Below, one piece after another: positions 1 through 64,000 of a DNA stretch of 64,000 nucleotides. The translations under genes and the position numbers were made by a program. The stretch is from Promethearchaeota archaeon (lineage in GTDB: Archaea; Asgardarchaeota; Lokiarchaeia; Sigyniarchaeales; SOKP01). The stretch is from assembly GCA_048937405.1 (NCBI GenBank), contig JBHLNF010000013.1, positions 1 to 64,000 of the forward strand, in the 5' to 3' direction. Under the pieces are notes generated by a model. It was not told the DNA's origin. It did not search any database and saw only the letters and a list, made by a program, of their open reading frames with translations. Within the stretch, counting starts at the first letter, position 1. Each line of letters begins with the position of its first letter.

Positions 1-57
1 GATTCCTTTTTCTAAATAAAAAAAGAAAGTAAATGATTTTTTTTGAAAATTTTTTAT

Positions 58-585
58 TCAATCAGCGATTTTAGCTAAAATCCATGCGAAAATCAAAATC
101 CCGCCAACAACCATTATCATTATCATTCCTAACCCAATAGCAAAAGTTAATTCAACTCCAGGGTAATTATCAGCTATGATATCTGGAATAAAAAATAGCA
201 TTACTACTATTACTATAGCTTGACTTATAATCCTAGATAGTCCTCCAATTAACCATTTCTTTCTAGCTTTCTCAAGTTCTTTACTTCCAGTCATAACTCT
301 TATTCCACCAATAAATAAAAATAAAGCATCAAGCCCAAAGAAAATAGCAAAGATAATTCCAACCCAGAAAAAGCCATTTTGAAGATCACCTGCTTCGGGA
401 ACTGTCGCAACATATGGCTCAAGCTCATCTAAGATTCCCCCTCCAAAAGGCATGATATTTCCAGTGATAGCAGGATCTATAATTCCAGAGCTAAAAATAC
501 TTAGACCCATTACTGGCAAAAACAATGAAACGATCAGTAATACAACACATATAATAGGAAAAATTCCTATCCATTTCCCAGACAT
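58..585 (-). CDS. hypothetical membrane protein (~4 TM)
   Basis: 175 aa ORF with four hydrophobic segments; SD-like AAGGTAGGA upstream. Confidence 0.75.
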   Translation of the reverse strand: MSGKWIGIFPIICVVLLIVSLFLPVMGLSIFSSGIIDPAITGNIMPFGGGILDELEPYVATVPEAGDLQNGFFWVGIIFAIFFGLDALFLFIGGIRVMTGSKELEKARKKWLIGGLSRIISQAIVIVVMLFFIPDIIADNYPGVELTFAIGLGMIMIMVVGGILIFAWILAKIAD

Positions 586-938
586 TTAATTTCCTACCTT
601 CTTAAAATTTCTTAAAATTTTGAGATTACAAGAAATAGTAAACAATTTTTAAAAAACTTATAATATTTTCAACTCGACATAAATTAAGACTGAAATAACC
701 ATGCTCATTAAAAATGTAGAATAAAACTCTATTTTTGATGTCATAAAAAATTTTAGAAAGTATGGAAATTACTCAAAAGAATTAGAAAAAAAGAAATAAA
801 GGTTTTATAAAAATAAAATTTATTCAAATCATTGTTCATGTAAAGATTGGTCTATAAAAATTATAAATAATCATATTTTTTCATTTAATACAAGGAAAAA
901 GTAAAAATTAGAATAAAGTAAAGGATTGAAGTATTAAA

Positions 939-1190
939 ATGGAAGCGGGTATAAATTATCCTCAAGTTTTAGAGGAAGGCTTAAAAAAGGAATTAACATG
1001 GTTGATAGAAGAATTTGAAATTTTATTTAATTTGAAACCTAAAATTGACCCAAATAATGATAAGAAACTTGCTAATGAAATTTTAGATTTTTTTTATGAA
1101 AATACACTTGTCTATGACAATATTGTATTATACAACTTGTTTTCTGAAACCATGGAAAATATCGAAAAGATGTACCCAGATTTGTTTTAA
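939..1190 (+). CDS. hypothetical acidic protein
   Basis: 83 aa ORF with ATG, filling an otherwise empty region; no recognisable motif. Confidence 0.65.
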   Translation: MEAGINYPQVLEEGLKKELTWLIEEFEILFNLKPKIDPNNDKKLANEILDFFYENTLVYDNIVLYNLFSETMENIEKMYPDLF

Positions 1191-1352
1191 CTAACTTCAT
1201 CGTTTTTTTTAGTCTAATATTGCTTATTATATTGTAAAAAAACACGATCTTAGTATAAAAAAGATACTTTTTTTTAGATCTTAAAGACTAATTACTAATT
1301 TTGATGTTTTTTGTCATTTAGACTTATTCGTATTAAAAAAAAATAAAAAAAA

Positions 1353-2705
1353 TTACAATTTTATAATATATCTATCTCTTTCCCATTGACTTACATGGAT
1401 TCTGTAGGTGTCATATTCCTCTAATTTGGCATAGTAAAAGTTTTTCCAAGGCTCTTTTCCAAATACTTCTTTCATAAATTCTGAATTCCTAAATTCTATA
1501 ATTGCTTGCCTTAAACTTCCTGGTAATGCATCAATTCCTGCTTTTTCAAGATCTTTGGATGAAAAATGATAAACATTTTTATCAGTAGCTTCAGGAATTT
1601 CAATATTATCAGAGATTATTCCATCCAGACCTGTCGCTAATAATACAGCAAATTGAAGGTAGGGATTCCCTGCAGGATCAGGGCATCGTATCTCACAACG
1701 AGCAGAACTAGGCTTTCCACTAAAATCTGGGACTCTTATTAACGGTGATCTGTTCCTAAAACCCCAAGCTATATATACTGGAGCTTCATATCCCGGAACC
1801 AGACGTTTATAAGAGTTTGGCCAACTACTTAACACTGCACACATCGCTTTAGCATGTTTTAATTGTCCAGCGATAAATTTCTTCATCGTCATTGAGATAT
1901 AATTTTCATCTTTCTCATCATAAAAAGCATTTTTTCCATCCTTCATCATACTTTGGTGAACATGCATACCACTACCATTAATTCCTGCAAATGGTTTTGG
2001 CATAAATGTCCCAATCATACCATCTTCAGCTGCAACAGTTTTAATTATGTTTTTAAGGGTGATCGTATTATCCGCTGATGTTACTCCCTGATCATATTTA
2101 AAATCTACTTCATGTTGACCATAGGCAACTTCATGATGTATTGCTTCAGTTTCAATTCCCATAGCATCACAATATTCATTAATCCTATACCTCATCTGCT
2201 CGTTAATATCATAAGGATCATAGTCAAAATAACCTCGCATATCTCCCGGTTTAAATGCTTCTTCTGTATCTGGAGTAATCACAAAAAATTCCAATTCTGG
2301 TGCACAAAAATAGTCAAATCCATACTCTGCTGCTTTTTTAACAGCCCTTTGAAGGATATATCTTGGATCACCTTCATATCTCATTCCATCTGGTTTGTAT
2401 ATGTCACAAATAAATCGAGCTACTTTTTTTTCTTTTCGCCATGGTAATATCGCAAATGTAGTAGGGTCGGGAACCGCTGTTTTATCCGATTCTTCAATCG
2501 CTCCATAACCTGTAATTGAACTTCCATCAAAATGCTCGCCATCTTGGAGAAAATCTTCAATATGGTTTGCATTCACTTCAAAAGATTTGATTATACCATG
2601 GATATCTGTCCATTGAAGGTAAATCAATTTAATATTTTGTTCCTTGACCTTCTCGATTACTTTATCACATATTTTCCAGCGTTCTGGATCATCTTTTTCA
2701 ATCAT
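1353..2705 (-). CDS. glnA: glutamine synthetase type I (GSI-alpha-like)
   Basis: FDGSSI, HHEVAYGQHE, FMPKPFAGINGSGMHVH, SYKRLVPGYEAP, NRSPLIRVP and EIRCPDPAGNPY motifs. Confidence 0.97.
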   Translation of the reverse strand: MIEKDDPERWKICDKVIEKVKEQNIKLIYLQWTDIHGIIKSFEVNANHIEDFLQDGEHFDGSSITGYGAIEESDKTAVPDPTTFAILPWRKEKKVARFICDIYKPDGMRYEGDPRYILQRAVKKAAEYGFDYFCAPELEFFVITPDTEEAFKPGDMRGYFDYDPYDINEQMRYRINEYCDAMGIETEAIHHEVAYGQHEVDFKYDQGVTSADNTITLKNIIKTVAAEDGMIGTFMPKPFAGINGSGMHVHQSMMKDGKNAFYDEKDENYISMTMKKFIAGQLKHAKAMCAVLSSWPNSYKRLVPGYEAPVYIAWGFRNRSPLIRVPDFSGKPSSARCEIRCPDPAGNPYLQFAVLLATGLDGIISDNIEIPEATDKNVYHFSSKDLEKAGIDALPGSLRQAIIEFRNSEFMKEVFGKEPWKNFYYAKLEEYDTYRIHVSQWERDRYIIKL

Positions 2706-2943
2706 TTCTTTTCATTTTATTTTTTCTTAATATAATCTATTATACTCAATTATATTTTCTCTTATAAATTATATTATGAACTAATTGTGGGGAATTATGA
2801 TATTTTAAAGAACCTAACATAAAATGGAAAATTTATAATATTTATTAAGATCCACTTGACAAAATAATCACTTTTAGAATGTATGAGATAATCAAATTTT
2901 ATCAATAAAATAATAATTTAAGTAAGAATTAATTTGAAATTTT

Positions 2944-4599
2944 TCAAAATTCATTATCAAAATTTATCTTTTTTAATACTGGATATCGACGTCCAATACC
3001 AAATGCACTTTCACTCACTTTGATTGATTGAACCAACTGTCGACGTTTAAATTCTGAGTTCAAATACAATTTTCTTACATGATTTATAGTTTCTAGATCA
3101 ACTCCTTTTTTTTTCAAATGATCTAATTCATTACCTATTCCATGTTTAATAATCTCATTCAAAATAAGATCTAATATACTATAAGGTGGTAAAGAATCTT
3201 CATCTTTTTGATTTTCTCTCAACTCAGCAGTTGGAGGTCTTTCAATAATACCTTTAGGAATAACTTCTTTTTCTCTATTTATCCAATTACAAATATCATA
3301 GATTTGTATTTTTAAAAGATCTCCAGGGATATTTTTTCCCCCACAGGTATCTCCATAAAGCGTACAATATCCGACAGCTATCTCAGACTTATTACCTGTG
3401 GAAACTAATAACCAATTAAATTTATTTGAATAATACATCAATATTGTCGCACGGATTCTGGCTTGTAGATTCTCATCTGCTATATCAAAAGGTAATTCTC
3501 CCAAGTTTTTCTTAAAATCCTGATTATAGCTCTGAAAAATATCGTCAATTGGGTGAATAATATATTTAATTTCTAAATTTTCACATAAATCACGAGCTAA
3601 ATTTATACTCTGGTCTGAAGTAAAACGCGTAGGCATCATAATACACGTTATTTTATCCGATCCAATTGCCTTAGCACAAATATAAGCAGTAAATGCTGAA
3701 TCAATTCCCCCACTTAATCCTAAGATGATACCTTTGAAAACTCCACTTTTATGATAGTAATCATAAACGTTCAACTTTAATGCACCTATAACTTCTTCTC
3801 TCCAATCTAGCATAGGTGGAGGAAATTCAATGGGTTTATCGTCATCAATGTTTATTTCAACTTCGGCAACATCCTCTTCAAATGCTTTTGCTTGATATAT
3901 TACTTGCGCTAATTTATTTGTTACAAAACTCTGTCCATCATATACTATTTCATCAAGACCTCCCACCATATTCAGATATACTATCGGGATTGAAAATAAT
4001 TTCGATTTTTTTTGTATTAAATCGTGTCTCATTTTTATTTTATTAATATGATAGGGAGAAGCATTAATAACTATCAATATCTCAGCGTTGTTCGATACAA
4101 GATTGTGTGTAACTTTGATATCATAAGCATCATCCCATACATCTTCACAAATTAAAATCCCCGCTTTTATACCATTGATCTCGATAGGTTTAAACTTTTT
4201 ATCAAAAGAGAAGTATCTATGCTCATCAAACACGTCATAATTAGGCAATAATCGCTTATTTTCAATGTGTATTATCTTTTTTCCATTGATTACAACAGCA
4301 GAATTGTAAAATGGCTGGAAACTCCCACTTAGCTCTGGAGGCTGAGTAAATGTGCCTACTATAATTGTAGCTCTTGAATTTATACTTTTAATTTGCTCTA
4401 TTGCATCCCGGTTTTTCTTTTGGACTAGTGGATCAAGAATATGATCCATTAGAGGATATCCTACTAATCCCATTTCTGGAAAGATGATTACATCAACATC
4501 TTGATGTTCTTGAATGATTTTAATAATCTTTTCCAAATTGTAATTAATATCAGCTACGACAGGATTTATTTGACCAAGTATGATTTTAATATTTTTCAT
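2944..4599 (-). CDS. nadE: glutamine-dependent NAD+ synthetase
   Basis: Nitrilase-like domain (FPE, KRLLPNYDVFDE, ICED) plus synthetase domain (GLSGGIDS, ENLQARIR, TGNKSE). Start moved to MKNIKII (4599); the track start is 4662. Confidence 0.95.
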   Translation of the reverse strand: MKNIKIILGQINPVVADINYNLEKIIKIIQEHQDVDVIIFPEMGLVGYPLMDHILDPLVQKKNRDAIEQIKSINSRATIIVGTFTQPPELSGSFQPFYNSAVVINGKKIIHIENKRLLPNYDVFDEHRYFSFDKKFKPIEINGIKAGILICEDVWDDAYDIKVTHNLVSNNAEILIVINASPYHINKIKMRHDLIQKKSKLFSIPIVYLNMVGGLDEIVYDGQSFVTNKLAQVIYQAKAFEEDVAEVEINIDDDKPIEFPPPMLDWREEVIGALKLNVYDYYHKSGVFKGIILGLSGGIDSAFTAYICAKAIGSDKITCIMMPTRFTSDQSINLARDLCENLEIKYIIHPIDDIFQSYNQDFKKNLGELPFDIADENLQARIRATILMYYSNKFNWLLVSTGNKSEIAVGYCTLYGDTCGGKNIPGDLLKIQIYDICNWINREKEVIPKGIIERPPTAELRENQKDEDSLPPYSILDLILNEIIKHGIGNELDHLKKKGVDLETINHVRKLYLNSEFKRRQLVQSIKVSESAFGIGRRYPVLKKINFDNEF

Positions 4600-4931
4600 T
4601 AATAATCCCCAAGGAAGATATATTCCTTTTGTATGAATTGTTTGTTGTTGAAATGTATTCATTCTTTAATTAATCTTTTGTGAAAAGTTCACCACTGTTC
4701 ATAAATTAAAAAAATTATTATATGATTCTTCTTACTATTTATTATTCTTGATGAATCTCCTTGAAGATTTTTATGAATAACTTGATATTCTTGATGCAAA
4801 TAAACCTTAGTTTTAAGAAGTTTCTAATAAACGTCATAAGAATTAAGGAAAATTCTCAATAATATTTTTATATTCAGAATTTTTTTTTGAATTAACAAAA
4901 AATATATCAAAATTAAATTCAAAAAAAAAAT

Positions 4932-5714
4932 ATGTCAAAAAATAAAAAAAAAGTGATTGATAAGGATTACGATAAAGCACTTAGATCAAAAAATATTGAA
5001 TGGGTAAACTTAGGAGTTAGGGGATTAAAAAATTTCATTCCTGGACTTCCTAAAGGTGATGCAATTTTAGTAAGAGGAGAACCTGGAACTGGAAAAACGA
5101 TTTTGTGTCTTCAATTTACACATCAAGGAATTGAAGAAGGTGAAACAGTAGTTTATATAACAACCGAAGAAACACCAGAAACAATCATAAGAACTGGTGC
5201 AGAATTATGGGAAGATTTTCCGAATTTAGTAGAACAAAAAAAATTTATAATTATCAATTTGTCAATTAGTGCTACTTACGCTAGTGAATTTAGTTTAATA
5301 AATAAAGGGGAAGCAATGGCAATAATAATGAATGTTCTTAATAAAGTATCTAATGTATCTCGAATTGTTGTGGATTCTTTATCTGCTTTGGAACGTAGAT
5401 TAGCAGATCAATCGGAATTTAGGGAAGTTTTCATGAAATTACTTCTTGAAACAAAAAATAGGGGCGCTACAACTCTTTTTTCTGCAGAAGGTATTCCAGA
5501 AAGACCTGGAATTATAGAATATCTAGTAGATCATTTAATATATTTAGATTATCAAAAACATGATGTTATCTGGACACGTGTTTTCGTTCTGCGTAAGTCA
5601 AGAAGCGTCCCCTTACAACCTCAAATCCTGAAATTGAACATTGAATCAGAAGGATTATGGGTTGAAGAGATTCCAATTTCATTGAAACCAGTCTGGTTTG
5701 CGAGTAAATTATAA
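4932..5714 (+). CDS. KaiC-like/RAD55-family RecA-superfamily ATPase (single domain)
   Basis: Walker A GEPGTGKT, YITTEE, RIVVDSL, EYLVD, LRKSR; first gene of an operon with amtB-glnK. Confidence 0.88.
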   Translation: MSKNKKKVIDKDYDKALRSKNIEWVNLGVRGLKNFIPGLPKGDAILVRGEPGTGKTILCLQFTHQGIEEGETVVYITTEETPETIIRTGAELWEDFPNLVEQKKFIIINLSISATYASEFSLINKGEAMAIIMNVLNKVSNVSRIVVDSLSALERRLADQSEFREVFMKLLLETKNRGATTLFSAEGIPERPGIIEYLVDHLIYLDYQKHDVIWTRVFVLRKSRSVPLQPQILKLNIESEGLWVEEIPISLKPVWFASKL

Positions 5715-5731
5715 GGGTGATTTGAAAAAGA

Positions 5732-7045
5732 ATGGCAACTGATGAAGATTATTTTGGAGCATTTCAGCAAGCATTTCTAGTAGGTTGGGCACCTGTAGCA
5801 ATTTTCATTATGGCTACAGCTGGATTTGGATTTCTCTATGCGGGAATGGTAAGAAAAAAAAATGTTTCTCACACAATTATCATGATTAATGTTGGATGGA
5901 CATTAGCATTTTTTCTTTATTTTCTAATTGGATTTCCGATCGCTTACTATTCGGATGCTCCATTTTTAGGATTTCCTAAATGGATACCGACTATCACTAA
6001 CCCTCTCCCTCCGATTTTATCCGGATCAGGAGCTTATGGAATATCTGGGAGTGCGTCTGCTTTAGGTGACATGGCTTTATGGTTTAAAATGTCCATGTTT
6101 ATGATTACTTGTTTAGCAATTGTACCAGGAGCAACAGCAGAGAGAGATAAGCTATTTGGATGGATTATAGCAGCAGCTGTAATTGCAGCAGTTATTTATC
6201 CTATAATTGAACACTGGGTTTGGGGAGGTGGATGGTTATCATCACTAGGATACATAGATTATGCAGGATCTAGTGTAGTACATCTTACAGGAGGAATGCT
6301 AGGATTAACAGCTGCTATTATTATAGGTCCTAGAATTGGAAAATTTGTAGGAAAAAATAAATCACCAAGGACCTTCTTTGGGCATAGTATCCCATTAGCA
6401 GTTTTAGGGGCATGGCTTTTAGTCTTTGGATGGTTTGGATTCAATATTGGATCAAGTACTGCAGCGGATCCAGAAACAATTAATGTTGAATTAGCTTGGG
6501 TATCCATCACAACAGCAATGTGTATGGCGGGAGGATTATTTGGGGCAGCTATTACCTCAAGAGGTCATGTTTTAACTAGTATGATAGGTCTTCTTGCTGG
6601 AGCCGTTGCGATATGTTCTGGAGCTCATATAGTGAATCCAATTTCCGCTTTTATTATAGGGATTGTAGCGGGAGTTTTAACAACGCTAGTATATGGCATT
6701 TTGGAACATAAATTAAAAATTGATGATGCCTTGGCAGTTTTTCCAGTTCATGGAGCCTGTGGAATCTGGGGAGTTATTGCCACAGGTATTTTTGGAGCAA
6801 AAGCATTAGGAGCACATCCTATCTATGGTTTTGAATTAACGGAATGGGGAATTAGATTAGCTGTTCAAGTAATAGGTGCACTGGTTATTGCTATAGTCGT
6901 TGCAGGTTTAGGTTTATTGTTATTTTGGGTTCTAAATAGATTCAAATTATTAAGAGTATCAAAAGACGAAGAATTATTCGGTGTAGATATATCAATCCAT
7001 AAAACATATGCATATCCTGAAGAAATGATGGATGCAGAAAAATAA
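5732..7045 (+). CDS. amtB: ammonium transporter Amt (copy 1)
   Basis: HWVWGGGWL, DYAGSSVVH, GWFGFN, DDALAVFPVHG (twin His); about 11 TM. Confidence 0.95.
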   Translation: MATDEDYFGAFQQAFLVGWAPVAIFIMATAGFGFLYAGMVRKKNVSHTIIMINVGWTLAFFLYFLIGFPIAYYSDAPFLGFPKWIPTITNPLPPILSGSGAYGISGSASALGDMALWFKMSMFMITCLAIVPGATAERDKLFGWIIAAAVIAAVIYPIIEHWVWGGGWLSSLGYIDYAGSSVVHLTGGMLGLTAAIIIGPRIGKFVGKNKSPRTFFGHSIPLAVLGAWLLVFGWFGFNIGSSTAADPETINVELAWVSITTAMCMAGGLFGAAITSRGHVLTSMIGLLAGAVAICSGAHIVNPISAFIIGIVAGVLTTLVYGILEHKLKIDDALAVFPVHGACGIWGVIATGIFGAKALGAHPIYGFELTEWGIRLAVQVIGALVIAIVVAGLGLLLFWVLNRFKLLRVSKDEELFGVDISIHKTYAYPEEMMDAEK

Positions 7046-7081
7046 ATCTCTGAAGAAAAGTCTGAAGAAAAGGGTGATATA

Positions 7082-7429
7082 ATGAAAAAAATTGAGGCCA
7101 TTGTAAGGAATGATAAGCTTAGTATAATTAAAGGTGCATTAGCAGATTCTGGATTTTCTGCACTCACAACTTATGAAGTAAAAGGTCGTGGAAAACAATC
7201 AGGTATAATCCAAATATTAAATGATACAAAAATCTATGCTGATTTACTCCCAAAAACGAAAATAGAGATTATAGTAAAATCTGAAGATCTAGAGAAAGTT
7301 CTTAGTTTAATTATTGTAAATGCTAGAACTGGAATGATTGGTGATGGAAAAATTTTTGTCTCAGATATACGAGAGACTATCAGAATTCGAGACGGTACAA
7401 GAGCAACAATAAACAAAGAAATAATTTAA
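7082..7429 (+). CDS. glnK: PII nitrogen regulatory protein (copy 1, divergent T-loop)
   Basis: MKKIEAIVR, GRGKQ, ARTGMIGDGKIFV, IRIR; follows amtB. Confidence 0.95.
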   Translation: MKKIEAIVRNDKLSIIKGALADSGFSALTTYEVKGRGKQSGIIQILNDTKIYADLLPKTKIEIIVKSEDLEKVLSLIIVNARTGMIGDGKIFVSDIRETIRIRDGTRATINKEII

Positions 7430-7606
7430 ATCCATTTTTTTTTTAGATTTTATTTAATATAGGGTGTTGAAAACTAAAAATTTCAAAAAATCATTAATCT
7501 AATGATTATTACACAGCTCCTGAAGTTTTTAGTCAATAGAACCAAATTATCTTAAAAAATTGAAAATGTTTTAATAATAACTAAAAAATTAAAAAGGTGA
7601 TAATTA

Positions 7607-7753
7607 TTGGATAATGAAACAAAATCACAAGAATTAGAAAAGATTGAAAAGAGAATTATTGATCTTGAAAATAGAATGAGTAAATTAGAAAAAAAATTAC
7701 TCACGAGTACTCCATTTAAAAAAAATGGAACAGGAGCAAAAGAATTTATATAG
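7607..7753 (+). CDS. small coiled-coil protein, 48 aa (not in ORF track)
   Basis: AAGGTGA SD then TTG; MDNETKSQELEKIEKRIIDLENRMSKLEKKLLTSTPFKKNGTGAKEFI has a heptad pattern. Confidence 0.7.
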   Translation: MDNETKSQELEKIEKRIIDLENRMSKLEKKLLTSTPFKKNGTGAKEFI

Positions 7754-7997
7754 TAAATAGAATCCAAATAATTCTTTTTTTTTAAAGAATCTTCAAAATC
7801 TTGGAATTAAAAGCTAAAAGTTTCAGAAAATTATTAAATGTTCATACACAATCATAATTTGTAAGAACTCTGCAAATCTTGCTCTCTTTTTTTCATAACT
7901 TTTCTCAATCATCTTTTTATATCTCGATCCTTTAATTATATTCAATTAATTTTTTCACTTGAAATTTAGTGTAATTACACGGAGCTGTGTAAAAAAT

Positions 7998-9197
7998 TTG
8001 GCGGGTGCAGATATAGCTTTTGTCTTAATATGTACGGGGTTAGTTTTTATTATGACTCCTGGGCTAGCGTTCTTTTATGGGGGGCTACTACGTAAGAAGA
8101 ATATTATAAATATGATGACAATGTGTTTTGTCTCAATATCAATTGTAACAGTTGCATGGTTCATAATTGGTTATAGTTTAGCCTTTGCTCCTGATATTGG
8201 TGGTGGATTTATTGGAGGTTTTAATTTCCTTGGACTTTTCGGAGTAGGAACAGATGCTAATCCAGTATATTCTGATGCAATGCCACATCTATTATATATG
8301 ATATTTCAATTAATGTTTGCAATAATTACTGTAGCGATTATAGCAAGTCCTTTCGCAGAGAGAGTAAATTTTAAAGCGTTCATGATATTTATTTCAATCT
8401 GGCTTATAATAGTATATTCTCCTATAGCTCATTGGGTTTGGGGTGATGGTGGGTGGTTAAATACTCTAGGAGCACGAGATTTCGCTGGAGGTACGGTCGT
8501 TCATATAAATGTAGGATTTGCCTCTTTAGCAGTCGCCTTGGTTATTGGTCCAAGGAAGGGATATCAAGAAGAACCTATGGAGCCTTCAAATATTCCTTAT
8601 GTATTACTTGGAATGGGACTACTTTGGATTGGATGGTTTGGATTTAATGGTGGAAGTGCTTTAGCTGCAAATAGTACTGCGGTATTAGCTATAGTTAATA
8701 CTCATATAGCGGCGAGTACTGCTGGTTTAATTTGGATGATTATAGAATACTATAAAACGGGAAAATTTAGTAGTCTTGGATTAGCAACGGGTGGTTTAGC
8801 GGGATTAGTTGCAATTACTCCTGCTGCTGGTTTTGTTGAACCGTGGGCTGCATTAATAATTGGAGCTGTCGTTGCAGTAATCTGTTATAGTACACTTACT
8901 TGGCGTTCAAAATCGAAAATTGATGAATCTTTAGATGCGTGGGCGGTTCATGGATGGGGAGGTATCTGGGGAGCAATTGCTACCGGGATTTTTGCTAGCG
9001 TGGGGGCTACAGGTTTAATAACAGGTAATCCTGGACAAGTATGGATTCAAACAGTAGGAGTTATAGTGACACTTGTATATACTTTTGTAGTAACCTGGAT
9101 AATAGCTAAAGTGATTGATAAAGTTATGGGTTTAAGAGCATCTGAGGAAGAAGAATATATTGGAATAGATATTACAATCCATGGAGAAAAAGTATGA
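7998..9197 (+). CDS. amtB: ammonium transporter Amt (copy 2)
   Basis: MTPGLAFFYGG, FQLMFAIIT, DFAGGTVVH, GWFGFNGGS, DAWAVHG. Start likely TTG at 7998 (track 7959). Confidence 0.95.
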   Translation: MAGADIAFVLICTGLVFIMTPGLAFFYGGLLRKKNIINMMTMCFVSISIVTVAWFIIGYSLAFAPDIGGGFIGGFNFLGLFGVGTDANPVYSDAMPHLLYMIFQLMFAIITVAIIASPFAERVNFKAFMIFISIWLIIVYSPIAHWVWGDGGWLNTLGARDFAGGTVVHINVGFASLAVALVIGPRKGYQEEPMEPSNIPYVLLGMGLLWIGWFGFNGGSALAANSTAVLAIVNTHIAASTAGLIWMIIEYYKTGKFSSLGLATGGLAGLVAITPAAGFVEPWAALIIGAVVAVICYSTLTWRSKSKIDESLDAWAVHGWGGIWGAIATGIFASVGATGLITGNPGQVWIQTVGVIVTLVYTFVVTWIIAKVIDKVMGLRASEEEEYIGIDITIHGEKV

Positions 9198-9215
9198 GGG
9201 AGGTATAAAATAAAA

Positions 9216-9557
9216 ATGAAAAAAGTAGAATGTTTTATACGACCAGAAAGATTAGAAGCTGTAAAATCTGGATTATTTGATAAAGGAATTAAAGGAATGA
9301 GCGTACAGGAAATTAAAGGACATGGTAGTCAAAGGGGAATAAAGCTTGTAGGAAGAACAGGAGAATATTGTGTCGAATGGATTGATAAATTGAAACTGGA
9401 GATAGTTATTAGTGATAGAATAAATATCGATGAAATTGTTGATACTATTATAGAAAATGCTAAAACAGGCAAACCTGGCGATGGTAAAATATTTATAATT
9501 CCCATTGAAAAAGCAATAAGAATCAGGACAAAAGAGAAAGGTGAAGATATTTTATAG
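9216..9557 (+). CDS. glnK: PII nitrogen regulatory protein (copy 2)
   Basis: GHGSQRG...GRTGEY T-loop, KTGKPGDGKIF, IRIRT; GGAGGT SD. Confidence 0.95.
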   Translation: MKKVECFIRPERLEAVKSGLFDKGIKGMSVQEIKGHGSQRGIKLVGRTGEYCVEWIDKLKLEIVISDRINIDEIVDTIIENAKTGKPGDGKIFIIPIEKAIRIRTKEKGEDIL

Positions 9558-9584
9558 ATACAAATTAATTTTTAAGTCTTTTTT

Positions 9585-10187
9585 TTAATTTTTTTTTAAA
9601 AAGATATTATCATTATCCAAACTAATTTTAAGTTTTGAGAAGCCTTCTTTTACTTGAACATTGAAACCCATACCTCTTAACACTTCCTCTAGAAAAGTTT
9701 TAATGAAGTTTTTTTGAATATCAGAACCCAATAATAATGTATATCTATTTGATGAATCTTTAACAATTTTAAAGAAATTACATGCTTCAAGACGTTCCAC
9801 CACTTTCTGTACAGTTGTAATATCAAGATCCTGAGAAAATTCTTCCGCATGAGCTCTTCCTATTGATTTATTTATATCCTCAAATTTTTCTCTTTCAGGA
9901 GAGTTTTCTATGAACTTTAAGAAACTTAAATAATGATCTACATCTAAAATAATGTGTTCTCCGTGAGAGAGTAATTCTAAGTAGGTATTCACCTTAGCAG
10001 ATACTCCATTTTCTTTTTTATCAAAAACTTTCTTAAATTTATGATAAAATTTAATTGCTTTTCTTATTGTTTCAGATCTAGAACTCTCCGAGTGATTATT
10101 TAGCTTATTTAATATTTGTTTTGTACTTTCATCTATTGCAATAGTTATCCTATTCTTTATTTTGTGATGATTTTCTAATTCATTCAT
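9585..10187 (-). CDS. ribbon-helix-helix (CopG-like) regulator with C-terminal effector-type domain
   Basis: RITIAID...SRSETIRKAI RHH pattern at the N-terminus. Confidence 0.75.
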   Translation of the reverse strand: MNELENHHKIKNRITIAIDESTKQILNKLNNHSESSRSETIRKAIKFYHKFKKVFDKKENGVSAKVNTYLELLSHGEHIILDVDHYLSFLKFIENSPEREKFEDINKSIGRAHAEEFSQDLDITTVQKVVERLEACNFFKIVKDSSNRYTLLLGSDIQKNFIKTFLEEVLRGMGFNVQVKEGFSKLKISLDNDNIFLKKN

Positions 10188-10193
10188 TTTTTA

Positions 10194-11159
10194 TTACAAT
10201 TTTGCTTCTAATATTCTTGTTATTGATATTCCTATAAGATCTTTACAAATACTTAAAAATTTAGAAATTATTCTTCTAATTATTATCTCTTCTTTATCAT
10301 TTTCAGAATTACTAGAAGAAAATAAGCTATTAATATCATCTATTTCTTTTTGAAAACTAAAAAGTGTTTTTTCTTGTATGTTATTATATTTTTGAACTAT
10401 CTTTAGCAATAGAACCGAAATTCTTTTGAGAATATGAGAATATTTATCTAATATATTTATCGGTAAATTCTTCAATTGAAATGCATAATCCATTAATTCT
10501 TTAGAGTATAATAAGGTAATTCTGTCCCCTAAAGTTCGAACTATTGGTCTATTAACTACATTATTTAGATTAGGATACTTTAATAATGTATGAAGTAATA
10601 TTCGCAATCCTAAATTATACTTCCTAGAAAACTTTTCTTTATAAATATCTTGATTAACGACTGATGATTTATCAATGACTGAATTTATGAAATCATTAAT
10701 TATATTAAACAGTTCAATTAAGATTTCAGGTAAAGAAATTCTTCTTAAATCTAATAAAAATTGAATACAAATTTCATTACCTTCACTTATTATACTTGAA
10801 TCAAAGCCTATTATTTTTCTTTGTAGATTATTTACCATATCATAATAATCTTTATTATTTTTTTCAACTTCAAATTTTAAATACAATTTATCTACACTTA
10901 ACTTAAAGGCAGTTAATATTAACTCTTCAAACAAATTGGAGGACCAATCTTTTAAATCTAATTTTATAACTGATTCTCCTTTTTTATAATTATTTTTATG
11001 AATTAGAATAGTTTCGTCATCTATAGGAAAAACTGATACTTTTGAATGTTCTTTCAAGTGAGTTTTATTAAACCATTCTTGGGGGAATGTAATTGCCATC
11101 GAATTCCCAAGTTTAATTACACTTCTTTCATAATTTTTACTATCTGCCATACTTTTCAA
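10194..11159 (-). CDS. AbrB-domain/PhoU-like archaeal regulator
   Basis: RSVIKLGNSMAITFPQEW AbrB/MazE signature followed by helical PhoU-like region. Confidence 0.75.
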   Translation of the reverse strand: MKSMADSKNYERSVIKLGNSMAITFPQEWFNKTHLKEHSKVSVFPIDDETILIHKNNYKKGESVIKLDLKDWSSNLFEELILTAFKLSVDKLYLKFEVEKNNKDYYDMVNNLQRKIIGFDSSIISEGNEICIQFLLDLRRISLPEILIELFNIINDFINSVIDKSSVVNQDIYKEKFSRKYNLGLRILLHTLLKYPNLNNVVNRPIVRTLGDRITLLYSKELMDYAFQLKNLPINILDKYSHILKRISVLLLKIVQKYNNIQEKTLFSFQKEIDDINSLFSSSNSENDKEEIIIRRIISKFLSICKDLIGISITRILEAKL

Positions 11160-11194
11160 CCATTCTGGATTTTAGATTAGTCTGGTTAAACTAA

Positions 11195-11398
11195 TTATAA
11201 ATTATGTTTCAGATCTGGAAAATAAATTAATTTCTTATTTATTAATATTTCAGTTCGAAAGTATTCTTTATCATAGAATTCAATGAATTCATGATTCCAG
11301 ACATTAATTAAAAATTCTTTAGTTTGATAATAGTTAGAGAATATAATATTTTTCTTATCTAAAGGGCTTGCGCAATAAAAAATATTTTTTTTTTTCAT
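11195..11398 (-). CDS. possible small hypothetical protein
   Basis: 67 aa ORF co-oriented between glnA and the AbrB gene; no motif. Confidence 0.35.
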   Translation of the reverse strand: MKKKNIFYCASPLDKKNIIFSNYYQTKEFLINVWNHEFIEFYDKEYFRTEILINKKLIYFPDLKHNL

Positions 11399-11446
11399 CT
11401 TTTTGGTTTGTATTTTTAAATCATTAAAAAATAAAAAAAAAATTAA

Positions 11447-12949
11447 TTAGTAATCCAAATATTTCATAATTTCCCACGGTGTTACATAAAGACAATATTG
11501 ATTCCATTCATTTGTTTTGTATTCTATAAAGGCATCATAGAGATGTGAACCAAGAATTTCTTTTGATATTGTATCAACTTCCATAACATCCAAGGCATCT
11601 TTCAGAGTTGTTGGTAATTGTTTCACACCTGCAGCTTTCTTCTCAGATGCAGACATTTCATAAACATCTTTATCTACGGGATCGCCAGGATCAATCTTCT
11701 TTTTAATTCCATCTAATCCTGCAGTAACAATTGCTGCAAAAGCGAAGTACGAGTTTGTCGATGGGTCAACACCCCTATATTCTATACGTCTTCTATTTTT
11801 GTATTTTTCACCTTTTAAATACATCGGAATTCGGATTAAAGCTGATCTATTTCTTCTACTATACATAATATTAATAGGTGCCTCGAATCCAGGAACTAAT
11901 CGTTTATATGAATTTACAGTTGGACAGCAAATAGCCGTTAATGCTTCAGCATGCTCGAGAAGCCCACCAATATAATACCTACATTCCTGACTTATCTCAG
12001 CATAATCATCATTTGGATCCCAGAACGCATTTTTACCATCCTTAAACATTGAATTATGAACATGCATACCACTAGCATTATCTAAATAAATTGGTTTTGG
12101 CATAAATGTGGCAATCCATCCGTATTTAGCAGCAACATTTCTAGCAGAAAGCTTGTAAATCTGAACTTTGTCTGCTGTATCCAATAAGTCGCTATAACGA
12201 TAGTTTAATTCAACTTGCCCTTTAGTAGAAACCTCGTGATGATGCATCTCAATGGTATATCCCATTGTTTCGAGTGTATTTGTAAGTTCGTTTCGAAAAG
12301 CATTAGTAGTATCCTCTGGAGGGTTTCTAAAATATGCTTCCTTAGGTCTTAAAATATATCCACCAATATCGGTTTCGGGAGATACAGGATTCACTCGTGG
12401 AGGTCCCCAACTATCTCCAGCACCACCCTTTGGACTGGTAAAAAGATCATAATGTAATATACTTGGATCTATAGATTTGAAAACAAAAAATTCAATTTCA
12501 GGTCCAAAATAAGGTGTATAACCTAATTCTGAAGCTTTATCTATAGCACGTTGCGCTACATATCCTCTAGGATCACAGTCAGCAGCTTCTATACTTCCAA
12601 ATGGTTCACGTATATTCCCTATTAAAACAGCAGTTCTCTGAATACCACTTGTCCAAGGAAGGACATACAAAGCTTGAGGATCAGGATAAAAAATCATATC
12701 ACTAGTATGAAGTTCTCTAAAACCTCGTATACTTGAGCCATCAAAACCAATTCCAGTCTCAAAATATTGATCTCCTTTCAGAAAATGATGAACAGGAGCG
12801 CTAAAACTCTGAAAAATACCTCGAACATCCGTAAAAGCACATAATACGAACTTTACTTTTTCTATTTCGAGGATTTTTTTAGCTGCTTCTACGGCGTCTA
12901 ATTCTGGTTCTATTAAACCTTTTGCAAGACTTTCTTTAGTACTTGTCAT
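11447..12949 (-). CDS. glnA: glutamine synthetase type I (long, GSI-beta-like insert)
   Basis: FDGSSIRGF, HHHEVSTKGQVE, FMPKP..DNASGMHVH, SYKRLVPGFEAP, NRSALIRIP; insertion after PEIEFF. Confidence 0.97.
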   Translation of the reverse strand: MTSTKESLAKGLIEPELDAVEAAKKILEIEKVKFVLCAFTDVRGIFQSFSAPVHHFLKGDQYFETGIGFDGSSIRGFRELHTSDMIFYPDPQALYVLPWTSGIQRTAVLIGNIREPFGSIEAADCDPRGYVAQRAIDKASELGYTPYFGPEIEFFVFKSIDPSILHYDLFTSPKGGAGDSWGPPRVNPVSPETDIGGYILRPKEAYFRNPPEDTTNAFRNELTNTLETMGYTIEMHHHEVSTKGQVELNYRYSDLLDTADKVQIYKLSARNVAAKYGWIATFMPKPIYLDNASGMHVHNSMFKDGKNAFWDPNDDYAEISQECRYYIGGLLEHAEALTAICCPTVNSYKRLVPGFEAPINIMYSRRNRSALIRIPMYLKGEKYKNRRRIEYRGVDPSTNSYFAFAAIVTAGLDGIKKKIDPGDPVDKDVYEMSASEKKAAGVKQLPTTLKDALDVMEVDTISKEILGSHLYDAFIEYKTNEWNQYCLYVTPWEIMKYLDY

Positions 12950-13234
12950 AATAATTCTTCTTTATATTTTTATCAAGAAGTTATATTTCTTTTTTTAAAT
13001 TATATTATGATCAGATATTGTCTTATTATCTATAAAAACTTTGTCTTTGTTCAATTATATCAATCATTCTTGGACATATATAATCATATTAAAATAAAAT
13101 CTGGACAATTGATCTAATTTTGATAATAATAAATAATTAAATTGGAACTATTGCAATATATCTCCAAATTTATTGGACAAAATGAAATAATTTATATTTA
13201 AGATTGTACAATATTATTAATAGGGTGATAAAAA

Positions 13235-13792
13235 ATGAAAAAAGAAGAAGAAGAAAAAGAAAAAGAAAAAGAAGACGAAGTAAAAAAAGAAGACGAAATA
13301 AAAATTGAAAAATTGGACCTAGAAATTCTGGGTATTTTAAATGAAGATTCACGATTAAAGCTACGTCCTATTGCGGAAAGACTAAAAAAATCACCCACCA
13401 CTATTAATAAACATATTAATGAATTAGAGAAAACTAAAATCATAAAAAATTATGGCTTAAATATTGATTATGAAAAATTGGGATTTGATATAATTGCATT
13501 AATCGAATTAACCATCTCTAAAGGTAAGATGATTGAAATAGAGCGCGGTATATCCCAAGATCCCTACATTTTTGGCGTATATGACATAACTGGAGAATAT
13601 GATGCAGTACTTTTAACAAGATTTAAAAATCGTAAAGATTTGAATACTTTCGTGAAAAATTTAAACAGCCTGGAATATATAGTAAAAACTAATACTCATT
13701 TAGTACTCAATGTAATTAAAGAACGAACTGATTTTAATCAATTGATAAAGTTAGAGGAGCAATTATCCAAGCAAAAATCAAAAACGAGCTAA
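13235..13792 (+). CDS. Lrp/AsnC family transcriptional regulator
   Basis: LDLEILGILNEDSR HTH and VYDITGEYD RAM domain; divergent from glnA. Confidence 0.92.
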   Translation: MKKEEEEKEKEKEDEVKKEDEIKIEKLDLEILGILNEDSRLKLRPIAERLKKSPTTINKHINELEKTKIIKNYGLNIDYEKLGFDIIALIELTISKGKMIEIERGISQDPYIFGVYDITGEYDAVLLTRFKNRKDLNTFVKNLNSLEYIVKTNTHLVLNVIKERTDFNQLIKLEEQLSKQKSKTS

Positions 13793-14010
13793 TAAATCAA
13801 AAGCATGAAAAAAACTTTCAAAAGTATGTTTCTATCTTTTCTGATTTAAAATTTTTTTTTGAATTCCTTATTTTATAAAAATATTAAATTACTAGATAAT
13901 AGTTATCTTCTTATAGAAAACCATTACAGGAATAAATTTCTAAAAAAATATAATAAAATTATTTGATTTGAAATTTGGTTAAGATTATACGAAACATAAC
14001 CTTCAAGTTT

Positions 14011-14364
14011 TCATTCATAAACCAGTGAATTATTTGCATCTCTTTTAGAAATCGTTGGAATTGCTATTAATGGTGCTTTTACACTTTCAAACTCATTTAT
14101 TGAATCACAATTCCAGTTGTATGCATTTTTTGTATTAAAATCTGAGAATTTCGGTTCACTTGCGATTTTAACATAAGCATTATTTGGTTTATATCTTCCA
14201 AATGCTAAGGTATTGCATTCTAAGAAGATATCACAATTCCACTTTTGAGGTTTATTTTCGTTAGTACATACTAAACCACTATAGATTGATCTCTCTTCAC
14301 ATACTTGACATATTTTTCTGTCATAATAATATTCCTTTCCACAAACAGGGCATTTTAATGACAT
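14011..14364 (-). CDS. Cys-rich zinc-ribbon-like protein (paralog of 15764-15964)
   Basis: CPVC..CQVC plus two WNCD motifs. Confidence 0.75.
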   Translation of the reverse strand: MSLKCPVCGKEYYYDRKICQVCEERSIYSGLVCTNENKPQKWNCDIFLECNTLAFGRYKPNNAYVKIASEPKFSDFNTKNAYNWNCDSINEFESVKAPLIAIPTISKRDANNSLVYE

Positions 14365-14398
14365 TTTTAACCATCTTTCAAATTTTTTTACAATTTTA

Positions 14399-14412
14399 GG
14401 GAAATAATTCCC
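14399..14412. promoter_or_regulatory. GGGA-N6-TCCC palindromic operator candidate
   Basis: AGGGAaataatTCCCT, 35 nt upstream of the 14364 start and downstream of a TATA box. Confidence 0.7.
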
Positions 14413-14654
14413 TCATTTTTTGTTCTATAAATATAGTTGTGATCACTTATATATAAATCTTCACTTTTTCTAAATTATTTGTTTACATAGTTGGAGAGAG
14501 AATCTAGTGTTTGATATGTAATATGCATTAAAAAATGATCAATTGATATATTGTAGGATTTTTGTCGAGATAAAAAATGATCATATAGATCTGTTTTATT
14601 ATTTTTCTATGAACAAATGCATAATTTTTTAATAGATACAAAACAATTTATAAT

Positions 14655-15155
14655 ATGACTGAACAAATGAGCACTGATAAATTATCTGAATTAGAGATTG
14701 AGATTCTGAAAAAACTAAGTACAGATGGTCGTTTATCACTTCGACAGCTTGCAAAAGCTTTAGGTAATAGATCGCCAGTCACCATTAAAAATCACCTTGA
14801 AAATTTGGAGGATAAAGGTATTATCATAAATTATGGTGCTAAAATTAATCTTGAAAAATTAGGGTACGAAGTTGTAGCAATTATCGAAGTAACAATTTCT
14901 AAGGGACAAATGTTTGAAGTTGAAGAAAAAATAGCCCAGAATCCTAATGTCTTTGGTGTTTATGATATTACAGGGACTTACGATGCCCTAATATTAACAA
15001 GGTTTAAAACACGAGAGGAACTAAGTAAAATGATAAAAGAAATTCATAAATCTCCTAATGTGGAGCGTACAAATACTCATTTCGTATTAAACACTATTAA
15101 AGAATCCAGTTCTTTTGTGAATTTGATTGAGAAAGAAGAGGAAAAGAAGCAATAA
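14655..15155 (+). CDS. Lrp/AsnC family transcriptional regulator (paralog of 13235)
   Basis: DGRLSLRQLAKAL HTH; VFGVYDITGTYDA; TNTHFVLN. Confidence 0.92.
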   Translation: MTEQMSTDKLSELEIEILKKLSTDGRLSLRQLAKALGNRSPVTIKNHLENLEDKGIIINYGAKINLEKLGYEVVAIIEVTISKGQMFEVEEKIAQNPNVFGVYDITGTYDALILTRFKTREELSKMIKEIHKSPNVERTNTHFVLNTIKESSSFVNLIEKEEEKKQ

Positions 15156-15404
15156 GAGAACTCTTTAACGGAATAGATTTTTTCTAGTATGATGTTTTTC
15201 TCTAGATTCAATCAATTCTAATATGAGAATTTAAAAATTGTTCAATGAAATTGATAAAATATATTAATTATATTTCATACGTTTAAACTTTGTTTACAAA
15301 AAAAATTGATCACAGATGATCTGTTCAGTAATAAAAGACTTTATTGTAATATATTTTATAAAATATTTAAAAAGTTATATTTTTGTTTAGAAAAACTTAA
15401 ATAT

Positions 15405-15418
15405 GGGAGAGACCTCCC
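15405..15418. promoter_or_regulatory. GGGA-N6-TCCC palindromic operator candidate
   Basis: ATGGGAgagaccTCCCAT directly after AGAAAAACTTAAATA (BRE/TATA). Confidence 0.7.
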
Positions 15419-15493
15419 ATTAATATAACATACATTTTTTTCATAAATGTAAGTTAAAATTAAAATTTAATTGTTAGATATTTAAAGGAAAAT

Positions 15494-15706
15494 ATGACTG
15501 CAGAAAAACCGTTCCGAACATATGAACAAATTTGTTTAGATAAATTGAAAGAACTTGGAAGATCATCAGTTGCAGAATGGTCAACGGCAATGGGTTATAA
15601 CAGCTCTAATGGTTTAATAAAAGTTATAAAAAGAATTCAAGAAAAAATGCCGGAAAAATTAATTATATATTCTAAAACAAAACCACGATTATATAAAGCG
15701 ACATAA
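15494..15706 (+). CDS. small winged-helix-like protein
   Basis: 70 aa; LDKLKELGRSSVAEWSTAMGY HTH-like pattern with a PRLY wing; AAGGA SD. Confidence 0.65.
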   Translation: MTAEKPFRTYEQICLDKLKELGRSSVAEWSTAMGYNSSNGLIKVIKRIQEKMPEKLIIYSKTKPRLYKAT

Positions 15707-15763
15707 GAATACTCTTTCAATATAATATAAGAAATGAACATAATTTTGCGAGGTAACTAAATA

Positions 15764-15964
15764 ATGATAAAATGTCCAGCTTGTAAGAATAAATATTCTT
15801 ATGGTAGATTTCTTATTCATAATTGCAAAGACAATTCTATCTGTTTTGGGAAAACATTCGAAAAAGAACAGAAATTACATAACTGGAATTGTAATTATCC
15901 GAAAGAATCTAATAATAATAAATTTCATGAAAAAATTATCAGTTCAATGTATATCTTTGAGTAA
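15764..15964 (+). CDS. Cys-rich zinc-ribbon-like protein (paralog of 14011-14364)
   Basis: GAGGT SD; KCPAC...Y.Y.R.....C...SI..G.....E.K...WNC pattern shared with the paralog. Confidence 0.7.
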   Translation: MIKCPACKNKYSYGRFLIHNCKDNSICFGKTFEKEQKLHNWNCNYPKESNNNKFHEKIISSMYIFE

Positions 15965-16061
15965 ATTCAAAATTTTCTATATTCTATATCATAATTAAAT
16001 TTAAAACTCAAACTCTTATATATCGATGTTCTCAGCAGTAAAAAAATGCATTATAAAAACC

Positions 16062-16130
16062 ATAGGTTATATCCCTTCTAATGGAGATTTTCTATGATCA
16101 ATTCAGAGCCATGATAAGGGATAAACCTAT
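16062..16130. other. intergenic long hairpin (candidate sRNA or cruciform)
   Basis: Arms ATAGGTTATATCCCTT / AAGGGATAAACCTAT (15 bp plus 1 bulge), inner ATGG/CCAT. Confidence 0.5.
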
Positions 16131-16255
16131 ATTAAAATAAAAAATATATAAAATTTTATTTTGTAAAACAAAACCAATCATTTCATATAAAAAATTCAAT
16201 AAACAATAGGTCAATTATTGTTTCATCAAATATATATTAGTATAACTTATAAAAA

Positions 16256-16277
16256 TGTTCAAAAAAAAACATTAAGT
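16256..16277. promoter_or_regulatory. TGTT-N8-AACA upstream box (copy 1)
   Basis: TGTTCAAAAAAAAACATTAAGT; 21/22 identical to 21879-21900. Confidence 0.6.
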
Positions 16278-16463
16278 TTTTATACGAGATATTATAGGAA
16301 AAAAAAATTTTCATTTTAATATTACTAAATCTTAAAAAAGTTCAGCATTTTTGGATCTTATGTAAAAAAGATTATTAAAAAATATATAAAAGTTGCATGA
16401 ATGTTTAATTTTTCATATTAAAGTTTATAAACAACTTTGACTTTATATTATTAAAATGAAAAA

Positions 16464-16477
16464 GGGATATAATTCCC
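16464..16477. promoter_or_regulatory. GGGA-N6-TCCC palindromic operator candidate
   Basis: GGGAtataatTCCC downstream of TATA (AAGTTTATAAA) in the hdrBC-gltB promoter. Confidence 0.7.
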
Positions 16478-16666
16478 ATTGAATAAAAATAAAAATTAAA
16501 AAAAAAAGCAAAAAATTATGATTTTGGTCTATAAAAAGAAAAATACCATTAAAGTAAAGAAGGTAATATCTTAATTTAAATAAATTGAGTTATATCTTAA
16601 GCTTTTTTACTTAATTTTTATCTGTATTTTTTAAGATTCTTAAAAAAATGGAAGAGGTTTAAAAAA

Positions 16667-18007
16667 ATTCAGCAAGAGATTGTGTTATTCCCGGGATGTG
16701 TGATAACAAACAGATTTCCCTTTATTGAAGTTTCAATAAGAAAAGTGTTAGATAATCTCGGAATATCATTTGCTGAAAATCCTAAATTTTCTTGCTGTCC
16801 AGATCCAAATGGGATTAAAAATAGTAATAAGTTATTATATTCTATTACCGCTGCTCGTAATCTCGGTCTTGCTGAGGGTGAAAATAAATCAATTTTAACA
16901 CCTTGTAATGGTTGCTTTACAACATTAAAAAAAATTAAAAGCGAAATTAATACAGATCCCCATTTTAAAAGGAAAATAAATAATTACTTAGATAAGATCG
17001 ATATTCAAGTCGAGGGACAATTAGAAGTTTTTCATTTAGTAGAATTTATTTTTAAGTTTAAAAGAAACGAAATCATAGATAGTTTAAGGTACCCCTTGAC
17101 AGGATTAAGAGTTGCGGTACATTATGGTTGTCATTTCCTCAGACCAAGCAATAAAATCCAGATAGATGATCCTATAGAACCAAAAATCTTTGATGAACTG
17201 ATCGAAGATTTAGGTGCAGAAAGTATTGATTATGATCTTAAAATGGATTGTTGTGGGGGCAGTCTTGAGAGAGCTGGAAATACAAGTTTATCATTAGAAA
17301 TTGTTCAGGCAAAATTAGATAATATAAAAGAAAAAGATGTTGATTGTATTGTTGTTTGTTGTCCACAATGCTATATGCAATTTGATCATCTGCAACAGGA
17401 ATTAAAAAAAAATGATGCTATATATGATATTCCTGTGTTATATTATTCTGAATTATTATGTATTGCATTGGGCTTAGACATCAAAGATATTATTAAGAAA
17501 CATCATAGAACTCAAGTCGATTCACTTTTCGAAAAAATCGATCTCATCCAAGAAAAAAACAAGGAAATACAAAAATTCTTTGATTTAAGCTTTTTACTTA
17601 AATGTTACTCGTGTGGGGCATGTGATAATGATTGTATTATTTCAAAGATGACTGAATTTAGTCCTAATATGATTATAGGAAAGATTCTTAAAGGAAAATT
17701 AGACGAAGTAATTTCAGATCCTTCTATTTGGATGTGTCTCGATTGTTATTTATGTTTTGAACTTTGTCCATTTGATGTTGGATTGATTGAAATTTTTACA
17801 GTTTTAAGAAATTTAGCAAAAGAAAGAGGGTTTATTACAAAAGGATATGAAAATGAATTTAACTCCTTTTATCAAAAAGGAATCATAGGAATGCTTTCAA
17901 AAACTGCTCGGAAAAGGGTTGGATTGTCGACTGTTAAACTTGATGTTGGAGATTTGAAGGAACTATTTAATATAATTGAAAGAGAGGATACCAAACTGGA
18001 GGAGTAA
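16667..18007 (+). CDS. heterodisulfide reductase HdrB-HdrC fusion-like protein
   Basis: FPGC, SCCPDP, PCNGC, HYGCH, DCCGG, CCPQC (two CCG-type domains) plus C-terminal CYSCGACDNDC and CLDCYLCFELCP. Start possibly ATT at 16667 after GAGGT (track GTG 16682). Confidence 0.88.
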   Translation: MQQEIVLFPGCVITNRFPFIEVSIRKVLDNLGISFAENPKFSCCPDPNGIKNSNKLLYSITAARNLGLAEGENKSILTPCNGCFTTLKKIKSEINTDPHFKRKINNYLDKIDIQVEGQLEVFHLVEFIFKFKRNEIIDSLRYPLTGLRVAVHYGCHFLRPSNKIQIDDPIEPKIFDELIEDLGAESIDYDLKMDCCGGSLERAGNTSLSLEIVQAKLDNIKEKDVDCIVVCCPQCYMQFDHLQQELKKNDAIYDIPVLYYSELLCIALGLDIKDIIKKHHRTQVDSLFEKIDLIQEKNKEIQKFFDLSFLLKCYSCGACDNDCIISKMTEFSPNMIIGKILKGKLDEVISDPSIWMCLDCYLCFELCPFDVGLIEIFTVLRNLAKERGFITKGYENEFNSFYQKGIIGMLSKTARKRVGLSTVKLDVGDLKELFNIIEREDTKLEE

Positions 18008-18010
18008 ACC

Positions 18011-19222
18011 ATGAAATGGGAAAACTATACATCATTACCAGAACAATACAGAAATCAGAGAGTATTTGATGGATGTGGAATCTCTGGTTTTATTAATATT
18101 GATGGTAGTAGAGTTTCAGGTGATAAGGTTATTGATATGATAAGTATTCTAAAGGAGAGAGAAAATGGATTAGGAGCGGGTTTTGCAGCTTACGGTATCT
18201 ATCCAAAATATAAGGATTACTACGCATTTCATTTCCTTTTCGACAATATTGCTGCAAAAACAAACACTTTACATTATTTAGAAAACAATGGTACAATTAT
18301 CGCATCAGAAGTGATTCCAACAAATACACCAACGAATATTGATAATCCCCCAATTATCTGGAGAGCTTTTTTCGATCCTAAAAAAAGCAATACTCTTGAA
18401 CCGGATGAAAAAATAGTAAAAATAGTAATGGAAATTAATGCGAATATTAAAAATGCATTTGTTATGTCTTCTGGTAAAGATATGGGTGTGTTTAAAGGAA
18501 ATGGTTGGTCTCATGAAATAGCCGATTTTTACAAGATTTCGGATTATAATGCATATATGTGGTTAGCACATTCCAGGTTTCCTACCAATACTCCAGGATG
18601 GTGGGGTGGTGCTCATCCATTTAATTTGTTAAATTGTTCGGTTATACATAATGGAGAAATAACCTCTTATGGAACAAATCAAAGATATTTAAGTTCATTT
18701 GGGTATGTATGCACTCTTTTCACTGATACAGAAGTCATTGCATATTTATTCGATTTATTAGGTCGTAAACACAAATTACCATTATCTATTACGACTATGG
18801 CATTAGCACCTCCATTATATGATGATATTGAAAGATTAAACAAGAAAGAGAAAATGATTATTAAATCGATAAGAGCAACTTATAGGAGTGCGATGCTAAA
18901 TGGTCCGTTCTCCATTGTTGTTGGTTATTCAAACCCAATCCCTACAATGATTGGATTAACTGATAGAAAGAAATTGAGACCTTTAGTTGTCGCAATTTCG
19001 GATGACGAAAATACTATATACATGAGTAGTGAAGAAGCTTCATTTAAACGATTAACTACATCAAATAATGAATTTTCAATGAAAGAAATTTGGCATCCAA
19101 AAAGTGGTACTGCAACTATTGCTATGCTAGGGAAAGGACTAATTAGAAATGGTCTCGAACCATCTTTATTAAAATTAAAATCAAGATCTGAAAGAGGTTT
19201 AGTTAATGGCAATTGTGCATGA
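18011..19222 (+). CDS. gltB1: glutamate synthase domain 1 (Ntn glutamine amidotransferase)
   Basis: DGCGISG nucleophile Cys, HSRFPTNT..W..AHPF, HNGEI, TDTE, DRKKLRP. Confidence 0.93.
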   Translation: MKWENYTSLPEQYRNQRVFDGCGISGFINIDGSRVSGDKVIDMISILKERENGLGAGFAAYGIYPKYKDYYAFHFLFDNIAAKTNTLHYLENNGTIIASEVIPTNTPTNIDNPPIIWRAFFDPKKSNTLEPDEKIVKIVMEINANIKNAFVMSSGKDMGVFKGNGWSHEIADFYKISDYNAYMWLAHSRFPTNTPGWWGGAHPFNLLNCSVIHNGEITSYGTNQRYLSSFGYVCTLFTDTEVIAYLFDLLGRKHKLPLSITTMALAPPLYDDIERLNKKEKMIIKSIRATYRSAMLNGPFSIVVGYSNPIPTMIGLTDRKKLRPLVVAISDDENTIYMSSEEASFKRLTTSNNEFSMKEIWHPKSGTATIAMLGKGLIRNGLEPSLLKLKSRSERGLVNGNCA

Positions 19223-20726
19223 AATACTTAATTACTTTAAAGTTGAAATAGACAGAGAAAAATGCAAAAAGTGCAAACGATGTGTTAATCACTGTTCATA
19301 TGGAGTTTTATCTTTCAACGGGGAAAAAATAGTATCTGAAGATCAAAAATGCGTTGCATGTCAGAGGTGTGCTGTTATGTGTCCTGGAAATGCAATGAGA
19401 ATTATTCAAAATGAATCATTTCTACCTCCTCATGGACATTATACAAGAAAAATTCGAAATATTATTTGGGCCCAATCTGGTGATGGGGGTGTTTTATTAG
19501 CTGCTACTGGTAATGATCGACCAATCCGTTCAATATTTGATGATTTACTTTTAGATGCATGTCAAGTTACCAATCCCTCTATTGATCCTTTAAGAGAAAA
19601 GATCGAGACTAAGATATTTTTTGGACGAAAACCAGAAAAATTAACTTTTGTTTTTGACCATGATGATTTAGAGGAAGTCTCTTTGAAAACCAAATTAATG
19701 CCAAATTTTGAAATTGATATGCCTATTATGGTGGGTCATATGTCCTTAGGTTCCATCAGTTATAATGCATGTCAGGCAATCTATCAAGCAGCTAGGGAAT
19801 TAAACATTATAGCAGGTACAGGTGAAGGAGGTTTGCATCCAGATTTTTATGAATATGCCCCAAATATCATTACAGAAGTTGCTTCAGGAAGATTTGGGGT
19901 AGATTTAAATTATTTAAACAATGCAGCTGCATTAGAAATAAAAATAGGACAAGGTGCAAAACCAGGTCATGGTGGTCATTTACCAGGTGAGAAAGTTAGT
20001 AGTTTAATTTCCCAAACTCGAATGATACCTGAAGGAAGTGATGCGTTATCACCATATCCTCATCATGATATTTATTCTATTGAAGATCTAGCACAACTAA
20101 TTGCTGCGTTAAAAGAAGCTACACGTTATAAAGTACCAGTTGGAGTGAAAATAGCAGCAGTTCATAATTCTGCTCCAATAGCCGTAGGAATAGTTAGAGG
20201 TGGAGCAGATTTTTTAACTCTTGATGGTTTTCGTGGTGGAACTGGGGCTGCTCCAAGAATTATCAGGAATCATGCAGGGATTCCTATTGAATTAGCAATT
20301 GCTGCTGTGGATGAAAGATTAAGGCAAGAAAAACTAAGAGAACAAGTCACTTTAATTGCTGGTGGTTCAATTCGATATTCTGCTGATTTGATAAAGGCTA
20401 TCGCTTTAGGGGCAGATATAGGGATGTGTGCTATGCCTGTATTAATAGCAATGGGCTGTAGAGTTTGTCAGCAATGCTTTAAAGGGCTGTGCTCTTGGGG
20501 TATTGCTACTCAGCAAAAATATCTAGTCAAAAGACTAGATGTTGATATTGCAAAAAATAGGATTAAAAATTTATTTCATTCTTGGAATGAAGAATTAAAG
20601 GAAGTTTTAGGAGCGATGGGTATTGATTCAGTAGAATCACTTCGTTCAAACAGAGACCGATTAAGATATATAGGTCCAAATCCGCATATTGCGGAAATTT
20701 TAGGAGTAAAACATGCTGGTGAATAA
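19206..20726 (+). CDS. gltB2: glutamate synthase domain 2 (2x[4Fe-4S] ferredoxin + FMN barrel + Fe-S motif)
   Basis: Two CxxCxxCxxxC motifs, MSLGS, TGEGG, IKIGQGAKPGHGGHLPGEKV, HHDIYSIEDL, CRVCQQC. Confidence 0.95.
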   Translation: MAIVHEILNYFKVEIDREKCKKCKRCVNHCSYGVLSFNGEKIVSEDQKCVACQRCAVMCPGNAMRIIQNESFLPPHGHYTRKIRNIIWAQSGDGGVLLAATGNDRPIRSIFDDLLLDACQVTNPSIDPLREKIETKIFFGRKPEKLTFVFDHDDLEEVSLKTKLMPNFEIDMPIMVGHMSLGSISYNACQAIYQAARELNIIAGTGEGGLHPDFYEYAPNIITEVASGRFGVDLNYLNNAAALEIKIGQGAKPGHGGHLPGEKVSSLISQTRMIPEGSDALSPYPHHDIYSIEDLAQLIAALKEATRYKVPVGVKIAAVHNSAPIAVGIVRGGADFLTLDGFRGGTGAAPRIIRNHAGIPIELAIAAVDERLRQEKLREQVTLIAGGSIRYSADLIKAIALGADIGMCAMPVLIAMGCRVCQQCFKGLCSWGIATQQKYLVKRLDVDIAKNRIKNLFHSWNEELKEVLGAMGIDSVESLRSNRDRLRYIGPNPHIAEILGVKHAGE

Positions 20727-20730
20727 AAAT

Positions 20731-21564
20731 ATGATAGTTGAAAAATCAAAACCAAAAATTTATGAAATTGGAATGGATGATATGATAGAGATAGATGCTG
20801 CTCCAAATGGAAATCCAGTTGATTATAGAAATCTTAATACGCAGATTCATGGAGCAATTAATGCGAATTTCACAAATATCATCTTGAATAATGTTTGTGG
20901 GCAGAGATTTATAGGTGCTGGACTCCAAGGAAATATTGAAATTACGATTAATGGTGTTCCAGGAAATGATTTAGGCATTTTTATGGATGGTCCAAAAATT
21001 AAAGTTAATGGTAATTGTGAGGATCAATCTGGAAATACCATGAATCAAGGAACAATGGTTATTGATGGTGACGGAGGAGATGTTATTGGCTTGTCATCTA
21101 GAGGAGGAAGAATCTATGTAAAGGGAGATGTGGGTTATAGAGTTGGTATCCATATGAAAGAATATGAAGATCAATTCCCTACTTTAATAATCGGTGGTAC
21201 AGCTAAAGACTTCTTAGGTGAGTCAATGGCAGGTGGTCGAATTATTGCGCTAGGTCTTAAAATATTATCAGATGGTACTATAATTGAGAATTCACAACCA
21301 ATTTGTGGTACTGAACTAGGCACGGGAATTCACAGGGGTGCTATTTATCTTCGAACAAATGAAGATATTGAACATAAACTTGGAGTTGGAGCTAAGATTT
21401 TTGATCTTTCAGAGGAAGAACAAAAAGAAATTAAAAATGATTTAATAGATTTCTGTGAAACATTTAATATTCCGCTTACGATTATTGATGAAAAACCATT
21501 TAAAGTCATTAGACCGATTTCGAAAAGACCTCATGGATCAAATTACTGTGGACAATTAGTTTAG
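20731..21564 (+). CDS. gltB3: glutamate synthase domain 3 (GXGXG beta-helix)
   Basis: GQRFIGAG, GVPGNDLG, GNTMNQG, GYRVGIHM, GESMAGG. Start ATG 20731 after GGTGA (track 20713). Confidence 0.92.
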   Translation: MIVEKSKPKIYEIGMDDMIEIDAAPNGNPVDYRNLNTQIHGAINANFTNIILNNVCGQRFIGAGLQGNIEITINGVPGNDLGIFMDGPKIKVNGNCEDQSGNTMNQGTMVIDGDGGDVIGLSSRGGRIYVKGDVGYRVGIHMKEYEDQFPTLIIGGTAKDFLGESMAGGRIIALGLKILSDGTIIENSQPICGTELGTGIHRGAIYLRTNEDIEHKLGVGAKIFDLSEEEQKEIKNDLIDFCETFNIPLTIIDEKPFKVIRPISKRPHGSNYCGQLV

Positions 21565-21625
21565 ACTCATTTATAGAGTAGTATAAATTCATAATTTTAC
21601 TATATTAATTATTATGATTCAAATT

Positions 21626-21816
21626 TGAACTACCACTCCTTAAAGGGTGTGGATTCGTACTCCCTAATACATAATTAGACAATACTGGATGGTTCTCCAC
21701 CCTATGTTATTAAAAATAATAATGATATATATACTGCAAGAGAGTGCTAGTTTAGAAAAAAATATGCGATTCATTCACTCCCTAAAGGAAGTGACCTTCT
21801 CGAATGTAAATGGGTA
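21626..21816. mobile_element. non-autonomous IS200/IS605-type remnant (both subterminal hairpins, no transposase)
   Basis: Left GAACTACCACTCCTTAAAGGGTGTGGATTC and right GCGATTCATTCACTCCCTAAAGGAAGTGACCTTCTCG: related imperfect palindromes typical of IS200/IS605 ends. Confidence 0.7.
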
Positions 21817-21878
21817 AAAAGATGAAAAGAATGACTCTAGTGGTAATTTTATTCTCTATTTTTTATAACTATAAAATT

Positions 21879-21900
21879 TGTTCAATAAAAAACATTAAGT
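21879..21900. promoter_or_regulatory. TGTT-N8-AACA upstream box (copy 2)
   Basis: TGTTCAATAAAAAACATTAAGT; matches 16256-16277. Confidence 0.6.
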
Positions 21901-22093
21901 ATTAATAATAGCTTTTATTATAGAAAACATTTTTCATCAAATGGCAATTAATCTTTTATAATGTTCATATTTTCTTTAATTTATGTTAAGGAAATTATTG
22001 AAAAACTAATAATTATTACATAGTTGTTTATTTTTTCACCTTAAACTTTATTAATGACAGCTCCTAATATAACTCAATATAACTAAATATAAT

Positions 22094-22107
22094 GGGATTA
22101 TATTCCC
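22094..22107. promoter_or_regulatory. GGGA-N6-TCCC palindromic operator candidate
   Basis: TGGGAttatatTCCCA between TATA (AAACTTTATTAA) and the ATG at 22133. Confidence 0.7.
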
Positions 22108-22132
22108 AACAATAAAATGAATTTTTAAAAAA

Positions 22133-23779
22133 ATGACAAAATTTTCAATGGTTACTCATAAATCAAGTATGATTGGAACCCGAACAAGGGTCGAAGATTC
22201 ATGTGAGAGTGGATTATGTCCGATCTGTATAGCAGATTGTCCTGTTTTTTGTGAAGTCTCAAAATCAGCTCTAAGAGGACGAGAAGTACTATATCCTCAA
22301 AGAGAATATTTTGGAGATTCTACAGCAGGTTCACCAAAAGATTTTGGGCTTTCATTCGGTGATTTTCAAATTCAGTTTGAAGTTCGAGGTGCTCAAGGTA
22401 TTGAACCTGATGAAGATAAGGTAGTCTTTCCCAATGTTGATTTAACATGTAAATGGGGTAATATTACACAAAAATTACCTATTGTTATAGCCGGATTAGG
22501 AAGTACTTATGTAGCAAAAAGAAATTGGGATGGATTAGCAATGGGAGCAGCATTATCAGGAATAAGTCTCACAATCGGAGAAAATGTTGTAGGTATGGAC
22601 CCAGAAGCTAAATTCGCCAATCACATGGCATATCCACAAGTTATAGATACTCAAGATATGAAATGTAGAATTAATACATATCGAGAATTATGGGACGGTA
22701 AGCATGGTGATATCATTGTTCAAAAAAACGTTGAGGATACAAGATTAGGAGTTTTTGATTATGTAACCTCCAAATTAGATGTAAATTCACTTGAAATTAA
22801 ATTCGGTCAAGGTGCTAAAGCAATAGGTGGTGAAGTAAGATTAGAATCTTTAGAAAGAGCACAATTATTACAGAGTAGAGGATATTTAGTCTTTCCTGAC
22901 CCATCTGATCCTAAAATTATTGACCAATGGAAGGAAGGTTTGATTCCAGACTTTGAAAGACATAGTAGAGTAGGGTTATCAACTACAGAGGAAGTACTAG
23001 AAGAAATCGATAAATTACGTTCAACGGGGGTTAAAAATATCTTTATAAAAACTGGTGCTTATAGACCATCAGCTACAGCTTGGATCATACGTTTAGGTAT
23101 TGAAGGGAAAGTAGATGGAATGACTTTTGATGGAGCTGGGGGAGGTACTGGTATGAGTCCCGTAAGTATGATGAACGAAGGCTCAATTCCTACTACCTAT
23201 TTAGAAGCTTTAGTAGTGGGATGCTTAGATCTTATTAAAGAAAAAAATCCTAACGTTTCTATTCCAACCATAGCAATGGCAGGTGGATTTGCTAATGAAA
23301 CTCAAATGTTTAAAGCTATGGCAATGGGTGCCCCATTTGTTAAATGTATTGCTATGGCAAGAGCTCCTATAACTGCAGCAATGAAAGGGAAATACGTTGG
23401 TGATATAATTGAAAAAAATCTAGCTTCACCAGCAATGCTTAAAACTTTAGGGATTCTAGAAAAGAAAAAGCATGAGAGATTAAGATTAAATGAAGCTTTT
23501 GTTGAGTATGATAATTTGAAAAGAGCATACCCCGAAAAAGATATTCCTCCTTCAGCAGTTGGAGTATACACGTATTTCGAGAGTAAATTAGGTACTGGTT
23601 TAAAACAACTAATTGCAGGTACAAGAAAATTTAATTTGGATCTAATTGATCGTCATGACATTGCATATTTATCTCAAAGAGCAAAAGACGTGTGTGAAAA
23701 GTGGAATCTAGGAATAGAGTCTCAAGAATCACTCGAATTTGAGTTAGTTAAAAAAGAAATCTTCTCTGGAAATTATTAA
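22133..23779 (+). CDS. stand-alone FMN-binding glutamate synthase family protein
   Basis: N-terminal CESGLCPICIADCPVFCE, EIKFGQGAKAIGGE, FERHSR, IKTGAY, DGAGGGTGMSP. Confidence 0.88.
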   Translation: MTKFSMVTHKSSMIGTRTRVEDSCESGLCPICIADCPVFCEVSKSALRGREVLYPQREYFGDSTAGSPKDFGLSFGDFQIQFEVRGAQGIEPDEDKVVFPNVDLTCKWGNITQKLPIVIAGLGSTYVAKRNWDGLAMGAALSGISLTIGENVVGMDPEAKFANHMAYPQVIDTQDMKCRINTYRELWDGKHGDIIVQKNVEDTRLGVFDYVTSKLDVNSLEIKFGQGAKAIGGEVRLESLERAQLLQSRGYLVFPDPSDPKIIDQWKEGLIPDFERHSRVGLSTTEEVLEEIDKLRSTGVKNIFIKTGAYRPSATAWIIRLGIEGKVDGMTFDGAGGGTGMSPVSMMNEGSIPTTYLEALVVGCLDLIKEKNPNVSIPTIAMAGGFANETQMFKAMAMGAPFVKCIAMARAPITAAMKGKYVGDIIEKNLASPAMLKTLGILEKKKHERLRLNEAFVEYDNLKRAYPEKDIPPSAVGVYTYFESKLGTGLKQLIAGTRKFNLDLIDRHDIAYLSQRAKDVCEKWNLGIESQESLEFELVKKEIFSGNY

Positions 23780-23859
23780 TATTATTTTTTTTTATCTTCC
23801 TTTTTATTTTAAATAATTAATAAAAATTAGTTATTTTTAGTGGAAATATTTACTTTTGG

Positions 23860-25659
23860 TTATTCAACTAATTTTTCTAGTTGGTTAACAAAATCTTCAT
23901 ATTGTTTAATGCCAAGTTCCCAAAACTCTGGTTTGGATAGATCTAAACCCACAATTTTAGCTAATTCTTTAGGTGAAACGCTACCTCCACAGGCAAGAAG
24001 TTTTTTAAATTTTGGAGCAAATTCTTTACCTTCTTTTTTATAGATTTGATAGAGAGCGTAAACAAAAAGTTGAGCATAAACATATGGATAATTATAAAAC
24101 CTAAAACCGACACGGAAATAATGGGGTTTCATTGTCCATTCCCATATTAATTCATCTTGAAAATCAATTGAATCTCCATAGATTTTGTCTCTCCCGGCAA
24201 CCCAATATTTAGAAATAGTTGGTCCATCTAGGTATTCATTATTTTTTAGTGCATTGTACAAATTCCATTCAAACCAATATCGAGCACTTACTTGAAATGC
24301 TGCCATTCCAGCATCATCTAATACGTGAGCTAAAATTGCTTTTTTAAGATTATCAGAATTAGCAGTTTTTAATAAATAATCTGTCATTAATAATTCACCA
24401 AAAATTGACGCACATTCTGCGGTTGTATATCCTGGATGCAAATTTAAATAAGTTTGCTCTTTAGCAGCTAGATAATCATGAATTGCATGACCAAGTTCAT
24501 GTGTCACAGTATAAATGTTACCCAACTGACCATTAAAGTTTGTTAATATGAAAGCAGATTTTCCTTTAAACCATGAAGCACAATAAGCACCATTTCTCTT
24601 TCCCATCCTTATACTAGCATCGATATGCCGCTTATCATACATATCTACGGCAATCTTTGCGAAATCTTCATGAAATTCACCATACGCTTCTAAAATTAAC
24701 TTTTTTGCTTCATCCCATATATATTTTTTATCCTGTATTTCAAGGAGTGGACCAAGAACATCAGAGTAATTTAATTTAGGTAAATTTAAAAGTTTAGCTT
24801 TAAGTTTTAAATATCTTTGATAGACACCCGCATTTTTTTCAACTGTATTCATCAGATTATCGATAATATCTTGGTCTGTATCATTAACTATTAAACTATG
24901 ATGTATCGCATTATTATATTTTCTTCTTTCTACTGTTTTCATCCAATCTCCACAAATATTTCGTAATGCTGTAGAAAAAATATATTCATCTTTTCCTAAA
25001 GTACTATAAATGGATTTATCAGCGGAAAGTCGTGTAGATCTGTCGGGATGTCGTAGTAAGGCATTTGCTTCACCATATGATAAAACTTTTTCTTCACCTT
25101 TAACCATTACATGAAATTGTCTTGTATTGAGCCATTTTCCTTGCAATTGACTCCATTGATCTACTCCATATTGATCTTTCTCAAGGATTAATTGCTCTTC
25201 TATCTCAGATAATAAATGTGGATGGCCTCGTATAATTTTTTCTAAATAATGTTTATAATTCTTTAATATTGGATCATTGATTAATTCTTGATTCTCAAAT
25301 ATAAATTTACTTACTTCTAATTCTAAAAATGTTAGTTTTTTTTCCAATTCTGTACCAAATTCAATAGTCTTATTCTTTAAAGCTTCATGTTTACTTATTT
25401 GCATATCAGCATCATATAAGAGGTGAGCAAATGTAAACAACTCATCTAAATTAGCTTGAAAATCTTCTTGTTTTTGCAATAAATTATGCAGATCTTTTGC
25501 TTTAAAATTGGGAGCTTGTATTTTACCTTTATAATCTTTTATAAATTGATCAACATGATTCCTTGAATCCTCCATTAATTTATCTATTTTTGGATCATCT
25601 GGACCACTGAATAATTTACTTAGATCCCACGCAATTTCTTCTTTTGCCATTTTTATCAT
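23860..25659 (-). CDS. pepF: oligoendopeptidase F (M3B)
   Basis: WDLSKLF, GKRNGAYC, HELGH zinc motif, AECASIFGE, PHYF..FYNYPY. Confidence 0.93.
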   Translation of the reverse strand: MIKMAKEEIAWDLSKLFSGPDDPKIDKLMEDSRNHVDQFIKDYKGKIQAPNFKAKDLHNLLQKQEDFQANLDELFTFAHLLYDADMQISKHEALKNKTIEFGTELEKKLTFLELEVSKFIFENQELINDPILKNYKHYLEKIIRGHPHLLSEIEEQLILEKDQYGVDQWSQLQGKWLNTRQFHVMVKGEEKVLSYGEANALLRHPDRSTRLSADKSIYSTLGKDEYIFSTALRNICGDWMKTVERRKYNNAIHHSLIVNDTDQDIIDNLMNTVEKNAGVYQRYLKLKAKLLNLPKLNYSDVLGPLLEIQDKKYIWDEAKKLILEAYGEFHEDFAKIAVDMYDKRHIDASIRMGKRNGAYCASWFKGKSAFILTNFNGQLGNIYTVTHELGHAIHDYLAAKEQTYLNLHPGYTTAECASIFGELLMTDYLLKTANSDNLKKAILAHVLDDAGMAAFQVSARYWFEWNLYNALKNNEYLDGPTISKYWVAGRDKIYGDSIDFQDELIWEWTMKPHYFRVGFRFYNYPYVYAQLFVYALYQIYKKEGKEFAPKFKKLLACGGSVSPKELAKIVGLDLSKPEFWELGIKQYEDFVNQLEKLVE

Positions 25660-25754
25660 TTTGTAAAAAATCAGTATTTATGGAATTAAATTAAAATTCC
25701 AATTAAAATCTAATATATTGAAAAATTAAAGTATAGTTTTATTTAAAATAAGGT

Positions 25755-27314
25755 TTATTCATATTCTATTGTACTAGGGGGCTTATTCGAGATATCATAA
25801 ACCACACGATTAATTCCTTTAACTTCATTTATTATTCTAGTACTAATCTTTTCTAATAAATCCCAATCTAATTTAGAGAAACTAGCCGTCATAACGTCTT
25901 CAGATTCAACGACCCTAATTGCGCATATATACTCATAGGTCCTAAAATCTCCCATTACTCCAACGGTCTTCAATGGTAAAAATACACAAAAAGCTTGCCA
26001 TAGATTCTCATAAATTCCGGCATTTTTAATTTCCTCAATTAAAATCTCGTCAGCTTCTCTCAATATCTCAAGTTTTTCCTTGTTGACTGGACCAATAATT
26101 CTTACGGCTAATCCAGGACCAGGGAATGGATGTCTTGTAATAATTTCTTTTGGGACACCTAACTTCAGTCCAATTCTTCTTACCTCATCTTTATATAAAT
26201 CTTTCAATGGTTCGAGAATTTCTAGCATCATATTATCGGGTAAAGTTAAATTATGGTGAGACTTTATTTTTGCTGATACTTTGCTTGTAGCACTTGTTTC
26301 TACCCGATCAGGATAGATAGTGCCTTGGGCTAAAAATTTTATATCTGGATTTACTTTTTCAAGTTCAATTGTTTTATTTTCAAATATTTCTATAAATGTA
26401 TGACCAATAATTCGTCGCTTTTCTTCTGGATCATCAATATTCTTAAGTTTCTCTAAAAATATATTTTCAGCATCAACATAATGAAAGTTTTTAAGTTGCA
26501 ATTTATTTTTGAATGTTTCTTGAACTTCTATTTCCTCATTCTTTCTTAATAATCCATTATTTACAAATATACAATGTAATCTATTGCCTATGGCCTTATT
26601 TAATAAAAAAGCGACTACTGAAGAATCTACACCACCACTTAGACCTAAAATAACCTTTTTCTCCAAACCTACAACTTTTCTAATTTGATTAATTGAATTA
26701 TCTATCCATCCCTCTAATTTCCATTCTTTTTTACATTGTGCAATTTTAAAAATAAAATTTTCGAGAATTATATTCCCCTTTGGAGTGTTAGTAACTTCTG
26801 GATGAAACTGAACTCCAAATAACTTTTTCTCTGGATTCCCATAAGCAGCAATAGGACAGTTTTCAGTTTTACCATATATTTCAAATCCTTCCGCTAATTC
26901 GGTAATTTGATCCCCATGTGACATCCAAACAATTTCTTCGTTCTCTAGTGAATCAAATATTAGATTTGACTTTAAAATCGTAATTTGAGTTTTCCCATAT
27001 TCTTTTTTTGTCTTCAGTTCTATATTTCCCCCATAAAATTGCATAATTAAATGATGACCATAACAAATCCCTAGAACGGGTATTTTTTCGTTACTTGAAA
27101 ATTGAAAGAATTCTTCAGATAATTGAGGACCGTCTTGTTCATAGACACTACCAGGACCACCTGATAGAATTATTCCTTTAGGGTTGAATTCCTGAAGTTT
27201 TTTTAGATCTACATCATAAGGAAGAATTTCCGCATAAACTCCCAGATCTCTAATACGCCTTGTTATCAGATGCGCATATTGACCTCCAAAATCTAAAACA
27301 ATTATAGTATCCAT
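25755..27314 (-). CDS. guaA: GMP synthase (glutamine-hydrolysing), fused GATase + ATPPase
   Basis: LDFGGQY, LGICYG, QFHPE, LSGGVDSS, IKSHHN, HPFPGPGLA, KPPSTIEYE. Confidence 0.97.
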   Translation of the reverse strand: MDTIIVLDFGGQYAHLITRRIRDLGVYAEILPYDVDLKKLQEFNPKGIILSGGPGSVYEQDGPQLSEEFFQFSSNEKIPVLGICYGHHLIMQFYGGNIELKTKKEYGKTQITILKSNLIFDSLENEEIVWMSHGDQITELAEGFEIYGKTENCPIAAYGNPEKKLFGVQFHPEVTNTPKGNIILENFIFKIAQCKKEWKLEGWIDNSINQIRKVVGLEKKVILGLSGGVDSSVVAFLLNKAIGNRLHCIFVNNGLLRKNEEIEVQETFKNKLQLKNFHYVDAENIFLEKLKNIDDPEEKRRIIGHTFIEIFENKTIELEKVNPDIKFLAQGTIYPDRVETSATSKVSAKIKSHHNLTLPDNMMLEILEPLKDLYKDEVRRIGLKLGVPKEIITRHPFPGPGLAVRIIGPVNKEKLEILREADEILIEEIKNAGIYENLWQAFCVFLPLKTVGVMGDFRTYEYICAIRVVESEDVMTASFSKLDWDLLEKISTRIINEVKGINRVVYDISNKPPSTIEYE

Positions 27315-27641
27315 ATTTTATTATTTTACAACTTGATTTGTAAATACACTTAATTTATATTTTATATATTGAAAATAATTTAATCTTAATATAAAGAAAC
27401 CTTGTTGGAAAATTAACTTTATCAATTAACCATTTACTTTTTTTGTCTTGAAAATCTTTATTAAATACATATAGGACACAACATTATTATATAAAAATGA
27501 TTGTAGTGAATTTCTTTTCTGAATTTGAACGAAATATGGGTTTGATAACTTAGTCTTTAACAGATGAAATACAAATTTTTTGATTATAATCCAAATGTCA
27601 ATCAGGAAATAAGTTAATATGAATATTTAAGATGATCCAGT

Positions 27642-28511
27642 ATGCCTTATAAAATTTTAAAAAAAAATCAACTTGGAAATAGTGGTATATTATTTGAAAT
27701 GGATATTTATGCTCCCTTAATAGCAAAAAAAGCATTTGCAGGTAATTTTATTTTAATTAGAATAAATGAGGAGGGTGAAAGAATTCCCCTTACAATTGCA
27801 GATTATGATAGAGAGCAAGGAACAATAACTGTTGTAGTTCAAATAGTTGGAAAAACAACCTTATTACTCTCTCATCAAAAATTGGGAGATGAGATTTTAG
27901 ATGTGGTTGGACCATTAGGTAATAGAATTCATATAGAGAAATTTGAATACCCAATCGTAATAATTGGAGGAGGAGTAGGGATTGCTCCCTGCTATCCTCA
28001 GGCAAAAGAATTAAAGCAAGTAGGCAATAAAATTATTTCTATTCTAGGTGCTCGTACAAAAGATCTTATCTTTTGGAGAGAGAAGATGGCTAGTGTGAGT
28101 GAAAAATCAATTATTTGTACCAATGATGGAAGTGAAGGTATTGAGGGTTTTGTAACTAAACCACTTCGAGAATTGATTAAAAAAGAAAAAATAAGTTTAG
28201 TTATAACAATCGGACCTATGATAATGATGAAAAACGTTGCAGAATTAACAAGTGGTAAAGAAGACTTACCAAAGATAAAAACATTTGTATCTTTGAACAC
28301 GATTATGATAGATGGTACTGGAATGTGTGGAGGATGTCGTTTTCCTTCAAATGACGGTGAAACTCATTTTGCCTGTGTAGAAGGTCCCGATGTTGATGGA
28401 CATATTGTAGATTTTAATACATTATTAAATAGAGAAAAAAGATTTGGTGAGTTAGAACAACAATCGTTTAATCTTTACAAAAAAAAATGCAAAAAATTTG
28501 ATATTCAATAA
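27642..28511 (+). CDS. nfnA: NfnA/SudB-like FAD/[2Fe-2S] subunit
   Basis: GERIPLTIAD, GPLGN, GGGVGIAP, DGTGMCGGCR...FACVEGP. Confidence 0.9.
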   Translation: MPYKILKKNQLGNSGILFEMDIYAPLIAKKAFAGNFILIRINEEGERIPLTIADYDREQGTITVVVQIVGKTTLLLSHQKLGDEILDVVGPLGNRIHIEKFEYPIVIIGGGVGIAPCYPQAKELKQVGNKIISILGARTKDLIFWREKMASVSEKSIICTNDGSEGIEGFVTKPLRELIKKEKISLVITIGPMIMMKNVAELTSGKEDLPKIKTFVSLNTIMIDGTGMCGGCRFPSNDGETHFACVEGPDVDGHIVDFNTLLNREKRFGELEQQSFNLYKKKCKKFDIQ

Positions 28512-29915
28512 ATGGGGGATTACATGGTTAAAATACCAAGACAAAAAATGAGAGAACAAGACCCTTCAGAAAGAACACATAACTTTTATGAAGTTGCTTT
28601 AGGTTTTACTAAAGAGATGGCTGAAATAGAGGCCCAAAGATGTCTACAATGTGGTGACCCAAAATGTGTAAATGGATGTCCTGTCAATATTGATATCCCT
28701 AACTTTATTCGATTAATTAAGGAAGATAATTTATTGGAAGCTATTCGTAATATTAAAGAATATAATATTTTACCTGCAATATGTGGAAGAGTATGCCCCC
28801 AAGAAGTTCAATGTGAAGAAGCATGTATTCTAAGTAAAAGATGGGAACCTGTAGCAATTGGAGCACTTGAAAGATATGTTGCAGATTGGGAAAGAAAAAA
28901 TCAACTGAAAGAGTGTCCTGATTGTGAAGCTCCTAATAACATAAAAGTTGCGGTCATCGGATCAGGACCTGCTGGTCTCACTTGCGCCGCTGATCTTGCT
29001 CGATTTGGATTTGATGTTACAATTTTTGAGGCATTTCATAAAGGTGGAGGCGTTTTAGTTTATGGAATCCCTGAATTTAGACTTCCTAAAGAAATTGTTA
29101 ATGATGAAATTGAGACTCTAAAAATGTTAGGGGTTAAGATTAAGTACAATATGATAATAGGGAAAATATTAAATATAGATGATTTAAAGGAGATGGGCTT
29201 CAAAGCATTTTTTATAGGTGTTGGGGCAGGATTACCATCAATGAGAAAAATTCCTGGAATGAATCTAAATGGAGTTCTAACTGCGAATGAATTTCTAACA
29301 AGAACTAATTTAATGAAAGCATATAAATTTCCAGAATACGATACGCCTATCAAAATAGGTAAAATAATTGCAGTCATTGGCGGAGGAAATGTAGCCTTAG
29401 ATTCTGCTCGTGTTGCATTACGACTTGGTGCTGAAAAAGTTATTATAGTATATAGACGAACTGAAGCGGAAATGCCGGCAAGAAAAGAAGAGTACCACCA
29501 CGCGGTAGAAGAAGGAATTGAATTTCAGTTTTTAGCAAATCCTATAAAATTTCTTGGAGATGATGAAGGAAATGTCAATAGGATGGAAGTTCTTAAAATG
29601 AAATTGGGAGAACCTGATGCTTCTGGAAGACCAAGACCAATTCCAATTGAAAATTCAGAATATATTATTAATTGTGATACCATCATTATAGCAATTGGTA
29701 CTAATGCTAACCCTGTTTTAACAAAATCAATCCCAGACTTAAAATTAACTAAATGGGGTTATATAGAAACAGATGAAAATGGACATACAAATTTAGAAGG
29801 AATTTTTGCAGGTGGAGATATTGTAACTGGTTCAGCAACAGTAATCAGCGCGATGGGTGCAGGACGTAAAGCCGCAAAAACAATTAATCAATATTTAAAA
29901 TCAAAATATTCATAA
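28512..29915 (+). CDS. nfnB: NfnB/SudA-like (GltD-homologous) NADPH oxidoreductase
   Basis: RCLQC..PKCVNGCP, CGRVCPQE.QCE, GSGPAG, YGIPEFRL, GGGNVA, AGGD; abuts nfnA. Confidence 0.9.
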   Translation: MGDYMVKIPRQKMREQDPSERTHNFYEVALGFTKEMAEIEAQRCLQCGDPKCVNGCPVNIDIPNFIRLIKEDNLLEAIRNIKEYNILPAICGRVCPQEVQCEEACILSKRWEPVAIGALERYVADWERKNQLKECPDCEAPNNIKVAVIGSGPAGLTCAADLARFGFDVTIFEAFHKGGGVLVYGIPEFRLPKEIVNDEIETLKMLGVKIKYNMIIGKILNIDDLKEMGFKAFFIGVGAGLPSMRKIPGMNLNGVLTANEFLTRTNLMKAYKFPEYDTPIKIGKIIAVIGGGNVALDSARVALRLGAEKVIIVYRRTEAEMPARKEEYHHAVEEGIEFQFLANPIKFLGDDEGNVNRMEVLKMKLGEPDASGRPRPIPIENSEYIINCDTIIIAIGTNANPVLTKSIPDLKLTKWGYIETDENGHTNLEGIFAGGDIVTGSATVISAMGAGRKAAKTINQYLKSKYS

Positions 29916-30104
29916 ATTTATTAACAACTATTTAAGAATAAAAAGACTCCCATTCAAATCCCTCAACAAACTTTTATTCGATTATTTTATTAATTTATTA
30001 ATTATTATAAAAATTCTTCAGAAAAATTATATCACTCATAGTTTTATTTGAAAAAAATTCATTTTATTAAAGATTAATAAATAATTTAAAGGTGGAAAAT
30101 AAGA

Positions 30105-31355
30105 GTGAGTGAAAACTTAGATCCCTTTACTATAGCAAAAACACAACTTTCTGATGCATGTAAAATAGTTGAATATGATAGTGATATTTATAACGCATTA
30201 AGCGAGCCAGAAAGATTCGTTCAAATTAAAATTACTATGAAAATGGATGATGGTTCAATAAAAACTTTTAAGGGATTTCGTTCGCAATACAATTCAGCAA
30301 GAGGTCCAATGAAAGGTGGAATTAGATGGCACCCTGAAGAAAGTGCCTCTCTTGTAAAAGCATTGTCAGCATGGATGACATGGAAAACAGCGTGTGTAGA
30401 CATTCCATTAGGTGGCGCTAAAGGTGGAATTATTTGTGATCCAAGGAAGATGAGTGCTAGGGAGATAGAGACGTTAGCTAGAAGCTATATCCGACAGATA
30501 GCTGATTTCATTGGTCCCCATATCGATATTCCTGCTCCAGATGTTTACACAAATCCACAAATCATGGCCTACATGATGGATGAATATGAAAAGATAATCC
30601 GAAGACATGCCCCTTCAGTTATAACAGGAAAACCACTCCCTTTAGGTGGAAGTGCAGGACGATCTATTTCTACAGCACAAGGTGGTATTTATACGATTAG
30701 GGAAGCCGCAAACGATATTGGATTAAATTTAAACGGTGCAAAAGTAGTAGTTCAAGGTTATGGAAATGCAGGCTCGTGGGCAGCCAAAATATTACAAAAT
30801 GACTTTAATTGTAAAATTGTCGCTGTTTCAGACTCTCAAGGTGCAATTTTTAAGAATAATGGAATTGATGCACAAGCTGCAGCAGACCATAAGAGTCAGA
30901 CTAGATCTGTTATTGGATTAAAAGGAACTAGTCAGATATCAAATGATGAATTATTAGAATTAGAATGTGATGTACTCATCCCAGCTGCTCTTGAAAACGT
31001 AATTACAAAAAAAAATGCAAATAATATTAAATGTCAAATTGTGGCAGAACTTGCCAACGGTCCAACAACTCCAGATGCAGATAAAATACTTTATGAAAAA
31101 GGAATAGAAGTTATTCCTGATTTTTTATGTAATGCTGGGGGAGTTACAGTCTCTTATTTTGAAATGGTCCAAGGATACTATAGTTATTTTTGGACAGAAA
31201 AAGAAGTATTTGAAGCATTAGATAGAGTTATGACTAGAGCTTATCGTTCTACAGTTGAAGAAGCTAATAAATATGATACCCATAATCGAATGGGAGCCTA
31301 TATAATCTCTTTAGAACGTGTTATTGAAGCAATGAAACTAAGAGGTTGGCTTTAA
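30105..31355 (+). CDS. gdhA: glutamate dehydrogenase
   Basis: [53 protein letters not shown]. Confidence 0.96.
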
Positions 31356-31422
31356 TTTTAGGATATTAAAAGCTTTATCAATAAAGAATTTTCTAATTTC
31401 TTTTCTTATTTAATTAAAATTT

Positions 31423-32739
31423 TCACCCAAAAAAAGGAATTAGGATTAACAAAAAGAGAATTGATATTCCTAAATGAACTAGAGCAAAAATAGCGCCCAT
31501 TTTTAATAACCGTTTATAATTTAGGTTTTCTACTCCTGAATCCCGTGCAATTTTCAATGTCATCATATCACAAGCAGCTCCCTGAGGTATAAAATTACCT
31601 CCTAAATTAATTCCTATTATAAAGGCAAAAAGAAGAGGAACTGAAGCAAAACCAAAACCACCATCATTACCGATGGGTGTTATGAGCAAATTAACAATTG
31701 GTATAAATATTAAGGCTGTGGGTGTGTTAGCGACTACTCCTGAAATAAAGCTAACGATTACAAGTATAATAAGTGATACAAGAAAGAGATTAAGAGTTTG
31801 GAATGGAATTGCTTCAAAAATTTCTGCAAATCCCGCTTCTAAAAGACACCCTATAACAACATAAAGACTTATAAAGAAAAATATTATTTCCCATTCAATA
31901 TCTCTTAAAAGGTTACTCATAGGCTTTTTTGTATAACTTTTATTTACTAAAACCATAATTAAAGCTGATATCGCAGCAGTTAAGTATAACAAGGGAAGTA
32001 TCGCAAAGAGGATAATTGTTATAATTATTGCAATACTATTAAAATAGAACATTTTTTTGTTTTTTACCATTATATCAGTATCTACTAAATCCATAACATA
32101 CTTTCTCTGCATATCTTCGATTTTTGGTTCTTTCCTTAAAATATATCTATCTATTAAAAAAATTGTGAAAAATAACAGAAAAAAAGAAAATATCCAAAAA
32201 TATTGAATGAAATATACTGTATCAAGATTGAAAGCTGTAGAGATTATTATATTTTCTCCACTTGAAAATGGTGTAATAATTGATCCAATATTTATACAGA
32301 TAGTCATACCTAAGAGATAAGTTCCTGCTCTTATTTTTAAAAAGTGACATAATCTTACAACTATAGGAGCTAAAATCAATACAACAACAACATCACTTAT
32401 TATTGATGCTAAAAGTGTGGTTATAATACATAGGAGCCAGAAAAAGATTCTTTGTTCACCTTTAGATAATTTAAAAAGTTTAACAGCGACAAATTCTAAT
32501 ATATTCGAATCTTGTGCTATTTTTGTTATAAGACTCATACTTAATATAATAATAATAGCCTCCCATTCAATAGTGCCTATAAAAAAGTTAATATCTTTCC
32601 CTTTTACCAACCCTGTTATTGTAGCAGCGGTAAAACAACATATCAAAGAAATTGCGACAAAGTCTAGTTTAGAAATCGAATAGCTTAAAATGATTAAGAT
32701 GAACAAAATGAAAATTATTATAAGTAATATGAGGTCCAT
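31423..32739 (-). CDS. ArsB/CitMHS/SLC13-like ion transporter
   Basis: About 12 TM; NIGSIITPFSSGENIII and NLGGNFIPQGA hairpin motifs. Confidence 0.8.
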   Translation of the reverse strand: MDLILLIIIFILFILIILSYSISKLDFVAISLICCFTAATITGLVKGKDINFFIGTIEWEAIIIILSMSLITKIAQDSNILEFVAVKLFKLSKGEQRIFFWLLCIITTLLASIISDVVVVLILAPIVVRLCHFLKIRAGTYLLGMTICINIGSIITPFSSGENIIISTAFNLDTVYFIQYFWIFSFFLLFFTIFLIDRYILRKEPKIEDMQRKYVMDLVDTDIMVKNKKMFYFNSIAIIITIILFAILPLLYLTAAISALIMVLVNKSYTKKPMSNLLRDIEWEIIFFFISLYVVIGCLLEAGFAEIFEAIPFQTLNLFLVSLIILVIVSFISGVVANTPTALIFIPIVNLLITPIGNDGGFGFASVPLLFAFIIGINLGGNFIPQGAACDMMTLKIARDSGVENLNYKRLLKMGAIFALVHLGISILFLLILIPFFG

Positions 32740-32912
32740 TATTTTTTTAAGTTAATCATTAGAAGACGATTAATAAATTAAATAAATCTATTCTAATAAA
32801 TCTATTTATTATAAGCAAGATTTAATTTTCATATAAATAAGTTAAGGAAAATAAATATTTTAGCTAATTCTTATTTAAGATCATACGGATTAAAAAATTA
32901 GATGAAATTTTT

Positions 32913-33758
32913 TCATTTTATTAAAAAAAGTTGGAGTAAAAATGTAAATAGATTCAAATCATTTAATAAATTGAAGTTTGAAAGTAAATAGTCAAAAAAA
33001 TTTTCTTCAATAAAATATTTTAAACTAGTATAATATCCTACTTCATTTTTGATGATTTCTATAATTCTCCTAATTAAACCTAAAATTTGTTTTTCTACAA
33101 TAAACATATCACAGCTCATAGGATCAATGTTAATAATGTTAAATCCTATGTCTCTTTCAAATGTAATTTTACTCAATTCAGGATTTTTTTTCACAATATC
33201 CAAATCTGAATAGTTTTTAAACATATCTTCTATGTCATCATAAATAATTGCTTTTTTTTTCTGAGATACCTGTCCTCCTATCACATTCACCGCTAAGTTT
33301 AATATTTGTTGAAATATTCCTAAAATATCGAAAAATTCAGCGAAAGTGGTTATACGTTCTGCTTGCTTCCATTGTCTGTAATATTCATCAATAACATTTT
33401 CAAATGGTTTATAGAGTTCAACATTTCCAGCCCATTTTGATCCCCAACGATTTCCCTTATTAGCATATTGCTGAATAAATGTATGACGAATAACATCTAA
33501 TCGAGCCCGCAATATTTCAGTAGTTACCTCTTTTGAATCTGCTCCTATAAATAGTAGATTTGTGTCCTTATCACTTATATAAACCCAGCGTAAACCTCCC
33601 ATTTCAATGGATTCAATTCCTTGTTTGAACTCTACCATTGTAAATTGATTTAGAGCTGTTAAAAGCCCTGATACTAGATCTTCATTAACAGGAAAATCCA
33701 TATATGGCTTGTAGACGAGAGTAATTCCTGAGTCACTCTCCATAACCCAAATATTCAT
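32913..33758 (-). CDS. longin/roadblock-like domain protein (Asgard type)
   Basis: SGITLVY...DLVSGLLTALNQF...IESIEMG pattern typical of Asgard longin-like domains. Confidence 0.65.
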   Translation of the reverse strand: MNIWVMESDSGITLVYKPYMDFPVNEDLVSGLLTALNQFTMVEFKQGIESIEMGGLRWVYISDKDTNLLFIGADSKEVTTEILRARLDVIRHTFIQQYANKGNRWGSKWAGNVELYKPFENVIDEYYRQWKQAERITTFAEFFDILGIFQQILNLAVNVIGGQVSQKKKAIIYDDIEDMFKNYSDLDIVKKNPELSKITFERDIGFNIINIDPMSCDMFIVEKQILGLIRRIIEIIKNEVGYYTSLKYFIEENFFDYLLSNFNLLNDLNLFTFLLQLFLIK

Positions 33759-33838
33759 CGTAATATCCTAGTTTTTCAAAAATCTCCAATAAATAATATA
33801 CTATTCTGCTAATTAAAACATATCGTATCCAAATATTA

Positions 33839-34327
33839 TCATAAATCATTTAAAGAATTAGATTTTAACCATCTTTGTAAATTTCGTAACATATCTGTGA
33901 TTTTAGTTCTCAAAGCGAGTTCAGCTGCACTTCTTCCGATTAAGCCAAGAAAATCATTACTCAGCTTAAAGTTGTTTATAAAAACGCCAATTTTAGATTT
34001 ATCATCTGATATTTCCTTTATTCGTATACGACCTTCTAATTCTCTAACGTCCTTATTATTCCGAACGTTCAAATCAATTAATCGACCTTTTCCTCCTTCT
34101 TGTTCACCCTTATCTTGCAATACTAATTCTCCTTCCATTTCTATTTTAATATTAATGATTTCATCCACAACTTTGGTGAATAACACATTTGGGGCTAAGA
34201 ATTCGGCTTGCATCTCTTTAGCTGGATTAACCCTTAACCAAAATTCTGGTTTATAAATGGCATTTATAAAAGCCTCTTTATTGCAGTTTTCTATCTCTAC
34301 AACTTTAGAAATTATATTATTTGACAC
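33839..34327 (-). CDS. hypothetical protein, possible SRPBCC/START-like fold
   Basis: 162 aa, alternating beta strands and a long C-terminal helix. Confidence 0.65.
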   Translation of the reverse strand: MSNNIISKVVEIENCNKEAFINAIYKPEFWLRVNPAKEMQAEFLAPNVLFTKVVDEIINIKIEMEGELVLQDKGEQEGGKGRLIDLNVRNNKDVRELEGRIRIKEISDDKSKIGVFINNFKLSNDFLGLIGRSAAELALRTKITDMLRNLQRWLKSNSLNDL

Positions 34328-34416
34328 AAATATTCCAATTTTACTTTCTTTTTAAGTAAGTATAATGATGATAACTTTTTAGCTTTTTGAATTTTTAATG
34401 CTTATCCGAAGAATAA

Positions 34417-34479
34417 AGCCTCAGTCTTCCAAGATTTAATCATTTAGGAATCATTATGAGTTAATTTTCATCATCGGCT
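34417..34479 (-). ncRNA. C/D box guide sRNA
   Basis: Minus strand: AGCC g ATGATGA(C) aaattaactcata ATGA(D') ttcctaa ATGATTA(C') aatcttggaaga CTGA(D) GGCT; terminal 4-bp stem and 12-13 nt guides. Confidence 0.8.
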
Positions 34480-34528
34480 ATTATTTTGGAACAAAAATTA
34501 TAATTAAAAAAAATGAAAGATACAAGGA

Positions 34529-34732
34529 TTAGGTAATTCGGAACAATTTACTACTTTCAATATCATTTTCTTCATTACAATGAGGACAAATCCACACTTT
34601 TTCATTCTTTTTTACAGAGTCAATGCATTCATGACATATAGCAATATCACAAATACAGTAATGGGTAGATTCCATTGATGATTGACAACTCTTACCACAG
34701 CTGTAACAAATAGGAGGGGTTCGTTCTGACAT
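34529..34732 (-). CDS. stand-alone RING-like (C4C4) zinc-finger protein
   Basis: C-x2-C-x13-C-x-C-x4-C-x2-C-x12-C-P-x-C. Start probably MSERT (34732). Confidence 0.7.
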   Translation of the reverse strand: MSERTPPICYSCGKSCQSSMESTHYCICDIAICHECIDSVKKNEKVWICPHCNEENDIESSKLFRIT

Positions 34733-34829
34733 TTTAAAAATAATATCCAATTATATATTATTCTTTATTATACTTTTAATTTTAAGTATTATATTATTTT
34801 AATTATTACATATAAGTTTTCACTTAATC

Positions 34830-35021
34830 ATGGAAAAAATAAGTTCGACAATTCGATTATTAGCTTTATTTAGCATCTTTTTTATTTATAAAGCGATCAT
34901 GGCAGTAGTTGAAGATAATTCAAATGAACTTATTTTATGGTCATTAATTACAATTATTTATATAATTTCAATAGTAATTATGTATTTCGTATTTAGGCAG
35001 CGGGAGAAGGATAAAACTTAG
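34830..35021 (+). CDS. small 2-TM membrane protein
   Basis: 63 aa, two hydrophobic helices, basic tail. Confidence 0.65.
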   Translation: MEKISSTIRLLALFSIFFIYKAIMAVVEDNSNELILWSLITIIYIISIVIMYFVFRQREKDKT

Positions 35022-35023
35022 GT

Positions 35024-35326
35024 TTATTTTCTTTTCTTTAAAAAATCTGGTATCATTCCATTAATTCCAAGATTTTTTAAAATAGTATCTTTTATATTCA
35101 TCTGAATTGTTAAGTCAGACATTTTGGTTATAGCATTCTCTATAGCTTTAGAAAATGTTTCACTTGCCTCTTTAATTGTTTGAGAAGTTATCTTTAAAGA
35201 TTCTCTTATAGCTAAGTTTGTCTCTTGTAATTCTGCTGTCAAGTTTTCCATACTTTTTTGCATTTCAGAAATTTCCTTTTTTAATTCTTTGAATCCTGCC
35301 ATTTTTTCAATAACTCTCTTTCTCAT
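35024..35326 (-). CDS. coiled-coil hypothetical protein
   Basis: Heptad-rich 100 aa ORF (real start may be MAGFKE). Confidence 0.7.
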   Translation of the reverse strand: MRKRVIEKMAGFKELKKEISEMQKSMENLTAELQETNLAIRESLKITSQTIKEASETFSKAIENAITKMSDLTIQMNIKDTILKNLGINGMIPDFLKKRK

Positions 35327-35423
35327 TCCGAATAAATATCTAATATTTATTAAAATTAGTAAATACTAATTAAAACTAAGCTTTTTTTAAAAATCATATA
35401 AAAAAAAGAGAGATAAAATTAAA

Positions 35424-36113
35424 TTATAAAATGTTAATTCCAAAAATACTTACACCCCATATCCATAACGCGAATCCTTGAATAAAGCAGAAGATCATTA
35501 TTACAAAAGCAATTGGAGGCCAAGATAAGAATTTGGAAACTTTCTGTAATGTTCCTATAGAAAATTTAGCCATGAGACCTACTATAACGGTCACAATAAT
35601 AAAGATTATTACAAGTATCCATTTTGGGTTTATTACACCAGCAATCACTTGAACAGCTCCATCAGGAACAAGTAAAGCTATGATAAACACTGTTGCAGTA
35701 CCGGCTATAAGCCCTAATATGCTTGAAAGTGGTAAATCTGAGATTGGTTTAAAAAAAATAGCTATTCCAATAACTATTAAGAATATACTTGTGAAATGAT
35801 TTGCAGCATTCTCAGTCACATCTCTATATTGAAAACTAGGAGGTATATTTAAGATGAGACTTACCGCTCCAGACCATATAACAAAGATTCCAAGAATCAA
35901 TCCTATATATGATAATCCTCTTAGAAATTTTGTAATATCAAATTTTTCTTCTTCGGTTTTTCTTTTTAAAAACGATCCTCTACGTTTTCTTTCATACCCC
36001 AACCATGTAATCGCCATTAAACCACTTAAAATCATCATTATTGCCCCTGATTCAGCAACCCAATTAAAAAATCCTTTAATTACATCCCAATAGTCGAAAA
36101 GCAATTTAATCAA
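35424..36113 (-). CDS. hypothetical membrane protein (~6 TM)
   Basis: 229 aa hydrophobic ORF. Confidence 0.75.
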   Translation of the reverse strand: MIKLLFDYWDVIKGFFNWVAESGAIMMILSGLMAITWLGYERKRRGSFLKRKTEEEKFDITKFLRGLSYIGLILGIFVIWSGAVSLILNIPPSFQYRDVTENAANHFTSIFLIVIGIAIFFKPISDLPLSSILGLIAGTATVFIIALLVPDGAVQVIAGVINPKWILVIIFIIVTVIVGLMAKFSIGTLQKVSKFLSWPPIAFVIMIFCFIQGFALWIWGVSIFGINIL

Positions 36114-36255
36114 CTCTAATGAAAATTTTAAATTAAATAACAGTTAGGTTAGGCTTTTAAAAATCTATTGAAAACTAAGTTTAAAATTATAATAATAATC
36201 TATTTATTACCTTACTTGTTTTTTTATCTAAAAAACACTATAAAGTATCTAAACT

Positions 36256-36429
36256 ATGTCTGAATGGAAAAATAAATTAGAAAATGATACTAATGATTCC
36301 TGTAATAGTGAAATATCTTGTACTGGTTGAGCCATTATTGATGGTGTCATAAACGGGATAAGAAGTCTTAAAAAACGATATAAAAAAAGAAAGCAATTAA
36401 AAATTAAATCAAAAGCTCTCAAGGAATAG
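36256..36429 (+). CDS. candidate small selenoprotein/UGA-readthrough protein A (57 aa, CxxU)
   Basis: MSEWKNKLENDTNDSCNSEISCTG-[TGA 36328-36330]-AIIDGVINGIRSLKKRYKKRKQLKIKSKALKE-TAG; frame open for 32 codons after the TGA. Confidence 0.6.
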
Positions 36430-36434
36430 ATTGT

Positions 36435-36479
36435 TAAATTTTAGAATCTAAACCGATAAATTCCGCAAAAATTTCGAGA
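36435..36479 (+). promoter_or_regulatory. conserved 3' two-hairpin element, copy A (candidate recoding element)
   Basis: TAAATT-TTAG-AATCTA aaccgat AAATTC-CGCAA-AAATTT CGAGA; begins 5 nt after the TAG. Confidence 0.55.
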
Positions 36480-36640
36480 ACTTAACATTATGACTTATTA
36501 TTTTTTATTGACAATAAATAAAAGTCTTAAAAGTTTTATAGAAAATTAGATTATATAATTGAATTTTAATTATTTATAATCACTACTCTTTTATTTATAA
36601 TTTAACAGATAAAAATCAGATACTATAAGGATATAAAATC

Positions 36641-36796
36641 ATGAAAGATGAAATTGACTATTTAGATCTTGGATTTGATGATGAGTGTTACAGTACAAGT
36701 TGAGATATGATGAGAATGTGGTATAAAAGAATACAAAAACTACAAAAGATACATAATGAAAAAATAGAAAATGATAAAGAAATCTCAAAGAATTAA
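36641..36796 (+). CDS. candidate small selenoprotein/UGA-readthrough protein B (51 aa, CxxxxU)
   Basis: MKDEIDYLDLGFDDECYSTS-[TGA 36701-36703]-DMMRMWYKRIQKLQKIHNEKIENDKEISKN-TAA; AAGGA upstream. Confidence 0.6.
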
Positions 36797-36801
36797 ATCA
36801 A

Positions 36802-36844
36802 TAAATCTTAGGATTTAATTTTGAGTTCTGCAAGAACTCAGAGA
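36802..36844 (+). promoter_or_regulatory. conserved 3' two-hairpin element, copy B (candidate recoding element)
   Basis: TAAATC-TTAG-GATTTA atttt GAGTTC-TGCAA-GAACTC AGAGA; begins 5 nt after the TAA; compensatory changes relative to copy A. Confidence 0.55.
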
Positions 36845-36863
36845 TAAGAATAATTTTATATTT

Positions 36864-38240
36864 TTAACTTTTTTTTGGTTCTCCAGGACCTTCTCCTACT
36901 TTTCGATAAATAAATCCTTTTTCTTGCAGTAATTTTTTGTTAAAGATATTTCTACCATCGATGATAATAGGTGTCCTTACTCTTTTTTTTAAATCATCCA
37001 AATCAATATTGTAATATTCACTATGATTTGTTGCAAAGATAAGTACATCAGCATTAGAAACAGCTTTATTAAAATCATTTGTAAGTTCTGTAAGTCTGTA
37101 ATCTCTCTCATTTACATATGGATCATGCGCAATATAGATGATATTATGAGAATGATATCGTCCTTGTAGTACTTTTACAATATTTTCGGTGGGGGTATTA
37201 CGTGTATCATCAGTGTCTGCTTTATAAGAAACACCTAAAAGAACAATTTTAATATTATCTACTAATTTATGAACCTCTCTGAATACATCCTCCATTAATT
37301 CAACCATATGATATGGCATATAGTCATTTAAATTTCTCGAGTTTGGAATAAGCTTTATTTTCTCTTTGTTTTTCTTTTCTGTATATTTATCATAACCGTA
37401 TAATAATAACCAGGGATCCTTCGTTAGACAATGTCCTCCTACACCACTACCAGGATAATGCATCATCCTATCATGTCTGTGATTTATAAATTCAACAATA
37501 TCATATATATTTCTATCGAAATCTTCACATAGTAAAGCCATTTCGTTTGCAAATGCTATATTAACATCTCGATATGAATTTTCAATACATTTAGTTAGTT
37601 CTGCAGTAAGGGTATCTGTTACTTGAAGCTCTTTCTTAACAACCTTTCCGTATAAGAATTTTGCTCTTTCATTGGCTTCCTTACAACCACCTCCAATGAC
37701 TCTAGGAAAATCGGTGATATATTCCAATAATTTTCCTGGCATAACCCGTTCAAAAGAAAATACAAGATAAAAATCTTGCCCTCTTTTGAGTCCACTACCC
37801 TCTTCTAAGATTGTTTGTACTATATTATTTGTAGTACCTGGAGCTACTGTGGATTCAATAATGATTGTAACTCCTTTTTTTAAGTTTTTTGAGATTTTAC
37901 GAGAAACTTCAATTAATGATTCATACCTAGGGATTTTATTTTCATCAACAGGGGTTTGAACATCTATTAAAATATAATCAGCTTTATTAACAAGTTTGTA
38001 ATTATCAGTTACTTTAAATTTCCCATTTTTAATAACTCTAGAAATTAATTCATCTAAACCAGGTTCATCTCCTTCAAAAGGATTCTTACCTTGGTTGAGC
38101 CAATCGATTTTCCATCCTGATCTTTGTGATCTTCGCTGAATTCCAGTTACATAAAATTCATCAACATCAGCAAGTAATGCTGCCATAGGAATACCAACAT
38201 ATCCCATCCCTATGACAACGATATTAGTGGTCATTATCAA
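36864..38240 (-). CDS. nucleotide-sugar dehydrogenase (UDP-ManNAc/GlcNAc dehydrogenase, WecC-like)
   Basis: GMGYVG, VQTP, IIESTVAPGTT, ERVMPG, ENSYRDVNIAFANE, GVGGHCL, SYKADTDDTR, IIDGRN. Confidence 0.92.
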   Translation of the reverse strand: MIMTTNIVVIGMGYVGIPMAALLADVDEFYVTGIQRRSQRSGWKIDWLNQGKNPFEGDEPGLDELISRVIKNGKFKVTDNYKLVNKADYILIDVQTPVDENKIPRYESLIEVSRKISKNLKKGVTIIIESTVAPGTTNNIVQTILEEGSGLKRGQDFYLVFSFERVMPGKLLEYITDFPRVIGGGCKEANERAKFLYGKVVKKELQVTDTLTAELTKCIENSYRDVNIAFANEMALLCEDFDRNIYDIVEFINHRHDRMMHYPGSGVGGHCLTKDPWLLLYGYDKYTEKKNKEKIKLIPNSRNLNDYMPYHMVELMEDVFREVHKLVDNIKIVLLGVSYKADTDDTRNTPTENIVKVLQGRYHSHNIIYIAHDPYVNERDYRLTELTNDFNKAVSNADVLIFATNHSEYYNIDLDDLKKRVRTPIIIDGRNIFNKKLLQEKGFIYRKVGEGPGEPKKS

Positions 38241-38335
38241 TCTTAAATCTATTTTAGAAATAAAATTTTATTAAAATTGAAAATTACTCATCATTCAAAA
38301 AAGTTTATGAAAAAAAAGAAATAGTATGAATGAAG

Positions 38336-39025
38336 TTATTCTTTTGGTTTCTTTTTATATGATGAGCCTTTTACTGCTTTAAATATACTAGCTATTACAG
38401 CTCCAGCTATGAATCCACCAACATGAGCAAAATGAGCTGTTTGTCCAATACTAAAGGGATCCATAATCGAAACTATAGCATAAGTTAACTCTGCGATAAA
38501 GTAAGTTATTATAAAATAACCAGCACCCACTCTTCGCATTCCTACTGTTCCTGGAAGATAAAATTTATTGCCGGGATAAAGTATTGCATACACAGCCAGT
38601 AATCCAAAAATAGCTCCAGAAGCACCCAAGGAGGGAATATCTGCCATTGAGATGGAACCCCATTCCGGAATAATTAATGTACTCAATGCATGAAGGAAAC
38701 TCCCAAATAATCCAGAAAGAAAATAAGTAAAGAGATATAACCAATGACCCATTGCATGCTCGCAATTATCAGTAATTACAAAAAAAAACCACATATTCAT
38801 AAGTATGTGTATAATATCTCCATGCATAAACATTGAAGTAAATAAAGTCCATAATTTTTGACCTGCAAAGAATTCAGAAGGAACAAATGCAGCATCCTCA
38901 ATATGCATATTACCTGTTGGATCTAACATCTGCCAGATAAATACAATAATATTTGCTATTAATATGATTACAGAAAAATATTGCTTAAAAAAGGGGATTC
39001 GATCACTTTCTGCTTCATAAACCAA
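38336..39025 (-). CDS. rhomboid intramembrane serine protease
   Basis: TSMFMHGDIIHILMNM, GASGAIFG, AHFAHVGGFIAG. Confidence 0.93.
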   Translation of the reverse strand: MVYEAESDRIPFFKQYFSVIILIANIIVFIWQMLDPTGNMHIEDAAFVPSEFFAGQKLWTLFTSMFMHGDIIHILMNMWFFFVITDNCEHAMGHWLYLFTYFLSGLFGSFLHALSTLIIPEWGSISMADIPSLGASGAIFGLLAVYAILYPGNKFYLPGTVGMRRVGAGYFIITYFIAELTYAIVSIMDPFSIGQTAHFAHVGGFIAGAVIASIFKAVKGSSYKKKPKE

Positions 39026-39177
39026 TTTTAATCACGTTTTTTTTTTAAAAAGTATAATATTTCAATTTCATTTATGATAGTATTTAATATTTTTTTGGAT
39101 AATTAATAAATCTAGATTGTAATTATAAAATTACATTGATAAAAAGATAATAAAATTAGTGAAATATTAGCGATTTT

Positions 39178-39558
39178 TTAATTCTTACTATCTAATATTT
39201 CTCTTATTCTTTCGAGGAGTTCTTTCCCAGAGAAAGGTTTAGTGATATAAGCATCAGCACCTAACTTTTTCCCTTTTTGAACATCCTCATTAAAACTTTT
39301 TACAGTAAATAATACAACAAGAATATTTTTAAATTTCTCATTGTTTTTAACTTCCTCTAGAACACTATAACCTGAACGTCCAGGCATCATTATGTCTAAT
39401 AGGATTAAATCAATATTATCATAGTTTTCTTCAACGATCTTCATAGCCTCTTTTGCATTATTACTTGTAAGTATATCAAAACCCCCTAATTTTAAGAATT
39501 TCTCAGTTAGATGAACAATATCTGGTTCGTCATCTACTACTAATATTTTGTGTGACAT
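39178..39558 (-). CDS. single-domain response regulator receiver
   Basis: ILVVDDE, LLDIMMP, FT, GADAYITKPF. Confidence 0.93.
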   Translation of the reverse strand: MSHKILVVDDEPDIVHLTEKFLKLGGFDILTSNNAKEAMKIVEENYDNIDLILLDIMMPGRSGYSVLEEVKNNEKFKNILVVLFTVKSFNEDVQKGKKLGADAYITKPFSGKELLERIREILDSKN

Positions 39559-39698
39559 CTTTGTACAAATCCTTACAATAATTTTATGTCTTTATATTGA
39601 ATATATAAAAACCTCTATATATAATTGAATTTAGTCATTTATATAAATCAGCTTATTTTTCACATTTGTGATCACGAATCGAAAAACAACTAATAGAA

Positions 39699-40358
39699 AT
39701 GGCAAGAAAGAATCAACTCCCAAAATTCCCCGATGATTACTTACTTGAAAAAGCAGAAGAGTATAATAATTCAAAATGGATGAAACGCAATCAAAACAGA
39801 ACTACTCTTCAGAGTATTAAATATCTTTATGATAAAAAATTAGAAGATGATAAAAAAACGGGGATAATAAAGAGAGAATCACCTTTAATTTTAGATTTAG
39901 GGTGTGGAACAGGCTTTTCATCAGAGATTTTAATTCAAAATGGTTTTCGAGTAATAGGAATTGATATTTCAGAAGATATGATATTAAAAGCAAGACAAAA
40001 AAAAAAAATTTTAAAAATCTATAATGATTTAGAATTAATTTTAGCAGATATTAACCATTTGCCTTTTAGAAGAAATAAAATCGATCATATTATCTCAATA
40101 TCATCATATAACTTCATAACATATGGATTAGAAAATTATGGTGAGAAATTTAAACTCCTTAATGATACAGCACAGAAGCTACATGAAATATTACAGAAAA
40201 ATGGAAGAATTGTAATTGAATTTTATCCTAAAGATGAGAGAGAATTGAAAATGTTTAATAAATCATTTATCAATAATAATTTTGAAGGATATATGGTAAA
40301 AAGTAACCCCAATCAAAAATCGGGTCAAACTTTTTTATTACTCAAGAAGAAGATGTAA
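39699..40358 (+). CDS. class I SAM methyltransferase resembling Bud23/WBSCR22
   Basis: ILDLGCGTG, GIDIS, LPFR, IISIS, EFYPK, NPNQKSGQTFLLL. Confidence 0.8.
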   Translation: MARKNQLPKFPDDYLLEKAEEYNNSKWMKRNQNRTTLQSIKYLYDKKLEDDKKTGIIKRESPLILDLGCGTGFSSEILIQNGFRVIGIDISEDMILKARQKKKILKIYNDLELILADINHLPFRRNKIDHIISISSYNFITYGLENYGEKFKLLNDTAQKLHEILQKNGRIVIEFYPKDERELKMFNKSFINNNFEGYMVKSNPNQKSGQTFLLLKKKM

Positions 40359-40360
40359 AA

Positions 40361-41431
40361 ATGGGAACTTGTAAATTTTGCGGGAAAACTGAAAAGGTGA
40401 TCTCAGATATTTTACAGGTGTGTAGAACGTGTATTTTAGAAGGAGATTGGGAAAAAATAAAACCTCATATATTAAATGTTCACAAACAAGTTCGTCAGCT
40501 GGTAAACCTTCCAGAAAAACCACCTAAGGCAGAACGACCGAATATCAAATTAAAATGTAATCTATGCATTAATGAATGTTCTTTATCTGAAAATGACGTG
40601 AGTTATTGTGGTTTGAGAAATATTCAACTTAGAAATTCAGGTGAACTACCATATCCTTCAAAATCGAAAGGATATATTCATGGGTATATAGATCCAAATC
40701 CTACAAATTGTTGCAATAGTTGGTTTTGTCCAGCAGGAACTCCAGCAGGTTATCCAGAATATTCAGATTTCGATAGTGCAGAATTTGGGACATATAGTTA
40801 TGCGGTATTTTTATATGGATGTTCCTATAATTGTCTAAGCTGTCAAAACTTTTCTCATAAATTTTTTTCAAAAAAGCATTTATTTGACGTTGAGACTTTG
40901 TCGAGTCAAATTGTAAAAAACAAGAAGATTACATGTTTATGTTATTTTGGAGGTACTCCTGAAGTTCAACTACCCTTTTCAATTAATTTAGCTGAGAATA
41001 TTATTGAAAAAATTGAAAAATTAGGAGAAAAAAGAATAATGAGGATTTGCTGGGAATGGAATGGCACTGGAAACAGAGAATGGGTGGAAAAATGCATGCA
41101 AATTGCTATAAAAACTGGAGGAAATATTAAGTTTGATTTAAAAACATTTAATGAAAAATTAAATCTTGCTCTATGTGGTATACCTAACAAAAGAACTTTA
41201 AACAACTTTCAATTTCTGGCTGAGAATTATTTTGGTACCAGAAAAGGTTTACTAGAGATGAGTGCGTGTACATTATTGGTTCCCGGGTATATAAATCACA
41301 AAGAAGTAGAAAAAATAGCTAATTTTATCAGTTCTATTAATAGTGAAATTCCTTACAGTTTATTAATATTTCATGGAGATTATCAAATGCGAGATTTAGG
41401 AATCACACCCCGCCCCGTAAACAAGCCTTAA
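40361..41431 (+). CDS. radical SAM protein (PFL-activating-enzyme/AmmeMemoRadiSam-like); C-terminus frameshifted
   Basis: CSYNCLSCQN, GGTP, WEWNG, KFDLK, TLLVPGY. The expected tail (..LKNVHLGN..) lies in another frame to 41505, after a CCCCG duplication. Confidence 0.85.
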   Translation: MGTCKFCGKTEKVISDILQVCRTCILEGDWEKIKPHILNVHKQVRQLVNLPEKPPKAERPNIKLKCNLCINECSLSENDVSYCGLRNIQLRNSGELPYPSKSKGYIHGYIDPNPTNCCNSWFCPAGTPAGYPEYSDFDSAEFGTYSYAVFLYGCSYNCLSCQNFSHKFFSKKHLFDVETLSSQIVKNKKITCLCYFGGTPEVQLPFSINLAENIIEKIEKLGEKRIMRICWEWNGTGNREWVEKCMQIAIKTGGNIKFDLKTFNEKLNLALCGIPNKRTLNNFQFLAENYFGTRKGLLEMSACTLLVPGYINHKEVEKIANFISSINSEIPYSLLIFHGDYQMRDLGITPRPVNKP

Positions 41432-41614
41432 AATGCTTGGATGTTGCTAATAAATATCTAAAAAATGTGCATTTAGGGAATAAATTTTTATTGGGATTTT
41501 CTTGAAATTATTTGAATTGCTCTTTATCAATTCTATAATAAAATTTATTTAATAGGAATAATTTCGATAACACAGCAAACGTGATTTTAAATAAATTTTC
41601 GTGGTGAGTGAAAA

Positions 41615-41920
41615 ATACAAAAAGCACGCATACGGTTGTCATCTACTCAATTAAATGCATTACAATCAGTATGCGAACAAGTTCAAGCGGTATGTAGTTC
41701 TCAAGGAATTCGAAAGAATGGACCTATCCCACTCCCTACCAAACGATTACGTGTTCCTGTTAGAAAAGCTCCTTCTGGGCAAGGTACTGCAACTTGGGCA
41801 AAATTTGAGATGCGTATTCATAAACGTTTATTTGAAATTATTGCTAATGAGAGAAGCATGCATCTTATTATGAAGATTCAGATTCCTGAATCAGTATTAG
41901 TAGAAATTGAATTAATGTAA
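41615..41920 (+). CDS. rpsJ: 30S ribosomal protein uS10
   Basis: GPIPLPTKRL, RKAPSGQGTATW, MRIHKRL. Conserved N-terminus (M)QKARIRLSS starts at ATA 41615 after GGTGA. Confidence 0.95.
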   Translation: MQKARIRLSSTQLNALQSVCEQVQAVCSSQGIRKNGPIPLPTKRLRVPVRKAPSGQGTATWAKFEMRIHKRLFEIIANERSMHLIMKIQIPESVLVEIELM

Positions 41921-41945
41921 AACTATTTCTCACAATAAATTCTGA

Positions 41946-42707
41946 TTATAACACCCCTAAATCAATTTGAGTTGGTTCATTAGCCAATTTTGCTTTTTTA
42001 TCGATCTGAATACTATTAACATAATAGATGTTCCCTAAAATCTCAGATCCTTGACCAATTGCAACGTCTTTACCTTTGATATCTCCTTCTACACGGGTTT
42101 TAATTATATCGACGTTCTTTTTAGCTAATATACTCCCTTGTATTTTATAATGCTGTTTTTTTATTTTTTCCCTTGAAATTCCAAAAAAAATGTTTTCGGC
42201 AATAATATTTCCTCCAATACTAGTAGTTCCATCAATAGAAATTTTTTTTTCAGAAGCTAGATTCCCATTTATTTCTGAAGAACCAGAAAAATTTATTCCT
42301 TGATCTCCTCTAACAAAATGTCCTGCCTTAAAATTTCCTGAAACTATTAAAGATCCTTGAATATTTATCACATTTCCTATTTCTGTTGACCCAGAAAAAT
42401 CAGCTTCTCCATCTCCAACAAGAAACCCCGCAATATTCAATGAACCCGAGCTACTAATATCCCCATGTACAGTTAAATTCCCGGATCCCTTTATCATTCC
42501 ATTTGAAGTTAAACCGTTGCATTCTAAATCTCCATTAATTGTTCCTGAACCTGAAATTCGAAGAGATTTATTAATTTTTCCTCCTGAGATTTTAGCAGAT
42601 CCAGAAGCACTAATATGTTCCTCAAATTCCATTAAATCTCCAGAGCTAGTTATCACAGCTCTTTTTTTATCTTGCTTAATGGAATTATCTTCATTTTTTT
42701 TAATCAT
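41946..42707 (-). CDS. polymer-forming (bactofilin-like) beta-helix protein
   Basis: Repeated ISGSGTINGDL / V.GDI...G / I.GNI.A units. Confidence 0.8.
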   Translation of the reverse strand: MIKKNEDNSIKQDKKRAVITSSGDLMEFEEHISASGSAKISGGKINKSLRISGSGTINGDLECNGLTSNGMIKGSGNLTVHGDISSSGSLNIAGFLVGDGEADFSGSTEIGNVINIQGSLIVSGNFKAGHFVRGDQGINFSGSSEINGNLASEKKISIDGTTSIGGNIIAENIFFGISREKIKKQHYKIQGSILAKKNVDIIKTRVEGDIKGKDVAIGQGSEILGNIYYVNSIQIDKKAKLANEPTQIDLGVL

Positions 42708-42890
42708 AATAATTCGCTTGTAAAAACTATTTAGTATTAAATAACCACAATTTTTTTAAAACTTTTTCCCTTTTCTAGAAATTTTTGCAAAAAATAGCTT
42801 TTTAATTACTCAGATTTAAATCAATATATGATAATATTTTTAGTGAATAAACACGATTTTGCTTGAAATATGTTTTATGAGTGAGTTAAA

Positions 42891-43616
42891 TTGGCTGATT
42901 TTCACATAAAAACCTTTTATGGACATAAAAAAAGTTTAAGAGTTTCAAGTCCATCTAAACAAGCTCCTTATATTTTTTTAAGTTGTATATATAGAAAGGA
43001 TGATGGGTCATGGGAGAAACTTTCTGAAGGAGAAGGAAAGACAGTACGACTATCTATTGAGGAGATTATTTGTATTTTAGAAGTTCTTTATAGAAGAAGT
43101 GCAAATTGGAGAGGATATCATATTTTTCATGACCGGAAAACAGAGATTTATGTTGGATGGGAAGATGAATCTCGTCAAATCTTACGGATTCAAATAGGCG
43201 AATATATAAAGAAACTTCAATTTCCAAATCTAAATTTGATGACATTACTTTTAGATCATATCCTTAAGGAAAAAATCGAATTTGCTACAAGTGGTAGTTA
43301 TGAAACCAACACAATGCAAAAAGTAGAAATTGATGAGGAAGCTGAATTTGGACTTTTGACAGAACATAAAATTGACAGAGATGGTTTGCATATTGTAGAA
43401 ACTACAGAGTATAGTACATCAAAAAGTACAGTTGAAATTAAAGCTAAAATAAAGGCTGAAAGTCCTAAAGCTTTGTTGATTACCTTACAATCTGGAGAGG
43501 AGTTTTGGATACCAAAGAGCACGTTAAAATCTGATTATGATGTTAATCAAAAAAGTAAACTTCAAAAATTTATTGTAGATAAATGGATCATTGAAAAAAA
43601 TAAAATTATAAAATGA
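42891..43616 (+). CDS. hypothetical protein, possible ssDNA-binding domains
   Basis: 241 aa; beta-rich N-terminus and C-terminal ESPKALLI...FWIPKS module. Confidence 0.7.
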   Translation: MADFHIKTFYGHKKSLRVSSPSKQAPYIFLSCIYRKDDGSWEKLSEGEGKTVRLSIEEIICILEVLYRRSANWRGYHIFHDRKTEIYVGWEDESRQILRIQIGEYIKKLQFPNLNLMTLLLDHILKEKIEFATSGSYETNTMQKVEIDEEAEFGLLTEHKIDRDGLHIVETTEYSTSKSTVEIKAKIKAESPKALLITLQSGEEFWIPKSTLKSDYDVNQKSKLQKFIVDKWIIEKNKIIK

Positions 43617-44872
43617 AAGACCTTAATCATAATCTAAGAATTTATGAAAATCCAATATTCTTGAACCTTTTTCTGTTAATTGTCAATATAATCTTCTTTA
43701 TTTTAAAATTAATATTTTCATCTCTAACTCATAGTATAGCGCTTCGAGCTGACGCTTTTGATACACTCACAGATATAGTTATGGTATTTGCGGCTTTTAT
43801 AGGGTTTCTATATTCCAAAAAAAAACCTAATGAGAAATTTCCTTATGGTTATTATAAAATTGAAAATATTATTAGTTTGTTCATTTCATTGTTCATTTTT
43901 TATACAGCTTATAATATCATTCTGCAAACTTTTCAAGATTTCATTAATATTACTCAAGGTGATTTTAGAATTATAAGAATCTCGCTCTTATCTATGATCT
44001 TTTTGATAATTTCTCTCATAGTATCTTTAATCATAACTTTCTATTTAAGATTAGTTGGAAAAAAAACTAATTCGCCCGTAATTACGTCAGAAGCAAGTGA
44101 AAAATTCTATGATAATATAATTTCATTATCTGTCTTAATGGGATTTATAGGCTCTGCTTTTAATCTTTACTTTTTAGATTCAATTATCGGACTGATTATT
44201 ACCATTTTTATAATTAAAGGTGGTTTTGATATTTTCTTAAACTCTACAAAAGTTTTACTTGATGCGGTGATAGATTTTGAGAAAAGAACTGAACTTAATA
44301 ATATGATAAATAGTTTCCCGAAGATTAAAAAAATAGAGAGTTTAAATGTAAGAGCCTATGGAAAATACATATTTTTAGAAATAAGTATTAGTTTAAATAA
44401 AGATCTTTCTCTAATTCAAGTCCAATCGTTAAAAAATCAATTAATATTTAAAATAAAAGAAAAATATCCACAAATTTTCAAAGTGTTGATCTTAATTCAA
44501 ACTCAACAGAATCCTATAACTAAAGTGTCGGTTCCATTAATCGATAATAGTGGGTTATATTCTAAATTATCCGAACATTTTGGTGAAGCTCTTTATTTTG
44601 CTTTGTTAGAAATTAAGGAAAATGATAAAGAGAGACGATTATTAAATTATAATATCTTTAATAATCGATATATAAATGAAGAGAAGAGAAAAGGAATCTT
44701 AATTTCAGATTGGCTAATCTCAATGAAAATAGATAAAATTTATTTAAAGAAGGAGTTAAAGATTGGGCCTAATTTGATTTTTGAAAAAAGTTTTATTCAA
44801 ATCGTAATAACACCTTATAATGAATTAAGCGAAATAATAGACTATGAATTAAATTATGTAAATTCTTCATAA
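43613..44872 (+). CDS. cation diffusion facilitator with C-terminal NifB/NifX-like domain
   Basis: SIALRADAFDTLTD, FPYGYYKIE, LLDA; tail LSEHFGEALYF. Confidence 0.87.
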   Translation: MKDLNHNLRIYENPIFLNLFLLIVNIIFFILKLIFSSLTHSIALRADAFDTLTDIVMVFAAFIGFLYSKKKPNEKFPYGYYKIENIISLFISLFIFYTAYNIILQTFQDFINITQGDFRIIRISLLSMIFLIISLIVSLIITFYLRLVGKKTNSPVITSEASEKFYDNIISLSVLMGFIGSAFNLYFLDSIIGLIITIFIIKGGFDIFLNSTKVLLDAVIDFEKRTELNNMINSFPKIKKIESLNVRAYGKYIFLEISISLNKDLSLIQVQSLKNQLIFKIKEKYPQIFKVLILIQTQQNPITKVSVPLIDNSGLYSKLSEHFGEALYFALLEIKENDKERRLLNYNIFNNRYINEEKRKGILISDWLISMKIDKIYLKKELKIGPNLIFEKSFIQIVITPYNELSEIIDYELNYVNSS

Positions 44873-44927
44873 AAATTATTTATTAATTTGGATATGTTTC
44901 TGTAATCAAAAATAAAATCTGATCTTA

Positions 44928-45758
44928 ATGGAATATAATATAAATTTTTTAAAGCAGCTTGTTATAAGTGTATATGATACAATAAAGCCATTATTAGGAT
45001 CAAAACAAGCAGCGAAAAAGTCAAAAAGAGGCGCAGGAGGAGATGTTTCGATGTATATTGATCTTGTTGCTGAAAATACTATTATTGAATTCTTAGAAGA
45101 TAAAAATGCTAATCTATTATTGATAAGTGAAGAAATTGGAGAAAGATATATCGGAGATGAAGAGATTGCAAGGAAAAAAAAAAATGTACTAATAGTTGAT
45201 CCTATTGATGGATCAAATAATGCTATTAGAGGTATCCCTTTCTGTTCAGTTTCTATTGCTTATGCGATTGGAGATAATGTTAATGATATAAAAAGAGCGG
45301 TAGTACTTGACTTGACTACAAAAGACATCTATTGGGCAGAAAAAGGAAAAGGCTCCTATTTGAATGGTTCAAGAATCTATGTTTCTAATCTTGAAATACC
45401 AAAAGAGTGTTTTTTTGAACTAAATCTTCCTATGAAAGACCTAATAAAGAATTTGAATATACTAGATCCACTCATAAGAAAATTTTACAAAATTCGAATA
45501 TTAGGCAGTAGTGCTTTATCCCTATGTCAAATTGCTAAAGGTAGCATGGATATATTTATTAACATGAGAAAAAGTAATCGATTAGTTGATGTAGCAGCAG
45601 GTATCTTAATTTTAAAAGAAGCGGGAGGAAGGATTTTTTCTCTTGATGGGGCGGAAATAAAAAATCCCTTATCGATTAATGAAAAATTTCCGTTTATTGC
45701 TTGTAATGCTAAGTTAGAATTATTTCTAAAAGAGGAATTTATAAACAAAAAGAAATGA
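44928..45758 (+). CDS. suhB: inositol monophosphatase/FBPase
   Basis: GAGGD, ISEE, VDPIDGSNN, RILGSSAL, DVAAGILILKEAGG. Confidence 0.92.
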   Translation: MEYNINFLKQLVISVYDTIKPLLGSKQAAKKSKRGAGGDVSMYIDLVAENTIIEFLEDKNANLLLISEEIGERYIGDEEIARKKKNVLIVDPIDGSNNAIRGIPFCSVSIAYAIGDNVNDIKRAVVLDLTTKDIYWAEKGKGSYLNGSRIYVSNLEIPKECFFELNLPMKDLIKNLNILDPLIRKFYKIRILGSSALSLCQIAKGSMDIFINMRKSNRLVDVAAGILILKEAGGRIFSLDGAEIKNPLSINEKFPFIACNAKLELFLKEEFINKKK

Positions 45759-45805
45759 GGCTCTAAATATTTTGGAAAATCAAAAAAGTATGTAATTTTT
45801 AATTT

Positions 45806-46411
45806 ATGACTGAATTAAAACGTTTGAATAGGGAATTTTTCAGTAAAAACACAGAACTTGTTGCGAAAGAATTATTAGGCAATTACTTAGTACGAAAAAC
45901 AGAAAGAGGACAATTGATTGGTAAAATTATTGAAGTAGAAGCCTATCTTGGACCACATGATAAAGCAAGTCATTCTTATAATTATAAAAAAACAGAGAGA
46001 ACAAAAATTATGTATAAGAAACCAGGAACTTTATATATTTATCTGATATATGGCTTATATTATTGTTTAAACGTGATAACTGAGCCAAAAGAAATACCTT
46101 GTGCTGTATTAATTAGAAAACTATATCCTATTGATGGAATTGACTTAATGATGGAAAATAGGAAAGTAAGGATTGGAAAAAAATTTAAAAATCTAGTAGA
46201 TGGACCAGGTAAGCTCTGTACAGCTTTAAATATAACCAAGGATATTTTCAATGGTAAAGATTCGTGTAGCTCTAGCTCAAAACTATATTTTACTCAAGGA
46301 GAGAAATCACAAAACAAAAAAATCATATTAAATAAGAGAATTAGCATAGATTATGCCGAGGAAGATAAAGATCGATTATTAAGGTTTACTTTAGAAAATG
46401 AAATCTTATGA
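45806..46411 (+). CDS. mpg: DNA-3-methyladenine glycosylase (AAG/MPG family)
   Basis: VAKELLG, IIEVEAYLG..DKASH, YLIYG.YYCLNV, AVLIR, GPGKLC. Confidence 0.93.
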   Translation: MTELKRLNREFFSKNTELVAKELLGNYLVRKTERGQLIGKIIEVEAYLGPHDKASHSYNYKKTERTKIMYKKPGTLYIYLIYGLYYCLNVITEPKEIPCAVLIRKLYPIDGIDLMMENRKVRIGKKFKNLVDGPGKLCTALNITKDIFNGKDSCSSSSKLYFTQGEKSQNKKIILNKRISIDYAEEDKDRLLRFTLENEIL

Positions 46412-46545
46412 TTTCTATTTTACTTAAAGTTGACATTAATGGATAAATTTATATATGTGTATTTGTGATTTTTTCTTGTAATTTAGGGTATAAGGAAATT
46501 ATGGTTTAAATAACAAAAATGTAATTTATTTTACGAGGTGATTTT

Positions 46546-46998
46546 ATCACTAGGGATGCTTTAAAATTTTTTCAAGCATATATTAAAGAGATGATTGATA
46601 TAGGTGGTGAAAATTTACCAAAAGCAATTTCTACTAAATCTGGTGCAAAGTTAGGTAAATTATATAAAAAAATGGGAAAACCTTCAAATATTGGAACTAC
46701 TTTAAAACAACTTTATTCTGTTCTAAATGGAAAACCAGTATTAAATCAACTAGATGAAAATACTTATGAAGTAATCATAAAATATCCTAAGAAATTTTGT
46801 CCAATTGGAGGTTCCTACAATCCCTCTAGAGCTTCAATCTTTCAAGAGAATATCTGTATTCCTTATACAAGAGGGTTCTTGAATGAATTATTTCCCCAAT
46901 TTATTACTGAATCAGAAATATTAAAATGCATTCCGCAAAATAATGATAAAAGTTGTTATTACATTTTAAAGGTTAAAAAAAAAGAAAATATAGTTTAA
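46546..46998 (+). CDS. V4R/metanogen-output-like domain protein (paralog 1)
   Basis: FCPIGG, ICIPYT, KC..C motifs. Homology to paralog 2 (DALKFFQAYI) extends upstream of the ATG at 46591 to an ATC at 46546 after GAGGTGA. Confidence 0.8.
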   Translation: MTRDALKFFQAYIKEMIDIGGENLPKAISTKSGAKLGKLYKKMGKPSNIGTTLKQLYSVLNGKPVLNQLDENTYEVIIKYPKKFCPIGGSYNPSRASIFQENICIPYTRGFLNELFPQFITESEILKCIPQNNDKSCYYILKVKKKENIV

Positions 46999-47203
46999 AT
47001 ATAACATAATTATCACGAACCTAATATCTTTGGGATAAAATACTTGTACATCCTAAATCAGATTTTAGTTTTTTCAAAAAAATTTAAGCTCCTTGTATAG
47101 ATGATTTATTGCTAAATAAATAATTCTTATAACAATTCTTAAATACTTTAACATTGAGATTTATTTATCTTTTAACTTAAGTACAAATTTATCTTTAACA
47201 AAG

Positions 47204-47662
47204 ATGTCAAAAAACAAAGATGCCTTAAAATTCTTCCAAGCATATATTAATGAGATGATTGATGTAGGAGGTGTAAATCTTCCTAAATCGATTTCTGCTA
47301 GTCTAGGTGCCAAATTAGGAAAATTATTAAAAAATCGTGGAATTGAGGGCGTAGAAAATAATTTAAAACAAATATATAATGCTCTCAATGCTAAAACTCA
47401 AATTAAAAATATAGATAATAATACTTTAGAAATTACGATAAGTCACGCTTCAAATTTCTGTCCAATTGGGGGAAAGCTTAATCCAGAACGTGCTGAACTC
47501 ATTCGAAATACAATCTGTATACCCTATACTAGGGCAATATTGAATACTGCTAATCCTGAAATTATATATGATATCAAAACGATAGAATGCATTCTTGAAT
47601 CAAATAATAAAAACTGCGTGTATCAATTGATAAAAAAATCAGAAAATAATAAAATCGGATGA
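47204..47662 (+). CDS. V4R/metanogen-output-like domain protein (paralog 2)
   Basis: DALKFFQAYINEMIDVGG.NLPK, FCPIGG, ICIPYT, ECI...C. Confidence 0.8.
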   Translation: MSKNKDALKFFQAYINEMIDVGGVNLPKSISASLGAKLGKLLKNRGIEGVENNLKQIYNALNAKTQIKNIDNNTLEITISHASNFCPIGGKLNPERAELIRNTICIPYTRAILNTANPEIIYDIKTIECILESNNKNCVYQLIKKSENNKIG

Positions 47663-47676
47663 TGAAAGTTTAAAAA

Positions 47677-47988
47677 ACCTGAACCTCGACATCAATCCTA
47701 ATATTATGACCAAATTATCTCATATCCCTCCACTGCCTTAACCATGAAGCGTGAACACCTATAGTTACGGTTGCTCCATCCCTGGCCTAACCGGTTTTCT
47801 AATTACGAGCTTATACCTCTCCTACAAAAGATACTGCTCTGATACCCACCATCATGGGGACAGCTTCGCCAGAATATAAGATTGGATAATATTACTCATG
47901 AAATCTAAATTCAGGCAATTTCCACTGTGAGCATTTTGTGGTCCACCCAGCATGGGGATTCAAGCATTGCCCAACTTGCTCACTGAAT
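47677..47988 (-). ncRNA. ffs: signal recognition particle RNA (7S)
   Basis: Helix 8 AACCGGTTAGGCCA-GGGA-TGGAGCAACCG (SRP54 site); helix 6 GAGC..TATCTTTT-GTAG-GAGAGGTATA..GCTC; CCTGAATTT/GAGGTTCAGG long-range pairing; about 310 nt, GC-rich. Confidence 0.92.
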
Positions 47989-48062
47989 TTAAATTATTAT
48001 TAAAATTTAAATTTATATTTTTATGAAAGACTATTACATTTCTTTTATGGTATCATAAATTA

Positions 48063-48227
48063 TTATTTTGAAGAATGTAAATTCTTTTTAATTTCTTTTC
48101 TTCTAATAATAGAGAGGAATTCTTTAGTATCTGGAAAAACATAGGTAAGACCTTCCCCATCATCATCAACAATAATCTCTTTATAAAATTTGCCTTTAAC
48201 CTTTTCATTCAAATCATTTAAAATCAT
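48063..48227 (-). CDS. small hypothetical protein, 54 aa (not in ORF track)
   Basis: MILNDLNEKVKGKFYKEIIVDDDGEGLTYVFPDTKEFLSIIRRKEIKKNLHSSK; TATA-like TTTTTAT about 27 nt upstream. Confidence 0.55.
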   Translation of the reverse strand: MILNDLNEKVKGKFYKEIIVDDDGEGLTYVFPDTKEFLSIIRRKEIKKNLHSSK

Positions 48228-48332
48228 GAATTAAAAGTATGAGATAAGGCTTCATAAAAATCTATAACATAGTGATAATACATTTATTAGAGTAGTATTA
48301 ACAATAACTTGAGGTAGTAATAACAAGTATAA

Positions 48333-49187
48333 TTAATTTAAAAGAATTTGTTCAAGAAATAAGGTTATCTCTTTGTTGGCTGATTTTCCATGGTTGAACA
48401 TACCATTTAGATATGTATTTAAAAACACTTTGATTTCAAAATTAAGATCTTTGATATCCACATATGTATATTTATGCATCAATTTCTTTTCATCGATCAA
48501 AGGTTTTATATGTTTCTCTATTAAACTTAATGTAAAATTGACAACTGAATTAATAACTTTTTCTTTATCATCTGAAGATAGTTCATAAATACCTTGAATG
48601 GTTTTATTTCTCAAATCATTTAGCTCTATTAAAGCCTTTTCCAACTCTGGTTTAAGGTTTAGCATTTTTATTTTTTTGGCTAAAGATTCATCATTTATAT
48701 TCTCTAATTGAGAATTACAATAATTTTCTAAATTCGCATAGAATCTTACTAAAAGTTTAAATGTATCATTTATTTCATACATGTTTCTCCAGATCTTTAA
48801 ATCTAAACCTTTAAGAGAGGTTTCTATATCCTTTCTAACCTTTTGGGCAGCTAAAGTTAAATATTGAGAATAATCTTCAAATTGAAATCCAAAATAATAG
48901 CTGTTATATTTTTGGTTAATATCTTTTTTAGTAATATTTTGAGATTGAATTTTCTCTTTTTTTACAATCTCCTTTACAAATTTCATTATATAATTGCAGT
49001 TAGGACAATACGTAATCCAAGAGCTAAGAATAACTTCTGCAGGTTTTACACCGTTAGAACTAATGTATCCATTAAAACCTGACAATAATTTACCATCAGA
49101 AGAAAATGTTGCTTCTTCTGGATAAAATGTTCTGGGTACAAAAGTAATACTACAAAGTGGACATTTTAGTTTTTCTTTTTTTTTCAT
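48333..49187 (-). CDS. zinc-ribbon + helical (HEPN-like) domain protein
   Basis: CPLC...CPNC; LNDLRNKTIQG resembles a degenerate RxxxxH. Confidence 0.7.
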   Translation of the reverse strand: MKKKEKLKCPLCSITFVPRTFYPEEATFSSDGKLLSGFNGYISSNGVKPAEVILSSWITYCPNCNYIMKFVKEIVKKEKIQSQNITKKDINQKYNSYYFGFQFEDYSQYLTLAAQKVRKDIETSLKGLDLKIWRNMYEINDTFKLLVRFYANLENYCNSQLENINDESLAKKIKMLNLKPELEKALIELNDLRNKTIQGIYELSSDDKEKVINSVVNFTLSLIEKHIKPLIDEKKLMHKYTYVDIKDLNFEIKVFLNTYLNGMFNHGKSANKEITLFLEQILLN

Positions 49188-49436
49188 AGCACACTAAATC
49201 ATATTTGTAATTATTAATCAATTAATAGCTAAATATCACAATTCATAGCATAATCGTAATATATATATCGAAATAATATGTAGAACATATTTCTCGAAAC
49301 AAAGAATCTTCAATCTGTTTAAAAAAGAAATATATCTGTTTATTACATAATAAGAATAATAATTTAGTTGTAAAATTTTAGTTGGTTTATCACTATAAAA
49401 AGTTTTACAACAAAGAAAAGATATGTAAGATCTAAT

Positions 49437-50543
49437 ATGTTAGAAGATATTGTAAATGTTGATGTTAAAACTCTTGAAAATTTTATGAGTGCTGTTTTTG
49501 AGGGTCTTGGTGTACCTAATAAAGATGCTCAGATTATAGCTAATGTTCTAATTACTTCCGATTTAAGAGGGATTGAGTCGCATGGTATTCAGAGATGTAA
49601 AATGTATTATGACCGTATAAAGGAAGGAATTTATAATCCGATAACAAAAATTGATATTATAAAAGAAGGCCCCACGACGGCTCTTTTAGATGGGAATTGT
49701 GGAATGGGGCATGTAATTGCCTATAAAGCAATGAAGATGGCAATTGAAAAAGCAAAAGAATATGGTTTAGGTGCAATAGCAGTTCGGAATTCTACACATT
49801 TTGGAATAGCGGGTTATTATTCTCTTATGGCAATAAAAGAAGGGATGATTGGGTTAGTAACCACTAATGCTAGACCTTCTATTCCTCCTACGTTTGGAAG
49901 TGAACCAATGTTGGGGACAAATCCATTGACTATTGGAGCTCCAACTGATGAAGATTTTCCTTTCCTTCTTGATTGTGCTACTTCAATTATTCAACGAGGA
50001 AAAGTAGAAGTAAACGCTAGAATTGATAAACCCGTCCAACAAAATACTGTAATTGATGATAAAGGTGAAATAATGACTAATCCTAATGAAATATTAGATA
50101 AAATGTTAAAAAGGGAGGCATCTTTATTACCTTTAGGAGGAAAGGGAGAAGAAACAGCAGGATATAAAGGTTATGGATATGCAACCGTAGTTGAACTTTT
50201 ATCTGCTGCTTTACAAGAAGGTACATATTTAAGAGATACTCTTGGAATCATTGTAGATGGTCAAAAACGATTAAAAGTTGGGCATTTTTTCTTAGCAATT
50301 AATATTAACAATTTCATTGGAATAAATTCTTTTAAAAATACCGCAGGTAATATAATGAGAGATTTAAGAGGTTCAAGAAAGATTCCTGGTAATGAAAGAA
50401 TTTATACTGCTGGAGAAAAAGAATTCCTAGCGGAGAATGAAAGAAGAAACATTGGAATACCTCTCAATAAAAGCATACAAAAAGACATTATTCAAATGCA
50501 GAAAGAGTTAGGATTAGACAATTATAGATTTTCTTTTTCATAA
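49437..50543 (+). CDS. Ldh_2 family malate/L-lactate/L-sulfolactate dehydrogenase
   Basis: DLRGIESHG, VRNSTHFG, GTNPL, GYKGYG, GHFFLAI. Confidence 0.92.
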   Translation: MLEDIVNVDVKTLENFMSAVFEGLGVPNKDAQIIANVLITSDLRGIESHGIQRCKMYYDRIKEGIYNPITKIDIIKEGPTTALLDGNCGMGHVIAYKAMKMAIEKAKEYGLGAIAVRNSTHFGIAGYYSLMAIKEGMIGLVTTNARPSIPPTFGSEPMLGTNPLTIGAPTDEDFPFLLDCATSIIQRGKVEVNARIDKPVQQNTVIDDKGEIMTNPNEILDKMLKREASLLPLGGKGEETAGYKGYGYATVVELLSAALQEGTYLRDTLGIIVDGQKRLKVGHFFLAININNFIGINSFKNTAGNIMRDLRGSRKIPGNERIYTAGEKEFLAENERRNIGIPLNKSIQKDIIQMQKELGLDNYRFSFS

Positions 50544-50608
50544 CAATATATTAAAGCATAAACAAAATACTTAGTTTATTTTTTATAGATAGCAGTAAAA
50601 TTAAAATT

Positions 50609-51460
50609 ATGGTAGTTCAAAGAAAAATAAGTGTCTATCTAATTTTTTTAATAACTGGTTTAATTTTAGGAATTGTAGCTATTTTTTTCTTATATGCATT
50701 TAATTGGGCATTAATAATCGATACTTATCAAACTCATGAAGGGGCTTTAGGTGTTGTCATCGTTATAGGTATTCGAATAATTATTGTTTCATTAATGACA
50801 ATATATACCTTTTATAGTTGGTTTAAACAAGAAAAACAATATTTCTCAGATATGCCTTTTCTTTTCGGGAACTTCTTCTTACTACTTGTATTTGGAAAAT
50901 TATTAGACTTATTTGGTGATTTTTCCTATAATCAAAATGAAGAGTTAAATTTTATAGTACTTAAAGTTCGATATTTTATAGCAATCTTTGATCTCCTCCC
51001 TATGATTTATCTGAGTATTTATATGATTTTAATTTCACTTTCACTTAATGAGAAATATAAAAAATATACAGATGAGAAATTATTAAATAAGATCAAGATT
51101 AGGATTTTAATTTTAATCCTTATGATTGAAATTATTGCAGGAATCATTATTCCAACTATAGAAATATTATCACTCATATATCCAATAATAGTAATTCCTT
51201 CTTTGATTACTATTGCTTGGTTGTTCTATTTTGCTTGGAGAAATCAACGTCTTTCACAAGTTAATACTTATATTCTTATGATTGGATTCAGTCTTTATTT
51301 AATCTCTTCAATTCTTAGATTATTGATACAAATAATTATAGGAGAGTCACCTTTATTTGTTATAATTGCAGAATCAATCGACGTATTAATCTTTATAATT
51401 ATGTTTATAGGCTTCTATAAAGAATCAGATTACTCCGCCCAAGAACAACAAAATATTTAG
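50609..51460 (+). CDS. hypothetical multi-pass membrane protein
   Basis: 283 aa, about 8 TM. Confidence 0.75.
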   Translation: MVVQRKISVYLIFLITGLILGIVAIFFLYAFNWALIIDTYQTHEGALGVVIVIGIRIIIVSLMTIYTFYSWFKQEKQYFSDMPFLFGNFFLLLVFGKLLDLFGDFSYNQNEELNFIVLKVRYFIAIFDLLPMIYLSIYMILISLSLNEKYKKYTDEKLLNKIKIRILILILMIEIIAGIIIPTIEILSLIYPIIVIPSLITIAWLFYFAWRNQRLSQVNTYILMIGFSLYLISSILRLLIQIIIGESPLFVIIAESIDVLIFIIMFIGFYKESDYSAQEQQNI

Positions 51461-53142
51461 GATTTTGATATACTACTACGATATCGTTGAGCTATCACGC
51501 CAACTTTCTCAATTTTCTTCAGTTGTCTGATCTTTCGGCGTTCTTTAATCATAAAATTGATTATATGCTTAGCAAGCCCACCTATTGCAAATCCTGCATT
51601 TCTATCAGTATCTTGAATCATTTTCATTAATTCTCCTACTTTTTTATCACTAATAGGGCGTTTAAATTCATAGGGAATTTTTACTAGTTTTTTTTCTAAT
51701 TCCTTTATATAAGATCTATTCTGAGGTGAGTAATCTTTAATTTTCCAAGGTATTAAATCATTTAATTCTTTCTCTTGATAATCTAATGATCCTGGAACTA
51801 TATACATAGGCGCGGGACGCCATTGTATGGATAATGGTGATTCATTTTGATTCTCTAATTTAACTCTCTTTTGAGAAAAATACTCAATTGTTTTAATTAT
51901 ATTAATGCAATTTTTTATTTCTTCTTCTAGACTACTGAATCCTACTACTAGCATAGCTATAACATTAATACCTGAAGATGTTAAATTTTTGATTGTAGTA
52001 AAATTTTGATTAAGACTTATGCCCTTATTCATTTCTTTTAGATTTTGCTCTGAAAAAGCTTCAAAACCAACCCAAGCATCATTAAATCCCGCTTTAAAAG
52101 CTTTTTTCGCAAGCTCTGGAGAAATATTAGCCCTAAAATGAGTCCCAAAATGCATATTGAAATTTCTCTCATGCATAGCATCACATAATTTCTCAAAATC
52201 TTGAAAATTATCATTTATTAATGATTCTCCAAAGATCATATAAAGAGGTTTAAAATTTTCGATAATTGTTTCAATATCATTAATAACCTTTTCTACTGAA
52301 CGGACTCTAAATCGACAACCAAATAACTTCCACTCTGCACAGAATTTACATCTGTTTGTACAACCCCTTGATCTATATATAGATGCAATCTGGAAATATG
52401 TATCTAATGGAATATTTGTATAATCTGGAGTTGGTAAACTATTAAGATCGAGTTCAATCCCAGGTCTATAATAATATCTCTCGTTATTTGGGTCTATTAT
52501 TAACAATCCCTTAATTTCTTTTAAAGGAGTTTGTTTTGCAATCTCTAATAAGGGTTTTTCTCCTTCTCCAATAACAAGACCATCACACGCACCTAAATGT
52601 AAAAAGAGCTTAAATCCTTCGAAAGATTGAGTAATTGTAGGACCTCCCCAAAAAATTTGAATTTGGGGGTCAAAATTTTTTAATAAGCAAGAGGCTATTA
52701 TTGTTTCTACAACATTTAAATAATCAAGTGAAAATGCTACGCTGGAAAAATTATTGAAAAGTTTCTTTACTATCCTCTTAACATAAATCATCATATCCTT
52801 ATATCTTTTTTGTGTGATTTCTGGTTTTTCGTACAGTCTATTGGAATAATCATTAATTAAATCAACAAATTCATTTTTATCAAAACAGATTTCTTTATTA
52901 GATAGAATATATTCAGTTATAGGAACTAAAATTGGAAAATCTTGATGATTCATAATGAAATTAGGAGGTTTTAATTGAATTAAAGGATCTGAGACTATTT
53001 TTGGTAAATTATATTTATTAGTTCTGAAATTATATACTTTGACTTCAGTATCATGTTGTTTCAAATAAGCTTGTAAGCAAGCTATTCCTAATGGTATTAA
53101 TCTGTTATCTAAGTTTGATATTTTTACTAAGGCAATTGTCAT
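51457..53142 (-). CDS. B12-binding-domain radical SAM protein
   Basis: PLGIACLQAYLK, WGGP, IGEGE, SRGCTNRCKFC, GFE. Confidence 0.9.
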   Translation of the reverse strand: MTIALVKISNLDNRLIPLGIACLQAYLKQHDTEVKVYNFRTNKYNLPKIVSDPLIQLKPPNFIMNHQDFPILVPITEYILSNKEICFDKNEFVDLINDYSNRLYEKPEITQKRYKDMMIYVKRIVKKLFNNFSSVAFSLDYLNVVETIIASCLLKNFDPQIQIFWGGPTITQSFEGFKLFLHLGACDGLVIGEGEKPLLEIAKQTPLKEIKGLLIIDPNNERYYYRPGIELDLNSLPTPDYTNIPLDTYFQIASIYRSRGCTNRCKFCAEWKLFGCRFRVRSVEKVINDIETIIENFKPLYMIFGESLINDNFQDFEKLCDAMHERNFNMHFGTHFRANISPELAKKAFKAGFNDAWVGFEAFSEQNLKEMNKGISLNQNFTTIKNLTSSGINVIAMLVVGFSSLEEEIKNCINIIKTIEYFSQKRVKLENQNESPLSIQWRPAPMYIVPGSLDYQEKELNDLIPWKIKDYSPQNRSYIKELEKKLVKIPYEFKRPISDKKVGELMKMIQDTDRNAGFAIGGLAKHIINFMIKERRKIRQLKKIEKVGVIAQRYRSSISKS

Positions 53143-53229
53143 CTTTTTGATCTTATCTTCTTTTTAAAATACTAATTTAATCACAATTTTGATTCAAATA
53201 TATAAAGAAAAAAATATGTAAATAAGGAA

Positions 53230-54387
53230 TTATAGACGTTTTTGGAAGACATAGTGTTTTCTAACTGGAATACAATGAGGAAATATTGTATCAATTGCTA
53301 GGGAATTATTTGACCAAATAGTTGTACCTTCAAAATAATCAATACCATATAAATTAGCTGTTAATTGTCCAATATTATTAAGAGCAGAGAAAATACCCTT
53401 TCCAAAATATCCTTTTTTTACCATTGCTGTATCCACATTACAACGACTAACTGGATTTCCACCCAATAACTCATATAAGTCTGGAAGTCCCAATAGAATC
53501 CCAACTAAAGCTCCTGTCTTTTTATCAAAAGCCATTGGAGCTAAAGGCTCTATCTTTTCGACGTCACAAGTCTGCAAAGCATCACTGAATTGTGGTATCT
53601 CAGAATTACGTCTTAAACTAAATTCTTTCTGATTTTTATTAAAACATTTAGGGTATCTATTAAAGGCCTCAAAAAATTCATGAATTCTATTGATTCCTGA
53701 TGAATCAGGCATTATTTGATATAATGAATTAGCAGCAAGACTCTCAATATCATCAATATAGTTATAGAGTTCTTCAAGAATAAAATACCTAAATATAATA
53801 TCTTTATCTACTTTTTTTCCTTTTTTCCAAGTTTTTTGAGCAACATGAACACAAGTATATTCTGATTCTTTATAGTATCCTAAGGTTTGCAGATAATCTG
53901 ATATTTTTAAACGTGGGTCAGTAAATGCCACACCATAAAGCATTTGCTCATGAAATCCCATAGTTTGTATACCAATACCTCCTAAACTTTTAGGAAAATT
54001 AATAGGGCCCCTAATTTTTCTAATTTTATTGATTTTAATAAATTCTTCACATAATTCAATCATTTTTTTACACACTTTAAATGAATCTGCAGTTAACCAA
54101 CCAAAGGTACCACATTTTCTACTATAGCTCGTATAATGCGGATGTATACAACATATCACGAATCCAGAAATCTCTCCGTTCTGATATCCAATTATGGGTT
54201 TAAACTTATATTGTGGATCTGATAGCTTATCTTTTAAAAATAAGAAAAGTTCATCAATCAGTTTAGGCTTGATATGAATATCTGGAACATATAATCTTTT
54301 TTCTAATGCTTTTCTTATCTCTTCAAGATCAAAAGTTACTTTTACATTAATTATACCAGTGTTGCGTTTCTCTAATACCTGAACCAA
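53230..54387 (-). CDS. GNAT-fold protein, YghO-like
   Basis: GTFGWL...IRGPIN...GIGIQTMGF...LGYYK; C-terminal VKKGYFGKGI and WSNN. Confidence 0.65.
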   Translation of the reverse strand: MVQVLEKRNTGIINVKVTFDLEEIRKALEKRLYVPDIHIKPKLIDELFLFLKDKLSDPQYKFKPIIGYQNGEISGFVICCIHPHYTSYSRKCGTFGWLTADSFKVCKKMIELCEEFIKINKIRKIRGPINFPKSLGGIGIQTMGFHEQMLYGVAFTDPRLKISDYLQTLGYYKESEYTCVHVAQKTWKKGKKVDKDIIFRYFILEELYNYIDDIESLAANSLYQIMPDSSGINRIHEFFEAFNRYPKCFNKNQKEFSLRRNSEIPQFSDALQTCDVEKIEPLAPMAFDKKTGALVGILLGLPDLYELLGGNPVSRCNVDTAMVKKGYFGKGIFSALNNIGQLTANLYGIDYFEGTTIWSNNSLAIDTIFPHCIPVRKHYVFQKRL

Positions 54388-54563
54388 TTTAAGATCACTT
54401 TAAATTTACAGCATAATATGAAAAATATATTACAGATATTTATAAAGGAAAAAAGAGTTGAGTTGTATTTTTTTAAAACGAATTAATTCTAAATGAATCT
54501 TTACATAGAAAAAGGTAGTGAAAATAAAAACATAGACTATAATATCCTTTGAATTATTCCATA

Positions 54564-55841
54564 TTAATATCCCCAATCTTTCAGGGTTTTAGGTTCAAAA
54601 GAATATTGAAATCCAAGTGATTCTAAAAGACTTTTTCCTTCATCCAATAGTCGAATATTATTGATATCACCTTCATACCAGTTAAATAAAATACAATCCT
54701 CAAATTTATCTGTTTTTTGATTATAATTCCAACTAGGTACATATCCACGTGGATTTAGACCAAATTCAAGGAATATTTGTTGATGAGAAGGTTCATAAGC
54801 AGAAACAAATACTTCACAATAACGAATATTATATATCTCTCCGTAATTTAAAAATTCTTGAACAAATACATAAAGTTCTTCTAAACAGTTCACTTTATAG
54901 TGAGTTTTTTCAAAATTTTGGACTGTGGGAGTAAAAAGGAATTCAAAAAAAGATTGTGAACCCTTAAAAGACAATCTAATAGATTCATATCCGAATTTAT
55001 CTTTTGATATATTTCTTATAAGATTCTTCTGAAATTTTCTTACTTTTTGATTATTTAAATCTAAATTAAGACATCTAGAATCTGCGATTTTATATGATCC
55101 CAAATTATATCGATTATCAGAATAAAAAAACCCATTAAGTGCTTCTGCTATTATTTCGGGGGGATCTGTGCATCTTTTTGTAGTTAACGCTCTTTTATCA
55201 TAGCTTAGGATTAGTAAGTCAGATTCAACCTTATTATAAAAGATATCTTTACATGGATAAAACCCAACAGGTTTAAAACCTAATGCACTGAGAAAATATT
55301 GTGACTTAGAATGAGCAGTTCTGCATTCTCCATACCATCGAAAAATTTTATCATTATATTTTTTATACATTGTAATTATCGAACCCATTGCCATCTTCAT
55401 AATATCTAATTTTCCCAAAAATTTCCTTTTCAAATTAAATCCTCTAATATTTCCCAATTTTTTATCAAAATCAAACATAAAAGTAAAACATCCTACAATT
55501 TCATGTTGGTTGGTTTCAAATATCAACCATTCAATATTCGGACTATCTAACATCTTTTGAATTTCTTCTCTATCCTCCATTTCTTTATAAGGATAAGTAT
55601 TATCATATAAGTCTTTATATATAAAGACAATTTCATCAATATCATCGGATCTTGCCAATCTAATAATTGGATTAATTCTTTTTTTATCGCTTCTCCCTTT
55701 AATCTTTAAATCAACTGAAGTACCTCTCTCAAAATCACTAATAATGATACTCTGGAAAGATTGGAGGAATTGTTGGGTAAATTTCATAAACATATCATCA
55801 AATGAAATAACTGAGGGTGTAACAATTTCTTCTGAAAGCAT
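54564..55841 (-). CDS. double GNAT-fold protein
   Basis: IRLARSDD...YDNTYPY, ECRTAH..SQ..LGFKPVGFYP, second repeat QQIFLEFGLNPRGYVP. Confidence 0.65.
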   Translation of the reverse strand: MLSEEIVTPSVISFDDMFMKFTQQFLQSFQSIIISDFERGTSVDLKIKGRSDKKRINPIIRLARSDDIDEIVFIYKDLYDNTYPYKEMEDREEIQKMLDSPNIEWLIFETNQHEIVGCFTFMFDFDKKLGNIRGFNLKRKFLGKLDIMKMAMGSIITMYKKYNDKIFRWYGECRTAHSKSQYFLSALGFKPVGFYPCKDIFYNKVESDLLILSYDKRALTTKRCTDPPEIIAEALNGFFYSDNRYNLGSYKIADSRCLNLDLNNQKVRKFQKNLIRNISKDKFGYESIRLSFKGSQSFFEFLFTPTVQNFEKTHYKVNCLEELYVFVQEFLNYGEIYNIRYCEVFVSAYEPSHQQIFLEFGLNPRGYVPSWNYNQKTDKFEDCILFNWYEGDINNIRLLDEGKSLLESLGFQYSFEPKTLKDWGY

Positions 55842-56290
55842 AACATACTACCTTTTTTCCTAATTTTACAATTTTTTGAACCATATATCTATTTAATAGA
55901 AAACATTACAATCATATTTAAAAAAAAAAGATAATTTGGTGATTTTTTCTTTTTAATATCAATTTGAATATGATTATCATTTTTTTTAATTAATTGTCTG
56001 ACTCAAAATCCATAATTAATGCACTGTTTTATTATAAAATGATATGTTCAAAGATATTCCGATATAGTGTGGATTGATAAGACTAAAAATTTAATGTATT
56101 AAATCTATTAGATTAATCAATTTTATATTATGATGAATTTGTTTTTTGTTATAATTTGGAGTTCAAATTAAATTCTTATCAACAAGAAAGTGAAATTTAA
56201 TTTTTATAAGCAATAGATATAAATTTCAAATTAGGTTTTTAAAATATGGAAATATTAAAATGTTCTATACTTTTAATGAATTTAAACTAT

Positions 56291-56413
56291 GATTTGCTCC
56301 CACCCCATACCCTGGATTTTTGTCTTTTGGTAGTGTAGTTTTCTACACTCTGATTTCGCCCTCCTCCTTACTATTTTTGGCGCGTATTTGCGTTAGTGGG
56401 GCGGGAGTAGATC
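56291..56413 (+). ncRNA. unassigned structured RNA candidate (123 nt)
   Basis: GC-rich island in AT-rich intergenic DNA; 17-bp terminal stem GATTTGCTCCCACCCCA/TGGGGCGGGAGTAGATC, internal hairpins, T-tracts downstream. Confidence 0.65.
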
Positions 56414-56511
56414 TACCTTTTTAAGTAAAGAGATCCATTTTCCTCTTTATCCCTTTTTTCCTTTAAATTAAAGTAAGTTACCTTAATTTCATAATAAATA
56501 GAAAGTGATAG

Positions 56512-56817
56512 ATAATCGTAATCGTTTTTGGGAAAATAAAAGATGAACAGAAGGTTAAACAACAAACTCAGAAAGTCACTTGTCCCATGTGTCAGCAGAG
56601 TATAGATCTTGGAATAGAATTAAATATTATGAAGAAAAAAGATACATCTATTTATTTTCCTCATATTCATTTACATGGGGATCCTTTGCATGCCTTAATT
56701 TGTTATTTGAATTCAGAATTAATTGTAAGAAATATAGGTGTTATCCAGAGTATAGAAATTGCTCGTAATTCAGAGACTTTTAGACAACTCATGAAGAAAT
56801 GGACAAATCCCTACTAA
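56512..56817 (+). CDS. small CxxC/His-rich protein
   Basis: ..KVTCPMCQQ..FPHIHLHGDPLHALICY..VR. The CxxC straddles the track ATG (56587), so the start is an upstream ATA/ATC. Confidence 0.7.
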   Translation: MIVIVFGKIKDEQKVKQQTQKVTCPMCQQSIDLGIELNIMKKKDTSIYFPHIHLHGDPLHALICYLNSELIVRNIGVIQSIEIARNSETFRQLMKKWTNPY

Positions 56818-56833
56818 AAGGTGATTTAAAAGC

Positions 56834-59362
56834 ATGATAACGGATTTTACTTCTAAAATTGAGAAAGAGAAATTAGATGATTATAATATAAAAGAGATTT
56901 TCAAATATATTTCAGATAAACGTATTGTACGAGTGCTTTTTGAAGGAAAAATTTTTCAACTGCGTGAGATTCAAAAAGAAGCCATTGAAAAAGGATTATT
57001 TTTCAGAAAATCTTTTTTAGTCTGTGCCCCATCTGGGAGTGGTAAAACATTAATTGGAGAAATTTGTGCGATTCATAATGCTTTCCAGGCTTTTGGAAAA
57101 TCTATTTATTTGGTTCCATATAAGGCCCTTGCAACAGAAAAATATTATCATTTTAAAAAGAATTATGAACGATTTAATTTGAAAATCGAACTTTCAATAG
57201 GAGATTATGATATTGATGATTCTAAGTTACAGAAAACTGATATTATTGTTACAACATATGAAAAGATGGACTCAATATTAAGGAATTTCTATGATAAGGA
57301 ATGGATTTTTGAAATTTCCACAATTATTATTGATGAGATTCATGTAATTGGTGAAAGTGATCGTGGTCCAAGATTAGAATCACTGATAGTTAGGTTGAAC
57401 GAATTTCTGCATAATCCTCAAATTATTGGGCTTTCTGCTACTATTGCAAATCCTGAATTTTTCAATTCATGGTTATCTTCACTTGGTAATAAAACAACTT
57501 TAATAAAATCTGATGAGCGTCCTGTACCGCTTCACTATAAGATTGAGATTACTCAAAATAAAGATTCTACCATAAGAAGACTTGTAAAAAACACATTAGA
57601 AAAAAATGGACAAGTATTAATTTTCTCAAATAAAAGAAAGGGAGCACAGCAATCAGCGGAAAATATTAAACATATCGTAAAAAAAACCTTAGAAGAAAAT
57701 GAATTAAATATTTGTAAGGCATTAGAAAAGCGACTCTCTTCAATTAGGGGAAGTCATGGAGATTTAAGAAATGTAGTTAAGTCTGGGGTTGCTTTTCATC
57801 ATGCTGGGCTGCTTCCTAGAGAAAGAAAAATAATAGAAGATAATTATAGAAAAAGAATTATAAAAGTTATATGCTGTACTACAACTTTATCAGCAGGCGT
57901 AAATACTCCTGCGAGATTAGTGATTCTCAAGGACTTTAAAAAATATATTACTTCTGGACATAACATAAGAAATTTTAGCGACTTTCACGAAAATGGAGAT
58001 GGTTTTTCTTATTTTAAATCTTTTTCTGCTAACGAGGTTTTTCAAATTTTAGGTCGAGCAGGAAGACCTGGACTTGATTCAGTTGGTTATGGTATTATTT
58101 TGACTAAAAATGTTAATGAAAAAATGTGGGTTGAGGAACATTTCTTTCAGAATCAACCTTTAAAAAATTCATTAATTCCTCGATATAATAATTTAATATC
58201 TGGATTAAATAAAATCAATACCCTTAAAGAACAAGTCCTCCTGAGAGTTTATGAGGAAAAAAAAATAACATTAGAGCAGTTGAAAGAATTTTTTGAAAAG
58301 ACATATTTCTGGTATGGAATTAAAAATTCAATGAAGGAACAAAAAATTCCAGTTGAACAATTACTAATGATTAAGGAAATAACCCCGATAAATATACTAA
58401 AACTTCATTCTAATGCTAAAAAAGTAAATAATTTAATGAATGGGGTGTGTGAATCGAAAATTTCTAAATTTAGTGATGAAAACATCTCCGGATATGTGAA
58501 AACTCAATTTGGAGTATTTTTTTGCCAATTTGATATAACCTCTGGTATCCAATGCTCTTGTGGGTTTGAAAATGGTATCTCTGATAATTTTGCGAATAAT
58601 GAATTCTCATTTGAGTCTTGCGAACATGTTACGGCGTTTTTACTCTATTTATTACAATACCCTGACATTAATTTTCAAAAGTATGTTGATTCTATAGTAC
58701 CTAAATCTGTTAAGAATCAATATATCTTAAGTTATTTATTCGAAAAGGGTTTAATCATTAAAAATGAAGATGGATCAATACATTGTTCTCAATTTGGAAA
58801 ATTAATTATTAGACTATATCTTTATCCTGTATCTGGAGTAATTATTAGATATAAATTAGAAAATGTCGAAATAAATAGTATTCAAAACTTAATTAAAGAA
58901 GCTTATGATGTTCTAAAGACAGAATTTCGAGTGAAGGATAACAAGATGCTCCATCCAATTTTGGAATGGGCAGATGAAGAACCTATTGAAGAAATATTGG
59001 AAAAATACAATATTATGATAGGGGATCTATTCTCAATTAGAGATAATCTAGAAAGAATTATTACTTTTATAGGAATTATCGCTAGTAATTTAAGTACCCA
59101 TGGAATTGACTTACAAGATAAATTAGTACGAATTGCTGAGATGGCAGAAACTTTAAAGATTCGATTACATTATGGCATTCGGGAGGAACTGTTTGATTTA
59201 GTTCTTAGATTAAATGATGTTGGACGTGTGAGAGCAAGAATTCTCTATAATGCAGGTTACCACACCGCAACTCAAGTAAGGAAAGAAAATCCTTATGTTC
59301 TTAATAAGAAAACAGGATTAGGAATTAATTTATGTAAGAAAATTATTAAAAAAGACAGATGA
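56834..59362 (+). CDS. Ski2-like/Hel308-family SF2 helicase with SWIM-type insert
   Basis: APSGSGKT, TTYEK, DEIH, GLSAT, AFHHAGL, TTTLSAGVNTPA, QILGRAGRP, VGRVRARILY; CSC..CEH insert. Confidence 0.92.
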   Translation: MITDFTSKIEKEKLDDYNIKEIFKYISDKRIVRVLFEGKIFQLREIQKEAIEKGLFFRKSFLVCAPSGSGKTLIGEICAIHNAFQAFGKSIYLVPYKALATEKYYHFKKNYERFNLKIELSIGDYDIDDSKLQKTDIIVTTYEKMDSILRNFYDKEWIFEISTIIIDEIHVIGESDRGPRLESLIVRLNEFLHNPQIIGLSATIANPEFFNSWLSSLGNKTTLIKSDERPVPLHYKIEITQNKDSTIRRLVKNTLEKNGQVLIFSNKRKGAQQSAENIKHIVKKTLEENELNICKALEKRLSSIRGSHGDLRNVVKSGVAFHHAGLLPRERKIIEDNYRKRIIKVICCTTTLSAGVNTPARLVILKDFKKYITSGHNIRNFSDFHENGDGFSYFKSFSANEVFQILGRAGRPGLDSVGYGIILTKNVNEKMWVEEHFFQNQPLKNSLIPRYNNLISGLNKINTLKEQVLLRVYEEKKITLEQLKEFFEKTYFWYGIKNSMKEQKIPVEQLLMIKEITPINILKLHSNAKKVNNLMNGVCESKISKFSDENISGYVKTQFGVFFCQFDITSGIQCSCGFENGISDNFANNEFSFESCEHVTAFLLYLLQYPDINFQKYVDSIVPKSVKNQYILSYLFEKGLIIKNEDGSIHCSQFGKLIIRLYLYPVSGVIIRYKLENVEINSIQNLIKEAYDVLKTEFRVKDNKMLHPILEWADEEPIEEILEKYNIMIGDLFSIRDNLERIITFIGIIASNLSTHGIDLQDKLVRIAEMAETLKIRLHYGIREELFDLVLRLNDVGRVRARILYNAGYHTATQVRKENPYVLNKKTGLGINLCKKIIKKDR

Positions 59363-59640
59363 TAGATCTAAAAACTGAAAATAAAAAGAAACTTGAAACT
59401 AAAATGCCAAGTTCTTTAAAATTAAATTCTATTGATTTGAAAAAAGTAAATAATAAATTTGAAGATAAAGAAATTGAAAATATTTGTGATGAAAATCTCA
59501 CTATCCTTCAAAAATTACATGCTATTTTATTAAATTGTTCAAATCTGTCAAAAAAACAGAAATTAGAGTTTTGTGAAAACGAGCGATATTTCATGAAGTT
59601 ATATTTAAAGAAATTAAAAGAAAATAATCCTAATATTTAA
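59359..59640 (+). CDS. hypothetical protein
   Basis: 93 aa; ATGA overlap with the helicase stop. Confidence 0.6.
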   Translation: MIDLKTENKKKLETKMPSSLKLNSIDLKKVNNKFEDKEIENICDENLTILQKLHAILLNCSNLSKKQKLEFCENERYFMKLYLKKLKENNPNI

Positions 59641-59760
59641 CTTTTTAATACTAGATTTTTAAAAAAAATTGAAAAACTTCACTTTTGTACCAATCGATTT
59701 TATATTTTAAAAAATAGAATTTCAATATAGACAAGTGTATTTTTTCGAAGGTTTTTAATT

Positions 59761-59991
59761 ATGCTTTTAAATTTAATAGAAAAAAAAATTCAATCTACTA
59801 CTAAAAATGATTTATTTGAAAAGGTATTCATAAATCTGAAAAAAATTATAATACCATTTTCACAAATTGGAAACTCGAAAAAACCTTCATATTTATACAA
59901 TGGATTAGAAGAAATTGCTTTTAAAGAACGAAATATAACATATAAAAAAATACTTTTGAATGAATTTGTTGATAATTTTATTAAAACATAA
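59761..59991 (+). CDS. small hypothetical protein (paralog of 60104)
   Basis: INLK..IIPFS..G.S...Y.Y.G.E.I.F.ER..TY..IL.NEF shared with the paralog. Confidence 0.75.
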   Translation: MLLNLIEKKIQSTTKNDLFEKVFINLKKIIIPFSQIGNSKKPSYLYNGLEEIAFKERNITYKKILLNEFVDNFIKT

Positions 59992-60103
59992 GTCATTTTT
60001 ATAAAAGTTTTAGAAAAAATCATAAAACTTCTTAAGACTCATAATTTTTCTTTAAATACTTTTAATTTTATTTCAGATTATAAGGTATAAATGTGAGAAA
60101 AGA

Positions 60104-60340
60104 ATGAGTTCTAAAACTTTAGATAAAAAATTTGAAGGAATTATTGAAGAAGATATTGTAAAACAACCAATAAATCTAAAACAATTTATCATTCCTTTCT
60201 CAGAGTTTGGTAGATCCACGAAATATATCTATCTTGGAACTGAAAAGATACCTTTTAGAGAACGATATCCAACTTACCAAATGATTCTAACGAATGAATT
60301 TGCTAAAGCAATAAAAGAATTCCAAGAAACTTTAAAATAA
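60104..60340 (+). CDS. small hypothetical protein (paralog of 59761)
   Basis: Same conserved block. Confidence 0.75.
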   Translation: MSSKTLDKKFEGIIEEDIVKQPINLKQFIIPFSEFGRSTKYIYLGTEKIPFRERYPTYQMILTNEFAKAIKEFQETLK

Positions 60341-60390
60341 AACATTAAAATAATTAGTGTAGTATATATAGCTTAAAAATGAGTAAGAAT

Positions 60391-61704
60391 CTAACTCTCT
60401 AATAAGGGAGGATCCTTAACTTTACGATATTTGTATAATTCAAAATCGAGTAAGTGATCTTTTTCATTCTCAGGAGTTTTTTCATAATTTATATCAAATG
60501 GAGAATCATAAATCTTGAGAAAAAGAAACATTGGAGATTTGTCTTTTTCTCGAAGGGCAAAATAATAGGAATCTAAAGTATTATTTATATTAAATATTTC
60601 AGTTGTATTTCCAAGAAAAATTTCCTCTTTTTCAGATCTAATATCTTTTTCTTCGATCTTTGATACTTCTTTATCTAAAAGGCCTAACTTTTTAATAATT
60701 TTTTCTAGTAAGTCTGAGGATTTAATTAAGCTAATAAATCCATCTACTTTAAATCTTTGAAAAATCTTTTTTTTAACCTGGGCTTGGATTGTACTCATTC
60801 TGATACCCAAATGATTACATATAGAACTAATACTTACCTTTTCCTTGCAAGTACATAACACAACAATGGAACTTACTAATCCTGCGATGACATCATCAGT
60901 TGTATTTTTAATGCCTTGCCATAACCTATAGAGTATTTTTTTAGAAAGAAAATAAAAAGGCATTCCTAACTCAAATCCCTCTGAAATTTCAAGAATTCTT
61001 TGAAGTATATATTTCTGTCTATTACGTTCACCATATTCTGGTAAGAATCTTTGGAGTTGTAAGATAAAATCATTGAATTCCTTTTTTGAAATTTTAGAAA
61101 TCTCAATTAATTCCTGTGGATTAATGGAAATATTATTAAGCTTAAGACAAAAATATATTATAATTGAAACTAATTTCTCTATATTTCTGTATTTTGAACT
61201 CGGTCTAATTTTAGCTCTAATCATCTTAAATTTGGTTAATACCATTTGTTTTATTGAATTATATCCATTTAAATCTAAATAATTAAAGATTCTCGCTATT
61301 TCAATACGAGCTCTCTCAATCACAGCTTTTTCACTCGGGATTATAGAATTGTATTTGTTTATCCTTTGTAATCGGATAGAGTGAGGAGAGATTATTCGTT
61401 CACCCCTTGTGCCTATCAAAGTTCTGCCTACACCCTTTGCATACTGAATTAAATCTTCATTATAAGGTCTATCGTATTGTAGCTTTTGAATTTCTAATAC
61501 AATTCCACAATCTCGGCATACATACCCCTCAGAGTTTTCTATAATGTCAGAAGAACCACAAATATCGCATGAAAGATATGAAATACCACGAATTAGTTCA
61601 CCTTCTTGAAGTATTTTATTTGTTGCCAATGCTTTGATCACTATTTTTTCTAATTTACCTAAAGAATATAAGGTAGGTGTTTTGATTTTAAACCTTTTCC
61701 TCAA
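60391..61704 (-). CDS. divergent TFIIB/TFB-like protein (zinc ribbon + cyclin-like repeats)
   Basis: CDICGS...EGYVCRDCGIVL ribbon followed by two helical cyclin-like repeats; start uncertain. Confidence 0.78.
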   Translation of the reverse strand: MRKRFKIKTPTLYSLGKLEKIVIKALATNKILQEGELIRGISYLSCDICGSSDIIENSEGYVCRDCGIVLEIQKLQYDRPYNEDLIQYAKGVGRTLIGTRGERIISPHSIRLQRINKYNSIIPSEKAVIERARIEIARIFNYLDLNGYNSIKQMVLTKFKMIRAKIRPSSKYRNIEKLVSIIIYFCLKLNNISINPQELIEISKISKKEFNDFILQLQRFLPEYGERNRQKYILQRILEISEGFELGMPFYFLSKKILYRLWQGIKNTTDDVIAGLVSSIVVLCTCKEKVSISSICNHLGIRMSTIQAQVKKKIFQRFKVDGFISLIKSSDLLEKIIKKLGLLDKEVSKIEEKDIRSEKEEIFLGNTTEIFNINNTLDSYYFALREKDKSPMFLFLKIYDSPFDINYEKTPENEKDHLLDFELYKYRKVKDPPLLES

Positions 61705-62244
61705 AAATTAATTGATGAGAATAGGCTTTCTATCTCCCAATTTTAAGATGTGATTTATTGTGTTTGACAAAAATAACTAAAAATTTTCCATTTTATCGAT
61801 CACTGACAAAAATGTCAACATAAAAAGTTTTAAGCTTTCTTTTCAAAAGTAGAATTAATTTTCCTTAAATCTTAGGGCTTTAATTTTACAAAAGAAATTC
61901 AAGATTCCACTGATTAAATTACACTTATATATGTAAAATGATTACGTATTTGTGATTTAATTATCATTTTTTTAATTATTATAAATCTACAGGTCTGAAC
62001 TTATCAATTATTAAATTGAATTATTTTTAATATCTTAATCTAGTGGAGCTTTTTGTTAAAAATAAATATTTTATAGTTTAAGATTAAAAACTACAGATCT
62101 TTTATTGAAAATTACTAAATTAGTTTAATCAATTAAGTTCTACTTAATTGTAATAAATAAACTTTTATAGATTCTCAAGTTAATTTAAACCTAACAAGAA
62201 ATATTTATTCAATAATTTTACAAATTTATATAAGTTGAAAAAAT

Positions 62245-62739
62245 ATGGGCGCAGGAAAAGTTTTGGCGTTTTTAGGGGGCGTACTAACTTTACTTGGTAC
62301 TTATGTTTTTGCTATTATTGGTGCAAACCATATTGTAGGGTCTGGTATTACTTTTGCGATAAAGATTCCTGAACTATTTGAAAATGCTGATCCTAATTCT
62401 ACGGCATTAGATATTCCAGTAGCACTCTATTATGTATATTTAGTCCTCTTCATTATATTTCTTGCATCTGGTATATTACAAATGCTTAGTATACAAAGTA
62501 GAGCGGTAGGTTTTATATTCTCACTCTTTCCCTTAGCAGTTTCACTAATGTTTATAATGTTACTATATACAAATATTCTGGGCACTACATCTGGTTTTTT
62601 TGCAGTTATTTTTCTCGATGATCAGTATGGTGATATTTTTCCATTTCTAATAGAACTTGGAGATGTAGATTTAGGAGCATATTTGTTACTTGCAGGCGGA
62701 GTTTTAGGAATATTAAGTGTGTTTATGGAGCGCGATTAA
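62245..62739 (+). CDS. hypothetical membrane protein (~4 TM)
   Basis: 164 aa hydrophobic ORF. Confidence 0.75.
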   Translation: MGAGKVLAFLGGVLTLLGTYVFAIIGANHIVGSGITFAIKIPELFENADPNSTALDIPVALYYVYLVLFIIFLASGILQMLSIQSRAVGFIFSLFPLAVSLMFIMLLYTNILGTTSGFFAVIFLDDQYGDIFPFLIELGDVDLGAYLLLAGGVLGILSVFMERD

Positions 62740-62863
62740 TTAACCAAAATTTTTTTTTCTTTTCTTTACTTTATTTTAAAAATTATTCTAAAGTTATAAT
62801 TTCGTAAATTTCTTTAAAAACTTATAATACCAAAAGAAAAAATAAATAAAGAGAAATTTTAGA

Positions 62864-64000
62864 TTAAGCATAGTTAGATTTTTGTCTTCTTATTATTATC
62901 AAAATTATTACAGTACTAATTCCAAATAATAACATTAATCCATATCCAGAAATCTCAGGGGAATTTTCAGTGTGTAAATTTTTAAAAACTTGTACATATG
63001 CTTCGCCTATCAATCCTATGCTATTATTTGCATAAAAACTAATAGTAACAAGTCCATTTTCTTTTTTATCCCATTCAGATTGCTTAATATGGTAATATAA
63101 TGTATTTATTGTAATATTTGTTACACCATTATCAATTGTGTACCAAATGGTATTGTATGGAATAGATACAGTTATGTCATAAACTGGCGCGTAATTTCCA
63201 TAAGTTATATTGGGTTTTGGATTATTAATTGTTATTTGTGGTACTGGAACAAGATCACGGTCAAAAAGATAAATATAATTACTTCCTCCCGCCACAATAT
63301 ATTTTCCATCGGAGGAAATATCTAATTTATTACTACGACAGCAACCTACGTTGTCCAATTTATAAACCCAAATTGGGATTGAACTTGCATTATTGAATAA
63401 ATAAACATAGTCATCCTGGCTTTGTGCAACGATATACTCTCCATTATCTGAAATATCAACTGCTACTATATTTCCTCCAGTTGAATAATTCCAAATAGGT
63501 GTTGAATTTAATCGGTTAAAAAAGTACACATTACGATCCCGACATCCTACAACAATATATTTGCTATCTGGAGTCATTTTAATAGAATCAACATAGTTAG
63601 GAGTATTATAAACCCATATTGGAATTGAACTATTTTTATGGAACAAATATACTGCTCCACCCCCAGTTGCAACATAATTACCATCAGTAGATATTGATAA
63701 AGCATCAGTAGTATATCCTGGAAAATAAAAAGTCCACTCTGGTACACTACTAGATTTATTAAAAAAATATAATCTATAAGCATTATCTGTGGTAACTATA
63801 TAACTTGCATTTGAGGAGGCATCCACTCGAAGAGTTGATCCGGTTGTTGAAGCCTCCCAAAAAGGAGAAGATCCCGTTTTATTAAAAAGAAATAATTTTT
63901 CAGACGCACCCGTAACAGCAATATAAAATCCATCATCGGAGATCCAAACATCAGAAAATCCATCCCCAGTAGAATAATTCCATAACGGAATAGGATTTAA
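62864..64000 (-). CDS. WD40/PQQ-like beta-propeller surface protein with Ig-like domain and C-terminal sorting anchor (5' partial)
   Basis: Repeats of DISSDGKYIVAG..YLF...SSIPIW; tail EISGY-TM-RRQK; frame stays open to the window edge. Confidence 0.85.
   Translation of the reverse strand, partial: LNPIPLWNYSTGDGFSDVWISDDGFYIAVTGASEKLFLFNKTGSSPFWEASTTGSTLRVDASSNASYIVTTDNAYRLYFFNKSSSVPEWTFYFPGYTTDALSISTDGNYVATGGGAVYLFHKNSSIPIWVYNTPNYVDSIKMTPDSKYIVVGCRDRNVYFFNRLNSTPIWNYSTGGNIVAVDISDNGEYIVAQSQDDYVYLFNNASSIPIWVYKLDNVGCCRSNKLDISSDGKYIVAGGSNYIYLFDRDLVPVPQITINNPKPNITYGNYAPVYDITVSIPYNTIWYTIDNGVTNITINTLYYHIKQSEWDKKENGLVTISFYANNSIGLIGEAYVQVFKNLHTENSPEISGYGLMLLFGISTVIILIIIRRQKSNYA

Follow-up and report, generated by a model that had tools for sequence, protein, structure and literature searches.

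Two small tandem genes of a Promethearchaeota archaeon are predicted selenoprotein genes with a three-way-junction RNA element at their 3' ends

Comparative data show that translation continues through an in-frame UGA in two small neighbouring genes of a Promethearchaeota archaeon, ORF A and ORF B, and we consider it highly probable that these are tandemly duplicated selenoprotein genes in which the UGA is recoded to selenocysteine (Sec) by way of an RNA element at the 3' end of each. In the mechanism that we propose, each gene would have its own promoter, the UGA would be decoded as Sec by the tRNA-Sec, PSTK, SepSecS, EFsec and SelD of the host, and recoding would be directed by a 65-nt three-way-junction element that begins within the last codons of each ORF and would be a lokiSECIS derivative that lost the AUGA...GA kink-turn core. 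The data support the reading of A and B as two selenoprotein families, not reported before, that are confined to a single Promethearchaeota family; the case is a comparative one only, and there is no direct evidence for transcription, translation or selenium at the locus, no RNA sequencing run being listed as containing it. Both genes lie in the stretch of DNA analysed here (the window, 64,000 nt), which is contig C21 of a 4.47-Mb genome (G000) with 29% G+C. The locus comprises:

36198-36211, + strand: TATA-box-like element of ORF A, an A/T-rich block some 45 nt ahead of the ATG, conserved across 20 species; promoter function inferred
36256-36429, + strand: ORF A, a 57-codon predicted selenoprotein gene, given with its TAG stop; family MSEWK...C-T-G-U-G-I-I-D-G
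36328-36330, + strand: UGA of ORF A (codon 25), predicted Sec in a C-x2-U motif; kept in all of the about 102 significant matches
36415-36480, + strand: 3' element A, a three-way-junction RNA and predicted SECIS variant; overlaps the last four codons and the stop of ORF A
36570-36583, + strand: TATA-box-like element of ORF B, a TTTTTTATAA block kept in 20 species; function inferred
36627-36633, + strand: Shine-Dalgarno-like motif of ORF B, of the GGAGG/GGTGA/AAGGA type, 8-12 nt before the ATG in most species; inferred
36641-36796, + strand: ORF B, a 51-codon predicted selenoprotein gene, given with its TAA stop; family ...DDDCYSTSU-GMLNMWY
36701-36703, + strand: UGA of ORF B (codon 21), predicted Sec in a C-x4-U motif; TGA in 62/66, TGT in 4/66
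36781-36845, + strand: 3' element B, a homologous three-way-junction RNA and predicted SECIS variant; overlaps the last five codons of ORF B in this genome

The original prediction described two ATG-initiated frames with a TGA at codons 25 and 21, open for a further 32 and 30 codons, and its coordinates and motifs hold. ORF A has 24 codons ahead of its TGA and 32 between the TGA and its TAG; ORF B has 20 ahead and 30 before its TAA, and the motifs read CTGU and CYSTSU, respectively. Aligned on the TGA, the two have in common E(-6), T(-2), the DNA context GTACnnGTTGAG, hydrophobic residues at +2, +3, +6 and +7, and I+10, L+13 and K+15, all of them present as first listed. This resemblance lies far beyond chance. 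The layout is also common to both: the N-terminal part is acidic, the tail is rich in Lys and Arg, and the predicted Sec is followed by a narrow hydrophobic stripe. The start codon of ORF A is ATG, TTG or GTG depending on the species.

Conservation of the locus centres on the TGA codons. The whole length of the 660-nt intergenic gap that contains both ORFs aligns in at least 19 species of the genus at 67-81% identity, for a conservation of about 70% over the genus, and within the genus the TGA of ORF A is found in 20 of 20 species and that of ORF B in 19 of 20, the remaining one having TGT. In ORF A the Gly codon that precedes the TGA varies at its synonymous wobble position, with GGT, GGC, GGA and GGG all occurring. 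Of the 133 genomes from a single Promethearchaeota family, 101, spread over 10 genera, contain ORF A, and every significant match (~102 of 102) has exactly one in-frame TGA. ORF B occurs in 64 of 153 genomes of the GTDB order (63 besides the genome of the window), all in the same family as ORF A, and codon 21 is TGA in 62 of its 66 genomic copies and TGT (Cys) in four. Cys has arisen at this codon in four independent lineages, two of them seen as TGT in genomes (G022; G077, G090 and G091) and two in public protein sets (P0023; P0025). No Cys form of ORF A exists among the approximately 102 matches, which are strictly TGA, and among all A and B homologs the site is never TAA or TAG and never a Trp, Arg or Gly codon, so that Cys is the sole alternative. 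That ORF A retains its predicted Sec across more than 100 species, none of them with a Cys version, speaks for a function truly dependent on selenium. In one complete relative genome (G006), two extra TGA-bearing copies of ORF B are found 1 kb apart (C1:190236-190367 and C1:191271-191402), well away from the syntenic A-B pair, an expansion of the B family in that genome.

The codons after the TGA carry the signature of a translated frame. In the 16 codons that follow it, dN/dS (NG86) is 0.30 for ORF A and 0.19 for ORF B, compared with 0.67-0.88 in shifted frames, and before the TGA it is 0.28 and 0.12. Over 16 codons in 20 species the frame after the TGA contains no stop, whereas each of the other frames contains 22-49; every indel in the conserved parts is a multiple of three, and no frameshift occurs after the TGA. 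Recoding had been expected to leave the TGA either conserved or exchanged for a Cys codon, and to leave dN/dS below 1 after it; both expectations are borne out. The statement that UGA is locally recoded, probably as Sec, is supported by the frame conserved after the TGA, the Cys forms, the Sec machinery of the host and the 3' element; the identity of the residue as Sec, and not some other amino acid, is an inference.

Each gene is followed by an RNA element of 65 nt whose A and B copies can be aligned with each other. With two covariance models, R1 and R2, element A scores 68 and 60 bits and element B 54.5 and 76 bits. The predicted fold consists of a closing helix P1 (AUCUC/GAGAU), a main hairpin P2 of 9-10 bp with a 12-nt A-rich loop (14 nt if the last wobble pair is open), and a 6-bp hairpin P3, capped by a CGCAA(A) loop and directly adjoining the 3' strand of P1. 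The junction is reduced to strands of AA and UAU/UU, the flanks are CUCAA(A) on the 5' side and UAU/UAC/UU on the 3' side, and the P2 loop has an invariant AAA and ends in UAG in 40 of 40 sequences. In the genus alignments 95% (A) and 94% (B) of the cells in paired columns can pair, versus at most 60% with the partners slid, and compensatory changes occur in P2 and P3. A covariance-model alignment of 61 sequences is 96% paired with double changes at all 21 pairs; this alignment is guided by the model and thus biased towards it. The sequence of P1 is highly conserved, and the genus alignments contain almost no compensatory changes in it, which leaves its pairing in agreement with the predicted fold but not proven. 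In both ORFs the last four to five codons (window 36408-36429 and 36781-36796) coincide with the 5' strand of P1 and the beginning of P2. The C-terminal residues NLKE of many ORF A proteins thus overlap P1 and P2, and because species in which the ORF ends earlier keep the same nucleotides, it is probably the RNA and not the protein that conserves these residues.

The distribution of the element follows that of the UGA. The covariance models place it after every TGA-bearing unit, at 52 loci in 10 genera. Where only about 20 nt separate A from B, as in g13 and g21, the two genes have a single element in common, located after B, an arrangement also reported for hdrA-vhuD (Mariotti 2016, PMC4989117). 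Among the four lineages with Cys in ORF B, two have lost the element (G077/G090/G091 and P0023) while keeping the one that belongs to the TGA-bearing ORF A, and two retain it. In G022 it scores 32.7 bits, the lowest among B elements scored with R1, and after P0025 it is still present at 52 bits with an altered P3 loop. Coupling is therefore one-sided: judging from these comparisons, a TGA requires the element and a Cys codon can do without it. In its own genome, searches with R1 and R2 return only the two elements of the window and weak matches at C17:176291 and C16:56194 (24-27 bits, E 0.07-0.8). The C17 match follows a coiled-coil ORF without a TGA and is treated as chance or remnant; this site (C17:176291-176353, - strand, L037) has UAGGAUUU and UUCCGCAAGGAA motifs as in the element with poor P2 pairing, and may be a decayed copy or a chance likeness.

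Comparison with the host's own SECIS elements bears on what the 3' element may do. A lokiSECIS is defined by AUGA on the 5' side and GA/AA on the 3' side of a 9-bp stem with an 11-nt loop (Mariotti 2016, PMC4989117), and the VhuD genes of the host have the textbook form, with adenines first and AG last in the loop. Folded with their flanks, the host VhuD SECIS consist of the main hairpin, a helix that closes the structure, and a second, smaller hairpin that has a (U)GCAA-type loop and adjoins the closing helix. The following canonical lokiSECIS were located in the genome:

C28:548892, canonical lokiSECIS
C28:496408, canonical lokiSECIS
C19:205046, canonical lokiSECIS
C13:236030, canonical lokiSECIS
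C19:95112, canonical lokiSECIS
C19:133272, canonical lokiSECIS
C7:839657, canonical lokiSECIS
C7:547321, canonical lokiSECIS
C16:26673, canonical lokiSECIS

These nine canonical elements fold as three-way junctions and not as simple stem-loops, their small 3' hairpin having a (U)GCAA/UGUG-type loop and their closing helix pairing with the sequence just before AUGA.

The new element resembles a lokiSECIS in its P1-P2-P3 topology, its stem, its A-rich loop ending in AG and its small hairpin with a GCAA loop. The apical loops are nearly identical (for example AAAAAUGCUAG in lokiSECIS and GUAAAAUGCUAG in the new element), the rule that the loop begins with adenines and ends with a G after an A is met, and, like lokiSECIS, the element lies just 3' of the stop and can serve two tandem genes. 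Stem and loop measure 9 bp and 11 nt in lokiSECIS versus 9-10 bp and 12 nt here, close without being identical. What the new element does not have is the AUGA / GA (or AA) core around the stem; an ATGA inside the 3' flank of the A type is not conserved, and when tandem G.A pairs were placed at the junction by hand, no register worked. R1 has no significant match in the canonical SECIS regions of the genome, the best being 10 bits to the P2 hairpin of one VhuD SECIS only, and models of canonical SECIS in turn do not detect the new element. The element was not filed as a true lokiSECIS, since the defining core is missing. We conclude that it works like a lokiSECIS and derives from one; that it is the SECIS is an inference. 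When Loki was searched with the lokiSECISearch program, no additional selenoprotein candidates came up (Mariotti et al. 2016, PMC4989117), and earlier searches would have missed A and B because their element is without the AUGA/GA core. SECIS elements of Methanococcales and Methanopyrus are similar in their archaeal 3'UTR location and in that the binding factor is unknown, but they have an asymmetric GAA_A bulge flanked by two stems, one GC-rich and 10 bp long, the other a GC stem of 3 bp; neither the bulge nor such stems are found in the AT-rich three-way junction described here.

The host appears equipped to insert Sec, as the original prediction had supposed for Lokiarchaeota: comparative data place SelD (with one in-frame TGA), a PSTK-like gene (154 bits) and SepSecS (377 bits) in its genome, with EFsec and tRNA-Sec as candidates, and known selenoproteins are present, among them four VhuD/FlpD genes with two in-frame TGA each. 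The EFsec candidate (C7:223955-224791) is a 486-aa ORF 6 kb from SepSecS that scores 232 bits with a bacterial selB model, and the tRNA-Sec candidate (C7:230459-230565), which came from a scan directed at the neighbourhood of SepSecS, lies 240 nt upstream of that gene; its anticodon is UCA, and its T-loop is interrupted by a 22-nt insertion. Both are below curated cut-offs, the tRNA-Sec candidate scoring 23.9 bits against an Rfam gathering score of 47, and neither ARAGORN nor the Rfam tRNA models found a tRNA-Sec at cut-off in the genome. The low score and the insertion fit the T-loop intron described for the tRNA-Sec of Loki (Mariotti et al. 2016, PMC4989117). Furthermore, only 14 tRNA genes (ARAGORN) or about 20 (Rfam tRNA model) are found in the genome, most of them 100-140 nt long, i.e. 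intron-bearing, and because most tRNAs here carry introns, the lack of a tRNA-Sec at cut-off is not evidence of absence. Detection of tRNAs with standard tools is unreliable in this lineage. The three Sec genes form a cluster at C7:223955-231960 (loci L127, L129 and L005). SepSecS is found in 144 of 153 genomes of the order, and its presence therefore has no power to separate genomes with A and B from those without. TGA ends 266 of 1822 open frames of at least 300 codons genome-wide and nine of 39 long frames in the window, in agreement with the assertion that it is an ordinary stop elsewhere.

Three other explanations of these data deserve consideration. If the UGA simply terminated translation, the locus would encode short upstream peptides followed by a conserved segment that is non-coding or separately translated, and the likeness to selenoproteins would be coincidental. 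Gene callers using code 11 do stop at the TGA, and in-frame ATG codons follow soon after the TGA of ORF B, where database entry P0028 begins. ORF A, however, has no conserved start codon downstream of its TGA, a single frame is under purifying selection before and after the codon and contains no stop, conserved parts change only by multiples of three, and the Cys-codon forms of ORF B are uninterrupted ORFs of unchanged length; we regard termination as very improbable. It is also conceivable that the UGA is read through by a standard aminoacyl-tRNA, either a near-cognate one for Trp or Cys or in a programmed manner, giving full-length proteins without selenium. The comparative data speak only to continued translation and not to the inserted residue, and the 3' element lacks the canonical SECIS core, both of which leave room for this idea. 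Against it, Cys alone ever replaces the UGA although Trp, Arg and Gly codons are one step from TGA, and more than 100 species retain the TGA where a sense codon would cost less. As in redox selenoproteins, moreover, a conserved Cys stands two to four residues ahead of the UGA, the host uses Sec and has no fewer than five other UGA-containing selenoprotein genes, and the stem, loop and second hairpin of the element copy those of host SECIS elements. Read-through without selenium thus seems quite unlikely to us.

A different objection grants the insertion of Sec and concerns the role of the element, which could act as a terminator, as a small RNA or as a signal for processing or stability, with the recoding signal elsewhere, for example in GTACnnGTTGAG. 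The absence of the AUGA/GA core and of any significant covariance match to canonical SECIS is compatible with such a role, as are the conserved nucleotide context of the UGA and the two Cys-containing B genes that retain the element. Conservation of that context, on the other hand, is explained by conservation of the amino acids T-G-U-G and T-S-U-G, and no TGA-bearing unit among the 52 loci is without the element. Loss of the element after Cys forms in two independent lineages, the use of one element for both genes where A and B adjoin, and an apical loop and position after the stop so close to those of lokiSECIS (PMC4989117) likewise point to a part in recoding. We consider a role other than SECIS unlikely, if not to be dismissed, and retain recoding to Sec through the 3' element as the explanation for the locus.

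The two families appear to be related. A profile-profile comparison (hhalign) aligns Sec with Sec at a probability of 63% (E 7e-5), and the paralogy first proposed for A and B is plausible on this basis; protein-level support is moderate, and it is strengthened by the mutually alignable 3' elements. Together these data support an origin of A and B by tandem duplication of a unit of gene plus element. Of the two families, that of ORF A is older and more widespread. At 18 loci (g14, g16, g17, g18, g23 and parts of g21 and g22) ORF A and its element occur without any B within 1 kb, and these loci rule out an obligate A-B complex as a general rule.

The products would be proteins of 45-57 residues, largely alpha-helical, in which an amphipathic helix opens with Cys-x2-Sec (A) or Cys-x4-Sec (B); the part before this motif would be acidic and the tail strongly basic. 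AlphaFold2, run on the family alignments, predicts a single helix for each (residues 3-56 with mean pLDDT 77.5 for A; residues 14-50 with mean pLDDT 79.5 for B), and the confident part of both models starts right at the Cys/Sec motif. From the position of C-x2-U and C-x4-U at a helix N-terminus we infer that A and B are probably small redox-active (selenylsulfide-forming) or metal-binding helical selenoproteins, and probably dimers, an assignment that rests only on the motif and on predicted helices (pLDDT 78-80). More speculatively, the element could be a functional SECIS without a kink-turn and A and B a class of single-helix selenoproteins that pair as parallel coiled coils with Cys and Sec in register. 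Such pairing, A with A or, where B exists, A with B, would yield an inter-helix diselenide or selenylsulfide, or a Cys2Sec2 metal site; we think this combined proposal possible but rather doubtful at present.

No known selenoprotein family accounts for A and B. The Rdx family (SelW, SelT, SelH, SelV) is comparable in having Cys-x-x-Sec in a small protein, where a selenylsulfide is expected. Rdx proteins, however, have a thioredoxin-like fold and about 85-190 residues, while A and B are predicted to be single long helices without a Pfam match, in which no thioredoxin-like alpha/beta fold was met, and ORF B has C-x4-U in place of CxxU. Bacterial selenoprotein genes differ also in their signal, which is an in-frame bSECIS immediately after the UGA and not a 3'UTR element. 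Small bacterial selenoproteins in NCBIfam (CC/Se motif, dual-CXXC; PMC13188914) are, like A and B, short with only the Cys/Sec motif recognisable, but have no sequence match to them. The known Lokiarchaeal selenoproteins (VhuD, HdrA, VhuU, Prx-like and SPS; PMC4989117, PMC11227280) are alike in lineage, Sec machinery and the placement of the UGA near a Cys, yet A and B have no homolog among the known families and are far smaller (45-57 aa).

Neither family is on record in Pfam, NCBIfam or the literature. Pfam gives no match to ORF A or ORF B, with nothing near cut-off, and NCBIfam gives none to either, the best E-value being 0.08 and far below cut-off. Across the whole window no Rfam family reaches its gathering score, and ARAGORN finds nothing. 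HMM searches of 1.8-5.8 billion public proteins found only a handful of relatives, all on short metagenome contigs and none with a name or a Pfam domain. Most of these show Trp at the TGA position as a result of gene calling with code 4 in AT-rich DNA (W at the predicted Sec in P0002-P0021, P0022, P0024, P0026 and P0027), and two ORF B relatives carry Cys. The suspicion that gene callers miss this family is therefore well founded: they either miss A and B or, on short contigs, write the TGA as Trp. Thus, counts of the Lokiarchaeia selenoproteome are underestimates.

These predictions fit into a broader discussion of how archaea specify Sec. To our knowledge, the archaeal selenoproteins described so far were all found by homology to known families. 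A and B would be the first lineage-specific Asgard selenoprotein families found without such homology, next to seven homology-found families (2024 survey PMC11227280; 2026 review PMC13188914), and would rank among the smallest selenoproteins known. The kink-turn core that the new element lacks is central to the argument for a "eukaryote-like SECIS". If a SECIS free of the kink-turn proves real, the determinant in Lokiarchaeia would be an A-rich loop on a 9-10 bp stem in a three-way junction and not AUGA/GA, and the reading of the transition from archaeal to eukaryotic SECIS would change. Since the element retains the stem, loop and overall junction of lokiSECIS without that core, it is a natural experiment on which SECIS features are read by the archaeal SECIS-binding factor, which is still unknown, and SECIS searches that require AUGA will miss the core-less class.

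The genes flanking the locus, all on the opposite strand, encode a 229-aa membrane protein, a 100-aa coiled-coil protein and a UDP-glucose/GDP-mannose dehydrogenase. A function for A and B was not deduced from these neighbours, the synteny being merely inherited. The 229-aa multi-pass membrane protein (35424-36113, - strand), divergent from ORF A and without a Pfam match, is found at this position only in the genus of the window and not in genus g22.

Follow-up and report, generated by a model that had tools for sequence, protein, structure and literature searches.

A candidate SECIS variant without the kink-turn core, behind two UGA-containing micro-protein families of Promethearchaeota

Two related RNA elements follow two small genes with in-frame UGA codons in the genome of a Promethearchaeota archaeon, on a 64,000-nucleotide stretch of contig JBHLNF010000013.1 (hereafter, the window). 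Comparison with relatives suggests that the element is probably a SECIS variant that has no kink-turn and serves two undescribed families of micro-selenoproteins of one Promethearchaeota family. Each element would then be the SECIS of the small gene before it, and we infer that it drives the insertion of selenocysteine (Sec) without the AUGA/GA quartet.

Architecture of the two elements

Each copy forms a three-way junction of 64–65 nt (Table 1). The junction is closed by helix P1 (AUCUC/GAGAU). Stem P2 has 10 bp, its outermost pair often G-U, and is capped by a 12-nt loop with an invariant AAA and with UAG at its end, and the side hairpin P3 carries a YGCAA loop. The consensus reads AUCUC-AA(A)-[10-bp stem, 12-nt loop R(U/A)(A/U)AAAUGNUAG]-U(N)-[6-bp stem, loop YGCAA(A)]-(N)-GAGAU, so that P2 is preceded by AA(A) and followed by U(N).

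An earlier note on this DNA had described two similar plus-strand elements, and these do lie where it placed them, each drawn copy starting 5 nt after a stop codon (the TAG of ORF A and the TAA of ORF B). The second of its two hairpins is real and corresponds to P3. The first one (TAAATY-TTAG-RATYTA) has to be given up, as over 63 orthologous copies only 63.5% of its cells are paired, no better than in shuffles, and the 5' arm of the true helix starts upstream, at the P2 positions given in Table 1. The drawn extents were also too short, and it is a third helix, P1, that closes the element. Conservation in the 3' flanks of orthologues begins upstream of the earlier-drawn start; in many of them the stop codon is situated 15–30 nt earlier and the same nucleotides are still kept, while both stops of this genome fall inside the 5' arm of P2.

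The minimum-free-energy fold of copy B (36775-36852) is exactly the junction described above, at -17.9 kcal/mol (z -4.25, with none of 200 shuffles as good), and at the earlier-drawn extent this copy yields two hairpins with a z of -3. Copy A at that extent has no two-hairpin fold (z -0.9). This copy is eroded: it retains 8 of the 10 pairs of P2 and 4 of the 5 pairs of P1, and its P3 is limited to 5 bp of A-U in a shifted register. It is in fact the most eroded member, though its TGA is intact.

Archaeal transcription terminates at oligo-T. The oligo-T tract that follows element A is, judging by its sequence and place, the probable end of the ORF A transcript, and the T-runs past element B are a probable terminator region; T-runs are found 3' of the element in most orthologues.

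Table 1. Positions in the window of the two UGA-containing genes, their elements and the T-rich tracts that follow
Feature	Position	Strand	Description
ORF A	36256..36429	+	57 codons; in-frame TGA 36328-36330 (codon 25), motif C-T-G-U
ORF A stop	36427-36429	+	TAG, within P2 of element A
Element A	36416..36480	+	Three-way junction P1/P2/P3
Element A P1	36416-36420 with 36476-36480	+	
Element A P2	36423-36432 with 36445-36454	+	Loop 36433-36444 (GUUAAAUUUUAG)
Element A P3	36458-36463 with 36470-36475	+	Loop 36464-36469 (CGCAAA)
Oligo-T tract	36502..36507	+	About 20 nt past element A
ORF B	36641..36796	+	51 codons; in-frame TGA 36701-36703 (codon 21), motif C-Y-S-T-S-U
ORF B stop	36794-36796	+	TAA, within P2 of element B
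Element B	36782..36845	+	Three-way junction P1/J12/P2/P3
Element B P1	36782-36786 with 36841-36845	+	
Element B J12	36787-36789	+	
Element B P2	36790-36799 with 36812-36821	+	Loop 36800-36811 (AAUAAAUCUUAG)
Element B P3	36823-36828 with 36834-36839	+	Loop 36829-36833 (UGCAA)
T-runs past element B	36861..36876	+	Overlap stop of convergent minus-strand gene (36864-38240)

Conservation and covariation

In an alignment of 89 copies from 10 genera of one family, which was made on the covariance model R1 and is thus fitted to that model, 94.8% of cells pair and 20 of the 21 pairs show compensatory changes; none of 500 shuffles reaches any of the five measures used, and slid controls pair in 64% of cells at most. 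MAFFT alignments, which are independent of the model, give 93–94% pairing. On these alignments, P2 is paired in 93.5% of cells, with 7 of its 10 pairs compensated (slid controls, 27–56%), and P3 in 93%, with compensation at 4 of 6 pairs in the B-type copies; P1 is paired in 97% of cells but is nearly invariant and changes through wobble only. The corresponding values for the 89 copies are 96% of cells for P1 and 93% for P3, all six pairs of which are compensated.

The AAA and the final G of the P2 loop are the same in all 89 copies and the U and A preceding that G are conserved at 97–98%, while the G, C, A and A of the P3 loop are conserved at 99, 89, 89 and 90%, respectively. The earlier description of TTAG and GCAA as invariant loops was therefore right in that UAG and GCAA are close to invariant, but TTAG is just the end of a 12-nt loop and not a loop in itself.

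The same note had reported the AUGA/GA core to be missing, and this is borne out, since the positions of the core covary as Watson–Crick pairs. Columns 13-49 covary as standard pairs (AU 24, GU 22, GC 21), as do columns 14-47 (AU 41, GC 36). A kink-turn or k-junction was sought as tandem G-A at the bases of P2, P3 and P1 and rejected, as the positions in question either covary as Watson–Crick pairs or lack a conserved G, column 53 having G in 60% and A in 36% of copies.

Covariation also bears on the strand. Copy A has two A-C mismatches that, read on the minus strand, become G-U pairs, and this had raised the possibility that the functional RNA is the antisense one. Over 63 copies, however, P1 and P2 contain 72 G-U cells against 11 A-C cells on the plus strand, which identifies the sense strand as the functional RNA. 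The covariance models match only the plus strand at the elements, bar a minus-strand stray of 21 bits, and copy A is simply eroded. A functional antisense strand is thus barely credible.

Covariance searches and distribution

Two models were built, R1 solely from B-type copies and R2 solely from A-type copies. Copy A is detected by R1 with a score of 40.6 bits (E 1.4e-4 for the genome of 4.47 Mb) and copy B by R2 with 57.1 bits (E 2e-8); their scores on the elements of their own type are 90.3 bits for R1 on element B and 71 bits for R2 on element A. The likeness of the two copies is far beyond chance. No further significant copy was detected in the genome by R1, R2 or nhmmer --max. A partial look-alike with a AAAAACUAG loop and a AUUCCGCAAGGAA hairpin was seen on the minus strand of another contig (C17:176291-176339, 19–28 bits). 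It was considered as a third copy and rejected: it follows a long coiled-coil ORF that has no TGA and it lacks the P1 and P2 pairing, so that it represents either a chance match or an old relic. The Rfam models, including SECIS_1 to SECIS_5, match nothing in the window at their gathering thresholds, and at E values of up to 10 over positions 36380-36880 they give chance-level matches only.

Across the order, R1 has matches in 104 of the 130 genomes of the family, which represent 10 genera, and in none of the 19 genomes of three sister families. There are one or two copies per genome, about 370 nt apart.

Two micro-protein genes probably read through UGA

A six-frame search of relatives found ORFs A and B in tandem in 33–34 of the 36 genomes of the genus, with the TGA nearly always kept. 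The TGA of ORF A is present in all 31 orthologues of the genus, and CTGU-type ORFs are also found in other genera; the ORF-B profile (A4) recovers 60 forms of ORF B with TGA and four with TGT (Cys). In the extracted orthologues, both peptides are conserved on both sides of the TGA, as MSEWKNKL...CTGU-GIIDG.I in ORF A and as DYLDLEFDDDCYSTSU-GMLNMWYRRAQKL in ORF B, where the conserved residues 3' of the TGA include MWYRRAQKL. Past the TGA, the entropy at the three codon positions is 0.79/0.53/1.14 in ORF A and 0.73/0.45/0.83 in ORF B. Position 2 is thus the least variable and position 3 the most variable in both families, which is a coding pattern.

These data can be set against a simpler view, in which both ORFs end at the UGA, yielding peptides of 24 and 20 residues, and everything downstream, including the element, is non-coding RNA or untranslated region. 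Gene callers would indeed stop at the TGA, and tRNA-Sec went undetected in the assembly by RF01852 and ARAGORN (see below). This view, however, is at odds with the codon-position pattern of both families, with the conserved post-TGA motifs (MWYRRAQKL and IIDG.I), with the TGT that replaces TGA in four genomes and with the presence of Sec machinery and other Sec genes in the genome. We consider it very improbable. As judged from their sequences, ORFs A and B are real genes that are most probably read through the UGA.

Neither the ORF A nor the ORF B protein has a Pfam match above cut-off. The CTGU and C-x4-U families are also absent from the 7 Asgard families (PMC11227280) and the 11 archaeal families (PMC13188914) listed previously.

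Two further observations concern these genes. The complete genome G006, from the same genus, carries five elements and three copies of ORF B (L059, G006:C1:189200-192500; L022). At its second locus, an A-type element is accompanied by two ORF B genes in tandem, roughly 1 kb from each other; both have a TGA and are followed by an element, which indicates that the ORF pair has been duplicated there. In the window, sub-threshold matches to archaeal C/D-box sRNAs are seen inside ORF B around its TGA (36674-36728, plus strand; the best is sR5, with 16.9 bits against a gathering threshold of 40). Words resembling AUGAUGA in the DDE and DMMR codons give rise to these matches, which are probably due to chance.

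Link of the element to the in-frame UGA

The element is found exclusively behind the two families of small ORFs with a conserved in-frame TGA (CTGU and CY.TSU). The earlier note had proposed a covariance search for matches downstream of TGA-containing ORFs; the link to such ORFs holds in every genome examined, and the idea of a generic element behind ordinary genes fails. The check covered 20 loci (18 genomes of other genera, with G024 and G087 from the same genus) and 24 R1 matches. At 21 of these 24, an ORF of the CTGU or CY.TSU type ends at the element. For two matches in g22 (L071 and L076), a TGA-bearing ORF B was found by the ORF-B profile, the one at L071 being just upstream, and the remaining match is an orphan in G024. 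Counted over the other genera, 21 of 22 matches had such an ORF ending at the element, the exception being L071. When the ORF-B profile was cross-tabulated with the R1 matches, all 60 TGA forms of ORF B had the element within about 15 nt. Co-occurrence of element and ORF across orthologues is not independent evidence, since the two are inherited together.

The spacing of the element had been thought to be fixed to the second stop codon, and the reverse is seen. The distance from the UGA to P1 is 83–86 nt in 31 orthologues of ORF A and 78–85 nt in 32 orthologues of ORF B, whereas the stop codon wanders relative to the start of P1 from -8 to +29 nt in ORF A and from -11 to +15 nt in ORF B, that is, over 26–37 nt. 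The element is therefore fixed to the UGA (at 78–86 nt) and not to the stop codon.

Replacement of Sec by Cys provides a further test. The Cys forms of ORF B in G029, G032 and G087, evidently one clade, have no intact element. In G029 and G087 a decayed relic is left, consisting of the 3' arm of P2 and the 5' arm of P3, and in these two genomes the adjacent ORF A still has its TGA as well as its element. The fourth Cys form, in G022, has kept the element, with substitutions at two positions that are otherwise about 98–99% conserved. There are thus only two informative Sec-to-Cys events, one clade with loss and one genome with retention. The genome G024 has lost ORF B, and its orphan copy has five substitutions at otherwise near-invariant positions; it is situated on the minus strand (L089/L053; G024:C84:6089-6159), about 50 nt past the ORF A element and with no ORF B before it, and looks like a decaying leftover of the deleted gene.

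The main competing interpretation is that of a family-specific 3'-UTR element that is inherited with the genes and has no recoding role. It could be a fold that acts in stability or in 3'-end formation, or a regulatory fold that binds a protein, for example the two small proteins, by way of their very basic tails. Such an element would be expected to co-occur with its ORF, as any cis element does, and the constant location at the 3' end of the message with T-runs after it, the missing kink-turn quartet and the retention behind the Cys form in G022, given so few independent Sec-to-Cys events, all agree with it. Yet this interpretation offers no reason why the element of the Cys clade should have decayed to a relic next to a TGA gene that keeps its own copy, or why it is the distance to the UGA, and not that to the stop, that stays constant. 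It also leaves aside the features that the element shares with canonical SECIS, namely the loop sequence, the stem length, the closing helix and the GCAAG hairpin. We consider it unlikely and favour a SECIS function of the element.

Sec machinery and canonical SECIS elements of the same genome

The genome (4.47 Mb in 29 contigs, 28.9% G+C) encodes SepSecS, with a score above the curated cut-off, a PSTK-like protein and a SelD whose active-site codon is TGA, that is, a Sec-containing SelD. A tRNA-Sec was not found by RF01852, whose matches are tRNA-Gly and tRNA-Arg, or by ARAGORN with introns allowed, which is weak evidence as ARAGORN sees just 21 tRNAs in the whole genome. The assembly is rated 100% complete and none of these 21 genes is in the 64-kb window, so that the tRNA genes of this lineage evidently escape ARAGORN.

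A pattern scan revealed four canonical lokiSECIS elements in the genome, referred to here by their contigs as C7, C13, C19 and C28; their stem has 9 bp and their loops, for example AAAAAUUGUAG and AUAAAAAUUAG, have 11 nt. Two of them, one being C19 (at C19:205046), are located behind Sec genes of the VhuD type and one behind an ORF with two consecutive UGA codons. Folded with their flanks, C13, C19 and C28 form a closing helix, the AUGA-hairpin-GA unit and a side hairpin, and C7 forms the side hairpin but no closing helix; UGCAAG is present in the side hairpin of C19 and C28 only. With its filters off, R1 aligns C28, C7 and C19 in the right strand and register, at only 10–12 bits (E 0.1–0.3), which is not significant by itself. 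The 3' UTR of selD folds with a closing helix and a hairpin that has a UGCGA loop.

Two of the canonical elements deserve a brief description. The one at C7:547321 on the plus strand (L119; G000:C7:547250-547550) has AUGA, 9 bp, the loop AUAAAAAUUAG and GA, and lies 17 nt past an ORF with two adjacent in-frame TGAs (...AVHADUUADVMKERL...). The plus-strand match at C13:236030 (L118; G000:C13:235950-236250) has the three-armed lokiSECIS pattern, but no ORF with a UGA evidently terminates close to it; 358 nt lie between it and the end of the closest short ORF upstream. The idea that ORFs A and B share a second, canonical SECIS was considered and rejected, as element B is followed by the convergent gene after only about 20 nt and the spacer between A and B lacks conservation.

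Proposed mechanism and implications

In the mechanism that we envisage, the mRNA would fold into the three-way junction about 80 nt past the UGA. P1 would close the junction, P2 would present an unpaired AAA...UAG loop akin to the apical loop of lokiSECIS, and P3 would present a loop of the GCAAG type. The fold would still be intact when the ribosome pauses at the UGA, and could then recruit the Sec-specific elongation machinery, either directly or via an unknown Asgard SECIS-binding factor, so that Sec-tRNA would be delivered at the UGA in place of the release factor.

A more far-reaching proposal, which we put forward only tentatively and hold to be somewhat doubtful, is that in Asgard archaea of the Loki type the AUGA/GA kink-turn is dispensable, and that the features read by the machinery are the AAA...UAG loop and the GCAAG side hairpin as displayed by a three-way junction. 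The SECIS reader of pre-eukaryotic times would then not have been a kink-turn binder of the L7Ae/SBP2 type, and SECIS searches that demand AUGA_GA would systematically miss Asgard selenoproteins like the two micro-protein families described here.

Selenoprotein searches filter on the AUGA/GA core, and in this element the core has been swapped for ordinary pairs, with all other features of the Asgard signal kept. Should the element be functional, it would tell apart the needed and the unneeded parts of the signal, it would suggest that a still unknown archaeal SECIS-binding factor docks on the apical loop and the side hairpin, and it would bear on the origin of the eukaryotic SECIS/SBP2 system. 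It can be viewed as a natural 'mutant' for binding and reporter experiments.

Comparison with known signals

The AUGA/GA quartet has been treated as the core of both eukaryotic and Asgard signals (PMC4989117, PMC11227280). The closest relative of the element described here appears to be lokiSECIS, or the Asgard type I eSECIS-like element, which has been described by Mariotti et al. 2016 (PMC4989117) and by Huang, Xiao and Zhang 2024 (PMC11227280). It consists of AUGA, a 9-bp stem, an A-rich 11-nt loop that ends in AG, and then GA (PMC4989117). Like lokiSECIS, our element is located directly past or overlapping the stop codon of a UGA-containing gene (at -11 to +29 nt in 63 orthologues) and has a stem of 9–10 bp with an apical loop of 11–12 nt that is A-rich at its start and ends in AG; like the lokiSECIS elements of this genome, it has a helix that closes the fold and a GCAAG-bearing side hairpin. 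It differs in that its stem is preceded by no AUGA and followed by neither GA nor AA, with covarying Watson–Crick or G-U pairs in their place, and in its junction strands of 0–3 nt, compared with 2–9 nt in the canonical elements of this genome. Unlike the published lokiSECIS, it serves two gene families that are missing from the published lists. The earlier note had offered a choice between a different recoding signal and a 3' element. Its link to UGA stands, but a signal of a different kind does not, given the SECIS-like long hairpin, closing helix and GCAAG hairpin.

Types I and II of the Asgard signals both retain the AUGA_GA core (PMC11227280). The type II element of SPS/selD (PMC4989117, PMC11227280) resembles ours in being a multi-arm fold in the 3' UTR. 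In type II, however, the extra stem is in the apical region above the AUGA/GA core, whereas here the side arm is at the base and a core of that kind is lacking. With the eukaryotic SECIS (forms 1 and 2) the element shares the position in the 3' UTR, the unpaired adenosines of the apical loop and action at a distance from the UGA, but the eukaryotic signal depends on a kink-turn quartet that SBP2 recognises through its L7Ae domain, and this quartet is missing here. No SBP2 is known in Asgard archaea (PMC4989117).

The SECIS of the euryarchaeal Methanococcales has a GAA_A bulge and a G-C upper stem (PMC9622424, PMC11881835). It is likewise an archaeal hairpin signal in the 3' UTR whose binding partner is unknown, but neither copy of our element nor its consensus has the asymmetric GAA/A bulge or the upper stem of three G-C pairs, and its helices are rich in A-U. 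The bacterial SECIS, a hairpin inside the ORF and immediately 3' of the UGA, differs in its placement, as the element described here starts 78–86 nt after the UGA.

Follow-up and report, generated by a model that had tools for sequence, protein, structure and literature searches.

From which codon is the ribosomal protein uS10 (rpsJ) translated when its reading frame offers no ATG, GTG or TTG ahead of the conserved archaeal N-terminus? The question is raised by a locus of a Promethearchaeota archaeon (Lokiarchaeia; Sigyniarchaeales; SOKP01; assembly GCA_048937405.1, referred to as G000), for which we analysed positions 1-64,000 of contig JBHLNF010000013.1, a stretch of 64,000 nucleotides hereafter called the window. 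On the plus strand the uS10 frame reads TAA (41588) ATA AAT TTT CGT GGT GAG TGA (41609-41611) AAA ATA (41615-41617) CAA AAA GCA CGC ATA CGG TTG (41636-41638) TCA TCT ACT, and translation of this frame from 41588 onward gives a stop, INFRGE, a second stop and then KIQKARIRLSSTQ. A GGTGA motif at 41603-41607 is separated from the ATA at 41615 by a 7-nt spacer (41608-41614), and the in-frame TGA, two codons 5′ of the ATA, overlaps the end of this Shine-Dalgarno (SD) region. In the window sequence no in-frame ATG, GTG or TTG lies between the TGA at 41609 and position 41636, so that a mechanical ORF list begins the gene at the TTG and yields a 94-aa MSSTQL product; the GTG triplets at 41601, 41604 and 41608 are all out of the uS10 frame. 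The sequence therefore reads as the first-pass annotation had described it, with QKARIRLSS encoded 5′ of the first TTG, behind an ATA, a TGA and a GGTGA 7 nt away, and with no canonical start available upstream in frame.

The frame read from the ATA comprises 101 codons and a TAA stop at 41918-41920 (41615-41920, plus strand). Its product matched the Pfam family Ribosomal_S10 (PF00338) with 91 bits, against a cut-off of 21.2, over residues 5-99 of 101, and a PDB search returned end-to-end matches to the solved Thermococcales uS10 chains 6tmf_M, 6skf_Am and 6sw9_L (E = 1e-34 to 1e-32). With the query read from the codon before the ATA, its residues 2-101 corresponded to residues 1-100 of the PDB chains, which places the ATA residue exactly on Met1. 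An AlphaFold2 model of uS10 built with 30 relatives (mean pLDDT 84.4) predicts strands at residues 2-10, 33-50, 61-77 and 94-100 and helices at residues 13-30 and 79-86, and thus has the beta-alpha-beta-beta (long hairpin)-alpha-beta order of the uS10 fold. In this model strand beta-1 is formed by residues 2-10, QKARIRLSS, which bears out the earlier statement that ARIRL is part of the first beta strand of the fold. The gene is single-copy, with one match in the G000 genome (100 % complete, 4.47 Mb, 29 % GC), and as the sole copy it must be functional; the high expression that the first-pass annotation ascribes to it is an assumption. A reassignment of ATA to methionine was considered and ruled out, because an internal ATA of the uS10 gene aligns with a conserved Ile of solved archaeal uS10.

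To follow the start region through the lineage we took uS10 5′ ends from approximately 105 species genomes of the family and order. The Met position is ATA in all 39 species of the window's genus (g1), followed by CAA or CAG, then AAA and GCN, and preceded by GGTGA (once GGTGG). The same codon is found in 11 species of four sister genera (g16, g17, g20 and g23), a twelfth species having ATT, and over the whole alignment of rpsJ 5′ ends ATA occupies the position in 51 species and ATT in one. The codon just before the ATA varies within the genus (AAA, AAC, ACA or AGC), and a stop codon, TAA or TGA but mostly TAA, lies one or two codons 5′ of the ATA in most species. Where no such nearby stop is present the frame stays open for a further 2-18 codons, and at none of the ATA loci do these codons include a canonical start. 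The peptide QKARIRLSS is invariant in the genus and its codons vary synonymously (CAA/CAG, GCN, CGN/AGA, ATA/ATT, TTG/TTA/CTT), nearly all nucleotide changes between the ATA and the TTG being synonymous. One species of the genus has nearly all of these codons recoded, reading GCT AGA ATT AGA CTT.

Beyond the genus the start codon turns over. The uS10 starts are ATA in g1 (39 species), g20 (2) and g23 (1), ATA (5) and ATG (1) in g16, ATA (3) and ATT (1) in g17, and ATG (12), TTG (12), GTG (4), ATA (1) and GTT (1) in g12. Genera g13, g14, g15 and g18 use GTG, ATG or TTG, g19 has TTG (2) and TCG (2), and in g21 the start is a TTG displaced upstream by one codon. In other families of the order it is ATG, which for some of them lies one or two codons 5′ of this position; the family of G032, a single-contig genome of 4.4 Mb, is among those with ATG. 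On the well-supported branches of a uS10 tree, ATA/ATT and canonical starts must have replaced one another three times or more, a lower bound without polarity or order of events, as it comes from a quick and poorly resolved tree of 100 columns.

In three of these species the codon is neither canonical nor ATH. Two g19 species, at loci L067 (G048:C7:8415-8874) and L069 (G058:C131:4954-5413), have TCG at the start position, 7 nt after GGTGAG, with no canonical or ATH start near the TCG in frame in either locus; their sister species have TTG at the start position and are without GGTGA. In one further species (L082, G121:C198:378-840) GTT occupies the uS10 start position, 6 nt after GGTGA. Simple near-cognate pairing does not account for the TCG and GTT starts.

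The motif ahead of the ATA was compared with the 3′ end of 16S rRNA. The 16S gene is absent from the G000 assembly and from four of the five relatives tried, and for this reason the 3′ end was read from a genome of the same genus, G023, where it ends in ...GGATCACCTCC. This sequence is complementary to GGTGA(T), which identifies GGTGA(T) as a true SD core, and GGTGA(G) at 41603-41608 in the window pairs with it. Among the 51 ATA loci, 49 have an SD match of at least 5 nt (GGTGA or longer) at a gap of 5-7 nt, 12 of the 21 ATG loci are without any SD match, and the TTG or GTG loci have SD matches of only 3-4 nt (5 nt at one GTG locus), often at a gap of 10-11 nt; related species are not independent, so that these raw counts overstate the association of ATA with the SD site and describe a pattern rather than a statistical test. 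The repeated exchange of ATA and canonical codons alongside changes in SD strength amounts to a natural experiment on the trade-off between start codon and SD site.

The leader itself shows no sign of conserved folding. For 38 leaders RNAalifold predicted no base pairs, and in folding the native leader does not surpass shuffled sequences (z = +1.26), an absence of structure in keeping with an open initiation region. A pairing of an upstream ACCGTA with the TACGGT of codons 6-7 into a hairpin was considered and dropped on these results.

Archaeal initiator tRNAs are distinguished by an A1:U72 pair and by three G-C pairs that close the anticodon stem. No initiator was found among the 7 and 14 tRNAs reported by aragorn (with and without introns) or among 20 matches to Rfam RF00005, which we attribute to the introns carried by tRNA genes in this genome; with only 14-20 tRNA genes found genome-wide by these programs, most tRNA genes of G000 would appear to be intron-rich. 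A pattern search returned one candidate initiator tRNA with A1:U72, the anticodon stem CAGGG/CCCTG (GGG/CCC) and the anticodon CAT. The candidate gene (G000:C3, minus-strand position 10338) is 166 nt long and has at least one intron after the anticodon loop. With a CAT anticodon the reading of AUA requires a C-A mismatch at the third position.

These observations have to be set against explanations in which uS10 starts at another codon or its mRNA or decoding is altered. That an ATG was misread as ATA in sequencing or assembly has practically no probability left: ATA is found in 51 independently assembled species genomes, and contigs of four DNA runs from two studies, with summed depths of 43 to approximately 355, contain variants at 41610, 41614, 41626 and 41635, the same differences as are seen between species, but none at 41615-41617. 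As the contigs of all four runs keep ATA although neighbouring positions vary, a misread ATG, which the first-pass annotation had named as a way in which its reading could fail, is excluded at the DNA level. Initiation at the TTG at 41636, giving a 94-residue MSSTQL protein with the QKARIR codons untranslated, has in its favour that TTG is a canonical start and is the one chosen by the ORF listing and by many public gene calls, but it is extremely improbable. This codon, Leu8 of the 101-residue frame, is TTG in only 27 of the 39 species of the genus and TTA in 11 and CTT in one, so that it is not conserved as a start, there is no SD site before 41636, and the seven codons upstream of it are invariant in protein with variation confined to synonymous sites. 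Such a protein would also lose most of strand beta-1 (residues 2-10), and solved archaeal uS10 has this strand from residue 1. A canonical start could instead be supplied by altered mRNA or decoding, through an A-to-G edit that turns AUA into AUG, a slip by -1 over the A-run from the out-of-frame GTG GTG (41601-41606), or read-through from upstream, and this group of explanations we regard as very improbable. In the window and in one other locus (L003) a GTG or ATG in another frame is followed by an A-run (GAA AAA TAC) on which the ribosome could in principle slip, but the out-of-frame start and the A-run are missing in L005, L011, L012 and many others, and the frameshift was ruled out because it is not conserved across the genus. 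Read-through would have to pass stops that are mostly TAA and lie one or two codons before the ATA, we know of no mRNA A-to-I editing system in archaea, and any altered decoding would need a site-specific event at each of dozens of unrelated genes that have the same pattern of an ATH codon behind an SD site.

The leaderless alternative keeps the AUA and differs in how it is reached, and it depends on which upstream element is the promoter. An AT-rich 23-nt promoter-like element, AAATTTATTTAATAGGAATAATT (41541-41563, plus strand), recurs in the 38 displayed loci of the genus at a distance that varies from approximately 45 to 100 nt 5′ of the ATA, and with up to 3 mismatches allowed the 4.47-Mb genome contains no other copy of it but 3 poor matches. 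It is probably the BRE/TATA promoter, perhaps with an operator, of a stand-alone uS10 gene, in which case transcription starting approximately 23 nt 3′ of it would produce a leader of about 40 nt containing the SD site. Closer to the gene is an A/T block, TTTTAAATAA (41586-41595, plus strand), 8-10 nt 5′ of the SD site and conserved in position across the genus, where the consensus of the proximal region is atTttAaAtaa..TTT..TGGTGAgtaAAA.ATA. This block may be either an A/U-rich part of the leader or a second TATA box giving a leaderless transcript from around the ATA. If the latter holds, the TTTAAATA box at 41587-41594 would act as promoter, transcription would begin at about 41615-41617, the 5′-terminal AUA would be bound directly together with the initiator tRNA, and GGTGA would lie in untranscribed DNA and not be an SD site. 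The archaeal TATA box is usually centred near -26, and the TATA-like block at -28 to -21, whose position is conserved and whose 3′ end falls approximately 20-22 nt before the ATA, suits this spacing. Leaderless mRNAs are moreover common in archaea (PMC7531240). We nevertheless consider this route to the AUA unlikely and weight SD-led initiation well above it on the strength of the SD site: no block of the leader is better conserved than GGTGA, which matches the 16S tail and whose spacing of 6-7 nt recurs at dozens of other genes, and ATA tracks SD strength across the family. The much better conserved and gene-unique element further upstream would lead to a transcript with a leader, chance TATA-like strings are frequent at 29 % GC, and known leaderless initiation uses a 5′-terminal AUG, GUG or UUG (PMC7531240).

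The comparative evidence, namely the conservation of ATA, its association with the SD site, the synonymous pattern of change behind it and the failure of the TTG to be kept, supports the original proposal of an AUA start. We consider it very likely that uS10 is translated from the AUA at 41615 in an SD-led manner, with the ordinary initiator and as a lineage trait, and an AUA start as such, with the leaderless variant counted in, leaves little room for doubt. In SD-led initiation at this locus GGUGA(G), seven bases 5′ of the AUA, would pair with the 3′ tail of 16S rRNA (...GAUCACCUCC) and so bring the AUA into the small-subunit P site, where the ordinary initiator Met-tRNA (anticodon CAU) would read it with a third-position mismatch. 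The transcript is taken to include the SD site, and the weakness of the codon may be offset by a strong and well-spaced SD site and an unstructured A-rich initiation region. Start-codon proofreading by aIF1 is presumably lax or tunable in this lineage. The product would be a normal 101-residue protein, MQKARIRL..., with Met presumably inserted at the AUA; its N-terminus would be (M)QKARIRLSSTQLNALQSVCE, as against MSSTQL... for a start at the TTG. The long fixation of a codon with a third-position mismatch in an essential single-copy ribosomal protein gene would mean that the SD-anchored archaeal initiation complex works with AUA well enough to supply a ribosomal protein.

To determine whether such starts occur elsewhere in G000 we scanned the genome for codons located 6-7 nt after GGTGA that are followed by 100 or more open codons and have an in-frame stop upstream, with no canonical start between it and them. 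The scan returned 29 ATG, 14 TTG, 5 GTG, 20 ATA, 19 ATT and 4 ATC codons, compared with 0-2 each for the composition-matched controls AAT, TTA, TAT and TTT, which corresponds to a roughly 20-fold enrichment. Among the genes with ATA or ATT in this position are those for uS4, uL15, PolD DP2, response regulators and small GTPases, the P-loop of the GTPases being encoded 5′ of the next canonical start. ATA and ATT therefore act as starts behind GGTGA genome-wide, which makes them a trait of the lineage and not a peculiarity of uS10. In uL15 (G000:C7:218519; L194/L225) an ATT start 6 nt after GGTGA is present in at least 15 genomes of the genus, and three other genomes of the genus have an ATG one codon downstream. 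In uS4 (G000:C28:552393; L193/L195) the start is ATA, with an ATT one codon before it; all 22 other members of the genus with a match have ATG, so that the change to ATA is species-specific.

The gene for the start-codon proofreading factor aIF1 (SUI1; G000:C29:22004-22330, minus strand; L191) was also inspected. In this one genome its zinc-knuckle, CAIC...CIC, is encoded 5′ of the first in-frame ATG, GTG or TTG, and an upstream TAA is followed by GAG AGT ATT; aIF1 thus also seems to use an ATH start. As a tentative proposal, which we hold at somewhat less than an even chance, relaxed or tunable start selection may be a heritable trait of this Lokiarchaeial family, in which AUA and AUU would be routine starts when accompanied by a strong SD site and would repeatedly have replaced ATG, GTG or TTG even in essential single-copy ribosomal protein genes, with aIF1 itself made from such a codon. 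If this were true, a single feedback loop would tie the stringency of initiation to the output of many genes, among them those of ribosomal proteins, and close relatives of eukaryotes would possess a genome-wide archaeal version of infC control.

A search of the literature, most subscription journals being outside its reach, yielded no report of Lokiarchaeia starting translation at AUA or AUU, and a 2020 review gives AUG, GUG and UUG as the only archaeal start codons (PMC7531240). Canonical SD-led initiation in archaea is exemplified by the aEF1A mRNA of P. abyssi, GGAGGUGAUUUAAAUG (PMC6237735; reviewed in PMC7531240), which shares with uS10 the GGUGA core, the same 16S tail, a similar spacing and presumably the same set of factors. 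The uS10 AUA differs from these starts in that it mismatches the initiator anticodon at the third and not the first position and belongs to a codon class unlisted for archaea in that review. The uS10 case is one of non-AUG initiation behind an SD site, made notable by its fixation in an essential archaeal ribosomal protein gene and by its being part of a lineage-wide trait.

The closest bacterial parallel is infC, which encodes IF3 and uses AUU for autocontrol, such initiation depending on the stringency of fidelity factors (PMC4705826). What uS10 shares with infC and with other rare bacterial AUU and AUA starts is that an essential gene of translation has no start but a near-cognate AUH codon, which an SD site positions and which different species have kept. 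The uS10 host is by contrast an archaeon with eukaryote-type factors (aIF1 and aIF2), the gene encodes a ribosomal protein rather than the fidelity factor itself, and AUH starts occur here in dozens of genes instead of one or two. Among archaeal factors, aIF1 of Sulfolobus selects against AUU in vitro (PMC4705826). In Haloferax volcanii, approximately 30 % of the putative alternative initiation sites detected by ribosome profiling fell on near-cognate codons; the authors set these aside as possible false positives (PMC7261190). The Haloferax sites show that archaeal ribosomes can engage such codons, but they are secondary sites, whereas the uS10 ATA is the only and conserved start of an essential gene.

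A 'rare ATT start codon' has been inferred, in the methods of one paper, for the tubulin AtubA of a Kariarchaeaceae Asgard MAG (PMC13394414). As with uS10, the deposited AtubA protein is without its first beta strand, which is regained when the frame is read from an upstream ATT plausibly spaced from a ribosome-binding site, again in an Asgard archaeon. The AtubA case differs in concerning one gene in one genome and ATT; that of uS10 concerns ATA in at least 50 species, a universal ribosomal protein, turnover across the family and an association with SD strength.

For genome annotation these starts have direct consequences. For four loci with ATA in the DNA, NCBI records give a 101-aa MQKARIRL product, and at least 25 of the 120 public uS10 clusters listed are 94-aa truncations, others being 85-91 aa in length; public annotation of uS10 is thus inconsistent. 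In most public MAGs of the group, callers of the Prodigal type leave no more than 94 residues of uS10, and by extension they miss or shorten dozens of other genes, and starts mis-called in this way distort Asgard protein families, phylogenomic marker sets and structure predictions.

Several further features of the uS10 loci were noted. Two loci with an ATA start carry an insert in the coding sequence, L060 (G045:C135:24541-25033) one of 30 nt after codon ~61 and L090 (G134:C9:148584-149077) one of 31 nt after codon ~30; the frame is broken by these inserts or meets stops within them, and they resemble mRNA introns of the tRNA (BHB) type. Genome G020 has a second copy of uS10, the fortieth copy in the genus, with a GTG start (L110, G020:C143:3567-4029) and on a separate 5.8-kb contig. 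Over the stretch shown, this copy does not differ from a g12 locus (L085) in its upstream region and start, and the contig is probably contamination in the G020 MAG.

The usual archaeal arrangement links tuf to rpsJ. Judging from the neighbouring ORFs this linkage is absent here. Upstream of uS10 and in the same direction the window contains a class I methyltransferase-like ORF (39699-40358) followed after 2 nt by a radical SAM ORF (40361-41431; Pfam Radical_SAM and Fer4_12). A methyltransferase gene likewise precedes uS10 in locus L022 of another family (f2). An abutment of uS10 with the upstream gene in other families ('TGA..ATG') was rejected, the TGA in L022 being part of a GTGAT SD-like motif within a 285-nt spacer. 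Downstream, a convergent ORF on the minus strand (41946-42707) encodes a protein of 253 aa with a bactofilin domain (PF04519, 38 bits).
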